A program made the position numbers and the translations under genes. A DNA stretch of 64,000 nt, taken from assembly GCF_030684315.1 (NCBI RefSeq), contig NC_081379.1, positions 42,406,381 through 42,470,380 on the forward strand, written 5' to 3'. Origin of the DNA: Stegostoma tigrinum. Taxonomy: Eukaryota. Positions 1 to 64,000 of this stretch are shown piece after piece. The notes under the pieces are model-generated. The model saw nothing but the letters and a program-made list of their open reading frames with translations. It did no database searches and had not been told where the DNA came from. Each line of letters opens with the position of its first letter. Position 1 is the stretch's first letter.

Positions 1-1719
1 TCCTCCCTTCATCATATTCCTATTCTGAACAGTGTTTTGTGTAGTTTAATTCCCAATTTCCATGGGTGTCTCCTAATTTCGTGCTGTAACTTCAGCTCCA
101 AGGTGGAATGCTCCAACAAATGGTACAAGTGGATAATTATGTTTGCGTAATTAAAACAAAAAGAACTGGGATGCTGTAAATCAGGAAGAAAAACAAAGTT
201 GCTGGAAAAGCTCAGCAGGTCTGGCAGCATCTGTGGAGGAGAAAAACAGAGTTAACGTTTCAGGTCTGGTGACCCTTCCCTCAGAACTGATGGTGGCTGG
301 GAAAACGTCAGTTTATATGAAGAAAATAGGGAGGTGAGTGGGGTAGGGAGTAAATGATAGGATAGAGCCCAAGGAGAGAGAAAGATAGTTGTACAGACAA
401 AGGAGTTGCTAACGATCAGGCTGGGAGGGTGAATAGTTGTTAATGGGGACTGTTAGTGACTAACAACAGGGGGTGTGTAGTGGCAGGCTATGTGGTAACA
501 AGGCCTCATGTGTGGGGCAGGGGGCTGGGACATGGGAGAGTTTAGGCCCTAAAATTATTGAAATTGTCCTCCCCACCTACCACCACCCTCCTCTGCTTGG
601 CTGAGCTTGTCCTCAACCTTCAACAACTTCTCTTTCAACTCCTGTCATTTTCTTCAGGTAAGAGAGGTTGCCATGAGTACCCACATGGTCCCTAGTTATA
701 CCTGTCTCGTTGTGGGGTACATGGAACATTCCTTGTTCCAGTCCCCACCTGCAACTCTTTCTTCAATTCATCGATGATATCATCGGTGCTGCTTCTCTCT
801 CCTGTCTGTAATTGGAAACCTTCATCAATTTTGCCTCCAATGTCCACCCTGCCATCACTTTCACCTGGTCTGTATCTGACTCTTCCCTTCCTTTCCTCAA
901 CATTTGTGTTTCCGCTTCTGGGGATAGACTGGCCGCTAATATCCATTACAAACCCACAACTCCCACAGCTACCTGGACTATACATCCTCATACCCCGCTT
1001 CCTGTAAAGACTCCATCCCATTCTCTCAGTTCCTCCGTCTCCATTGCATATGTTCAGATGAGGCCAACTTGGACAAGGGAGCCTCCGAAATGTCCGCATT
1101 CTTACTCAACCGAGGATTCCCCAGCTCCGTTGTCGACAGGGCTCTTAATTAGGTCCGACCCATCTCCTGCACCTCTGCCCTCACCCCTTCACTTTCCTCC
1201 TGCAACAGCAATAGGGTTCCCCTTATCCTCACCTACCATCCCACCAGCATCTACATCCAGAAGATCATCAGACGCCATTTCCACCACCTCCAGCAAGATG
1301 CCACCAGACGCATATTTGCTGCTCACAATGTGGTCTCCTCTACATTGGAGAAACAAAGCGTAGACTTGGCGATGTCTTCGCAGAACATCTACGTTCTGCT
1401 GGCAAAAAAGACCCTGAACTACCTGTTGCCTGCCACTTCAATGCACCACCCTGCTCTCTGGCCAACATCTCTGTCTCTGGCTTGCTGCAGTTTTCCAGTG
1501 AAACCCAACGCAAGCTGGAGGAACAACGTCTCATTTTCCACTTGGGGAACCTACAGCCGTCCAGACTCAATTTTGAGTTCAATAATTTTAGGGCCTAAAC
1601 TCTCCAATGTCCCAGCTCCCCACCCGACACTCCAGGCCTTATTACCACACAGCCTGCCACTACACACCCTCTGTTGTTAGTCACTAACAGTCCCCACTAA
1701 CAACTATTCACCCTCCCAG

Positions 1720-1916
1720 GGATAGTAGGAACTGCAGATGCTAGAGAAGCTGAGATAACAAGGAGTAGAGCTGGATGAACACAGCAGGCCAAGCAGCATC
1801 AGAGGAGCAAGAAGGCTGACGATTCGGTCCTGAACCCTTCATGTCAGCCTTCCTGCTCCTCCGATGCTGCTTTGCCTGCTGCGTTCATCCAGCTCTACAC
1901 CTTGTCATCTCAGATA
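1720..1916. mobile_element. Short palindromic Penelope pLTR insertion
   Basis: About 70-bp inverted arms (~1750-1820 / ~1843-1913); 11-bp TSD caccctcccag at 1709-1719 and 1917-1927. Confidence 0.8.
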
Positions 1917-2059
1917 CACCCTCCCAGCCTGATTGTTAGCAACTCCTTTGTCTGTTCAATCGTCTTTCTCACTCTTTGGGCTCTATCCTATCGCTTACTC
2001 CCTATTCCACCCACATCCGTATTTTCTGCATATCAACTGACATTTTCCCAGGCACCATC

Positions 2060-2097
2060 AGTTCTGAGGAAGGGTCACTGGACCCGAAACGTTAACT
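2060..2097 (+). ncRNA. Minimal type I hammerhead ribozyme motif in Penelope pLTR
   Basis: AGTT-CTGAGGA-A-GGGTC-ACTG-GACCC-GAAA-CG-TT-AACT: intact CUGANGA/GAAA core, 5-bp stem II, 4-bp stem I, palindromic ACGT stem III. Confidence 0.7.
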
Positions 2098-2324
2098 CTG
2101 TTTTCTCCTCCACAGATGCTGCCAGACTTGCTGAGTTTTTCCAGCAACTTTGTTTTTCTTCCTACTTCTGTTTGTTATGTAGTTTCCCTGGATATTCTGC
2201 TGATCCATGTTACATTGGGACAAAGTGTAGAACTCTGCATGTTCAGGCTGAGAAATGTCTTTTAAAATGCCCACAAACCACATTCACTTAATTTCCTTTA
2301 GATGCATGGTCTAGAGCACTCAAC

Positions 2325-2612
2325 CAGTGCCAGTCGCCACAGCCTCACAGTGCCAGGGGCCTGGGTTCAATTCCTGCCTCAGGCAACTGTCTGTGTGGAG
2401 TTTGCACATTCTCCCCGTGTCTCTGTGGGTTTCCTCCGGGTGCTCCCACAGTCCAAAGATGTGCTGACTAGGTGGAATGGCCATGCTAAATTGCCCGTAG
2501 TGTTCAGGGGTGTATGGGTTATAAGGGGTTGGGTCTGGGTGGGATGCTTCAAGGGGCGGTGTGGACTTGTTGGGCTGAAGGGCCTGATTCCACATTGTAG
2601 GGAATCTAATCT
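2325..2612 (+). mobile_element. tRNA-derived V-SINE (HE1-like)
   Basis: B-box ggttcaattcc, V-domain tgtgtggagtttgcacattctccccgtgtct...gggtttcctccgggtgctc, and a CR1-like 3' tail. Confidence 0.8.
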
Positions 2613-2889
2613 AATCAAACCTTTTATCCCTAGTCATTGTGTTCCATCCATAAATGTTTTTGCAAAATCAAAATATTGTGAATGATGGAAATCTAAAAGA
2701 AAAGTAGGAAGTGCTGGAGGTACTCAGCAGTTCTGGCAACATCTAGGGTGAGAGAAGTACTGTTAATATTTTGAATCCAATATGACTCTTCTCAGAAGTC
2801 ATTCCAGACTAAAGTGTTAATTCCTCTTTCTCTCTCCGTAATATATTTTGTTGACTAAGATCTGCAAAATAGGACAAAACTATGGAATA

Positions 2890-5590
2890 GAGATAGTAGG
2901 AACTGCAGGTGCTGGAGAATCTGAGATAATAAGGTGTAGAGCTGGATGAGCACAGCAGGCCAAGCAGCATCAGAGGAGCAGGAAAGCTGATGTTTCAGGC
3001 CTAGACCCTTCTTCAGAAATGGGGGAGTGGAAAGGTGTTCCGAAATAAATAGGGAGAGAGGGGAAGATGGATAGAAGATGGATGGAGGAGACAGACAGGT
3101 CAAAGAGGTGGGGATGGAGTCAGTAAAGGTGAGTGTAGGTGGGGAGTTTGGGACGAGATAGGTCAGTCTAGGGAGGATGGATAAGTCAAGGGGACGGGGT
3201 GAGGTTAGTAGGTAGGAGATGGTGGTGGGACTTGATGTGGGAGGAGAGGATAGGTGGGAGGAAGGACAGGTTAGGGAGGCGGGGACGAGCTGGGCTGGAT
3301 TTGGGTAGCGTTAGGGGGAGGGGAGATTTTGAAGCTGGTGAAATCCACATTGACACCATTGGGCTGCAGGGTTCCTGAGCAGAATATGAGTTGCTGTTCC
3401 TGCTACCTATGGGTGGCATCATTATGGTACTGCAGAAGGCCCAGGATGGACATGTTGTCTGAGGAATGAGTGGGGGCTTTGAAATGGTTCACAACTGGGA
3501 GATGCAGTTGTTTAGTGTGAACTGAGCATAGGTGTTCTGCAAAACGGTCCCCAAGACTCCGTTTGGTTTCCCGGATGTACAGGAGGCCACAATGGGAACA
3601 GCAGATACAGTATACCACATTGGCAGATGTGCAGGTGAACATCTGCTTGATGTGGATAGTCTTTTTGGGGCCTGGGATGGGGGTGAGGGGTGAAGTTTAG
3701 GTGTAGGTGTAGCTGTTCCTGCAGTTGCAGGGAAAAGTGTCGGGGTTTGTGGGGCTGGAGGGGAGTGTGGAGCGGACAAGGGAGTCACGGAGAGAGTGGT
3801 CCCTCTGGAAAGCAGGTAAGCGTGGGGAGGGAAAAATGTCTTTGGTGGTGGGGTCGGATTGTAGATGGCGGAAGTGTCAGAGGATGATGCATTGGATCCG
3901 GAAGTTGGTGGGGTGGTACGTGAGGATGAGGGGAATTCTGTTTTGGTTGTTATTGCGGGGACGGGGTGTGACGGATGAGTTGCAGGAAATGCGGAAGACA
4001 CGGTTGAGGGCGTTCTCGACCACTGAGCGGGGCGGTGATGTTGCGGTACTTGGAAAACAAGGACATCTGGGATGTGCAGGAGTGGAATGCCTCATCCTGG
4101 GAGAAGATGCGGCAGAGATGAAGGAATTGGGAATAGGGGATTGCATATTTTCAGGAAGGTGGGTGGGAGGAGGTATATTCTAGGTAGCTGTGAGGGTGGG
4201 TGAGCTTGAAATGGATGTCAGTTTCTAGGTGGTTGACAGCGATGGAAACAGAGAAGTCCAGGAAGGAGAGAGGTATCAGACATGGTCCAGGTGAACTTAA
4301 GGTTGTGGTGGAAGGTGTTGGTGAAGTGGAAGAACTGTTGGAGCTCCTCGTGGAAGCACGAGGCAGTGCCGATACAGTCATCAATGTAACGGAGGAAGAG
4401 GTGGGGTTTAGGGCCAGTGTAGCTACAGAAGAGGGATTGTTCCACATAACCTACAATGAGGCAGGCATAGCTTGGGCCCACGCGGGCACCTGTGGCCACC
4501 CCCTTTGTCTGTAGGAAGTGGGAGGAATTGAAAGAGAGGTTGTCGAGTATGAGGATGAGTTCAGATAAGCGGATGAGGGTGTCAGTGGAGGGGGACTGGT
4601 CGGGCCTGTGGGACAGGAAGAAGCGGAGGGCCTTTAGGTCATCTGCATGGGGAATGTGGGTGTATAGGGGCTGGACGTCCATGGTGAAAATGAGGTGTTG
4701 GGGACCAGGGAATTAGAAGTTGTGGAGGAGATGGAGGGTGTGGGTGGAGTCATGGACGTAGGTAGGCAGTTCCCGGACCAAGGGGGACAAAATAGAGTCG
4801 AGATAGGAGGAGATGAGTTCGGTGGGGCAGAAGCAGGTGGAGACAATGGGTCGGGTGGTGAGCGGCTTGAGGGGCACTTGCCGGAGGTATTGTTCCCATG
4901 TACATTGTGGGCCGAAGGGTCTGTACTGTGCTGTACTGTTCTATGTTCTATGACCAGGGCAGTCAGGTTTGTGGATTTTGGGAAGGAGATAGAAGCGGGT
5001 GGCGTGGGGTTGGGGAACGATGAGGTTGGAGGCCGTGGTTGGGAAGTTACCTGAGGTTGTGGATGGTTTGGTAGATGTTGGTTTGGTGATCGGGGGTGGG
5101 GTCATGATCCAGGGGATGGTAGGAGGTGGTGTTGGAAAGTTGGCGCCTGGCCTCGGCGATGTAGAGATCAGTGCGCCATACTACAACTCCACCTCCCTTG
5201 TCCGCAAGCTTTAAGGTGAGGTTGGTTTGGGAGCAGAGGGCTGCGCGATCTGCGGGGGAGAGGATGGAGTGGGTGAGAGGTGTGGAGAGGTTGAGGCGGT
5301 TGATGTCATTGATGGCAGTTGTAGATGAAGAGTTCGAGGGAGGGTAGGAGGCCTTGGGGTGGTGTCCAGGAGGAAGGTATGCGTTGGAGGTGGGAGAAGG
5401 GGTCAGTAGTGGTAGGGTTAGGCTCACGGTTAAAGAAGTGAGTGTGGAGGTGGAGGCGGCGGAAAAACTGTTCAGCGTCCAAGCGTGAGCGGTACTCGTT
5501 GATGTGTGGGTGGAGGGGGAACAAAGGTGAGCCCTTTACTGAGGACTGACCATTCATCATCAGTAAGGGGATGTCTGGGGGGCTGGTGAA
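2890..5590 (-). mobile_element. Penelope-like retroelement, near-complete decayed ORF (RT + GIY-YIG endonuclease) with 3' pLTR
   Basis: Minus-strand ORF pieces MDVQPLYTHIPH, GVATGARVGPSYACL and FLRYIDDCI (RT), plus NVVYCICCSHCGLLYIRETKRSLGDRFAEHL (GIY-YIG). Frameshifted. A ~100-bp CR1 3'-end fragment is inserted at ~4850-4950. Confidence 0.9.
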
Positions 5591-6617
5591 GAATCGGCAG
5601 GGCTGGCTTGCAATCTGTGCTCAAGCCTATGTCATACAGATTGTTACCTGTGCAAGCACGGATAGTAAATTTCTTATTTTCATTTCTAATTAAATAACTT
5701 TCTGAAAACATGGGGAGAAATGATGGGATAATGTATTAATATTTTGCCACCTACTGCCCAGGACACAGCATTACACAGTTTCAGGAGCCTGATTACATGA
5801 GTTTTGCCTCTGTCATTATGAATATGAAGTAAAATAGCCATAGACCCAAAGGACATGAGATTGCTCTCTCAGAGATGACTGCTGGCGGTTTAACCTGAGG
5901 GCCGTCATGCCTCAGGTGAAGGGACCGTCCTTCATGGTAACCTCAGCTGGCACAGGAATTGAATCTAAGATGTTAGTATCGCTCCACACCAGACACCAGC
6001 TGTCCAGCTGACTGATCTACCAATTCTACTAGTCCGTGAGCAATAGATATTAAAACAAATATAACAACTTGATTAAAGATAACAAGGTGTGGAGCTGGAT
6101 GAACACAGCAGGCCAAGCAGCATCAGACGAGCAAGAAAGCTGACGTTTCGGGTCTAGTCAATTTGATTTCTTGCTTTTATAGTCTAAGCCCTTTGCAAAC
6201 TTCTTGACAGCCCATCAGTGCCTCTTTTAAATAATCCAGCTTCAGGAGCTTCTATGCAAACACAGAGTCCATATTTAAAGCAATGAGCAGTAATGATGAT
6301 AGGGCAGAGGAGCATTTCTTCCAGAGTGGGAATCAAACTGTAGAAGTAAGCGTGGAGGCGGAGGCAGCGGAGAAACTGTTCAACGTCCAAGCGTGAGCAG
6401 TGTTCATTGATGTTTGGGTGGAGACAGACAAAGGTGAGCCCTTAATTGTAAAATTTTGTAATGTTAATTTAGAAAAAGTAGCAAAGACCTGAAATTGTTG
6501 ACTTTGAAAGAAAATGTTGTGAGCCTGGTTCTTCCTGATGTATATTATTGACCTAAACCTGGGTGTATGGGACACAATTTCAAAATGTGAATGATAAAAA
6601 ATGTAGAATTATTGCGA

Positions 6618-6846
6618 GATAATAAAATGTGAGGCTGGATGAACATAGAAGGCCAAGCAGCATCTCAGGAGCACAAAAGCTGACGTTTCGGGCCTAGACC
6701 CTTCATCAGAGAGGCTCTCTGATGAAGGGTCTAGGCCCGAAACGTCAGCTTTTGTGCTCCTGAGATGCTGCTTGGCCTGCTGTGTTCATCCAGCCTCACA
6801 TTTTATTATCTTGGAATTCTCCAGCATCTGCAGTTCCCATTATCTC
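6618..6846. mobile_element. Young palindromic Penelope pLTR insertion with 14-bp TSD
   Basis: 97-bp inverted arms 6617-6713 / 6715-6811 with 2 mismatches and a 1-nt spacer; TSD tagaattattgcga at 6604-6617 and 6847-6860. Confidence 0.9.
6719..6746 (+). ncRNA. Minimal hammerhead ribozyme core (mirror copy on - strand at 6682-6709)
   Basis: CTGATGA-A-GGGTCTAGGCCC-GAAA-CGTC with a GUC cleavage triplet; stem I is only ~2 bp in this context. Confidence 0.6.
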
Positions 6847-7119
6847 TAGAATTATTGCGAAATGTGCGAAGGTTAGCGCAGAACTATTAAAGGACCAACT
6901 GACAAGCTGCTTGGATGGTAGGAAAACGGCAGGAAAAATTCAATGCAAACTGTTTATGACTTATGCTAACTTAGATGAAGCGACTGAATGTATCATAGAT
7001 AATGGGAACTGCAGATGCTGGAGAATCTGAGATAACAAAGCGTGGAGCTGGATGAACATGGCAGGCCAAGCAGCATCATAGGAGCACAAAAGCTGACGTT
7101 TCGGGCCTAGACCCTTCCA

Positions 7120-7990
7120 ACTTTGCAGATGATTTAAGAATGAAAGCAAGCTGTAAAGACGTTATAAAGACACTGCAGAGTGATGTAGACAGATTAAATA
7201 AGTGGACAAAAAGATTGGTGGGTGGAATTAACATGAGAAACAATGAGCTTATCTACTTGGTAGGGGAAATAGAAAATGAAAATATTATTTTAATGGAGCA
7301 AGACAGCAGAATGCTGCAGAGTAGGGGGATTTGTGTGTCCTTGTGCATAAATCACAAAATGTTAGCATGCAAGTATTATGGAGGCAAAAGGAATGTTAGC
7401 TTTCGTTGCTGAAGAGATGAAATATAAAAATAAGACCATCTTTCTACATCTGAACAGGATATTGGTGAGGATTGTTAAAAGTTCTTACTGTCTTTCTTAG
7501 AGGGGGATGTACCTGCTTTAAATGCGGTGCGGAGAAGGTTCACTCAGGTGAATCTTGAGATGAAGGTGTTATCTTGTGAGTAAAGGTTTGAGCAGCATGG
7601 GACTATCCACATTTGAGTTCTGCAAAATGAGACGTCATTGAAACTTATAAGATTCTGAAGCACTGCGACAGGATAAATGCTGAGTGGATGCTTTCTCCTT
7701 GTAGGGTCATCCAAAACTAATGGCACGGTTTAAATGATAGTTGCGGAATATCTAATTTAAGAAAGGGGCAAAGTCTTCTTTCAGAGAGTTGTTAGTCTGT
7801 GGAATTCTCTTCCCCAGCTAGCAGTGGTGACTGGGCCATTGAATATATTCAAATTGAGTTGGACAGACTTTTGATTGATCGGAATGTCAAGGATTATTGG
7901 GGGAGCAAGCAAGCAAATGGCATTGAGACAACCGTCAGATTATCCCTGATCTTATTGAATGATGGAACAAATAGCTTACTCGTACTGCTA
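7120..7990 (+). mobile_element. CR1-group LINE 3' fragment (decayed)
   Basis: ORF2 C-terminal remnants (LQSDVDRLNKW, gttagtctgtggaattctct) and CR1 3' UTR. Confidence 0.75.
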
Positions 7991-9479
7991 TTTCTTATAA
8001 TCATATGATCATAAAAGTGAAATGATTCATATTCATAGAAAGAGCATGGAGAAACAATATAAGACAAAATCCACAAATCTAAAGACAATGCAGGAGAAGA
8101 GGAACATGGATGCATATGTCCATACATTGACTAAGATGGCAGGACAGGCTGACACAACACAGTGTGGAGCGAGAGGAACACGTCAAGGCCAGGCAGGATC
8201 AGCGGAGCAGGAAAGTTGACCTTTTGAGTCGGGATCAATCTCCAGGCTGAGAGCCTGGTTATTAAAGCATACTGTAACCTTTGCTTTATTAATCGGGTCA
8301 TAGAGTACAACAGCGATAGGTTATGTTAAACTTGAGTAGAAGCTTGTTTCAGTTTTGTATTTTAGGAAAGATCTGAAGGCATTAAGAAAACAGAGAGGAT
8401 CCATGGGAATAATTTCAAGGATGAGAAACATCAGATATGTGGGTAGATTGAAGACATTAGGAATGTGTTCCATGGAGAGAAGGCTGAGAAGAGATTTGGT
8501 GGAAGTAATGTAGACACTCATGTAAAAGTTGAGTTTTAGAGACAAAATCTTTCAGCAAAATTTAATGAATTGACTTATGCCCAAGTGACACTGACAAGGT
8601 GTTGAAATTACTCTGTGACAGGGGCACACATGCCCTGATTGTCACCATTTGGAGCGGCCTCTGTCACTTCCAGAGATCCTGTCTCGCTCACTGATTCCTT
8701 ACAGCCTCTATTGCTCACAACTTCCCTGCCTGTGTCACTTACTCACTCCTCCTTTTGCTTGCAGTCCCCCTCTCGGTGCCTGTCTCCTGCAAGGAGTTCT
8801 GAAGAAGGGTCACTGGATCTGAAGTATTAACTCTGATTTCTCTCCACAGATGCTCCCAGCCCTGCTGAGTTTCACCAGCAATTTCTGTTTCTGATTCTGC
8901 GTTCTGTCTCTGATTAATTCATATTCTGCTTTTCTATTCTTCTTGCTAAAGTCAATCGTCTCATATTTTTGCACGCTATGCGCCGCCTTCCGAATCTTTT
9001 CTGGCTCACATAACCTGTCCGCATTTGCTTGCAGAATTGTTGACTCCATCTCACACCTTGCTTTTCTGTGCACCTTTTTGTTCTGAGAAAATTTACCAAT
9101 ACTACACACAACCCCCTGAACCAAGTCACCAATGTAGATCGGAAATATCTGAGAATTGATATCAGTGATCTTGTCATCTTGAAAATTACTCATTCACCCT
9201 GACTCTCCATTCCCAGTTAATTAGCCAAGCCTCTATGTTACTCTTAATGTCATCAGCTCTTATACAATGTAGTAAACTGTTACATGGCACTTTATTGAAT
9301 GCACTTTGGAAATTGATACATGTTACAACTACTGTTTTATCTTTGTCCACTGGCTTGTTAAATCCTCAGAGAACTTTAATACACTGATAGTACCCCTTGT
9401 TGCTACAGATACTGGGCTTTGATAGGTTTCCTTGTTCATCTTGTTGACTTTCAACATTGAGTCTTGTGGTTTCAGACAC

Positions 9480-9980
9480 TAGATACATAGGAAGGATGTT
9501 ACTAAACTGGAAAGGGAGCGGAAACAATTTACGAGGATGTCCCTGAGACTGGAAGGTGTGAGTTACAAAGAGAGGCTGGACAGGCTGGGAATTACTTCCT
9601 TGTAGGGAGCTGAGGGATGTCCTTGTAGAGGTTTATAAAGTCATGAGGGGTATAGAAAAGGTGAATAGCAAAGGTCTTTTCCCCGGGATAGGGGAGTCAA
9701 AAACTAGACAACACAGGTTTAAGGTGAGAAGGGAAAGATTTAAAAGGGACTTGAGGGTCATCTTCTTGACACAAAGGATGGAGTGTGTATTGAATGAGCT
9801 GCCAGAGGAAGTGATAGAGAATTATAACACTTAAAAAGCAGTTGGACAGGTACATGGATAGAAAAGGTTTAGAGGGATATGGGCCAAATACGAGCAAGTG
9901 GGCCCAGTTCAGTTTAGGAAACCTCTTCAGAATGGACAAGTAGGGCCGAAGGGCCATTTTTAAGTGGCGTATGACTCTAT
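9480..9980 (+). mobile_element. CR1-group LINE 3' fragment
   Basis: MRGIEKVNSKGLFPGIGESKTRQHRFKVRRERFKRDLR, a typical CR1 ORF2 end. Confidence 0.8.
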
Positions 9981-11246
9981 TTGTCATAAAAGAGTAATGT
10001 TGGCACTGTTTGATTGCATAACAAATTTTCTTAATGTTCTGCAATTCTTGATCAATGACGGCTTTTTCATTTTCATTTCCCACTGCTGGATGAAAAGTGA
10101 ATTCACCTGAAGTTTCCTTTCATTATATTGATAAATTGGAGGAGCTATTTTTCTGTATTGCAAAGGGACTATTAAGAGGAAATTTGGCAGAAGTATTCAA
10201 AGCCATGAGAGACGTTGACAAGAGTTGGTAATGATCAGTCCATATATGTATCTTTAATGTTGTACTTTTGCAATAGAGAGACATGGGAACTTTAGGATTA
10301 TGTGTGAGTAAAACATTACATGTAAAAGAAATTGGCTGACAATTGGGACATTTGATAGATTACATTGGGAGCATACGTTTGTATATGCTTTCCTTTCCAT
10401 GACACTCTGCACATTTAGTATAACTGATATTCCACTTAAACACATGAAACCAAATTGTTCAGTGAATGTAAACAGGGACAGTATTTGAACTGGAGTTAAT
10501 TCTCAATTTAAAAACAAGATTTAACTTCAATGCTAGTGAGTTTTGAGAAGAACTTCAATGCTGTTGTGGCACACTGGTAAAAGAAGAAGGGTCTCGGCCT
10601 GAAATGCCAGCTTTCCTGCTCCTCTGATGCTGCTTGGCCCGCTGTGTTCATCCAGCTCTACACTTTGTTATCTCTGCACCATTGATGTGTTCAATTAGAA
10701 TTTCCTGAGAATTCTTCCAGGGAATGGGCTGAAGATCCAATTGAAGCTTTTCATCTGGGCTTTCTACACATCTTTCCTGTGGCAATTCTCCCCTATTATC
10801 TATGGACAGATGGTGGAAAAGCAAATTGGGCAGGATGTTCATTTTCACCTGTGTAGTCATGCTGCCGTGGACCAATTTCACATTTCGAAAGCAAAATACT
10901 GTGACTGTCGTAAATCTAAAAGATAAACAGAAGCTGCACTAAATAGTCAGTAGCTGGGGCAATGTCTTTTTGGGGAGGGATTTGTTGGTCCTGACTCTGT
11001 TTCAGAAAGCAGTAAAGAGGAAACAGATCCAGCTTCCTATAGGGTGTTGTATAAAAGGGAAAAATATCAATGTCACGAAATGTTCTTCAAATTTGTTAAT
11101 ATGGCATTTTTAAGAGTCACCAAAGTAAGATATTTTATGCCAGTCTACTCATTTAGTTAGTTAAAATCTGTTTAAATTTTAAAGCCACATTTATGTGACA
11201 TCATTTCTAACATTCCTTATACATCTGCCCTTTCCTTGTTTTGCAG

Positions 11247-11283
11247 TGAAATGTTTTCATTTGAAAGACCTACTGTGATGTGA
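11247..11283 (+). other. Candidate terminal exon of an unidentified upstream gene
   Basis: Branch-like ctaac (~11207), a long pyrimidine tract and gcag|. Short reading EMFSFERPTVM* (phase 2) or KCFHLKDLL* (phase 1), followed by ~500 nt of unique UTR-like sequence. Confidence 0.3.
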
Positions 11284-11834
11284 GCCAGTGCTCTTTGTTG
11301 GATGTGTTACAAGTGGAGGCAAAACTGACAAGTGGAGAGGGCTCACAGCAAAGAGTGTAGCTCCACCACATTGTGCTAAATCAACATGATTACAATTACA
11401 CATTACAGTTGGCGAGAAAAGAAAATATGACATTTTGCTGGCTGCACCGAACACCAGTAATGCCGATATACGTTTTACGTGTGTAGAATCACCTTGAAGA
11501 AGCTAGTGGTGAGTCACCATTTCTTGGAGATAAAAGTAGTAACAGAAGCAGCTTAATGGAAACTCCCCTCTGATATACAATACTGAACATTGCAATTTCA
11601 CTTTCATCATATCCTTTGATACGGGCATGAGAAAGGAAGCATGCGTGTTAGTATCCTGTGTAAGCAGTAAACCACTTTGCTTTATCAGCAAGCTGCACTT
11701 ATTGCACTAAGGATTGTTCTTTTACATCAGTGGAGATGTTGGTCAGATGTTTTCCACTCATGTTTTATGTATGGCTTGACTGCATAACTGTTAATGGACC
11801 AATTATTTTATTCGCCCTCAAAAATTAGAGAGAG

Positions 11835-12172
11835 GCAGCATGGTGGCTCAGTGGTTAGCACTGCTGCCTCACAGTGCCAGGGATCCGAGTTCGATTCCAC
11901 CCTTCGGTGACTGTCTGTGGAGTTTGCACGTTCTGCCCATGTCTGTGTGGGTTTCCTCTGGTAATCTGGTTTCCTCCTACAGTCCAAAGATATACATGTT
12001 AGGTGAATTGTCTGTCCCAAATTGCCATGTAGTGCCCAGGGGTGTGTAGGTTAGGTGGGTTAGCCATGGGAAGTGTGGGTTTATGGGGATAGGGTAGGAG
12101 TGGGTTGCTGTTTGGAGGGTTAGCATGGACTTGATGGGCGAAATGACTTGCTTCCACGCTATAGGGATTCTA
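11835..12172 (+). mobile_element. Full-length tRNA-derived V-SINE (HE1-like)
   Basis: A-box tggctcagtgg, B-box gagttcgattcc, V core tgtggagtttgcacgttct...gtgggtttcctc, CR1-like tail. Confidence 0.85.
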
Positions 12173-12189
12173 TTCCCTGAGCAAATGTA

Positions 12190-13125
12190 GTATGTCAAAG
12201 TTTGCGGATGATATTAAGATGAGTAGTACAGCAAGTGTGCAGCGGACACTGAAGTCTGCAGAGGGGTATAGATAGATTAAGTGATTGGGCAATGGTCTGG
12301 CAGATGGGGTACAATGTTGGTAAGAGTAACAGCAAATGGACTACTACTTAAATGATGAAAAATTGCAGCATGCTGCTGTGAAGAGGGACAGGGTATCCTT
12401 GTGCATGATTAACAAAAAGTTGGTTTGCAGGTGCAACAGGTAATTAAGAAGGCAAATGAATATTGTCCTTCATAGCTAGAGGAATGCAGTTTAAAAACAG
12501 GGAGTTGCTGTTTGAACATGTACAGGGTGCTGGTGAGGCTACACCTGGGGTGCTGCATACAGTTTTGGCCTCCTTACTTGAGAAAGGATGTACTGGCATG
12601 GGAAGGGGTGCAGAGGAAGTTCTTTAGGTTGATTCTGGAGTTGAGATGGTTGGCTTATGAGGGGAGATTGAGTGGACTGGGACTATACTCATTGGAATTT
12701 ACAAGAATATGGGGGTGCATGTCATAGAAACATATTAAATTATGAAAGGAATAGACAAGATAGAAGCAGGGAGATTGTTTCCACTGGTGGGTGAATCTAG
12801 AATTGCGGGGGGGGGGGGGGGCGCGGGTGCAAAGTTTCAAAATTAAAGGGAGCAGAGTTAGGACTGAGTTGGGGAGGAACTCCTTCACCCAAAGGGTTGT
12901 GAATCTGTGGAATTCCCTGCCCAGTGAAGCAGTTGAGGTTTCCTCACTGAATGTTTTTAAGTCAAAGATAGAATTTTGAACAGTAAAGGAATTAAGAGTC
13001 ATGGTGTGCTAGTGGGTAAGTGGAGCTGAGTCCACAAAAAGATTAGCCATGATTTTATTGAATGGTGGAGCAGGCTCGAGGGGCCAAATGGCCTACTGCT
13101 GCTGCTATGTCTTATGTTCTTATGC
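12190..13125 (+). mobile_element. CR1-group LINE 3' fragment
   Basis: YRVLVRLHLGCCIQFWPPYLRKD and FTQRVVNLWNSLP; ends in a (tcttatg)n-like tail. Confidence 0.85.
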
Positions 13126-13739
13126 CCAGGACAGCTTACTACATTCTATTATCTTACAAACATGAAGAATGCCGGAGAAGCTCAGCAGATTAATGTTACA
13201 GGCCCAGTACGACTCTTCTTCAGAACTTCAGTCATATATTAACTCCATTAACTCCAAACATTAACTGTATTTCTCTCTTCACAGATGTCATCAGACCTGC
13301 TGAGTTTCTCCAGCTTTTTTTTTATTTGTTTCAGATTTCCACATCAGCTGAAATTTGCCCTTCTTTGATTGTGGTCTTGGATTTTTTCCCAATTTATAAT
13401 GAAATCTTGATATTGGCCCTGTCCTGAGGTGACTGTGTTCTGGAGAATTCAGGTTTACATTTGTTACAGGAAATCAGAAGAATCATATAACTTCTTTGTT
13501 CTTTTGAGGTTAGCTTTTGACATATTTTAATAGAGTTTGATAATTAATGGTCATTACTCTCATTAAAGAATAATATTTCACAAATGTATATTAATCCAGT
13601 CATTGGCTTACTATTTGAGAGCATTAGTATGTTGCAATATGTTTCTGAGATTGAGCAACTACCCTCCCAAAAATATTCAAAAATACTATCACTTCTTCTA
13701 CTCCTCTCAATATAATTCTTCTTATTCTTGATCTGTTTG

Positions 13740-14245
13740 TACTCCTCAAATGCATCATTTTACACTTCTCTGGATTGAATGTCATTTGTCAGTTTTTCAC
13801 CCACTCAAACTAAATAATTGATAATATTCAGTCAAAAGCTGATCACACAATTATTTTTTGTGTTATCTGAAAACTTCCCAATTATGGCTTTCACATTTAA
13901 GTTCAGATCATTAATATGTCCAACACAGCAAGAGACAAAACACCAAGTCCTGTGGAACACCCGTCAAAACTGCTTCTGATTTGCAACAACGTTTATTGAC
14001 CATTATCCTTGTTTTTCTGTCACTGAGCCTGTTTAAATCCAACTTGCCTGTCGCATTCCACTGTATCCCCTGGGCTTTTACCTTTTTGACCAGCCTGCCA
14101 TGTGTGACTGTCCAATGCTTCCCTAAAATCTCTGTAAATAACATCCAATGCACTGCCCTCAACAATCGTCCTTGTACCTTTCTCAAAAAATTCAATTATG
14201 TTGGTGAGACATGACCTTCCTTTAACAAATCTGTGCCAACAATCC
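13740..14245 (-). mobile_element. CR1-group LINE RT fragment
   Basis: Minus-strand FVKGRSCLTNIIEFF, ALDVIYRDF and GVPQ RT motifs. Confidence 0.8.
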
Positions 14246-14609
14246 CTCACATGTCTATGCCTTTCTAAGATAACAAAGTGTGAAGCTGGATGAACACAGC
14301 AGGCCCAGCAGCATCTCAGGACCACAAAAGCTGACGTTTCGGGCCTAGACCCTTCATCAGAGAGCTCTCTGCACAATACTGCACAAATGTTTAAATTGCA
14401 TTCTTTGACTTTCGAATTCTCAAATCTTCCTGATGAAATCACAGCTTACTTACTGAATCCCAGCCCTTTTAAATCTTTCATTTTTCCTGACATTTTTTGT
14501 TCTGCTAGACTTTTTCACTACATTCCTTCCCTTTGCAGCTTTCCTGATTCTGCAGCCCAGGTCTGAATTTCTCTTGTGAACCTTTCACAGTTCCTAATGA
14601 TTTTTACAC

Positions 14610-14940
14610 AAATATTCATTGGTAATGGGCATCACTGGCCAGGCCTGTATTTATTGGCCCTCCCCAATTGTTTGGGGAGCAGTTAAGAGTCAACCACATT
14701 GTTGTGGGTCTGGAGTGACGTGTAGGCCAGGCCAGGTAATCCTTCCCAAAATGAACCAGATGAGTTTTATGAGCAAACATCAGTGGATTCATGGTCATCA
14801 TTAGAGTTTTAAATCCAGACTTTATTTTTAATTGAATTCACATTCTGCGATTGGCGAAGGTGGGACTTGAACCCAGATCTCAGAACATTAGCTGGATCTC
14901 TAGATTAACTGTCCAGCAATAGTATCACTGAGGCTGTCAC
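14610..14940 (-). mobile_element. Deu-type tRNA SINE (SacSINE1-like)
   Basis: Reverse complement of the family seen at 15888-16190 (acctggcctggcctacacgtcactccagacccaca...). Confidence 0.65.
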
Positions 14941-15887
14941 TTCTCCTTGAAGGCTCTGCATTGTGGAGCCTAAAGCTGATGGTAGTGATACTCAGTGTGA
15001 GAGATGAGAACTCTCTTTTACGTTACCTTCCTGGTATCAGTGCCATTTTCCCTGAAGTTATTTTCTTTCCCCTTCGGAGTTCCTTCCTCAACACCCTGGC
15101 TCATTCCTCTACCACCCAACCAGCTCATCTTTGTTTCCACAGCATCTATCTACGCAAGTACAGACAGTGTATCACTTCTCTTTTTACATTCTCACTGTCC
15201 GAGGCCCAAACATTCCTTTATCGTGAAGTAGCGACTTACATTTACTTCTTGCTATTTGGTACACTGTATTCGCTGCTCACAAGATCCTACATGGTTTGGC
15301 TGACTGCTTTGCTGAACACTTCCTTTCCATCCGCAAGCACAACATAAGCTTACCATTTTAATTCATCAGCTTGCTCTCACACTCATCGCTGTGTCCTCAG
15401 CCTGCAGCAGTGTTCAAGTGTAAGTTTGGAGAACAACACTTCATCTTCATATTAGGATCTTACGGCCTTCTGGATTCAACACTGAACACAACAATTTCTA
15501 AGCGTGAAATCTATCCTCCGTTTCAATTATTTTTTGCCAAATCCCAGATTGTAGTGTTTTTTCACTATCATAGAGAACTGTATATTATTCTGCTGTTAAT
15601 GTCCAGTCTTTGTTCCTCTACTATACCCTTTACCATCCTCTTTTCCTTTGATTCTATGACATCTTTTTTTTCACTATTTATTCATATCATGTGGGCATCA
15701 TTGACTTGGCCAGCATTTATTGCCTATCCCTAATTGCCCTGGAACAGAATGATTTGCCTGACCATTCAGAGGACAGTTGAAAGCCCATCACATTGCTTGT
15801 CACATGTAGGCCAGGCCAGGTCAGGACTGCAGATTTTCCTCCTGATAGATATTGGTGAACCCGATGTTATTTCACCTTAGGGATAGA

Positions 15888-16190
15888 TGATGGCCTAGTG
15901 GTATTATCTCTGGACTGTTAATCTAGAGACTCCTATAATGTTCTGGGGACCTGCGTTCGAATCCTGCCATGGCAGATGGTGAAATTTGAACTCAATAAAG
16001 ATCTAGAATCTAATGATGACCATGAATCAATTGTCAGGAAAAACCCACCTGGTTCACTAACGCCATTCTTACCTGGTCTGGCCTACATCTGACTCCAGAC
16101 TCACAGCAATGTTGTTGACCCTTAGCAATTAGGGATGGGCAATAAATGTTGCCTAGCCAGCGACACTATCGTCAACATGAATGAATAGCA
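15888..16190 (+). mobile_element. Deu-type tRNA SINE (SacSINE1-like)
   Basis: A-box tggcctagtgg, B-box gttcgaatcc, core cttacctggtctggcctacatctgactccagac, tail aattagggatgggcaataaatg. Confidence 0.7.
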
Positions 16191-17479
16191 AAAATTGACA
16201 GCTGACTGTTTTGACTTACAGGTTTATTGAATTCAAACTTCACTATCTGCCATAGTGGGAATTTAAAAATTTGATTTGATTGATTTGATTTGATCTATTA
16301 TTGTCACATGTACCTAAGTACAGTGAAAACTTTGGTTTAGCGTGCACAACAGGCAGATCGTAACATACAACGTACATTGGGGTAGTACAGCAGAGTGAAA
16401 AGTATTATGTTACAGATGCAGAGAAGGTGCACAAACATTGAAATCAGCAATAAATTTGAAATTTGAGAGTCCCTTCAGAAGTCTCCTAACAGCGGGAAAA
16501 AAACTGCTCTTGGCACACGCATTTAAACTTTTGCCCAATGGAAGAGATTATAACCAGCCGTCTGAAGTATGGATGGAATCAACGGATGGAAAGTTACCTG
16601 GTGTGATGGACTGGCTGTATTGACAACTCTTTGTTGTTCTTACCCTCCTGGGCAGAGCAGTTGCCATACCAAGCCATGATTCACGCAGATAGAATGCTTT
16701 CTATGGTTCACCTATAAAGATTTGAACCCATGTCCGCAGAAAATTAACCTGGAGCTTCTGAAATACTACTCCACCGGCATAATTTTAATTCCTTTTTGCT
16801 CTGCCTCTGCATCCCTCGATTTGATTTTAAATGCATTACATTTCTACCTCCCTCCAGTTTCTGAAGAAAAGTTATAAACAGATTTAAACATTAACTATGT
16901 CTCCTTCACAAATATTGCCAGACCACCTGAGTTTTTCCAGTGCTTTCTGTTTATAATTTGGATTTCAAGCATTGCAGTAACATTTTTTTAAATTTTGGAT
17001 CGTGGTGGTGTTGCCCTGGTAGCTTCTTGTTGTACTTGGACCTTCCACTAGGTGGTAGTGTACAGTTACAGTGACTTGTATAATTACTGACTGATCTTTA
17101 AATTTAGAAAATTAGGGGTTGAATATTTCTGGGACAGCTTGGATGAAACGTGACATGAATCAGAAGTGAGTTTAGCTTTTTGTAGTGCAGTTCAGGGAAA
17201 ACCCACAGTCACCTCAGTAAAAGAAAAAAAATGTTTGTGAGGTTTATTTGCAATGAAAGTGTTTAAACTTGGTTAAAGTGTGCTTATTGCATACAATAAA
17301 ATTAATGTTTGAGGCAGCTAAGAGTGCAAATACTCAAATGACATGTGTGATCTTCAGATTGTATCTCTGTAGTGTCTGATTTGCACTCTTTTGTATTGTA
17401 CCTTTAGATAACTTACAAATAAAGCATATTTTGGAGAGAAAAATAATGTACACTTTAGAAAGACAAGAATAAGAAAACC

Positions 17480-17702
17480 TTCTAACTGATTAAAGATTTA
17501 GCAGCATAATATATCCTGATCAGTGGTGTGACCCTTTGATTTTTACTTATAAATCTGAGTCTGATATTACCTCTCTCACTAACACCTGTAGGAGAGAGAC
17601 TCTGAAAGCCTGTGCTTTCAAATAAACCTACTGGGCTATAACCTGGTCTTGTGTGATTTCTGACCTTGTCCACCCCAGTCCAACAGTGGCACCTCCACAT
17701 CA
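17480..17702 (+). mobile_element. pLTR of a second Penelope-like family (degenerate hammerhead)
   Basis: cctgtagga...ctctgaaagc...aaataaacct...ctataacctgg...ccaccccagtccaaca terminal pattern. Confidence 0.5.
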
Positions 17703-18279
17703 AGAAAATCCCAGTTTCAGGTTACACAGGAAAAATGTGTAGCTTATAAAAATTCACTTTTAAAAAATTTCAAAAACATACCTCATTCATTAAAATATCT
17801 TTGTGGGTATACACCTTGTCACAAGTGCAGATCGATTCTGTATGGTTGCATATCAAATAAACAAAACAAAAACATTAGACTTTGACTTTATCCAACTCTC
17901 TTATATATATAGTACCAATATTTACATAAATTTGAGACACTGGGAGAGTCCAATAACTGAAAAGGCCCCCATTTACCATTAGCAGGAAGACCTTGATCCT
18001 TCCCCATGGCTGCTCAAAAGGGGTTGACCTCAACTGAGTGTTGCAGAGTGGGCAGTTGAGCTGTTTAATTTCTTTTTGTCAGTAGAGACAAGGATGAGCG
18101 TGGTGCATTGCAACCATTTTTTCCTCATACCAGTCCGTGTGACTGGCAATGCCCTGAATAATTTTTCCGTTATTTTAAAATGTGGAGTAATTGTTAGGAG
18201 TTAGCAAATACGCAATTGAAGAATTAAGCTCACTTGAGGTGATTCATCAGCTGTATTTACTGAGTTTCTTCAAGGTGGA

Positions 18280-18890
18280 GTTGTTGGTAAACAGGATGGT
18301 GAAGAAGGCATTTGAAATGCTTGCCTTCATTGTTCAGTGAATTGTGTATAGAAGTTGGGAAGTTGCAGCTGTACAGAACATTGGTTAGGTCACATTTGGA
18401 ATATTGCATTCAATTCTAGCCTCCCTGCTAGAGGAAAGATGGCATGAAACTTGAAAGAGTTCAGAAAAGATTTACAACATTGTTGCCAGGTATGGAGGGT
18501 TTGAGCTATAGGGAGAGGCTGAACCGGGGCTACTGAGGCTATTTTCCCTGGAATTTCGGAGGCTGAGGGGTGACTTCATAAAATCATGCAGGGCACGGAT
18601 ATGATGAATAGCCAAGATATTTTCGCCAGGTTAGGGAAGTCCCAAACTAGAAGACAAGGATTTAAGGTGAGAGGGGAAAGATTTAAAAGGGGCCTAAGGG
18701 GCAACTTTTTCACACAAAGGGCAGTGGGTGAATGGAATGAGCTTCCAGAGGAGGTTGTGGAGGCTGGTACAATTACAAGGCATCTGGATGAGTACATAAA
18801 TAGGAAGGGTTTTGAGGGATATGGGCCAAATGCATAGATGAGTTGGATTGAAGGGTCTGTGACCATGCTGTACAGCTCCATGACTCTATC
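18280..18890 (+). mobile_element. CR1-group LINE 3' fragment
   Basis: FKVRGERFKRGLRGNFFTQRAVGEWNELPEEVVEAG. Confidence 0.85.
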
Positions 18891-19621
18891 ACGCATATTA
18901 ATAAAGAGGTTTATGGGTGCCATTAACAGGTGTAAAGTGAACTTTGTGTTTGCAGGATTCGTGAGAATTTGATGAAGAGCGGCATACACATACATCTTGA
19001 TTTTGTTGTTAGACAAGATAGTGCATGGGGAAATCTGTTCGAAACATCCAGTGTTATGAATTGTTCTGAGATTTGAAGAGGAATGAATGAAATTAATCAA
19101 ATAACAAAGAAACCTGTCTCACCACAGACTGTCCACCATCAACAAGGCACAAGTCAGAATTGTGATAGAATGCTCCCCATTTGGCTGATTGAGCACAGGG
19201 CCAATAACGCACAAGAAGTTGATACCATCCACGACAAACACCCCACTTAATTGTCAACACATCCACTAGCATTTAAACTTTTCACCACGGTGCATTAGCT
19301 GCATGTGCCATCTACAAGATTCACTACAGCAGCTCGTCATGTTTCCTTCAACAGCACTTTCCAGACCCACAGCCTCTACCACTTTGAAGGACAAGCACAG
19401 GGAGTAGGGAGCACCAGCAGCATGTTCCCCTCCCCACCATCCCTCACTATACCTTGGCCAAAATTCCAGAATGTCCTGTCAATTTGGATCTAAACCAGTC
19501 AGTGAGACAGAAACCAACACTGCTTTCTTTCTAGATAGAGTTTAATAATAATTCATTTTCAACAGTAATAGAAGCAACTCCTTCTGCACATCAGCCTCAT
19601 CTGTTTACCCTGTATAGCTAC

Positions 19622-21072
19622 AGTTATGGATCAGGCCAAAACCCCTCAAAATGTGTTAAGAAGATAGCCTAGACCCTCACTATTTCTTATTTTAAAGATT
19701 AGTGTAAGTTGTTGCAATCCAGATGCAATTTGATTGGTCAATGTTTGATTTTACACTACAGTTAAAATACAGGCAAAATAAAAGTTAAAGAAAAAAATGA
19801 CTTAAATGTACATCCGATAAACGGTTCCTTGGCAAAGGCAAATTGAGCAAAGTAGATTGTCTCACATGCAATTTTAGTAGCAGGAAGAGATCCCTAGCTT
19901 TTAGCTGTATCAGAGCGAGGAATAACATCAACTTGAAGGCCACAGCAACTGCAGAAAACTAAAACTAAAAATCCTGGTTCTGCGGGTGCTCGATCCTACC
20001 CATTCAGCCTGCCTCTATTGTTTCAACTTTTTAAAAAACCCAAGGTCTCACAAGCTGTTTACTTTATTGGCTTTGAGCTGACTGCTTGGGACCTCTGTTT
20101 TAACCTTTCCTCATTAAGAAAGGGCAAAATACATCTATTAAAGCCATGGTATAATCACAGCTCTCTGTTATAAAAAATGAACCATCAATATAGAAAGATG
20201 ACTTCATTTTCAAAAACCTTTAGACCTACACTGTTGGTACACTATAATACATATACATTACATTGACCCTAAGCTTGCAAATGTTCACTATTGAGGTCCA
20301 TTTCAGTCCAATTTTCCTGCCACTGAGCACTGCCATTTTCATTCATCAAAGTCGTGATAACACATCAGCAATTACATTCTCCCATCCTGCCACATGTATG
20401 ATTTTGAAATGAATAGCTGCAATAATAAACTCCACATAAATGGTCCATATAAAATTTTATCCTTAGATTTTTCCAAAAACTTTAATGAGTTATGATCAGT
20501 ATATACAATTGTCTCAGACACAGTAGTGGCAATAGAAATGTTAACATGTTGCAACACCAACACTAAACTCAAGGTCACTTCCTAATTATGGAATATTTCT
20601 ATTGATAATTATTCAATTTTCTGGAAAAGTACGCAAGTTGGTATGAATTTCTGATAAGTTCCAGGAATCATAGTACTTCCCTCTTTGTTGATGGTATGGG
20701 AAACTCCCCAATAACCTTTGTTTTTTACATCCCATGGAGCCATTTGCCTTTATCCAATGACATGGTCCAGGAACATGAATTGGTCTTTTGTGAATTCACT
20801 CCTAGTGGGTTTATCACCAAGCCTACCTCCTGAAGTTGATCAAAGATTCTAATCGATGCCTCAAATGTTCCTTCCAAATTTGACAAAAGAGCAGGAGATT
20901 GTTGATGTACACTACATAATTGAGTAATCCCAAAATGACTTTATTGGTTAACCTTTGAAGTGTGGGTGGCGCATTTTTCATTTCAAATAGCATGACTTTA
21001 AACTGGTACAGTCCATTCAGTGTCACGAAAGCCAAAATTTCCTTTGCTGTTTTGGATAAAGGTACCTGATGG
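19622..21072 (-). mobile_element. Ty3/gypsy relic: RT-RNase H plus LTR-like 3' region
   Basis: Minus-strand AFVTLNGLYQFKVMLFEMKNAPPTLQRL...VYINNLL (RT) and VYTDHNSLKFL (RNase H). LTR-like sequence at ~19625-20160. Confidence 0.8.
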
Positions 21073-22290
21073 TACAGAGTTTCTGTTATAATGCAATAGA
21101 TGTGTTCCTGTGAAACAATGAGTTACAGCAAATTATGCTATAGAAACAATGAGACCTGTGGGAAAAGATAGGTTAGGGACATACCAACAAAAAAAACTCA
21201 AAATAACTCAAAAATCACTCCAAAGCTTAACACAAAGGATAGCATGGTTTTAAAAACTTTTAATCCACATGTTGTAATGAAATAACAGCAAATTTATCAT
21301 CTTAGCTTGAAAAATGGTCAAGATGATTTGATGGAAGAGGACATTTTGAGGTTGCTCTGTTGTTAATGCAGGGGCTGAGAGTTATTTTCATCATCATCAT
21401 CACCTTCAGGTGTAGTTTTGTTTGCTAGGTTAGGGTGAACGCTTCATCCAAACCGCACACAAGCAGTTCTGACTGACATCACCCAGGCCTCCACGATAAT
21501 GTCAATTGCTTTCTTGATGTTAAAGTTCTTCCAAAATTGAAGAACACTGTCCTTATCCCCTTCAGTGGCTGCAATCAGCACCTTAAATGTGAGCCTTAAA
21601 TAATAAGCTTCAAAAGCTGCTATTACACCCTGGTCCGTTGGTTGAGGGAGAGCGGTTGTGTTTGGGGGTAGAAATAGCACTTCAAAGTTTTCAGAAATCT
21701 CACCTTGTAGCCTGAGGATGGCTTGGCACATTATCCAGAATGAGGAGAATCTTGAAATCCACATTTTTTTCCTGCAATAGTTTCTAAAACCTTCCAAAAC
21801 ATCAACAATGAGGTTAGAAAAGATTTGCCCTGTCATCCAACCTCTTTTGCTTGACCTAAAGTTGGTGTCTAGAGTAGACTTCAGGCAACCTTACAAGGCT
21901 CACGGGTTGGCAGAGTGGTACACCATCAAAGGGTTAAACTTTAAGTCTCCGCTGGCATTAGTGCCCAGCAACACAGTCATACAATCCTTTGCCACCTTAA
22001 AGCCTGGAGCATGTGTTTCATTCATAGAAATGCAGTTTTTGGCTGGCAGGTGTAAACCTGTCTCATGCAAATTGAAAATTTGATCTAAGTTGTAGCCATT
22101 TTTGTCCATTTTTTTTTTACTATGGTAGGAAATGCCATCACATACTCCTTGCCTGCAGTAGCAGTTTCATTACATAACTCTACTCTATGAAATGCACAGT
22201 GGTTCTTAAAACCAGCAAACCAGCCACTGCTAGCTCAAAAGACAGGCACATCTGCAGAACTTTTGCTTGCTTAGCTAGAAAGTGCCAGAT
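21073..22290 (-). mobile_element. Tigger/pogo-type DNA transposon fragment (DDE transposase)
   Basis: IFNLHETGL, MTVLLGTNASGDLK, FLPPNTTALPQPTDQGVIAAFEAYY. One TIR-like end at TA-cag (21073); the other end is truncated. Confidence 0.85.
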
Positions 22291-24310
22291 CTCTTTAAAG
22301 AATTTACTTGCATGGGTAAGGTTTACTCATGAATACCAGGAGGATTAGGTAAAGGAATGAAGCCTTTAAGAGATATGGGAGCAAGTGAGTCTTTGATGGT
22401 GAGAGATGAGGAGATAATGTAATTCAGAAGGAGAATTGACAGAAAAAAGAGATACTATGTGGAATGCATGGTGAGAATAGCAGTATTCCATTATATACAT
22501 TTTAAAAAAGTGAGGTTGGAGAGTCTGGTGAAACGTGTTGAAGTGGTGGTGGGAGTAACAGAGAAATTTTCAGTTCCAGGAATATGGATTATCTTTGGTA
22601 AGAATATAGCTGGAGTGATGCCTACTGTGGTTAAAAAGCCAATGGAAAATCAGGCAACTAGGGTTTTACAGGAAGTATATCCTGGGATTTTTCCTGACTG
22701 TATGGCAGCAAAGTCACAAAACCATAGATAGACACTGGAGGAGAAATTGAAGAAATTAAAGAAGGCGAAGTTCAGTAATCAGAAACTATGCTTCATGAAA
22801 TGGTTGACAAAAAAAAACAACAGGTTGCAAAGTAGACATTTTCAGTTCAGAGAAATTATCTGAATTACAACAGATAGATGAAAAATTAAAACAATTATAT
22901 CAAAAAGCATACACAGAAGAATCTAGGTGTATCCCAGAATGTTACTATTTTAAAACTGAAGTCTTGATGAAGAACAGGAGACCATCATATACTCAGGCAG
23001 GAGACAAATGGTCAGAAATCATTTGGGAGTAAGGAAAACACAAGCCAAAATACAAAAACATTTTCATCGGCCTGGACTGTGTAAGGATGTAGTTGACTTT
23101 TGCTGGACATTTCATACGTGTCGGGTTATTGGAAAATCTCAGGCGGTGATAAAACTAACACACTTGATAACCATTCGTGCATTTCAGGATCCTTCTACAA
23201 GAGTATTAAATGATTGTGCAGAATCCTTAAAACTAGAAGTCGGAGTAAATATCTGTTGACCAGAATGGATGCATCTACTAAATTTCCAGAGGTCATTCCA
23301 TTATAAATATCACAACTAAAAGGTGTGTAGAACAATTACTCAATCTTTTTTTTTACTAGACACAGTCTGCCCACAGAAATACAATTGGATCAAGCATCAA
23401 ATTTTACATCAAAATTATTCAAGGATTTTATGAATATCTTAGGCATAAAACAATTCAAATCTATTGAACATCATCCAGAATTGCAGGGAACATTAGAACA
23501 GTGACATTAAACTTCAAAGACCAAGCTGAGGACACATAGACAAAACTACCCAGAAGATTGGCATAAAAGAATTCCATTTGTACTTTTTCAAATTAAAGAT
23601 GAACCTAATTAATCAACTGAGTTCAGTCCATTTTAATTAGTTTTTGGGCATGAGATGAAAGGACCTCAGAAATGAATTAAGGAGAAATTGGTGACCCAGA
23701 GTTCAGAGACCACATGTTTGGGCTATGTGTCAAATCTTAGGGAAAGATTAAGTAGAGCAGGTGAGTTGACAAAACAGCATTTGAAAGTAGTACAGCATGT
23801 GATAAAATTGAAAGCAGACAGCAATTTTTAAAAAAAATTTATCATTGGTGATAAGGTAGTGATATTACTACTGGCTATATGTGAACCTATAAAGGCAAAG
23901 TTTGGTGGGCCTTATCAAATCAAAAGGATATTGAGTGAGGTGAATTATTTGATAAGAACGCCAGATGGAAAGATGTATCACAGAGTGTGGCATTCTGAAA
24001 TATTCAAAACGTATTTTGCTAGGAGTGGAAAGCGAAAGGAGAGTGGATCACTGGTTACAACACAGTGAAGAACCAAATTCAGAGGATTTTGCATTGGACA
24101 TTCCTAAAATTAAATTGTTCAATGAGGGTGTTCTTAAAAATTAGAACAAATTATTGTTGCCTTCTAGAAGAAAATTGAAATGACCTGAAAGAGTTATTAC
24201 AATCACTTTGGATGATATGTAGGAATAAACTGGGAAGTACTAATCTGATTATGCATGATGTAGGCATAGGAAAGGCTGCTCCAATTAAGCAACATCTTTA
24301 CAGACTTAAA
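22290..24310 (+). mobile_element. Gmr1-type Ty3/gypsy relic (protease - integrase - start of RT)
   Basis: LRDMGAS (protease), NHLGVRKT...CWTFHTC (IN zinc finger), KFGGPYQI, then APIKQHLYRL (RT start): integrase lies upstream of RT. Confidence 0.8.
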
Positions 24311-25785
24311 GATAGTAGGAACTGCAAATGCTGGAGAATCTGAGATAACAAGGTGTGGAGCTGGATGAACACAGCAGGCCAAGCAGCATCAGAGGAGCAG
24401 GAAGGCTGATGTTTTGGTCAGAAGTGGGGGAGGGAAAGGGGGTTCTGAAATAAATAGGGAGAGAGGGGGAGGCAGATGGAAGATGGGTAGAGAAGAAGAT
24501 AGGTGGAGATGAGGCAAACGGGTCAAAGAGGCGGGATAGAGCCAGTAAAGGTTAGTGTAGGAGAGATAATGGGAACTGCAGATGCTGGAAAATCCAAGAT
24601 AATAAAGTGTGAAGCTGGATGAACACAGCAGGCCAAGCAGCATCTCAGGAGCACAAAAGCTGATGTTTCGGGCCTAGACCCTTCATCAGAGCTGTTAGTG
24701 TAGGTAGGGATTTAGGGAGGGGCTAGGCCAGTCCAGGGAGGATGGACAGCTCAAGGGGACAGGATGAACCTGGTAGGTTGGAGATGGGGGTGGAGCTTGA
24801 GGTGAGAGGAGCAGCTAGGTGGGAGGAAGGACAGGTTAATGAGGCAGGTGCGAGCTGAACTAGATTTGGAATGCGGTAGGGGGAGGGGAGATTTTGAAGC
24901 TGGTGAAGTCCACATTGATACAATTGGGCTGCAGGGTTCCCAAGCGAAATATGAATTACTGCTCCTGCAACCTTCGGGTGGCATCATTGTGGCACTGCAG
25001 GCCCAGGATGGACATGTTGTCTAAGGAATGGGAGGGGGAGTTGAAATGGTTCGCCATTGGGAGGTGCAGTTGTTTAACGTGAACTGAGCGTAGGTGTTCT
25101 GCAAAGTGGTCCCAAGCCTCTGCTTGATTTCCCTGATGCACAGGAGGCTACAACGGGAACAGCGGTGCAGGTAAACATCTGCTTGATGTGGAAAGTCTTC
25201 TTGGGGCCTGGGATGGGGGTGAGGGAGGAGGTGTAGGGGCAAGTGTAGCACTTCCTGCAGTTGCAGGGGAAAGTGCCAGGTGTGGTGGGGCTGGAGGAGA
25301 GTGTGGAGAGGATAAGAGAGTCGCAGAGAGAGTGGTCCCTCCGGGAAGCAGAGAAGGGTGGGGAGGTAAAAATGTCTTTGGTGGTGGGGTCAGATTGTGT
25401 CGGAGGATCATGCGTTGAATCCCGAGGTTGGCGAGGTGGTACGTGAAGATGAGAGGGATTCTGTTTTGGTTGTTATTGCAATGAGGGGGTGTGAGGGATG
25501 AGTTGTGGGAGACATGGTCGAGGGCATTCTTGACCACTGAGGGAGGAATTTGCGGTCTTGAAAAACAAGAACATCTGAAATGTACGGGAATGGAATGCCT
25601 CATCCTAGGAGCAGATGTGGTGGATAGTCTAGATATTCTAGACACCTCCTCCCACCCACCTTCCTGCAAGAATGCCATCCCCTATTCCCAATTCCTTTGC
25701 CTCCACTGCATTTGCTCCCAGGATGAGGCATTCCACTCCCGAACAACTCAGATGTCCTCTTTTTTCAAGGACTGCAACCAAATGT
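24310..25785 (-). mobile_element. Penelope-like element 3' part with nested short pLTR and a 5' inversion
   Basis: GIY-YIG remnants (DHFAEHLRSV). Nested pLTR 24562-24693 with 11-bp TSD gttagtgtagg. A + strand RT piece lies at ~25635-25780. Confidence 0.85.
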
Positions 25786-25789
25786 GGTT

Positions 25790-26700
25790 GTTGGATATCT
25801 ATCATCTCAGCTCCAGTCTATCACTACAGGAATTCCTCAGGGTAGTGTTTTGGCCTCTAGAAACTTCATCAGTAACCTTCTTTCCATCACAGGCTGGAAA
25901 TTGGAACAATTGAAAAATTGTTCAGCACTGCTCATGACTGCCTATAACTGAAGCAGTCCAAGTCTACATGTGGTAAGACTTTGGGCAATATCTAGACTTA
26001 AGTGGCAAGTAACATTTGCACCATAGACATGCCAGGCAATGACCAATTTTTAACTAGAGAAAATCTAACCACTGCCCCTTCACATTTGATGGCATGGATA
26101 TTGCTAAACCTTCTACTGTCATCAACCTAGTTTTTACTAGTGAATCATAAAGTGAATTGGACCAACCATATAAATGCTTTGGCTCCAGGAGCTGGATGGA
26201 GTAACTGAGTGCTGCAAGTAACTCCATTCTTTTACCCCCGATGCCTGTCTGCCATCGACAAGGCAGGACTGTGATGGACTACATTTACTTGTATTACAGC
26301 CCCAACAAAAATCAAGAAACATCTCGGACAAAGCAGCCAGCTAGATTGGCAGCCCAAACGCCACCTTCAAATTTCATCCCCTTCACCACTGATGCACATG
26401 GTAGCTCCTTTGACAGCACTTTTCAAACATACAAGCTCTACCACCTGGAAGGACAGGGGCAGCAGATACATAGGAAAACCAGTACCTGCCAGTTTGATTC
26501 CAAGACATGCACCATTTTGATGATATCGCCATTCCTTCACTGTCATTGTGTCAAAATACTGGAAATCCTTTCCTAGCAGCACTATGGGTTTACCTATATT
26601 CGAAGGATTGGAGCAGTGGAAAAAAAGTAGCTCGCTACCACCTTCTCCAGGGCAATAGGGATGGACAATAAATACTGGTCTAGCCAGTGACACATCCTAT
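25790..26700 (+). mobile_element. LINE 3' fragment (CR1/L2 group; tail shared with the Deu-type SINE)
   Basis: Decayed RT C-terminus and 3' tail gggcaatagggatggacaataaatactggtctagccagtg. Related pieces at ~19100-19470 (+), ~41850-42680 (-) and ~43100-43500 (-). Confidence 0.6.
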
Positions 26701-27289
26701 GAATGACTCAAAAAAATTTCAGATTAGAAATCCATCAATTTCAGCACCCTGAAAAAAATTATACTCAAAATCTACACCGAATATCTTATTTCCTAATTGA
26801 GATTGTCAAGGACACATTTTTTTCAATGCACTCATAAGATGTGTCCCAAACATAGACATTCAAAGATTGAATGATGAGTGAAAGATATAGTATTTCTTGG
26901 TTGGGTCTGTCTTGCTGCAACCTTCCTCTATTCAAATATGAGCAGACCCAGTAATGCTGCACTTCTATCATAAAGAGAAACTCCAAAGCACTTTCATGGC
27001 ACATGTCGATGGCGTTTAATGGGAGGATTCTGTGGAATTTGAACAACTTGCTACAGGTAAGATCAAAAAGAAATTTAAAATGTGGAGTCGTGGTTTCAGA
27101 GTCTTTAATAATATAGGCCTTAGAAATTAAACAAAAAAAATGAATCTTGAATCAACAATCATATATCTAGAAAATGTTAGTCATTTCCTAATAGTTCAGG
27201 CTTGGATGTAACAAACTATTTGGGCTATGATTTTCATTCCTATCAACTCTGCACAGGTGGGAGAAAACAATTTTCAACCCTTGGGCAGT

Positions 27290-27770
27290 TCCAAGGAGGT
27301 TTATAAGATTAATTCCAGAGTTGAAAGGCTTGTCTTGTGAGGACAGTCTGAGCCGTTTAGGTTAGGCCTATATTCTTTAGTTTTTATGGGCATGAGCGAT
27401 CAAATAATGATATGTAAAATGTTAAAAGGGTTTGACAAATTAGAAGTTTCCCCTGGTGAAGCACTTTGGAACAGAGGTCATAGTTTTAGGTTAAAGGGTA
27501 AGAAGATTTAAAACAGAGATGAGCAGGAGTAACTTCTGTCAAAGAATCGTGAATCTGCGAAATTCACTGCCCGAGCGCCTGGTGGATGCGGGATAGCGAG
27601 TAAGTTCAAGAAGGAAACAGATAGACAGATGTGTAATTAATAAGGATTGGAAGTGTTATGGGGAGCGGTCACGAAGGTGGATTTGAGGTCGAGGCGAGAT
27701 CAGCCAAGATCGTATTAAATGACGGAGCAGGTCCTTGGGATTGAATTGCCCACTCCTGCTCCTAGTTCTA
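27290..27770 (+). mobile_element. CR1-group LINE 3' fragment upstream of the receptor gene
   Basis: gaatcgtgaatctgcgaaattcactgccc and CR1 3' UTR (actcctgctcctagttct). Confidence 0.7.
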
Positions 27771-29600
27771 TATCAATAGAAGAAAGGGACTCTTATGGTG
27801 CAGTGACAGTGTTCTTACCTCTGGGCTAGGAGGCCCAAATTCCAGGCGTGTGTGATAGCATCCCCGCCACAGGCTGGCTTGGGTTTTGTTTTTAATAACA
27901 AGAACCCAGGGCTAAACGTGAACAGCAAAGAGGTGGGAGGAGACGGTGTTTTTAGTTGTTTCCGCAGACTGAAGTCGCCGGTGCTATTTGCGGCGGCGAC
28001 AGCTTGCCTGAGATCTCTGAGATGCTGTGAACTTTTTAACCCACGCGCAGCTGGCTACGCTCAGATTCCGCACGCCCTGCATCGGCGCCCAGCCCCGCTA
28101 CCACGATGAGGAGGAGGGACCTAGTGCCTCTGCTGTCCCCAGTGAGCCTTCATACCATCGTCGTCCGGTAGCGCCTTGTTAACATGAACCTCCTGGCATT
28201 GTTAGGGATATGTATGTTCAATTACTACCCAGGTTGGGCTCTCGGGGCTGCTGAAGGGGTTCGGGTTGAACAGACTCCAAGAACTCTCCTGGTGACTGAA
28301 GGAGGGACGGCGATCCTGACCTGTTACTATTTCCCTGAAGGAATTGAGGACTATGCAATCAATTGGTTTAATCAACCAGACAACCGAAGTCATCAGGACG
28401 AAGCAATTGTTTATTTGGACAGGCTCAAGGCAAATGATTCAATCCGACTGGTCCATACATTAGATCGGGAACGAAATATATCCCAGTTATCAATTAGCGA
28501 GCTTCAGCTCGCAGACAGCGGCACGTATTATTGTGAATTGCTGCCTTTGAGTCAACCGTCTCTGAAAGAGTTGCGGGGGAATGGAAGCAGGTTGACAGTG
28601 ACGGGTAAGTCCCATTGTTTGAAAGTGTAACAGCGTTAGCAGCATCGCACCCAATCACTGTCTCCATGGCCACGCGTCTATTTGCGCTGTGAGCCAGCGA
28701 TGAGGGGATACTGTAAGTCACACACCCTCACGCACAGCGAGCGAATCGTCGGTATTGCTGCGATTTTTGTTGGGAAGTTGTAAACGGCAGGGAATTTCAG
28801 CAAATCGCCAATTCCTGACGGCACTTGTCACTCGGGCAAAGTGACGGTGGGAACTCGGTAGCGTTTGAAGCTTTGGTCCAAGCATGAGGCACGGCCATTG
28901 GGGGGAGGATTAAACCGGGAGTAGATGTCGGCAACATGCAACTGGTTTCAGTGCATCAGTGTGCCCAAACCAGAAAACGATTTCACTCCGGCGCAGTCAG
29001 TAACTGGCACCGGGGTGCGGTTAGCGTGTTAGCGGCATTTGAAGCGAAGATTATTTCCTGATCATAATTACGGCGCAGTTCAATATATCCAGGTCGAATT
29101 GTAAATAGTCAGAGAACCGGGTTTCTCAGCTATCATTCTGTCTTCCCCCATGAATTCACAACGAGGATTTGCACCATCTCCCGCTGCCCATTTGAGAACA
29201 TAAAGACCGATGGTTGTGAATTGCATTCAATGCTCGGCGTGTGTTATTGAACGTTTATAATCGACATTAACATATCAGTATGCGTCAGGTGATGTCCTGA
29301 CCTGCGAATATTGAAACATTCACTTGCAAATATATAGCGGGCAGCAAGCAGATGTGTAATTAATCCCGAAATCTGTTGCCTTTCCCCGAATGTTAGGTTT
29401 TACACGCGGGGTGGGGTTGGGGGGGGGGGCTGGTGACGACGCTCGCTGCTAGCTGCCGCATCTTCTTTTTGACACATGGGGGAAAGAAAATCGGAAAATA
29501 AAACCGAACACGATGAAAATTCTGACTAAATCATTCCGCAGAAATCCTGACTGTCTCCTTGATTTCCAGCGCTAGGGACGAACAGTCTGCAGAAGTCTCA
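27540..29600. promoter_or_regulatory. CpG island over the 5' end of the IgSF receptor gene
   Basis: Visibly dense CG dinucleotides (e.g. cggcggcgac, ccacgcgcag, atcggcgccc) compared with the CpG-depleted flanks; judged by eye, not computed. Confidence 0.7.
28184..28604 (+). CDS. Exon 1 (signal peptide + VJ-type Ig V-set domain) of a non-rearranging IgSF receptor
   Basis: ORF MNLLALLGIC...VEQTP..LTC..INWF..LSISELQLADSGTYYC..GNGSRLTVT has the B-strand Cys, C-strand Trp, DxGxYYC and a J-like GxG-x-L-x-V G strand in one exon. It ends at a phase-1 donor G|GTAAGT (28605). Four N-glycosylation sequons: NRS, NDS, NIS, NGS. Confidence 0.93.
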
Positions 29601-29964
29601 CGTTTTTAGATAAAAACAACATAACGCCCAATCAGGATGATCAATGGTAAAGTCTCTGGGAATTCATCCAGCGGCTGTGTTCGACGCAATTTTATCTTTT
29701 TTTTTCTTGTTTTTAATTTGAAATGAAAGAACACGTTTCCCAAAGCAAGCCAAAGGGGACCTTTTTCACTGCTGCGCTTAACAAATATAATTAAGGGTTG
29801 TTACTTGAGGGGAACGCACGAAACATAAATATACGTCCTGGGGTCAGCTCACAGACGGGCGGTACAATGACAATAATTACTTTTGTTTGGTTTTAATTAA
29901 AATCATTTTAGTTAAATTGTCCGGCACAGATTTTCACTTTACTTTTATGTAACTCTCTTTTAAG

Positions 29965-30066
29965 AACGCGATCAATACAAAAATCCGTTCCTTTACCAAT
30001 TGCTGTGCATACCGCTGATTTTATGCGTTATCTTCCTCGCTGTAGTATTCAACAAGAAAATGAAAC
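29965..30066 (+). CDS. Exon 2 (short stalk + transmembrane segment) of the IgSF receptor
   Basis: Acceptor ctctcttttaag| and donor C|GTGAGT. Phase 1-1, 102 nt. Reads (E)RDQYKNPFLYQLLCIPLILCVIFLAVVFNKKMK in frame with exon 1: a hydrophobic stretch followed by a basic stop-transfer KKMK. Confidence 0.88.
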
Positions 30067-31259
30067 GTGAGTACTATACTTTATTTGGAAATGTTAGATG
30101 CTTATCACTTACTTTTCTCATTAATACAAAATATTGCCACGATTTAATATTCCAATGTGGCAGGTTAATATTGTGGTATGGCGTTACAAGCGCTTGTCCG
30201 AAAACAGAGGCAGTGTCGTTTCTCTGGTACGTCAAGTGGGATAGAATCATTAAAAAAAATACACTCGAAGGGTATTGAGAAAGCTCTGTTTATATACGGT
30301 AGCTAGAATGTAGCAGCGTTTGTGATTGTCGCACAGTTTTTAAAACATTAATCTCCAGGGAAAATGTTTTGTAACGTATGAAGGTCACATCTTCTACAAA
30401 TCTTGAGATAATTTCAAATTTCTTACTAGACTGCCACCAAAATCGTTTTCCAATCAAGTTTCATCTTATCAATTCGTTGCCATATCCACTATTCAACTGT
30501 AGAGTTGAAGAGGTCTACTGCACGGAAACGGGCCCACCAGTATTCGAGACTGCCCCGGTCAAAAATAACAACCAAACAATTCCAATTCCATTTTCCAGTA
30601 CTTGGCTCATGACCTTGTATATTTTAGCTAATGGTATTCTCCTGTCTACAAAAACGCATCATTATGAATAACATTGGTGAATAACATGAGGTGTCCTCAT
30701 TCTAATGTAACAGTTCCCCATATCCTCAGTCGATGTTCGTCGCCTCTCTACAGCCGAATCCTTTCGTTTTGCTTTCTGGGAATTGTTTGGCTACTGTGCG
30801 GTATACACTGTACTTGTGTCTCGACTCACAATAGAAACCACTTTACATTAATTTTGTATTTGTCCATCGGCTGTTTAGATTTGGTTCGTTTTCTGAATTA
30901 AAAGCTGCTGCGCTCTCCAAAACTCACCACCCTGAGACAAGCCAAGCGTTCTCAACCGTCAGTCTAGCACAGAAAGGTATAGTGCACCGTCTGGCCACAA
31001 CAGTACTGTAGATAGGCTTACTACAGATTCCTTTCCCTGATGATTAAATATCTCTGGATGTAACCTAATGCTCTTTGTCAGTCTGTTCAGTGCTGGAATA
31101 CAATTCACGCTCAAGCACTTTTTACATTGAGTGTACCTGAATGCCCTTTAGTGTGATGCTTCCTCGTTTCATGCCTTTGCAATCGGGATATTTTAATCAT
31201 GTTTAAAACCAAAGCTTGTATCTCCTGGGGCTGTACCTATCACGCTCCAGAATTCTCGC

Positions 31260-31490
31260 TAGGAGCAAATTGCTGTAGATGCTGGAATCGATACTGAAAA
31301 CAACAAATGCTGGAATCCACAGCGGGTCAGGCAGCATCTGTGGCGAGAGAGAGCAGGCTAACGTTTCGAGACTCGAAGGCTCTTCATCAGAGCTTTGTTG
31401 ATGAAGAGATACCTAGACTTGTAAAATTAGCTTGCTCTCCGCACGGGTGCTGCCCAACCCGATGTGATTTCCAGCATTTTTTGTTTCAGT
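31260..31490. mobile_element. Palindromic Penelope pLTR-derived element in intron 2
   Basis: Imperfect inverted arms around ~31395. Hammerhead core intact on the - strand (31360-31390) and degenerate on the + strand (31398-31430). Confidence 0.7.
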
Positions 31491-32233
31491 CCAAAATTGT
31501 CGCTGATAAGATCAGGCCCAATAGTGAGCTACACTTCCCTGTTTTCAATTCCAGATTACATTCTTTTGACTTTGATAGTTCCACTAGTGCTAACGGTGAG
31601 AAATCTCAATTCACTTCATACACAAGTTATGTACATTACTGCGGCTCGGCAGTGTAAGGCGTTTCAACGTTGATTGCAGTGTAGAAGATTCAATGCTATT
31701 ATTGCTTTGTCTCTGACGGGCCCTGTTGGGAATCTTGTTTAACATTTTGCATCGATAAGCCACTCTTTTCATAGGCTACAGAGTACTGTCGCTGGTCCAA
31801 CTAGATTTATACCGCTACCAAAAAAAAGCTGACAGTCTGTTCAGTGGTTTTTCTTATAACTGGTTTGTTTCAACTTTTTTTCATGTTAATGTATCATAAA
31901 TTGCATGGATGCACATACTACCAAAAGACAAATCTAATGTCATCCAGCGTGTGATGTCCTTCAATGAGCTGATGGACCCCAGCAGCTAATTTGCAGTTGA
32001 GTTAGGTTGTTGCGATTCAGATCTTAAAGCAAATATCGCTCCCCGATTCTAGAATAAAACGTGCTTCTGCGCTTTCGGTGTTTAAAAGAGTTTATTTTCG
32101 ATTACGTTGACACTGGTAAATTCTCACGTTGCAGGCCGGTACAGATCTTGGCGGAATAAATGTAATTCAGTTTCAGGCTGTGCATAACACACGGGATTGG
32201 CTTCTAACTACGTTTGGTTGTTTGTCTCTCCAG

Positions 32234-32283
32234 AGAAGGAAGAAGCTGAACACAGCTCCCCGCCGACCGGGACTATCCCAGAG
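32234..32283 (+). CDS. Exon 3 (short cytoplasmic exon) of the IgSF receptor
   Basis: Acceptor tttgtctctccag| and donor GAG|GTAATG. 50 nt, phase 1-0. Reads (Q)KEEAEHSSPPTGTIPE in frame. Confidence 0.78.
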
Positions 32284-32599
32284 GTAATGCACCCGTCACA
32301 GGTTGTGTTTAGTGCAATTAGATCATGTCCCGGCACAATGTACACGTTAGGGTTTATTATGTTGTACAAGTGAAGTCTGCACGATGCATGAAAACGTTTT
32401 TGCTAACATTCTGAAATAATCGCCGATCATTTGTTCCATTCTCCGATATTTAACTTGTTTTTGGAGTTTGATTTGAAAGTTGATACATTTACTGTCAAAA
32501 TCATCTTCAGATTCGATTCCCTACATCTTTTGACTGAAGATTTATCACCGACAAGCATTACCAAGGAGGAAGGTGTTAAATAGTGCTTAAGAATGAGAG

Positions 32600-33110
32600 A
32601 AAATGAGCAGTTTTGTCCGCCTTGTCTAAGAAAACACATTGTTTTGTAGCAGGTAGTACCTAGGAGATTCATGAGGATGGTCCCAGGTATGGAGAGATTG
32701 TCTTATGAGAAAGGTTGAAAAGGTTGGGCCTCTGCTCATTGAGGTTTAGAAGAATGAGAGGTGATCTCATTGAAACATTTGGGATTCTTAAGTAACTTGA
32801 CAAAGTAAACGTCGAGAGAACGTTTCCCTTTACTGGAGAATCTAGGACTAGAGAGCATAGCCTCAGAGTGACGCGGCGCAATTTAAAACTGCGATGAAGA
32901 GAAATTTCTCCTCCCAGAAAGCCGTGGGAGCTGAATTCGCATTTTTAGGGCCGAGATAGATTCTTGATCAATCGAGGAATCGAGGCTTCTGGGGAAAGGG
33001 CAGGAAAGTGGACGTGAGGAGTTTTGGATCAGGTTTGACCCTGATGATTGGCGGAGCAGGCTCGAGGGGCCGAACAGCCTACTTATTTTCCTGCTGTGGT
33101 CTTATGGTCT
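32600..33110 (+). mobile_element. CR1-group LINE 3' fragment in intron 3
   Basis: agaatgagaggtgatctcattgaaaca...ggagaatctaggactagag; tail tggtcttatggtct. Confidence 0.8.
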
Positions 33111-33940
33111 GAAACAAATTGCTAGACGAGATAAAAACGGTAAATAGGGCGTTTGACCACATTTAGGATGAAAGCGATGGCTTTTGGCTTCAGAGATAGC
33201 TTATGGTCCTTTTCAGAACATCGAGACTTCGTGAAGCGCTTCATGCCCAGGTCGGCGGGAGCATGCTGGCACGGTCAGGTGGTCCCTGTCTTTGGGTAAA
33301 GAAACGTGTTGCCATTTGGAAAATAAATGGCTCTAAAAAGCTGAAGATTATTTCGGGAAGGGAAATTAGAGAGCTCTGAGGCAATGATGTCCCGCAGAGG
33401 CTCTGTGGATAGCCAGGCTCTAACCTCGTGTGGAGACCCGCTGACGGACAGTCCAGGACACTGGGCAGCAGAGAGAGTGAGCCTGTGGGTGGAGAGTCGG
33501 CCGTTGGGAAGATAGAGGTCAGGAAGCCTCGCGCGAGTTTTGACGCTGTCATTTGAATGAAATAGAAACAGAAAATAAAATTGCAGAAAATAAGAGGTGA
33601 GTCAGCAAGAGAAAGCGACGGAAATGAGGGCAGAACTTTATGTCTGAAACGGGCAGCGTAACGTTATTGTTGCTGAACTCGTAATCCATGGGCCCGGACC
33701 CAGTCTGGAGACGTGGCTTCACATTCAAACTCAAAATAGAAAAATGGAACTTAAAGGGTATCTCAGTGATGGCGACCATAATAACTATCATCTATAGTTG
33801 TCAAATGGGATCTGGTTGACGGAGGGAAATCTGCCGCCTTTATCCATTCTCGCGTACATGTGACTCCAGCAAAGTATTATTAGCACTTGAATGTCTTCTG
33901 AAACGGCCCAGCACGCCACTGTGTAATATTTAGGTCTCAA

Positions 33941-34031
33941 CAACAAATGCTAGTCTTGCTAGCGAATTCCACATCCCCAGACAGGTTATGACCTGAGATG
34001 TGGAATTCGCTGGTAAGACTCGCATTTGTTG
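33941..34031. repeat. 35-bp inverted repeat (21-nt loop) at the 3' end of a Deu-type SINE
   Basis: caacaaatgctagtcttgctagcgaattccacatc versus the reverse complement of 33997-34031; 3 differences. Confidence 0.85.
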
Positions 34032-34287
34032 CTCGGTTATGATCTGACACACAAAAAAACAATAGTTATGCAATTTATTTAACTCGCTATTATTTCCATT
34101 GTACTATATTTAATTGTAAAATGTTTTCGGCAGTGTGGGCTGAACCCACGTGCCATTATGACTTAAATAACATATCTGCAAAGTTTTTGTGTTTACTGTG
34201 TGAAATAACATTACAAAATTCACTTCAGAGACACATCACCAAGAGGTCCGTACGAAAATAACCATTAATACAGCTGGTTCTCTCTAG

Positions 34288-34452
34288 GACACTTCAAGGC
34301 CAGGTACATCAATATATGCAACCTTGTTTTCTGCAAGAAGTGGAGAAGACCCGCAGGACCTGGAGGTCGGTAATTCTGATCTCCTTGTGGAAAGGAAAGC
34401 GACCAATGTCTCAACAGGTTTAAACAACGATCGTAGATTTCGAATTAAATAG
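34288..34452 (+). CDS. Exon 4 (ITIM-bearing cytoplasmic tail) of the IgSF receptor
   Basis: Acceptor ggttctctctag|, phase 0. Reads DTSRPGTSIYATLFSARSGEDPQDLEVGNSDLLVERKATNVSTGLNNDRRFRIK*. SIYATL (34309-34326) matches the ITIM consensus S/I/V/L-x-Y-x-x-L/V. Total CDS 421+102+50+165=738 nt (245 aa + stop). ATTAAA at 34519. Confidence 0.75.
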   Translation, partial: DTSRPGTSIYATLFSARSGEDPQDLEVGNSDLLVERKATNVSTGLNNDRRFRIK

Positions 34453-36586
34453 AGAATGCTGCCACAATGCAGTTATTCAAAGGGTTTTAGAAAATAATAC
34501 AACGACCAAGATGCGGCAATTAAAAGTAATGAAATATTTATCCAGTGAGCCTACTGAGAGGCATCTTTCGAATTAACATCGTGCGAATGAGCTTAGCGCG
34601 GTCAGTGTGAAGGATGAGTTGTTGCAATTTATCCACACTGATATAATCTCGAAAAGTATCTGGTTCTTTGCTCAAGTTATTCATGTAGCAAAATACGGAA
34701 ATTTAATGCGTTGTCCTACACTCACAGGTGGAGTATTCAACGGTGAACAGACGCAAACCAGAAAGCAAGACAGAAAGCGGACTCGAAGAGCAAATGGTTT
34801 ACACCCCGCTGCAGTTTAAACAGAGTGAAGCTCAGATGCGGTAGAGTGCAGCTTACAGTCCTTGAAAATGTTCTGACCAAACGTTAATGTTGGAAGAAAG
34901 CTACAGATCTAAAATCAGGAAACGCTGACAGCGTTCGGTAGATTACGCAGCTTTCGGGAAGAGAAGAACCTCGTGTGGCAGCATCATTCTTCCTGTCATT
35001 TGGGATATTTTCTAATCACCCTGTTGTCTCAGGTTCTCCAGCATCTGCTGTTCCTTACTATCTCTGAAACTATTTGCTCCTGCTGTGTTTTAGTCATTCT
35101 GCAAACTGATCTTGTAATCAGATGTTTCATGAATCAGATGTATGATGGAAGATGCCGATTCGGACGTATAGTGAGGAAGGAAATAATGGCGGAGGCACTT
35201 GTTTAAACTCATCTGACATAGGTGCTCATGTGCAGTTATAAACGTGAAAGATGCTGTCAGTGGTCCCATGTTGCTGCAGGACAAGCAGTAAAGTATTGAG
35301 GTTCACTGGAAAGCATTCCATTAGAAATCATTGAAATAATGACAGTTTACTGTTATTCTCTCAGTCCCGACTGAGGCTACCGTGAAGGACTCTTTTCAAC
35401 CTCTCTCCTTGCCTGAGGCTTGTTGACACTCATGTTAAACCATCACTAATCGTCCCTCGACAGTAAGAGTGCAGCTCTATAGACTGGTAGCACTGTAGCT
35501 ACCTTACCCTACTTTTCTCACTAGTAGAACTGGTAGTGTAGTAAAATATCAAATTTTTTTTTTGAATTAAGTGTAAGTGGATTTTAACAGCACAGTAGCT
35601 TGATAATTATCTAAAAAGAAAAGCCCACCGAAGCTGCAAAAGCAAGTTTATATATTTTGAATGCCAAACTTCTCCATTTTGTCATGGATCTCCAAATCTT
35701 TTTTTTAAAAAATACTTTTAACAGTTTGTGTGTACTAATTAGATTTTACCAAAGTCCCATGTATCTATCCCGATCATTTGTGTTCGTGTAAGAGCCTGCA
35801 AAAAATAAAAGTTAACGTATTTTCAAAGTCTTTAATTTCTGATTTGCTGTCTGTTGGAATGCTTCAATTTGATTAGCTGTTTAGCCTGTTTGGTGAGACC
35901 ACTGCTGGAAACTTGAGAAGCCTTTAACTTGGCGCTAGATTGAAATCAATGGCAGGAAATGAAAATAAAAACAGAAATTATTCATTTCCACACTCCCCAA
36001 CTCCCCCACCAAAAAGGCTTTTCCTTTCATCGTCAGTGAGAAACAGCGATTCTTCATAAACTAAACAGATTAATGCTGGATAATAATCTCGCGAAGAGTT
36101 TGAAGGCTTCTTTGTTACAGTTCAACCACATGAACACGTAAATTATATAAATTAGCCACCACTTTATCCTTCAGGAGACAAAATTGCTAAGAGCCGGTGA
36201 GAAAGCAAGACAGCTATAGACACCTGAGAATAGAATTAGTCCCCACTATGGTGTAATACTTGTAGGGATAAGCCTCCAATGAATACTTTAGGTCTTAAAG
36301 CAGAAATGAGATGATCAGAATGGGCTCTTTAGGTGAAAGGCTGGTTATGGCAATGTTTAACACAACACTCTACTTCGGTTAAGGAAATGCAAACTACAAT
36401 GGCAGTGATGGTGTGGGAGCTCGTGAACCAGCAAATTGTCACTTTAAATACCTGTTGGCGCTTAATGAAGAGACTGTTCGACACTTTATGCCCAGCCTTT
36501 TAGGATTTCCTTTGCTAAGAGCAGCTCGCAGTTTGAACGTAAACGTGGGGATGAAAATACATTGGAGAATAGCGATTTCACTCTAG

Positions 36587-36634
36587 ATCGTGGCTGCTGG
36601 AGTTGTGCAGAGAATCTATGAAACACCTCTGTAA
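36587..36634 (+). CDS. Possible alternative terminal coding exon (IVAAGVVQRIYETPL*)
   Basis: Acceptor tttcactctag|, phase 0, compatible with the exon 3 donor or an internal exon-4 donor GAG|GTCGGT (34366). Encodes a YETP tyrosine motif and is followed by unique sequence with AATAAA near 36997. Confidence 0.3.
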   Translation: MVAAGVVQRIYETPL

Positions 36635-38714
36635 ACTTCCCGAGACAGTTTGTCAAAAAAGTCAGCCACTTTGCTCCGGAAAGCGTCTGAAGACTTTAAA
36701 TTATACCCGAAAGTGCTGGGATGCTTCACCATGTAGGGGCCGCCACGGCAGAAAGCGTGATAACTGCAACACTTTTGCCTGGAAGAGGACAGGAAGCAAG
36801 GCAGAACAGCACCAGCCCCTGCAGGAGGGTTAGGCGGAACCCCTGCTCCCTGCGGATGGATTGCATTCCTCATGGTCTCCCCCTTTGGATTTGGTGTACT
36901 TTTGTTTTATTTCAAACGTACATTTTAGTCATATAGTATCTTTGCATACAGAGTAGTCGCCAAAACAGTTCTGTTCTGCACAGTAGCATCTGAAGAAATA
37001 AACAAACATTAGAGTTTGACTCTACGTAGCAAACAAACCAAAAGCATTTCTTACTTATACAAGACACAGAGGAGACCTGTACAGGCCACCCCTCAGTCCC
37101 AGAGCCATCCTGGAATATAGTACTGGCCAAAATAGCCCACACTTTCGGTGGGAGTATTTGCGAGAAACTCCGCAATACTTAGGACGTCCTAGTGTTTGAG
37201 TGCAAAACCTACAGAGGTCTGTTCAACACCACCAGGCAATTTCTAGTTATGATAATCGATAATTAGGACCTAATCTGTGCATTAAACTCAGATTTGCATG
37301 CACGTTGCAAACCCGTTTTCCCATCCTTAGAATGTCTCCTCCTGACTGCGAGTTACCGTACGAGCGAAAACATTCAAATCAAAACGCAGAGTTAGTGAGC
37401 CGCAGATGCTTACTGAGCGAAAAAAACTCGTGAGGTTAAATCAGTTTATGACGAATCGCCAACCCCGAGTTACACTGCTGTAACTCCAAACGCCTTCGTT
37501 TTATGCAATTGTTCACGCCGGGATTGCTACCTCCTCTTCGCTAGCTCTCAGAGGTTTCATATTCATCCCACATTTAGTTTCCCAAGTAACACGGCCCATT
37601 TTGGCCCACTTCCATTGCAAGAAGAACAGTCTGTAATAAAAATTAAACCTGCGAGAAAAGAAAGCTATTGTTCATTTTCTCACTAACCACGCTGTATAGT
37701 TGCGTGCAAACAGCGGCATGAGTCTGCGTAAATCACCCACATATATTCTCAAATGTAAAAGGAAACCAATAAAATTGCCCACGCTGTCTGTCAAAAACAC
37801 CTACAGGTGGTTTCTCTGTCTACGTTGTAACAGCAACACTGACCACTGCTCACCACTAAATGTTCATACTGTACGAGGGGATTGAGCTGCTTTATGAAAC
37901 GGGACCATCGAGATCTTTGTGAACACATGCATTCTAGATTTGAAATATATCCACCCAAGCACCATTCAAACAGACAAGGAAACGACAGTTTAAAAGTCTT
38001 TACTCCATAACTAATACAGGAAGGCTCCTATATTTGAAAGAATTGTGCCACTGGATAAAAAATTCGATTAGTTTATATTCAGACACAGGATGCACACAGC
38101 ATTCATTTTCCCTCCCTAATTGCCCCAAAGAAGGTGGCAGTGAGCTGCCCAAAGCTGCCCCAAAGGATGAGCTGATTTCTTCAACCGTTAACAGGGGTAG
38201 CGACGCCTGAAGTGCAGTTAGTAAGGGAATTCCAGGATTTTAACCCGGTCTTGGAGAAGGAAAGTGGCTCCAGTTCCCTAGACGGTATGTAGCTTGTAGG
38301 GGAATACAAAGCTGCTGGTTTTCTCACGTGTGCGCTTCCTTTGCCCTCTGAGGTCTGCTGTCTGCACCCGAATTACATCTATTCATTGGTATGGACAAGA
38401 GTTCAAGCTTTGGCGATGATTAAGCGGAATCTTGACCCTGTCAGCCCAGAATTTCAACAGGTCTTCCCAATTCCCCCTGCATTACCTCATGTGTAAAAAG
38501 TCATTCAATCCATGTACCGTGGGAGACCATCGGGGAAAATTACAGACGAATTTTGCATTGGAAACATGGATATGAGAAAGAAAGATAGTAAGTGCCAAAA
38601 CCGAAGGGCATCAAATATTGAATGCTATCACTGTCACACTCTCAGTACATATTACTATCTGGTTATGGTACAGTTGCATTCTACTGATTTCATACCCTGA
38701 AGTGACCATTTAAA

Positions 38715-40280
38715 GTGTGAAGTGATTCATTTTGGAAAGTCGAATTTGAATGGAGAATACAGGGTTAATGGCAGGATTCTCGATAGTGTGGAGGAACAGA
38801 GGGATCTTGAGGTCCACACCCATAGATCCCTCAAAGTTGCTATCCAAGTTGATCAGGTTGTTAAGAAGGCATATGGTGTGTTGGCTTTCATTGGCAGGGG
38901 TATTGAGGTTAAGAGCCGTGAGTTTATGCTGCAGCTCTATAAAACTCTGGTTAGACCATACATGGAATATGGTGTTCAGTTCTGGTCACCTCGTTATAAG
39001 AAAGATGTGAAAGTTCTAGAGAAGGTGCAGAGGAGATTTACCAGGATGCTGCCTGGACTGAAGGGCAGGTCAGATGAGGAAAGGTTGACTGAGCTAGGGC
39101 TTTTTTCATTGGAGCAAAGAAGGATGAGAGGTGACTAGATAGAGGTGTACAAGACGATGAGGAGCAGATAGAATGGATAGTCAAAGACTTTTCCCAGGGA
39201 GGAAATGACTATTACGAGGGGGCATAATTTTAAGGTGATCGGAGGAAGGTATTGGGCGATGTCAGAGATAGGTTCTTCACACAGAGAGTGGTGGGTGTGT
39301 GGAATGTTCTGCAGCAGTGGTAGTGGGGTCAGATACTTTAGAATCTTTTAAGTGATTCTTGGATTGGCACTTGTATCAGGTTCGTTTTTGGAGACCCTCA
39401 CGGACTTGCTGCAATAACAAGACACTGGCCTGTTTAGAAAAACACAAATCCTTTTATTACAGAGCAAGTTCAAGCTGTGGAGAATCATTGTACTTAACCC
39501 GGCACAGAGTGCAGAGTCTTGTAAGTAATTCTCCCCGAGCAGTGGACAGTCCCCGCTTTTTATACTTTACAAAAGACATGATACATAAAACGATTTCACA
39601 ATTTACAATGACATGATACATGAAACAATTACTACAACAGACAAAAACAGGATACCAAACAATTACTACATCAACAACATAAAAGACCAGCATATAGTAT
39701 CAATTGCTAGTGAAGTAGCTGCTAATGGCATGAGGCGATTTCGAGTTGTTGTCCGGGACAGATTATGATTTCAAATTGCCAGTGTGTCTTGCTAGGACAA
39801 AGTCAGTGCCCTGGCCCCTTTGCCAGCGACTGAAGTTACATGCTTTAGAGGTTTCACACCTTTACAAATTTTCCCCACCTAACCCTATTTGAAACAGTTT
39901 GATTCTAATTTTAATTCAGTCAGGAAGCTTAAGACAGTGTCTGCATACCGATGGGTGAGAAGATAAGGAGTTACAAAAGCTTTACACTGAATTCCTAGCT
40001 GGGCAGGAAGCTTCAGGGCAGTGCCTGCATACCGATGTGTCGGTAGATAAAAGACTTTACTTCTAAAAATTAAAGTCTCTGCATAGGAATCAAATGCAGA
40101 TAAAAGACTTTAATTTTTAGAAGTATAGAAATCAATGGGACGTTATCACATTAACATCTCACTTGGAGGATAGCAAAGTGTAGGGTATGCAGGGTAGATT
40201 GATCTTAGTAGAATAATAGGTCGGCACAACATCGTGGGCCAAAGGGCCTGTACTGTGCTGTACTGTTCTATGTTCTATGT
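38715..40280 (+). mobile_element. CR1-group LINE 3' portion split by a solo LTR
   Basis: 138-aa ORF2 piece (LYKTLVRPYMEYGVQFWSP); resumes at 40160 and ends in (ttctatg)n. Confidence 0.9.
39372..40159 (-). mobile_element. Solo LTR inserted in CR1
   Basis: TSD cact(tg) at 39368 and 40160. On the - strand it shows TATA-like gtataaaaag, AATAAA and a terminal ...gataCA, plus an internal ~45-bp tandem duplication and a 21-bp inverted repeat. Confidence 0.7.
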
Positions 40281-43200
40281 TTGACAATGCTATTGGTAAA
40301 GTTACTTGTAATATGTTGATAAACAAGAAACACATTAATTTGCTTTTGCGTCCACATCCAATTCACTCATTTAAACAAAAAAACACATCTAAACGTATTT
40401 TATTAATATTCCCCAAAAGCTTAATTCCATCAAATCAAGATGGCTATCAGGATAATGAGATATGTTATGTTGTAAATGTCCAGCTCAATAATCGGGAACA
40501 AAAGCAACAAAATAAAAAACCAAAAGAACTGCGGATTCGTAAATCAGAAACAAAAAGCATAAGTTGCCGGAAAAGATCAGCAGGTTTGGCAGCATCTGTG
40601 CGGAGAAATCAGAGTTAACTTTTCGGGTCCAGTGACCCTTCAGGAAAGGGAATGATATGGGTGCTATAGAGAATTATAAACACCACATTTAAAAAGAAAC
40701 TAATCTGAATAAAGGAGATGTATGATTTCATTGGTTTTGCAGGAGTGAAAAATAACTCTACATTACAGGGCAAGACTTTCATTTTTGCTCAAGGTGAGAA
40801 TATATTGATACATATGCTTCTAAAGCTGAGAATTTAATAAAATATAACACCTTCTCACCGCAACATAGTTCTCATCATAGCACGGGACTTAGGTGTACTT
40901 GCGCCATCAATGCTAACTTAGTAATAGCAAGACAGATCTTAAAGGTCACATCTGCTAAACTGCATTTGTATGCCACATCCTCTGTTTGCAGAATAAAAAC
41001 TGCAATGTGATATGCAGAATGTTTTCTGACCAGAACATTTTTTTAAAAACCCTATACATGATTAAAGTGTGAATTTAACGAAAATGAATGGAGGATATCA
41101 AGGTCTTGCATCAGGTAGGTGTAATATTTGCAATTGAGTGTATTCTCATGACTGTGCTGCAGTTTGAATTCTATATCAACTCCATCACAAAGTTCACTAC
41201 TTAGATTTTTCATCTTCCTGCATCCTCCTGCCCATACTCTCAGCCCTGCTGTTGTTGCCTCCTGAACAGGCTGTACAATACCACTCTGGCAAAGTCTAAC
41301 ATATTCCATTCGCCATAAAATGTAGCTCACCCCTAAACTCTGCTACATATTATCCACCTGGCACCAAGTTCCAATTAACCCCTTTGCTTTCTGACTTACC
41401 ATGTCTCCTGATCCATCAACACATTGAATTTAAATTTCTCCACTACCTGGTCAGAGCCTTGGAGTTTTTTTTCTTGTGTGAGTTCACAGGTAAATGTTTC
41501 TTCCCCTTCCATGAGAAGGTTGAGATAAATTTCTAGTTAGAACCTTGTGGAGAGGTGTAAGCAAACCTGCCTGACCCTTAACATTGCAATCATGGTCATT
41601 ATAATTCCCTAGTGCTCTTATTTACAATGAAAATGTAAAGAAACAGAACTGCCAATCTTACCTACACATGCCCAGTTCCATTAGCACGCTTTATAATCAA
41701 CTGGCCACTGATGTGTCCTGATAATTCATGGAGTTTTGATACGTGCGTCAATATGTGTGGAGTTAAAGTGGATAATCTCTTCAAAAATCTTTTGTGAATG
41801 TGGTATATTTTGTTTGGCTAGAGTTTATAGCCCATTTATAATTATTCTGGGAGGGTGGTGGTGAGCTGCCTTTTTGAAATGACTCAGTCCACCTTATATA
41901 TGGGACTTGGTGTGTTACTGTAGTGCATCTAACAGATGGTTCAGACTGCTGCCAATTGAGTTGGTGGTGAAGGGAAGAAGAGCTGAAGGGTCTACATATG
42001 ATGACAATGAAGTGGGATGCTTCGTTTTGAATGGCACTGAATTTTTTGAAGGTTGTAGTAACTGTACCTATCCAGGCAGGTGGACAATATTCCTTGACAT
42101 TCCTGACTTGTACCTTATAGAGACTGGGGAGTCAGGAGATCAGTTATTGCAGTTTTTACTCTTTTGTTTTGCTCTTGTGGACACTGTCTAGCTTGCCCAA
42201 GCCCCTCAGGATGGTGATATTGGAGCATTCAGAGATGGTAATGACACTAGTGTTGAGGAAGAGATTTTTTTTCTTGTTGGTGAAGGCCATTGACGAGCAT
42301 TTGTGTTACATGCTGTTGGACGTTTTCCAAGTCTTGCTACGTTTGAATTTTAACTGCTACATTGTCTGAGGAGTCATCAATGGCGGTGAAATATTGTGCA
42401 AGCATTCCTGATTTTGACCTCATGATGGAGGGAAGGTATAGATGAAGCAGCTGAAAATGGTCGGGCCACGCTGAAAACAGTTGCAGTAATGTCCTTAGGC
42501 TGAGATAATTCACCTCCAGCAACCACAACCATCATCCCTCATGCTAGGTGTGAATCCAACCGGTTGTGAGCTTTCCCCTGATTCTCAGAGATTCCAGTTT
42601 TACTCGGGCCATATTGTCAAATGTTGCCTTGATGTCCAGACAGTTACTCTCATCTTACTTCTGGTATTCAACTGTTATAGAGAATCATAGAAGCAGAGAA
42701 TTGTATGGTACAGAAGGAGGCCATTCAGCCTAATGTGTCTGTACAGGCTCCCAAAAGAGCTCCTATTTTTCAACCTTACCTCCATAAACATCTCAATTCA
42801 TCACTTTCAAATGTATATTGTCCGTGTTTGAACAATGATTTTAATTAGATCATAGGCTGACGGACTTATGTTGGAGCCCAAACAGAGCACCCATGACAGG
42901 TTATTCTTTTAATTTGTCTCGCTTTATGTGGACAGGAAATATATGAGCAATCTTCTACCTTGTCAGGTAAATGCCAATGTTTCCAATGCACTTTAACAGC
43001 CTGGTTTGGGCATGGCTAGTTCCACAGCACAAATCCTCAGGACCATTGCCCGAGATTTTCAGGGCCCATAACCTGTGAAATATCCATTGCCCTCAGCTAC
43101 TTATTCGTATCATACAGAATGAATCAAATTGACCGAAGACTGGCGCCTGTAATGCTGGGAGCCTCAGAAAGAGGCCAGGGTGGCTGATCCATTTGGCACT

Positions 43201-45634
43201 TCTGGCTGAAGATGGATGCAAAGGTTTCCACCTTATATTCAGCACCGATGTGCTGGGCTCTCCTATTACTAAGGATGGGATTGTTTTTTCTCTGTCTCCT
43301 CCTCTCATTCATTGGCTAATTGTCCACCACCATTCATAACAGGATGTGGCAATATTGCAGATGTTTGGCCTAATCCAATGGGTTTGCTCAACCGGTTTAT
43401 TGCCTACTACTTCAACTGTTTGACATGTAAGTATTTCTGTGTCATTGATGCATAATGTTACACCTCATTTTTAGATATGCCTGACACTGTTCAGGAATGT
43501 CCAATTTCATTGGTGGTCAATTAATTTCATCCTAAACAGTCTTCCATTTTTATTCACAAATTAACACCATTTGGATTGTTTACTTTAACTCTTTTTTAAA
43601 CTGAAATTTAAAGATTTAAATTGATTTGTCCTTTAAACTTCACTTGAATTTCCCATTGCATGCTTAAACTAGCAACTTGTATCTACTAATGTTCTCGATC
43701 CTAATTTCAGATACAACATGCCCAGGCTTGAAGTAATGCTCTTATATTGGAGATCGAAGTGATTACAGTCAGCCTGATATTCACCTGTTTTCAAAAACTT
43801 GATCTTTGCAAGACTTCAAGCTCTCTTGTTGGTTTCTTGAAACTAGTTCAAAAACAAAATAAAAATCTGGAAAAAGCTCAGTGAGTTAATAACATCTATA
43901 TGATACGTCTCACCACACAGACATTGTGTGAGAAGATATAAAACTGTTTGCAGAATGAGTTAACTCTCCAGGCCTCAGAAAGCGCAGGACCCAAGTCATC
44001 AAATGATATCATGTCATTCTTTCTTTTGATGTTTTGATGTCCTGAGCTGGAGAGAGACAGCACGCAAGAATAATAACTGTATGGCTGAATTGCCTTCATC
44101 AAGGATGTGGTTATGAGATGCTACCTATATTGGAACAGTTGATGATTAGTGGTGAAATAATACTTTATCTTGGTAATTATTTCAATGGAATAAAGTTATG
44201 CCAGCTCTTAGTTTTGTTACTTTTTAACTGTTTTGAAAGAGTAAAGTGTGTTTCGATTGAAGTTTAGGAGTGAACCAATCAAATGACATCTGGAAAAGTC
44301 CATACTGTAGACTGTGTTTGAAAAAATATAAAACCTTCATTAAGAACACGACAGAAGAAAGTTGGAATAGTGAGGGATGGAGACAGAGCAAAACGCTTGG
44401 TGGTTAGGTCAAAGAAAGGAACAGGCACAGAAAGGGTTAATCATCCTGGCAGCACTAAGCAAGTGCAGAGACAAGCTAAGAAGTGAGATGAGATCAAGGG
44501 AAACATTCCCCAAGAGGTGTCATGTTTTCAGTGCTGCCATCAATACCATCAAAGTCAGAACTGCCTGACAATTCTTGCCTGTATACATGAGCCGGGGTGG
44601 GGGGGGGCAGCAGTGACAATAGGTCTGACACTGAACAAGTGATATATGGGCGTGATGATGGGCATAGATTCAGGGACTGGTCACCCCCGCTTCTCAAAGC
44701 ACCAGTTCATACTAAATACACCACAAACCCCCAAAATGAGCTGGTCGAGTTAAGAATGGAAATCCACCCCACTGACCCCAGGCACTACTAGATGCCACCC
44801 CCAAAGCTCAAAAGAAATGAAGCCAAGTCAGAGTTTTGGGAAAAAATAGATGAGTTCGCTGAGAGGCAAAGACCTGCAAGCTCTCACCAGAACCGAAATC
44901 CTTGGGGTTGTGTGGGAAAATGTAAGGGGAGCCTTTCATGACTGTGTTTAGGTTACACAGCAGGATGGACATCAGCCCAGAAATGGGAATTGTTTAGGAG
45001 AGCCTGCACCTGAGCGCTGAGCAAATCCGTCCCCAATTGGACAAGGGTGGCCTTGGTCACCCAGTGAAAAGGGGAACCAGTGGATGATTATGCCAAATGC
45101 AAGTTCACAGTGTACAAAGAATGTGGGGGTCTTAACAATCCTCTTCGGGGCAATGAGATCTTTATCCAGCAATTTCAAGATGGATTGGATCCATACTTGA
45201 AACCTATGATTGACCTAGGGTTGCCGATTCAAAATAACTTTAAGGAGATTGGGTTACACGAGCAGAAAGTAACCAAAGGAGTGTTAAGCAGTAGTACCAG
45301 TGAACTCACACCAGCAGGAAGCTGATGGGTCACAAAAAAAGGGAGCATGCTTTGTGCACAATAAGGGAGGGCATGTTTGCCAAAAATTGACCCAATAGGA
45401 CCAGTAAATGTGAGAACTGTGGGAAATGAGGACACAAAAAAAAGATTTCTGGTGCCATGGGGTAAGTAAGCACAGGGAGGGACCAAAACAGACTCAGGGC
45501 AATCCCCAAATAGTTGCTAATGGCAACAGCAGGGGAGTTTCAGAAACTAATCATGGGCAAGCAATGGGTAGCGGTCCTCGGAAAAAATGAAGGGGATAAC
45601 CCGATGTATGTAAACACACTATTGGGGGCCGGCA

Positions 45635-48600
45635 GTGTTAGTCGACACCAGATCATCTATCTTTATTATGGATCAGGATTCGCAATTAACAAATAAAACT
45701 TTGAAAATACAGGGTCTCGGTAGCAGTACTCAACTAGTCACCCTCAGCCAGCAGATTGAAATAAGAATTGCAGATTACATGATCAATGCCTGTATTTATG
45801 TGTGTAAATATACTGAAGATAACACATTAGGGATGGCCTTGTTGGAACAATTTGGAGCTGTAATTAACATACGAGAAGTAAAAATTGATTGGGATTGCTG
45901 GCTTAAATTTAGAAAGCCAAGGATTGCATGTTTCTTTCAGAGTATCTGTGCTGCCATAATTGAGTGGGAACGAGACCCTGAGAGTCCCTACAATAAATAA
46001 GCAATGATGTGCCCCAAATTTTGGGCAACCACCAAAACTGAGTGCAGGAGATTAGATATTAAACCAATTCAAATACCTGGAAATGTACAACCAACTAAAA
46101 GGCAGTACCCGATCAGGCCTGAAGCCTTTGAGGCAATTATAGAGATTGTGAAAGATTTAGAGAAGCATGGAATAACAAAAGAAAACGTTCCAAACTAATT
46201 CCCCAACTTGGCCAGTGGAAAAAAACACCTAAAAGATTCTACAGACATACAATTGACTATACCAGTTTAAACAAACATGCAGGTAAGACTGTGCACCTTG
46301 TGGGAGACCCCAATGCGATAATGAACAACATAGGGCCTGAAATCAAGATCTTTAAGGTTCTAGACATAGCAAACAGATTCTGAGCTGTGCCTATGGACCC
46401 TGAACACCAGTATAAATTTGCCTCTATCATAGATGACAGGCAGTTATATGTGTTATAGTTCTCCAGGCAATGTCAGCTGTAATAGCAAAAGTTCCCAAAA
46501 TAGATTGTATGATATTACAATATGTTAACAACATCTTGCTGCTTCTACATGTAAGAAAAAAAATTATAGGATGGTACTGAAAGTGTTAAAAACAATCAAA
46601 GCATTTGGATTGAAAATAAACCTGAAGAAATCACAGCTAGGCAAACTGGAAGTTTCTTACCACAAAGGGTGATGCAAGACAACTGGAGCATTCCATCAGA
46701 AAGAAAGACCACATTATTGCAGATGAAAAGACCAGTGACTCTTAAAGGGGTAAGACTAGCATAAGGGCTATATAACAGCTGCAGGAGCAGCTTTGTAGAA
46801 AATTACATCAAATTAGCCACATCTCTCCGAGACCTTACCAAATGAGGGTGGGCTTGCTCAGAGAAGATCGAATGGGGGCCTGAGCAGGAGAAGGCCTTTG
46901 TCAAGATCAAACAGACACTGGCCTCCGTACCAGCATTCGGACTCCCTGACCTGAAAAAGCCCTTTGACCTCTTTTTGCAGTGAAAGCAATGGCAATCAAT
47001 CTGCAGTAGTGTTACAGAGACACACAGACAAGCTCTGGCCTGTGAGACACTCCTCAGGAAAGATGGATCCAGTCATAATGGGACAACATTCATGTGCTCA
47101 AGCCATCCAATGCACTACCTGTATACTAATGATATCCTCTCCCTTGACGCAACAAGTGAAGGTGATATTATACTGTTCACTTAGTATAGTCCAGCTGCTG
47201 AAAGCTGGCAGACTGAGAGGTGTTACAGACAGTCAGTGAGCCAACTGGGAAGCCACACTCTTTCCAGGAGACGAGCATATGGAAGTGGTTAAAGATAACA
47301 GAGAGAACCCAGCGAGCTATGTGAATCAGGAAGGAGAGAAACATAATTGCATCCCGTTCATGAAACAGGAAGAAGGAAGACAGGTTTGTGTTAACAAAGA
47401 GCCATTAGTGGGTCCAGATGGGAAATGCATGTTTATAGATGGGACGTGGAGGTATTATGATAGGGAGGGCCAGATAGGGTGGCTGTGGTTATTTTGGAAG
47501 GGGAGATTTTGGCAGGAAAGGGGATAGAAGAATGTCACTCTGCCCAGGTAGCTGAACTAAAAGCACTTACTGTTGCCCTGAGGGTAGGAAGAGGGCAAAG
47601 GGTTAATATCTACAAAGATATTAGTGTAGTAGTGTAGTCCATGACTATGTGGTGACATGCGCAAGGTGAGATTATGCTACTTCCTGTGGTAGTTTAATTC
47701 AGCGTGAGAGCCTAATCAAGGACCTACCAACTGCAGCAATTGGACTACAGGAGGCATCAGTAATTAAAGTAAAAGCACACAGAAAGATTCAGACATGACT
47801 GCAGAGATGGAATGATTATGCACATAGTGCAGCAAAAGCCATGTTACAACAGGAAGTGATAACGATAGCAGCTGCGATAGACAAGAAGCCAAAGATGATG
47901 AATGAAACTCTTTAAATTTACAAGCGCCTGTGAGCTCAGAGGAAAATGTAAAATGGATTAAAGACGGGGCAACAATAAGAGCAGGCGATATTTAGAGAAA
48001 GGAAGGTAACATGGTAGTGCCCACATTATGCCAACAAACTCTATGGACTGTTTACCATGGATTGACACAGGTAGGGTGGGTTAAAATGATACAGCTAATA
48101 GAACATAGAACATAGAACATAGAACAGTACAGCACAGAACAGGCCCTTCAGCCCACAATGTTGTGCCGACCATTGATCCTCATGGATGCACCCTCAAATT
48201 TCTGTGACCATATGCATGTCCAGCAGTCTCTTAAATGACCCCAATGACCTTGCTTCCACAACTGCTGCTGGCAACGCATTCCATGCTCTCACAACTCTCT
48301 GCGTAAAGAACCTGCCTCTGACATCCCCTCTATACTTTCCACCAACCAGCTTAAAACTATGACCCCTCATGCTAGCCATTTCTGCCCTGGGAAATAGTCT
48401 CTGGCTATCGACTCTATCTATGCCTCTCATTATCTTGTATACCTCAATTAGGTCCCCTCTCCTCCTCCTTTTCTCCAATGAAAAGAGACCGAGCTCAGTC
48501 AACCTCTTTTCATAAGATAAGCCCTCCAGTCCAGGCAGCATCCTGGTAAACCTCCTCTGAACCCTCTCCAAAGCATCCACATCTTTCCTATAATAGGGCG

Positions 48601-49600
48601 CCCAGAACTGGACGCAGTATTCCAAGTGCTAATATTTAATCGTTGATGGCGAAAAGGAATGGGAAGCAACAATAGCTAAGTTTTACCAGAGGTGCACTAT
48701 GTATGCACAGCCAGAATCAAGTCAAGGAATTAAAATGAAAATGAACCATCAGCCCTGCCCACAGGCACCATGGTAACACATTCAAATTGACTTTATAGGA
48801 CCACTCGCAACAAAATCAGAATAAGAAATTCTGCCTGATCATAGTCGACCAGTTTAGTAGATGCCTATAAGCTTTTCTCACAAAGGACTGTACTGCAACT
48901 TCAGTGGTAAAAATATTGGCAACTGAAATAATACCTAGGTTGGCGGGGAGTGGGGTAGGGAGCTGTTCCCCAGCAGCTAGACTCAGACCAATGAACCCAC
49001 TTCACAGGCAAGTGCCTGAAGGAAGCATGTAAACTGTTGGGAATAACACAAAGGTAAAGCTACCATATCCCCTGCCACCCACAGAGCTCAGGGATGATAG
49101 AAACAATAAATAGAACACTGAAAAATGATCTGATCAAGGCAATGATAGGAGCACGGGTTAAATGGACCCTTTGCCTACTGGCCATTCTCATAGCCCATAG
49201 GGCAACACCCTCGAAGATCACTGGACTAACACCCTCTGAGCTCATGAAAGAACGAGCAACGACATTCCCCAGGACCGAATCACAGTGGGGACAGAACTGA
49301 CTAACAGCAAGGGACAAGTCTGGGATTACATGAAATCCCTCTGTAAACATATACACACACTTCACTGATGGGCATAAGGCCAGCAGCTTGTTAAGGACTG
49401 GGAGTTTGAGGGACAGAAATGCCAGTGCCAGGATCAAGGGTCCTGTTGAAAATAATCCCATGCAAGGCAGCCTTGTCCCCTCGATGGGATGGACCTCACG
49501 AGCTAATATTAACAGGTAACAGAAACACACTTATTAATGAAAACTGAATTGGTAAATGGAGACGTCCTACACAACTTAGGGTATGTAAGGGTTAACAATA
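45635..49600 (+). pseudogene. Retroviral pro-pol (PR-RT-tether-RNase H-IN), many stops and frameshifts
   Basis: ORF pieces 45635-46000, 46004-46198, 46964-47239, 47279-47527 and 49094-49300 carry the motifs in retroviral order. Confidence 0.85.
48101..48627 (-). mobile_element. Young 5'-truncated CR1 LINE inserted in the ERV integrase
   Basis: Uninterrupted 143-aa ORF2 C-terminus (48194-48625), (tagaaca)n tail, TSD gctaata at 48094-48100 and 48628-48634. Confidence 0.92.
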
Positions 49601-49630
49601 TAACAGTCCAGTCTATTAGTTTGGTATCAG

Positions 49631-50250
49631 TGATAAGGGGAACTGCAAATGCTGGAGAATCCAAGATAATAAAATGTGAGGCTGGATGAACACAACAGGC
49701 CAAGCAGCATCTCAGGAGCACAAAAGCTGACGTTTCGGGCCTAGACCATTCATCAGAGAGGGGGAAGGGGGGAGGGAACTGGAATAAATAGGGAGAGAGG
49801 GGGAGGTGGACCGAAGATGGAGAGTAAAGAAGATAGGTGGAGAGGAGAGTATAGGTGGGGAGGTAGGGGGGGGATAGGTCAGTCCAGGGAAGACGGGCAG
49901 GTCAAGGAGGTGGGATGAGGTTAGTAGGTAGGAGATGGAGGTGCGGCTTGGGGTGGGAGGAAGGGATGGGTGAGAGGAAGAACAAGTTAGGGAGGCAGAG
50001 ACAGGCTGGGCTGGTTTTGGGATGCAGTGGGTGGAGGGGAAGAGCTGGGCTGGTTGTGTGGTGCAGTGGGGGGAGGGGACGAACTGGGCTGGTTTTGGGA
50101 TGCGGTGGGGGAAGGGGAGATTTTGAAGTTGGTGAAGTCCACATTGATACCATTAGGCCGCAGGGTTCCCAAGCGGAATATGAGTTGCTGTTCCTGCAAC
50201 CTTCGGGTGGCATCATTGTGGCACTGCAGGAGGCCCATGATGGACATGTG
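49631..50250 (-). mobile_element. Penelope-like 3' fragment with pLTR inserted between ERV pol and env
   Basis: Same pLTR as 6618; ORF end HMSIMGLLQCHNDATRRLQEQQLIFRLGTLRPNGINVDF. Confidence 0.85.
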
Positions 50251-50426
50251 TTTGGTATGCTTTCTCTCGCTCTCTTGCACATTCAAAAGGGCCCCCGTCT
50301 GGGCACAGCAACAAAGAGCAGTAACAGGATCCTCAACTTCAGGACAGTAACCAGAATAGTTTGAGGTTGCATGTGAACATATGTGATGCTGGGGAAGCTA
50401 TAATTAAGAATATGGCTGAAATTAGC

Positions 50427-51330
50427 ATGAATATGAAAATGCTAATCCTGTGTGGGCTTCTCTTGATTCTGATCCCATCAAAGGCTGATAGGTGAGTGGA
50501 GAAGAGAGAATTGAATGTGAACACCTTTTTACACTTATCCTAAGTGTATGCAAGAAAGCATTATCCGTCCACTTGCTGAGACTGTACACATATTCCCATA
50601 CATTCTAAGGGAGGAATACAATTGTGACCCATTCCCTTTAACACCTTAGAACTAACTGAATGGGAATTGAGACAGAATATCTTGAAACGGGGAAATAGAG
50701 ACGGGCACTCTACCAATGGTGTGAAGTGCTTGGTGAACACTGGCCGAGATCGGGTACAATGGAAATCAACAGGTTATAACCTGACCACCTTTGCGGGATG
50801 GGTACCACCCCAAGCACAATATCTCCTGGCTGTCCCCCACTTTGTTACTTTGACTAAGATGTCAGGGATAGGGAGGCCTGACGGCTTGCTCTGCCTGACA
50901 AGGGTGGAAAGCCAGGGAAAGGGAATGCTCATGCGATTTAGTAACTGTACGTAGAGCTAGAACGTATCATCTCCAGGACCCATCAGTGCATTCATCCTAA
51001 CCAAGAGTTTGTAAACGCATCTTTTCTCAGACAGGATGAACCTAGACTACTGACCTTCAAGAACCACACGAATAAGGGAATATTCTAACAATGCTGGTAC
51101 CCCAAGATTATCACTTGACTCATCACAAATAATGGCACCTACCTTGTGTGCAGATACGGAACATATGCCTGGCTTTTCCCAACCTGGAGAGGGTCATGTT
51201 ACTTGAGTTGTATGCTACCAGTCTGTTTTTAAAATGCATTATAGACACAATAATGAAGAAGATATCTTTAGGAGAGCCATGGATCAAGGGAGTGGCCCCA
51301 CCAGGTACCACCAAGCCATCGGATTACTAG
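50427..51330 (+). pseudogene. Gamma-type env remnant (SU present, TM ectodomain apparently deleted)
   Basis: MNMKMLILCGLLLILIPSKA signal peptide; in-frame TC*DCTHIP (CWxC-like, 50574-50585); SU C-terminal motif CxxxxYxxLxxxWxGxC at 51149-51199. No fusion peptide or CX6CC visible. Confidence 0.65.
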
Positions 51331-51998
51331 TGGAATGGCGAAAGAAAATGACCAGTTCATCGAACGATAAAAGGAAGATCATGGATGCAACATTGCGGTG
51401 AGAAGACTATCTTGGATTTTGATCTGGACTCTTGAATTCTGCCTTGGATTCATAGACTCTGATTTGGACTGTTTACTAATAATGGCCCTATGGCCATATT
51501 GTAGTCTAGGGCCAAAGCAGGAATCTGTGGGTGTGACCTGTACCTGTTTACACCAAAATGGCTGATGTTTGAAAGACACTAAAGGGCCAACAAGGACAAA
51601 AACAAAATAGGACAGCCTGCCCTAACATTTAAGTGAAATATAATGGTACCTTTGAACAAGACTACTCCAAGGTCAGCAAAAGCGCCTTACCACCAACCAT
51701 CTGAGACTGTTTTGATAAGAGAATGAGAGCAGACAACTGATTAATTGCAGCCTAATTAATGAAACGATTTCCCCAGTAAATGGGTAATGCCAGGTGCAGG
51801 TCTTGACCAGTCTGCCATGAGCAAGATAGATTGCCCACAATGCATTAATTACAAAATGCTAACAGTAGAAGTAGCTGTATAACTTTATATTTTATAATTA
51901 ACTATATAGTAGAAGTTAAACTAATAGCAAATAGCGAAAGCTAACGTATGTATTTTTACATATGTAGTTAGGACAGTGGGAAATTTCAGAGGAGTGAC

Positions 51999-52507
51999 TG
52001 AATTTTATAAAGGCAACACACACAATACAATGAATAACAGAATTCACACTACCTTTACAGATAAGCAAGCCTGAGACAGATTTGAAGGAGTATAACTAGT
52101 AACTTTGAAATGCAAATGAATAGGATGCATAAAAAGATCCCAAGGCCTAGAGATTAAAATGCCTGGTGAATGCCATATTCATGGGAACATGGGGCTGTCC
52201 ATAGGAATTCCCAAAATTGATTATGTCTCCTACAGATTGGGTGCATGTATTCAGGGGGAAGGACAGTGACTACACTGTATTTGATTATTGTAGTTCACTA
52301 TATTTCACTGCAAAATTCAGAGTAGGTCATTGATTTCTCTTCCTCCCAAAGATTAGGGGAAAAATTTCTTTCTCCTGTTGAGGCCAGGTCATTTGGCCCT
52401 CTCCCTGCATTAATCAATTTCTTCTTGAATAAAAGTCTTTCACTTGTCTGAATCCTGCCTGCCTCCTGAGTCTTTGTCCCCAGTCAAAGGCTATGCTGCT
52501 ATTATCA
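51999..52507 (+). repeat. Putative 3' LTR of the ERV
   Basis: Purine-rich tract then TG; AATAAA at 52428; ends ...tatCA abutting a minus-strand CR1 fragment (VELEDIGEVLNECFTS). Confidence 0.55.
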
Positions 52508-52777
52508 CATTTCTCTGTAATGCATGCAGATGTAAAGCACTCGTTTAAAACCTCGCCGATGTCTTCCAGCTCCACACACTGCTTGCAACATTGCAGCCTA
52601 ATTGTGTGAAATTGGGCAGAATATTTAATGTTTGTGAAATGATGGAGGTGGGGGGATGGCGAATTGGGTGAGTCCTTCATCACTTCAAAGATGATGTGTT
52701 ATTTTACCAGGCTTGGACATCAAAAAATGTGCAGGTGCACAGCGAACTCCTGAAATCGAAACATCCTATCAAAATGC

Positions 52778-55700
52778 TGTGTGGTTAATAACACAGGCTG
52801 GAGTTTGTTTTGTTATTAAGGCAACCAGTTTGAAATATCAGCCAACTAATTTAAACCAGGCACTTAGAAACTAAAACCAATTAAATTTTAATCTGATGGT
52901 TTTGACTATCTAGAACCGACCAATCCTATTGCAAGAAATTAATAAGACATCAAAGGGTATAAAAGAAGAGGGCATTTCCAAATCAGTATGAGAGCAGCTG
53001 TTATCTAATACAGTTAGTGGCCAATCAGTTCTCAGGATTAAAACAAAACACCACTGGTTGTCACAATTCTCTCAGCTTTCAGAAAGCCGTCATCAAATGA
53101 AAGATACAGTGACATTCCTAGCTAATGCTCTTGACACTGGGGAGGGTGTAAAACATTCTGGAAGATGTATCCTTTTGAGAGATTAAGCTTTAATTTATTT
53201 GATTATTATTTTGGTTTATATAAGTGGGGCTTCCATTTATTAGAACAGCATACCATTAGAATTTTGGCTTATTTGGGATGAGTTCATTATTAGGGTGGAT
53301 TGTTTGGTTTGTTAATTTGCTTGCTTAGAGTTAGATAAATTGTTACTAGTTGATTAGTGAGTGAAAGGATTTCATTTTGTTTAGCTATTCCTTTGTAACA
53401 GTTTGAGGGTGGGAGGTATGTTACGCTATTTTTCATATGTCTTTGAGGCAAAGCAAGCACCTCCTGGATATTTTAGTTTTAGTTATCAGAGGGGTGTCTA
53501 TCTCTGCTTCATTAACAGATTGGTGGCTCAGGTTTGGGATCTGAACCAAGTTAGACAGACTTGGGATATGAAAGCTCCCAGTAAATTTCAACAGATCTTG
53601 GGGATTAGTGTCATAGATCTTTTAAATAAAACCTAGGGGATAATGGGGAAAATATATTAATTTTTTTGGTACTTATGGTTGGTCAAATCAAAAGTGGAGG
53701 GAATGGCTTTTAACATTGCTAAGGAGGTTCTAGAGTTTGAAGATGCTTTTGCTAACTTGCCAAGACAGTTTAGAAAGAAAAAGGAGACTCTTTTAGAATG
53801 TGCAGACATGCTAAATTTGTGTTTTAACAAGGGATTAGAGGAAAGCTGAGGTGTTAGCAAATCATTTAGGTATACTGGAGAAACAGTAAAGTGCAGTTGA
53901 GTTGGGGGAAAAATAAATTGTAAAGGTAACAGCTGGAGTTAGAGAATGGGAGAAAGGAGAGAGAGTTTGAACTTTGGTTAAAAGTAGAAGAGAAAGCAAG
54001 GGGAAATGATTCTTAGCTGAGAGAGAATAAAGGGGGAAAATGTTTGAGTTGGAAAAACAAGACTTCAAATGATAAAAGTAAAACTACAAGATAGAAGTGT
54101 TGATGCTGAATTTGCTCATAGTTAACAGCCTGGTTGGGATATATACAAATATGCACAATCGGTACCCAAAACTCAATGAAATGGATGTAAGAGATGTTTT
54201 CACTTCATTTGAGAAATTGGCTAAACAGATGACCAGAGACTCTGATGTTACTTCAGACCAAGTCGAAAGGCAGGGCTAGTGAGATGTGTGCAGTGCTGTC
54301 AGATGAGTTGTTTTACTACTTCAAATTCTCTTAACATGTTATTTTGTGTGCCTATGAACTGGTACTAGGAGCACACAGGCCACAGTTCAGAAATGAAAGG
54401 AAGGAACCAGGTCAGACCTGTGCTGAGTTTGAAAGAGTTAAACAGCAACTTTCTCAGTTGGGTGAGAGATTTAAAGAAAAGGGGGAAAAAAAAACACGAG
54501 GATCATCGAGAGAATGCTCTGCTGGAGGAGTTGAAAAAAATCACTTCCAGAATGATCACTCCTGTTGAGGAACAGAAAATTAAAACAAGATGCAGAGATG
54601 GCAGATGAATGCACAGTAGGGCATTAAATCAAAATCTAGCTTCTGATAGCAATTTTGTTCTGTGAGGGATAGAAATTGAGGAAAAGAAGGATCCTTCAAT
54701 GAAAAACAAAGTAGATCATCCTGGAACAGTTTACCATGTGTGACGAAAGAAAGCCAGGAGGGTGGGAAAAGGGGAATGGCTTTAAGTGTATCCACTGAAT
54801 TCAACAGGGGCACTCAAAGTCAGTGCTGGTGGATTGAGAGGCACTGGTGAAAAAGGATCTGGTAAAACCCACCAAACAAGTGGGTAATGAAGGAAATCTC
54901 AAAAGAAGTTGAGGACCTACAGGAAAGTCCACAGTCTAGCCACTGGCTGGATAGTAAGATAGTGCCCAACCTCTTCAAAGACTCCACCTCTGTGGGCAAG
55001 GTTTTACTCAGGAAGAATGGGGCAGAAGGTAAAGAAATTAAAGTATTGAGGCATGGGAGCTGGACAGTCTCTAATAGTAAGAGAAAAAAGAATTTGCACT
55101 CCTTCTGAAAATTTAACTGAGAGCGATTTAATCTGTGGAATAAATGGACAGATTTAGTGTTCCCTCGTGTAAGATAAGGCTAAAGAGTCCAATCAAGACT
55201 GGGAAAGTGATGGTAGGAGTGATTGACTGTCTATCCCAGGAACACCGCTTGTTCTTGAAAGTGACCTAGCCAGCTCAAAGGTGAGAGTGATGCCTCTTGT
55301 GGTGAAGCCCAAAGAAAACCATGGAAGTGAGGAGTTGAAACAATATACTATGGAATTTTTTTTCCACACTGTTGACAATAACCCACAGTGATAAGTTGAA
55401 GCATGAATGGAAAACCAAAGGGAAAGAGGGAGTTGAAGTCCAGCTAGCTGATACCCTGTTTGATGAAATTGCAAAATAGAAAACGATGCAGGCAGCGGAT
55501 CAGGCAGAGATAATTAGTTCCAAAAGTCTAATGGAATTACAACAAAAAGCTGAGACAATGAAAGGTTTATACCATAAAGCCTAGTCGGAAAAGGAATCAG
55601 TATTCCAGAATATTGTTTTTCCCCCTGAGGATCAAGTCTTAATGCAGAAGTGGAGTCCTTGACAGGTTAGTGCAGAGGAGAAATGGGGAAGTTTGCCAGA

Positions 55701-58130
55701 CTTTTAGGTAGCATATAGATAGGAAGTATTGCGAGTAGCACACTAATTACCTGTAGGAGGACACCTCAGTGAGGAACACTCAGGCTAAGGAAAAAAAACA
55801 TTTCTATTGGCCTGGATTGCATAAAGATGTGGTTGAGTTTTGCTGTACTTGTCATTATGGTAGGAAAGCCACAGGCAATAATAAAACTAGTGCCTTTCGT
55901 GCTGATTCCCACATTTGAACAAACCTTTGTGCAGGTTTTGATTGCATAAATTCCTCCCTAAAGCCAAAAGTGGGAACCATTATTTATTAAACATAATGGA
56001 TGTCTACCAGATTTCTGGAGGCAATTCTATTGTGGAATGTTGAGGCAAAAAAGATTGTGGAGGAGTTGTTTGCTTTCATTACACATTACAGACTACCCAG
56101 GGAGATTCAGTCAGACCAAGGCTCCAAACTTCTAAACTATTTAAGGAGGTCATGGACAGATTAGGCATCCCATACATTCAATCAAGCTTGTATCATCCTG
56201 AATACCAGGAAGCATTGGAAAGGCGGCATCAGACTCTGAAAAATATAGAGGGCTTATTGCACAGATTTGTCAAATGATTGGGATAAAATGTATCCCTTTT
56301 ATATTGTTTGCTAGTAGACCTTCTCAAAATGAATCAACTCAGTTTACTCCATTCAAATTGATATTTGGACACAGTGAGTGTCCTTAAAACTAAAGAAAAA
56401 TTGATTGATAGGTCTGAAGTCAAATCTCACAGGTGGATTATGAAACTGAGGAGAGAAATGTTAAACACTAGGCAAATTAGCTAGACAACATTTGAAGGTG
56501 GTACAGTAGCTAATGAAGCAGGTAGTAGATAAGAAATCTAAAATTAGCATGTTTGTCCATGGGGATAAATTATTGGTGTTGTTACCAGTAGTTGGAGATA
56601 CCTTCAAAGCAAAGTGTATTGGTCCCTACCAGGTTGAGAAGTCAAGTCAGGTGGATTATCTAGTAAAAATGATATGGGACGGTGGTGGGGGGGGGGGGGG
56701 GGGGTGGAATAACTGAGTATGTCATGTGAACATGCTGAAACCTTACTCTGAGGAAAGGGAACTGGAGAAACTGGCATTAGTTACTGCCACTGAGTGAGGA
56801 ATAAAATTGAGATGATTCAGATTTTGATGTGCCCCAATAAATTAAATCTGAGGAAGTCCTTAAAGTATCGTACAAGGTAGTAAGCTATCTGCCTCAGGAA
56901 CAGACCACTGAATGTAAAGACGTGTTGCAGCACTGAGTACATATGTTGAAATAGAATGGGGAGGACTAATACCATAGTAGATGAAGTGGATGTAGGAAGT
57001 GCTGTTCCAATATATCAACATCCCGACATGCTTAATCCTCTCAAAGCAGCATGTCTACAAAAGAAAGTGGAAGTGACACTTCAAGAAAACCTCAGAGCTG
57101 AGATAAAGCAAGTGGAGTTTGGTTATGTTGGTTCCTGAACCTGATGTTACTCAATGATTCTGCGCAGATTATTGGAAGGTCAATGCTGTGACTAAATCAG
57201 ACTCTCACCAGTCCTCCAACCTTGGAAGTGGGTAGAAAAACTTGTCCAAGCCACCAGCATAAAAGTTGGACTTACTTCACTGTTGCTGGCAAGTATCTTT
57301 GTTGGGCAGACCAAATGGGCTGTATCAATTTAAAGTTATGCCCTTTGGAATGAAATGTGCACCAGCCACATTCCAAACACTTACGAACAGAGTTGCAGCT
57401 GGATTGACGATTTGTGTCATCTATCTGGATGACTTAATGATTTCAGCTGCTGTGGGCAAATCACATGGCATATTTGGCAGAGGTCTTCAAGAGAATACAG
57501 AGGGCAAAGTTGGTCATAAATCTGGCAAAGTCAGAATTCTCAAAGGAGAAGGGACATTCTTTGGACACATCCGACATGGATGGATGACACCAAGGAATGT
57601 GAAGATGAAGGCTGTAGAGAAATTTCTAAGAACATCCTCCAAGAAGGAGGAGTTGCAATTTTTGGGACTGAGCAGATTCTACAGGAAGTTTTTACCAAAT
57701 TTTATCGTGTGGTGGCACCACTGATGGATTTGTTAAAGAAGAACATGAAATTTCAGTTGGCACGAAGGCATTTGAAAACTTAAAAGCAGTGGTAACCACT
57801 GCACTAGTTTTAGCCATGCCAAATTTCTGAACACTTTAAAGCTGCTATCGACACAAGTGATGAAGGGGTTGGAGCTGTGTTGTTACAGGAGGATGATTGT
57901 GGAATTGAAAGGCCAATCGGTTATTTTTCAAAAACTCAATATCAACTAGTGACAATATTCACTTGTTGAAAAGGGAATTATTGTAACAAATTAATAGGTC
58001 ACCAAGAGTATGAAAGAGGGCATTTGAAAATTGGTGTGCAGGCAACTGCCATCTAATAGTTAATAGCCTATCAGCTCTGAAGAGAAAAATCACTGGCTGT
58101 CACAGAATTCTCTAAGCTCTCAGAAAACCC
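52778..58130 (+). mobile_element. Near full-length decayed Gmr1-type Ty3/gypsy LTR retrotransposon
   Basis: 5' LTR-like ~52778-53400; gag remnants (FTSFEKLAKQ, CAYELV); IN (GHL..FYWPGLHKDVVEFC, IQSDQG, GPYQV) before RT (GLYQFKVMPFGMKCAPATFQ, YLDDL) and RNase H. Partial 3' LTR at ~57985-58130 resembles 52950-53090. Confidence 0.85.
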
Positions 58131-58855
58131 TCCACTTCATAACATAATGGAACATCTCTCTCTCCCTGGTTGTTCTCATGACTGCAATACATTTATACAA
58201 TACCTTTTTGTACGTACTTTTATTTTACTCCGTGTTCTTCTATGCTCCCTCTGTTTTCCTAACTTTTTTGTGCAAACCCTGCACTTTCAATATGTATCTG
58301 GAGATTCCAGCGTTTTGAAACCTTGCAGTTTACCATGAACTTCCCTTTTTTCCCCTTATCTGACAATATACATTCCTTGATATCCAGAGTTCCCTGGACT
58401 ACTTGTACCCATTCTCCTCTTGGCCAGATGCTGCTCACACATAAAGACAGTAACTGAACTAAATTACCTGAGCCCTAGCTGTTGGGCTAGGTAATGAGGT
58501 AATCCTAAAGCTGTCCTTGGAGTGACTCCATAGTGGAGGGCCTCTGCTCTCAGATGAGCGGAGAAACCCACAAGAGCAAGACACCATGATTTGGGAAGAT
58601 AAGGAAAATGGATAAAAATGAAGGATTTCAGTGTGCCGTCAGCAATCCCTGAACAGTAACGTTTGCAAAGTGAACCCTACACTTGGGCGTGGAGAAGACT
58701 CCCACGATCTGAGAGGGATATCCAGCCCGTGTCAGCTTTATTCTTCAGTATTAACTTTTTTTACTTTGATTGTTCTGGGCATGTTAAACTTAGTGTGTGT
58801 TGATGAATTGCATGCTTGCTGTTAACCTTTTTCAAACCAATTGGTGTAAATTGCA

Positions 58856-59146
58856 TGATAATACAGTGTGAAGCTGGATGAACACAGCAGGCCCAGCAGC
58901 ATCTCAGGAGCACAAAAGCTGACGTTTCGGACCTAGACCCTTCATCAGAGAGGGGGATGGGGTGAGGCGGGTTCTGGAATAAACAGGGAAAGAGGGGGAG
59001 GCGGACCGAAGATGGAGAGAAAGGAAGATAGGTGGAGAGGAGAGTATAGGTGGGGAGGGGATAGGTCAGTCCACGGAAGACGGACAGGTCAAGGAGGTGG
59101 GATGAGGTTAGTAGGTAGGAGATGGAGGTGTGGCTTGGGGTGGGAT
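58856..59146 (-). mobile_element. Penelope pLTR fragment
   Basis: Same pLTR family; hammerhead core on the - strand at 58921-58948. Confidence 0.8.
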
Positions 59147-59209
59147 GTCTGCTTTAAATAAACTAATAAAGGTAAGTGGTCAGTTGATATAGATTTGACT
59201 CTTTGTGCT

Positions 59210-59595
59210 GAAGAAAGACCTAGGGATGTAAATTCATCGTTTCTTGAAAGTAGAGTTATGGTTTGATAGGATAATGAAGAAAGTGTTTGGTACGCTTGCC
59301 TTTATTGGTCAGGGTATTGACAACAGGAGTTGGGTGGTCACGTTGCAGCTGCACAGGACATTAGTTAGGCCACTTTTGGAATACTGCATGCAATCTGGTC
59401 TCCCTACTATAGAAAGGATATTGTGAAACTTTTCCCTAGAGTGTTGCAGGCTAAGGAGTGACCTTTATAGAAGTTTCTATAATCATGAGGGTTATGGATA
59501 GGATGAATTGAAGTGGTCTTTCCCCAGGGTGAGGGAGTCTAAAGCAAGAGGACATAGGTTTAAGGTGAGAGGAGAAAGATTTAAAAGGGACCTAA
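59210..59595 (+). mobile_element. CR1-group LINE fragment
   Basis: LHRTLVRPLLEYCMQ; aggtttaaggtgagaggagaaagatttaaaaggg. Confidence 0.8.
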
Positions 59596-59959
59596 ATATA
59601 TATGACAAAGGCAATTCTATCTCTGTTTGTTTTAAAAACAAATCTACTGACTTAATCAACTTGTGTTTATAAACAGTTTATTGCTAACATTAGCCCTGCA
59701 TTTGGAGAGAAATATATATTTTTCAAAATTACTGGAGCTGAAATGCATTTACCAGCAGTAACTATTCAACAAACAGTCAACTCCTGCCTCATCAACTTAG
59801 AGCCCCTAATCATAACCTTGCAATCTGTGATTGTCATTACATTTCAAAAATATTAAACTTCATATTTTTGTAAATTCAAAATGATTTTCAAATGTATTAC
59901 AGCTGTCTTGGTGGGGGTGGGGGGGAATCTTGCCACATGTTAACAGTGCTCATATTGCT

Positions 59960-62765
59960 CTTTCATAGGATGTGGATGTAATTGACAAGTCCAGTCTTTG
60001 TTATCCCTCCGTCACTTCCCATGAAGCTGAGTGGCTGTTTAGGCCTGTTCAAGGGGCATTTAACAGTCAACCACATTGCGGTGGGCCTGGAGTCACAGGT
60101 TAGTCAGAACAAGTAAGGACAGCAGACCTCCAACCTGAGGGATATTGTGCCACCTTTAAAAGAAAAGCTGTAAAAAAATTAATGCTAATCACCTGTTTGG
60201 ACAGGCTATGAACCTATCTTCTGTAGTTGGTTTTTTTGGTAGTGACTCAGTTTGCGGGACCAGTGGTGAGACTTAAAAAGAGCTTAGGTGTCCTCTAGTG
60301 GTCCGAAGCCAAATTGTATACAGTTCCACCGTCGCATCACCCATCAGAAAATTAATTTTGGGTTAGCTGAAACTTATTAAAATGTTTATCCAGCTTGCTG
60401 ATTACTCTTTATGATATTACAATAACTCATCTCTTAATATAACCAAACTAAAAAGGCGAAGCATGAATTTTCTGCAATGACTATATCACAGTAAAGGTCC
60501 CAGTAAAAGCAGATACTGAGAACCAAATGGCTCTCAAATTCATGACGAGGTGCTCAAAAGACAGGCTTTTGTCGAGTGGACAAGTCACCATGTCAAAGCA
60601 AGGATGTAAATGCCAACACTCTCAATGCTGCTTGGAAATCTAGTTGAAAACCTTGAGCCTGTGCTGCCACCAGCTTGAGATAAATCATAATGTGCAGCAA
60701 ATATTTGGGAAGAAACACAATTGGTCTGAACCCTGGAAGTAAATTTCTTTACACTTCCTTCCAATTTCCCATGTAGATACAAGTGCCATCTTGGAGAAAG
60801 GACAGCAGAAGCCTGGTCTCTGGGTACCTGGAGAATGCTACAGTTTCTCCATCGGATACAATGAGTCAAAGCTCACCCTCCTCCTGTAATGCATCAGTCC
60901 ATGTTGCAGAAATAGCAACATGGCATTTTTGACTTCTTGGTCGTGGATAATTTGGGTCAGGGGCTTTATAGCCTGAATTCCCCTGGCCCCCATGGAGGTG
61001 ACTTTTTGGAGAAGAGGGCACTGAAGGAAGAAGGTGGGGTGAAAAAATGCTGAAAGAGTTATGAGAGCCAACCCCTGCAATTGTCACCTCCAATTCTATT
61101 TCTCCCCATGGCTATGCTGTGTGTCCAAATGTCAATCTTCCTGGCAGTGGTAGGACACTGAGTCATTGAGGAGCTAATTAACAAGCATTTTCCTGGCAGC
61201 AGGGAGACGTAAGTGCCATTATCTGAGCTTATACAGTCACTTTGTAAAGGACGAACAGGTCTGAAATAGCACAAGAGAAGCAAATACAGTCATGGAGGTG
61301 TTGCCCCTGCAGATTGATCCTGTTACTTCTTGTTATGTTTTCATGCCTATACCTAGGTGTAGCTGACACGGCCAATAGATGTTGTCCATCTCTAATGGTC
61401 CATGAAATGAATGGCTTTCTGGGTCACTTCAGAGAACAGTAAGAGTCAATCATATGCTTTGGTCTGGACTCATGTGTAGGCCAACCCAGGAAAAGGATCC
61501 TGCATTTTCTTCTCTAAGGGCTACTAATAAACCAGAAGGATTTGAAAACATTTGTTTGCACTTGTGGTCACCATTACTGAGAACCAGCTCCATATTCTAG
61601 ATGTTCTAATTTAATTTGTCAAACTGCCACCTGCACTTCCCCATAACATAACACTGGCCCTTTGTTAGACTAGTCCAGCAAAATTTCCAATTGGCTGTTG
61701 TCTTTTGGTACATGTTGTTGGCCTCAATGGCTCATCCTTTACTTTGCATTGTTTTGCTTTACACTTCTCTTTTAACCAGACAGCCCGGCCAAACTTCCTT
61801 GCTGCCTAGTCCAGGTTTGAAATTTACAGACTGCAGAGTCCTGACCTGAATGTTCACTAAGGGGCTTCCATCAGACATTACTGCTGGGTGAGCACTAGTG
61901 AGCTGAAAATGTATTATTCATCCCCTTAATTGGAATAGCTTGAGGCCATTTCAGAGACAGGTGCAAATCAATCATATTTCTATGGGTCTGCAGTCACATG
62001 TAGACCAGATTGGGTAAGGTTTAGAAATTCTCTTCCCTCAAGACCATTAGTGAGTCTGAGATGTAATTACCAAAAAATGACACTATCCACTATCAGCAAC
62101 GTTGAGACTAGTATTCAGACTCCTATTTATTAATTGAGTTTCAAGTTCCACGAGCTACTATTTGATGCCATATCTACAGAATGTTAGCCTAGGCCTTGGG
62201 ATTATTATTTCAGTGACCTTATCACTATATTGCCATCTTCAAAAGCTTTCAGTGTGCTATTTCCACCATTTGGTCAATGTTGGCCAGCCTTCCTTTTGGC
62301 CCCTCTGACTCAGCATTATAGACTCGTGGGATCATAAGCCATGGCAGCAAACCTCTTTGTCCAAAGCATCCATGCCAACCAAGTTTCAGAAACAAACTAG
62401 TCTCAGGTGAAATGCATTTGGCCCATATCATCTTTGCTCTCTTGTATCTGAATGCTACCCACTGGCAAACACAGGCTACAAGATATCTCAGTACTGACAA
62501 AACTGGGAAGGTGATAGCCTAACGATGTTGTTAATCCAGAGTCCCAGATAATGTGCTGGGTTAACATGTTCTGATTGTGGTAGATGGTGGAGTCTAGTTC
62601 ACTGTTGTCTTTTAGGGAAGTAAGCTGCTGTTCTTAGCAGGAATAGCCTACATGTGACTTCAGAGCCACAGCGATGTGGTTGATTCTTAGCTAGCCTCTG
62701 GCTAATTAGGGATGGGTAATAAACGCTGGCCTAACTTATGATACCCACATCCAATCACTAATAAA
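59960..62765. repeat. Cluster of old Deu-type SINE copies (~59960-60150 -, ~61380-61680 -, ~61920-62240 -, ~62510-62765 +)
   Basis: Repeated gagtcaaccacattg...ggtctggagtcaca / cctacatgtgact...cacagc.atgtggttga core sequences. Confidence 0.6.
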
Positions 62766-64000
62766 AATGTTCCTGATATGCTGGAGGCCTTCCAGGGTTG
62801 ATAGATACTTCAGCATGCTCACAGCTGGAAATGCAACTTCAATTTGGCAGTTTCCCTTTAAAGTCCTGTTCTGAGGAAGGGTCATCAGACAGAAATGTCA
62901 ACTGTTTTTTTTTCCTTCACAGATGCTACCAGATCTGTTGAGCTTTTTCCAGCAACTTCTTTTTGTCCCTTTAAAAGTTTTTATTTTTCGTACGACAACA
63001 TAAGATGGCTCTCAAATGAGCTGTTTAACTGACAACTTCTGTTGCACTTTTCCTGCTCTTTTCATTTATTCTTTTCAACATGCAGATCACAAACGTTGAC
63101 AGTTGTCATGTAGTCTAAACGAGGCGGAACAGAACCTCCTTGTAGTTGAATGTCATCCGTCTCAGCCTGTTTACGGGCCCTGCATTGGGTTAAAATGTTA
63201 GTTTATGAGTTGACCAATATTGGGTTTCATCAAGAGGCAACGTTATTCCATTGAGCCTGATAATGACTACTTGCGGTTAACACTCCAAAAAGTGGCGAAA
63301 AATCAACACTTTGAAAACTCGTTTGGTCTCTAGCTAGAAACTACAGTATTTTTAAGAGATTGTTTTTCCACTCAGTCATTCTGATTAAATAAAAAACAGA
63401 TTTCCAATGTCAAAATGGCAGGTGTAAGGAAATGACCTACATTCATAAACCGCAGTTCACAGATTTGGAAAGTGTCCAGGTTTCACTGCCAATAAAATAC
63501 TTTCCAACGGTGGCCTCAACCCCCATGTTGCCATCTATTCCCGATAACCATTCATTCCCCTTAATCTATCTGCCTCCGCCTTGAAAATATTTAGTGATCC
63601 AGCCTCACAGTGCTGTCTCGCGAAGAGAATTCCAAAGACTGCGAGAAAAATAAGTCCTCATTTTCATCTTAAGTGGATGACCCCCTTATTTAAATACCGT
63701 CTTCTACTTCAAGTCCCTACCAAACTAACATTTCACCTCCTCTGCCAACTCTTCTGAATGTGTTGCCTGAATTCCTCTGAGGACTTTTTTTTAAAAAGCT
63801 AGAAGGCACTATTTAAATGTTTGATAATTTCTCCGTATTTTTCACAAATATCAAATAAACGTGTTCCTCCTAGGAAGTGGAATGGACGCGCAGGATAATA
63901 CTACCTTTTAACAAACTCTTGCAAATCCCTGAGCTCAAAAGAAAGTAGCACGTGCAGGAGAGGTACATGCGGGAGTCAGTCAGTATGTGTGAATCGCTAA

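What the first reader, a model, noticed from the sequence alone, without database searches (positions are those of the whole stretch)
28184..34452. Non-rearranging VJ-type Ig receptor with an ITIM: candidate shark inhibitory checkpoint receptor of the PD-1/CD28H/NKp30 group
Seen in sequence: four exons with canonical splice sites join in frame (phases 1,1,0) into a 245-aa protein: signal peptide, one V domain already carrying the J-like strand (YYC-ELLPLSQPSLKELR-GNGSRLTV), a ~8-aa stalk, an uncharged TM with two Cys, and a tail with the ITIM SIYATL. No RSS heptamer/nonamer or C domain is visible. Established: single-exon VJ domains typify NKp30, CD28/CTLA4, PD-1 and TMIGD2 and are discussed as antigen-receptor precursors. 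Inference: the domain resembles PD-1 (LLVTEG, NW, DSGTY, VTER junction, short phase 1-0 tail exon) and TMIGD2 (VxQxP start, PxLxExxGN). It lacks CD28's MYPPPY, NKp30's TM arginine and PD-1's YGxL-ITIM plus TxYxxI-ITSM pair, so it may be a distinct inhibitory lineage. Only exon 1 and part of exon 2 appear in the ORF track.
Basis: partly seen in the sequence, partly recalled or inferred. Interest (0 to 1): 0.85.

Follow-up and report, generated by a model that had tools for sequence, protein, structure and literature searches.

The report
Undescribed shark CD28-family inhibitory receptor
This single-copy zebra shark gene, with relatives in other sharks, rays and a chimaera, is predicted to encode a membrane protein with one antibody-like domain and up to three tyrosine motifs; it likely acts as a brake on immune cells and may be the shark copy of CD28HL3, a CD28-family member reported missing from cartilaginous fish.

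Summary
The four exons, AG/GT sites and phases 1,1,0 are as stated. The V domain is identical to zebra shark RefSeq XP_048412619.1, 'uncharacterized'. That model adds a fifth exon at 34728-34844 with two more tyrosine motifs, VEYSTV and MVYTPL, conserved in orthologues. Orthologous models occur in 12 species of sharks, rays and a chimaera. They form one supported clade (99/98). It is not PD-1, CD28H, CD28HL1/2, CD28X or CD28/CTLA4: the genome holds separate genes with their motifs, and PD-1's V domain scores lowest of 18. The gene lies after SIRT4-PXN-RPLP0, on the contig that carries the CD28HL3 markers 1.9-4.4 Mb away; the marker block itself has no V domain. Best reading: a likely inhibitory CD28-family receptor, either the chondrichthyan CD28HL3 that Quiniou 2024 did not find (about 0.4) or a separate lineage (about 0.35). 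No RNA run was available, the tree does not resolve its sister group, and bony-fish CD28HL3 could not be aligned. New member of a known kind.

The parts
28184..28604 (+). Exon 1: predicted signal peptide and joined VJ-type V domain in one exon; CDR3-like loop of 14 residues, then GxG
29965..30066 (+). Exon 2: short stalk, uncharged transmembrane helix with two Cys, basic stop-transfer residues
32234..32283 (+). Exon 3: 50-nt tail exon, phase 1 to 0
34288..34365 (+). Exon 4 as in the RefSeq model, with SIYATL.
34728..34844 (+).
27501..35000 (.). CpG-retaining domain over the whole gene (observed/expected 0.55-1.17 against a window median of 0.28)

Best explanation
The gene encodes a predicted single-V-domain membrane receptor, conserved across cartilaginous fish, that likely belongs to the CD28 family and likely inhibits lymphocyte activation. 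Shown: one joined VJ domain with the family's loop geometry (Pro at position 7 and/or 8 after the F-strand Cys, then GxG), a short stalk, an uncharged TM, and a tail with conserved Tyr motifs YAT[LV], Y[SA][TA][VL] and Y[ST]x[LVM]. Inferred mechanism: the V domain binds a ligand on another cell, most likely a B7-family protein. A Src-family kinase would phosphorylate the tail, and two of the motifs would engage the tandem SH2 domains of SHP-2, SHP-2L or SHP-1, damping antigen-receptor signals as PD-1 and BTLA do. With no charged TM residue it would not pair with an ITAM adaptor. Within this reading I put orthology with bony-fish CD28HL3 at about 0.4 and a separate chondrichthyan lineage at about 0.35.
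For: Architecture conserved in 14 models from 12 species; the 10 family rows in the tree form one clade, 99/98; the chimaera protein finds this locus as its best hit, E 3e-19 against 6e-8 next. No charged TM residue in 14 of 14 models. YAT[LV] in 10 of 14, the distal motif in 11 of 14, the middle motif in 10 of those 11. Loop length 14 in 13 of 14 models (13 in the chimaera) and Pro at position 8 in 12 of 14, as in the CD28H/HL/X rows of PMC11599192 table S4. Best-scoring other V domains are an unnamed CD28H-like gene and CD28H/HL2/HL1. The tree puts it beside CD28-family genes, apart from TCR/IgL/SIRP/NITR, at 85/95. For CD28HL3: it is the only CD28H-like member described with an ITIM/ITSM tail and was not found in Chondrichthyes. 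Candidates for its markers PLA2G1B, CIT, TMEM233, PRKAB1 and PATZ1 all lie on this contig, and the 1-Mb marker block holds no competing V domain.
Against: No expression, ligand or phosphatase data. The family split in the tree is under the support bar; AU tests do not reject pairing with IgL (p 0.18), SIRP (0.19), TCR/NITR (0.27), NKp30-like (0.28) or PD-1 (0.06), and an earlier mixture-model tree put the NKp30-like row with it, weakly. The CD28HL3 loop rule YxCxxxxx[IAVL]P is not met: position 6 is N, S, D or T. The gene is 1.9-2.6 Mb outside the marker block, whereas bony-fish blocks span about 60-190 kb, and its direct neighbours RPLP0, PXN and SIRT4 are not listed as markers. A second V-TM gene with two Tyr motifs on contig C58 has a loop closer to bichir CD28HL3. 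No CD28HL3 accession came up among 78 hits (word-limited search). Leader and V share one exon here. In this species the three-motif tail needs a weak donor.
Confidence: 0.75

Rival explanations
1. It is an inhibitory VJ receptor outside the CD28 family, for example derived from the V exon of a neighbouring germline-joined Ig light-chain cluster, or an independent SIRP/NITR-like lineage, that gained a TM and Tyr tail.
For: The next genes downstream are joined-VJ light-chain-like miniclusters with C exons, starting about 30 kb past exon 5. Gene and clusters share CpG retention. PDB sequence hits are antibodies and TCR alpha. Non-shark hits are SIRP-, NITR- and CMRF35-like. AU tests do not reject these pairings.
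Against: Only 21-27% identity to the neighbouring IgL V domains; it lacks their WYxQ and FGxG motifs. Loop length and Pro positions match the CD28 family. Both LG+G4 trees keep it off the IgL/TCR/SIRP side (90/93, 85/95). PDB hits reflect how many antibodies the bank holds.
Confidence: 0.13
2. It is a switch receptor rather than a pure brake: the first motif is of the SLAM type and would bind the adaptor SAP (SH2D1A), which could turn signalling on or block phosphatases, depending on cell type.
For: TIYATV, an exact TIYxx(V/I), in 3 of 10 models with the motif, and TIYATL in 2 more. PMC12151841 states that TIYxx(V/I) with a hydrophobic pY-1 residue binds SH2D1A and that PD-1's motif does not fit. 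An sh2d1a-like gene marks a bamboo shark T-cell subset (PMC11372145 passage).
Against: The Thr is absent in 5 of 10 models, including this species (SIYATL), both rays, the sevengill and the horn shark, so it is not the ancestral state by simple count. The two distal motifs are ITIM-like.
Confidence: 0.07
3. In this species the gene makes mainly a one-motif or weakly signalling product, because the ancestral exon-4 donor no longer keeps frame with exon 5; it would act as a decoy or attenuated receptor.
For: Splicing at 34417, the place orthologues appear to use, shifts exon 5 out of frame; the whale shark model needs 5 more bases than this sequence offers. The in-frame donor at 34365 is weak; ATTAAA lies at 34444 and 34519. 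Two lamniform sharks each have a second model without the Tyr tail.
Against: Exon 5 is intact and 82.5% identical to whale shark; RefSeq models the in-frame form; skipping exon 4 would also keep two motifs.
Confidence: 0.05

Closest known systems
CD28HL3 of bichir, gar, sterlet, cypriniforms and siluriforms (Quiniou et al. 2024, PMC11599192)
   Same: Single V + TM + tail with two or more ITIM-like motifs 27-61 residues apart; 14-residue loop then GxG in most rows; marker genes on the same contig.
   Different: Loop position 6 is polar, not I/A/V/L; three to four Tyr motifs; 1.9 Mb or more from the marker block; reported as not detected in Chondrichthyes. Sequences compared by eye only.
PD-1 (PDCD1), including shark PD-1 (Kondo et al. 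2025, PMC12151841)
   Same: Single V, uncharged TM, several Tyr motifs, a YAT core; nearest named language-model clusters; the chimaera orthologue is auto-named 'PD-1-like'.
   Different: The genome has its own PD-1 on C17, with the shark PD-1 loop and a YATIVF tail exon. This gene has a GxG G strand and loop prolines, a stalk of about 10 aa rather than a long Ser/Thr stalk, no (I/V)(D/E)YG(E/V)L motif, and the YAT motif comes first, not last.
CD28H (TMIGD2), CD28HL1, CD28HL2, CD28X, shark CD28/CTLA4
   Same: Same V-TM-tail plan and loop geometry; best V-domain scores among named genes (41-48 bits).
   Different: Each has a separate gene in this genome. No EIP, PPP, YxNx, YESF or YEDM motif here; identity 23-31% to CD28H/HL1/HL2.
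NKp30 (NCR3)
   Same: Non-rearranging VJ domain, short stalk.
   Different: No charged TM residue; long Tyr tail; a shorter-loop candidate (my label, from recall, untested) lies on C44.
UrIg/UrIg2 and germline-joined shark IgL (Flajnik et al. 2025, PMC12227049)
   Same: Single-exon VJ domain; lies beside antigen-receptor genes.
   Different: No C1 domains, no split leader in the models, inhibitory-type tail; low V identity.

Membership tests
CD28 family (definition of PMC11599192) | Single IgV - TM - cytoplasmic structure | tested here: met
CD28 family (definition of PMC11599192) | Conserved CDR3-region motif (prolines near positions 7-9, often GxG) | tested here: met
   Pro at position 8 in 12 of 14 models, PP at 7-8 in 9 of 14, GxG in 14 of 14; this species has QP
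CD28 family (definition of PMC11599192) | Conserved cytoplasmic Tyr motifs | tested here: met
CD28 family (definition of PMC11599192) | Phylogenetic placement with family members | tested here: inconclusive
   85/95 split; 1 of 9 alternative pairings rejected, and that one is CD28X
CD28 family (definition of PMC11599192) | Binding to a B7-family ligand | not tested
   no ligand identified; no complex job sent
CD28HL3 | Loop motif YxCxxxxx[IAVL]P | tested here: not met
   position 6 is N, S, D or T in 14 of 14 models; this is why it is not filed as CD28HL3
CD28HL3 | Tail [IV]xYxxL ... V[TL]YxxV (ITIM/ITSM pair) | tested here: inconclusive
   ITIM-like motifs present at comparable spacing, letters differ
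CD28HL3 | Synteny with prkab1b, pla2g1b, tmem233 | tested here: inconclusive
   same contig, 1.9-2.6 Mb away; markers identified by Pfam family and co-location only; no V gene in the block
CD28HL3 | Clusters with bony-fish CD28HL3 in a tree | not testable with these tools
   no CD28HL3 protein was returned by a search, so none could be aligned
PD-1 | (I/V)(D/E)YG(E/V)L then (T/V)EYATIx(F/Y); no loop prolines; one-to-one orthology | tested here: not met
   separate PD-1 on C17; motifs absent; lowest V score
CD28H / CD28HL1 / CD28HL2 | EIP loop motif and YxNx or Y[ED]SF tail | tested here: not met
   separate genes found
CD28X | PPP loop, EYEDM tail | tested here: not met
   no PPP or YEDM; separate gene on C6; pairing p-AU 0.036
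NKp30 (NCR3) | Charged TM residue, short tail (recalled) | tested here: not met
   0 of 14 TMs charged
Rearranging or germline-joined antigen receptor | RSS or associated C1 exon; split leader | tested here: not met
   TM exon follows the V exon

The most novel reading that the evidence does not exclude
This is the missing chondrichthyan CD28HL3, or a tenth CD28-family member, kept from chimaeras to rays. Sharks would then carry a second PD-1-like checkpoint that mammals lost, present since the origin of jawed vertebrates, with a three- to four-tyrosine tail whose first motif became a SLAM-type SAP switch in catsharks and mackerel sharks, and with a tail-less partner copy in mackerel sharks.
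Probability: 0.45. Interest if true: 0.62.

Novelty: new member of a known kind. Interest (0 to 1): 0.46.

Why it matters
The 2024 survey of the CD28 family left one member, the ITIM-bearing CD28HL3, without a cartilaginous-fish gene. This gene is the positional candidate found here. If orthologous, the whole family, with two inhibitory receptors, predates the shark/bony-fish split. If not, sharks have an extra checkpoint lineage. It also corrects an annotation trap: the elephant shark orthologue is auto-named PD-1-like but is not PD-1. The gain is for comparative immunology; the mechanism is of a known type.

Tried and rejected
RNA evidence: no RNA holder listed. Two of the four listed runs were laid; they cover introns evenly and show no exon joints, so they are DNA. 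They confirm the exons without indels, with one silent change at 28465. Structure: AlphaFold model of mean pLDDT 52.8 shows a V sandwich, TM helix and disordered tail; Foldseek returned antibodies, VNAR, TCR and PD-1-complex entries at similar E-values, so it does not discriminate. PDB sequence searches were swamped by antibodies and TCR. The top Atlas cluster, si:dkey-52l18.4, could not be identified. GCN1 family search found nothing, nor in controls. A generic DxGxYxC pattern gave 233 matches against 219 in the control and its list stopped before this contig. Separate upstream leader exon: no candidate passed my filter in 18000-28170; a phase-1 GT..AG pair inside the leader (28212-28232) spans 21 nt, too short for an intron, and is not evident in orthologous proteins. 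C34:40.62-42.11 Mb was not fetched, so a V gene there is not excluded. One NITR row was mis-trimmed and dropped. No complex prediction was sent, as no ligand was identified. Earlier-findings look-ups returned nothing.
Full report
OBSERVATION. ATG is at 28184; the introns have GT/AG ends at 28604/29965, 30066/32234 and 32283/34288, phases 1,1,0, and read-through to 34452 gives 245 aa. Exon 1 matches Pfam V-set at E 1.2e-13. One RSS heptamer lies in 27000-36000, in intron 3, without a nonamer. The V domain is 100% identical to Stegostoma tigrinum XP_048412619.1, 'uncharacterized protein LOC125464343'. It is single-copy: the next own-genome match is E 1.3e-6, 31%, and the tail DNA has one match.

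CORRECTION. The RefSeq protein has another C terminus. It uses a fifth exon at 34728-34844, which also matches whale shark (82.5%) and bamboo shark (68%) proteins. Exons 1-3 + 34288-34365 + exon 5 reproduce RefSeq exactly: 255 aa with SIYATL, VEYSTV and MVYTPL. Orthologues run about 19 residues further in exon 4. The matching donor here (34417) would shift exon 5 out of frame; I infer a small loss near that donor in this species, but could not fetch orthologous DNA. With approximate donor frequencies that I recalled, introns 1-3 score 6.5, 3.2 and 3.0, and the exon-4 candidates 1.0, 1.4 and -2.7. No RNA run was listed and the two runs laid are DNA. I did not see what evidence RefSeq used.

FAMILY. 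Searches gave 4 of 291, 11 of 7999 and 78 of 3901 candidates (the last at E up to 10). Cluster look-ups added four members. In all I examined 14 models from 12 species: carpet sharks, catsharks, horn shark, mackerel sharks, sevengill, sawfish, stingray and elephant shark. Scores fall from 162 bits (elephant shark XP_007906700.1, auto-named 'PD-1-like') to 65 bits for the best non-chondrichthyan hit. That elephant shark protein finds this locus first in the genome. Ten family rows form a clade at 99/98. No TM is charged (14 of 14). YAT[LV] is in 10 of 14 models: TIYATV 3, TIYATL 2, S/I-x-YATL 5. The four without it are two tail-less lamniform models, one that skips that exon, and the short chimaera model. 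The distal motif is in 11 of 14 and the middle one in 10 of those 11; a fourth, [IV]VYS, is in 7 of the 10 models with exon 4 and lost in the three carpet sharks. Great white and basking shark each have two gene models.

WHAT IT IS NOT. Using loop motifs from table S4 of PMC11599192, I found separate genes in this genome for PD-1 (C17; loop match, and a tail exon with YATIVF), CD28H (C38), CD28HL2-like and CD28HL1-like (C1), CD28X (C6) and one CD28/CTLA4 (C9). These labels rest on motif match. The NKp30-like label for C44 is recalled and untested. A profile of the family scores 18 other V domains from 60.5 bits (unnamed C58 gene) and 45-48 (CD28H, HL2, HL1, and a C1 gene) down to 21.4 for PD-1. 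Against that, the Atlas lists PD-1, CTLA-4-like and BTLA clusters among the nearest whole proteins (one source of evidence).

TREE. With 24 rows and 114 columns the family sits with CD28-family and NKp30-like rows, apart from TCR, IgL, SIRP and NITR-like rows, at 85/95, under the support bar (five family rows, one TCR row and one mis-trimmed NITR row left out). Of nine pairings, CD28/CTLA4 is already the sister at 74/77, CD28X is rejected at p 0.036 (marginal over nine tests), and seven are not rejected, p 0.06-0.34. A first tree of 20 rows under a mixture model resolved nothing deep. The sister group is unknown.

NEIGHBOURHOOD. The window is G000:C34:42406381-42470380. Upstream lie a SIR2-family gene at 42.15 Mb, paxillin and RPLP0. 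Downstream, from 42.47 Mb, lie joined-VJ light-chain-like exons with C exons. Quiniou et al. give PLA2G1B, CIT, TMEM233, PRKAB1, CCDC60, MSI1, patz1 and lzts1 as CD28HL3 markers and the human interval chr12:119.33-120.34 Mb (text only, figure not held). Family matches for five of the eight (the other three were not searched) are on C34 at 39.79, 40.20, 40.49, 40.54 and 46.86 Mb. That SIRT4, PXN and RPLP0 lie inside that human interval, between CIT and PLA2G1B, is recalled, not from a call. A V-domain profile found nothing better than E 0.63 in 18,804 ORFs of 39.62-40.62 Mb (35,652 N), while 8 of 8 held-out V groups scored E 5e-7 or better. In 42.11-42.67 Mb only this gene and the light-chain exons scored. 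The stretch 40.62-42.11 Mb was not examined.

CD28HL3 OR NOT. The paper says CD28HL3 has an ITIM/ITSM tail and was not detected in Chondrichthyes. Tail type, loop length and chromosome fit. The loop rule does not (polar position 6), the distance is Mb-scale, and the C58 gene has a PxP loop closer to bichir CD28HL3 and a possible tail exon with VLYSAI and EVYSQI 13 kb downstream. I could compare CD28HL3 sequences only by eye. I therefore do not file it as CD28HL3: about 0.4 for orthology, 0.35 for a separate CD28-family lineage.

MECHANISM. Shown: domain plan and motifs. From established knowledge of PD-1, BTLA and other ITIM receptors: phosphorylated tandem motifs recruit SHP-1/SHP-2; sharks have these phosphatases (PMC12151841 abstract and supplement passage). 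Inferred: lymphocyte expression, a B7-type ligand, inhibition. PMC12151841 notes that TIYxx(V/I) binds SH2D1A, which fits three orthologues but not this species.

IN PRINT. Full-text searches found CD28HL3 in one paper; none for six orthologue identifiers, the chimaera accession or the zebrafish CD28HL3 name. The 9 supplements of PMC11599192 and 6 of PMC12151841 did not hold the identifiers or motif tried. The library lacks most subscription papers, so an earlier mention is not excluded. Papers seen: PMC11599192, parts 1-5 of 6, S4 and S7 text, S3 parts 1, 10, 11, 12. PMC12151841, abstract, results part 1 of 2, section 21, passages. PMC12227049, parts 1-3 of 8 and passages. PMC11372145, one passage. 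Others, search listings only.

VERDICT. A real, conserved, already modelled but apparently undescribed gene; likely an inhibitory CD28-family receptor (0.75). New member of a known kind. Interest 0.46; 0.62 if it proves to be shark CD28HL3 or a tenth member.

Noticed in passing
G000:C58:6477126-6492760 (-); L003:1354-1905, L166-L168: A second V-TM gene that matches none of the shark rows of the CD28-family table: loop with ExPxP then GNG, phase-1 acceptor before V, TM exon at about 6.490 Mb, possible tail exon at 6.477 Mb with VLYSAI and EVYSQI. Best-scoring relative of the gene studied; a rival CD28HL3 candidate.
   Followed up: partly
G000:C34:42470654-42566788; L019:5949-6371, L022, L027: Joined-VJ Ig light-chain-like miniclusters begin just past the window: three intact VJ exons, three C exons and one V fragment. 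The nearest one (minus strand) is quite divergent from the other two.
   Followed up: partly
window 27501-35000: CpG is not depleted over the whole gene: 9 of the 10 highest 500-nt bins of the window. Over 564 kb, 24 of 282 2-kb bins exceed 0.65; five cover this gene and many others lie over the light-chain clusters. Suggests germline hypomethylation; unexplained.
   Followed up: partly
window 28184-28250: Leader and V domain are on one exon in this model, unlike the other V exons found here, which begin after a pyrimidine tract. A 21-nt phase-1 GT..AG stretch (28212-28232) sits where a leader intron would be.
   Followed up: partly
P0009/P0084 and P0008/P0012: Great white and basking shark each have two gene models, one with Tyr motifs and one ending after the short tail exon: a possible inhibitory/decoy pair, or truncated models.
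   Followed up: no
G000:C17:51215245 (-), L170: The PD-1 tail exon has DYAAL and YYATIVF motifs, whereas table S4 of PMC11599192 lists no conserved motif for shark PD-1 models; those models may lack this exon.
   Followed up: partly
G000:C11:96.07-96.70 Mb, C60:3.4-8.5 Mb, C44:11.3-11.9 Mb: Clusters of further V or VJ-like exons hit; not identified.
   Followed up: no
window 692-27000 and 36000-64000: The rest of the window is mostly decayed LINE/Penelope-like reverse transcriptase, LTR-type pol and DDE-transposase-like fragments (read from ORF translations, by recall); no other host gene was seen.
   Followed up: no
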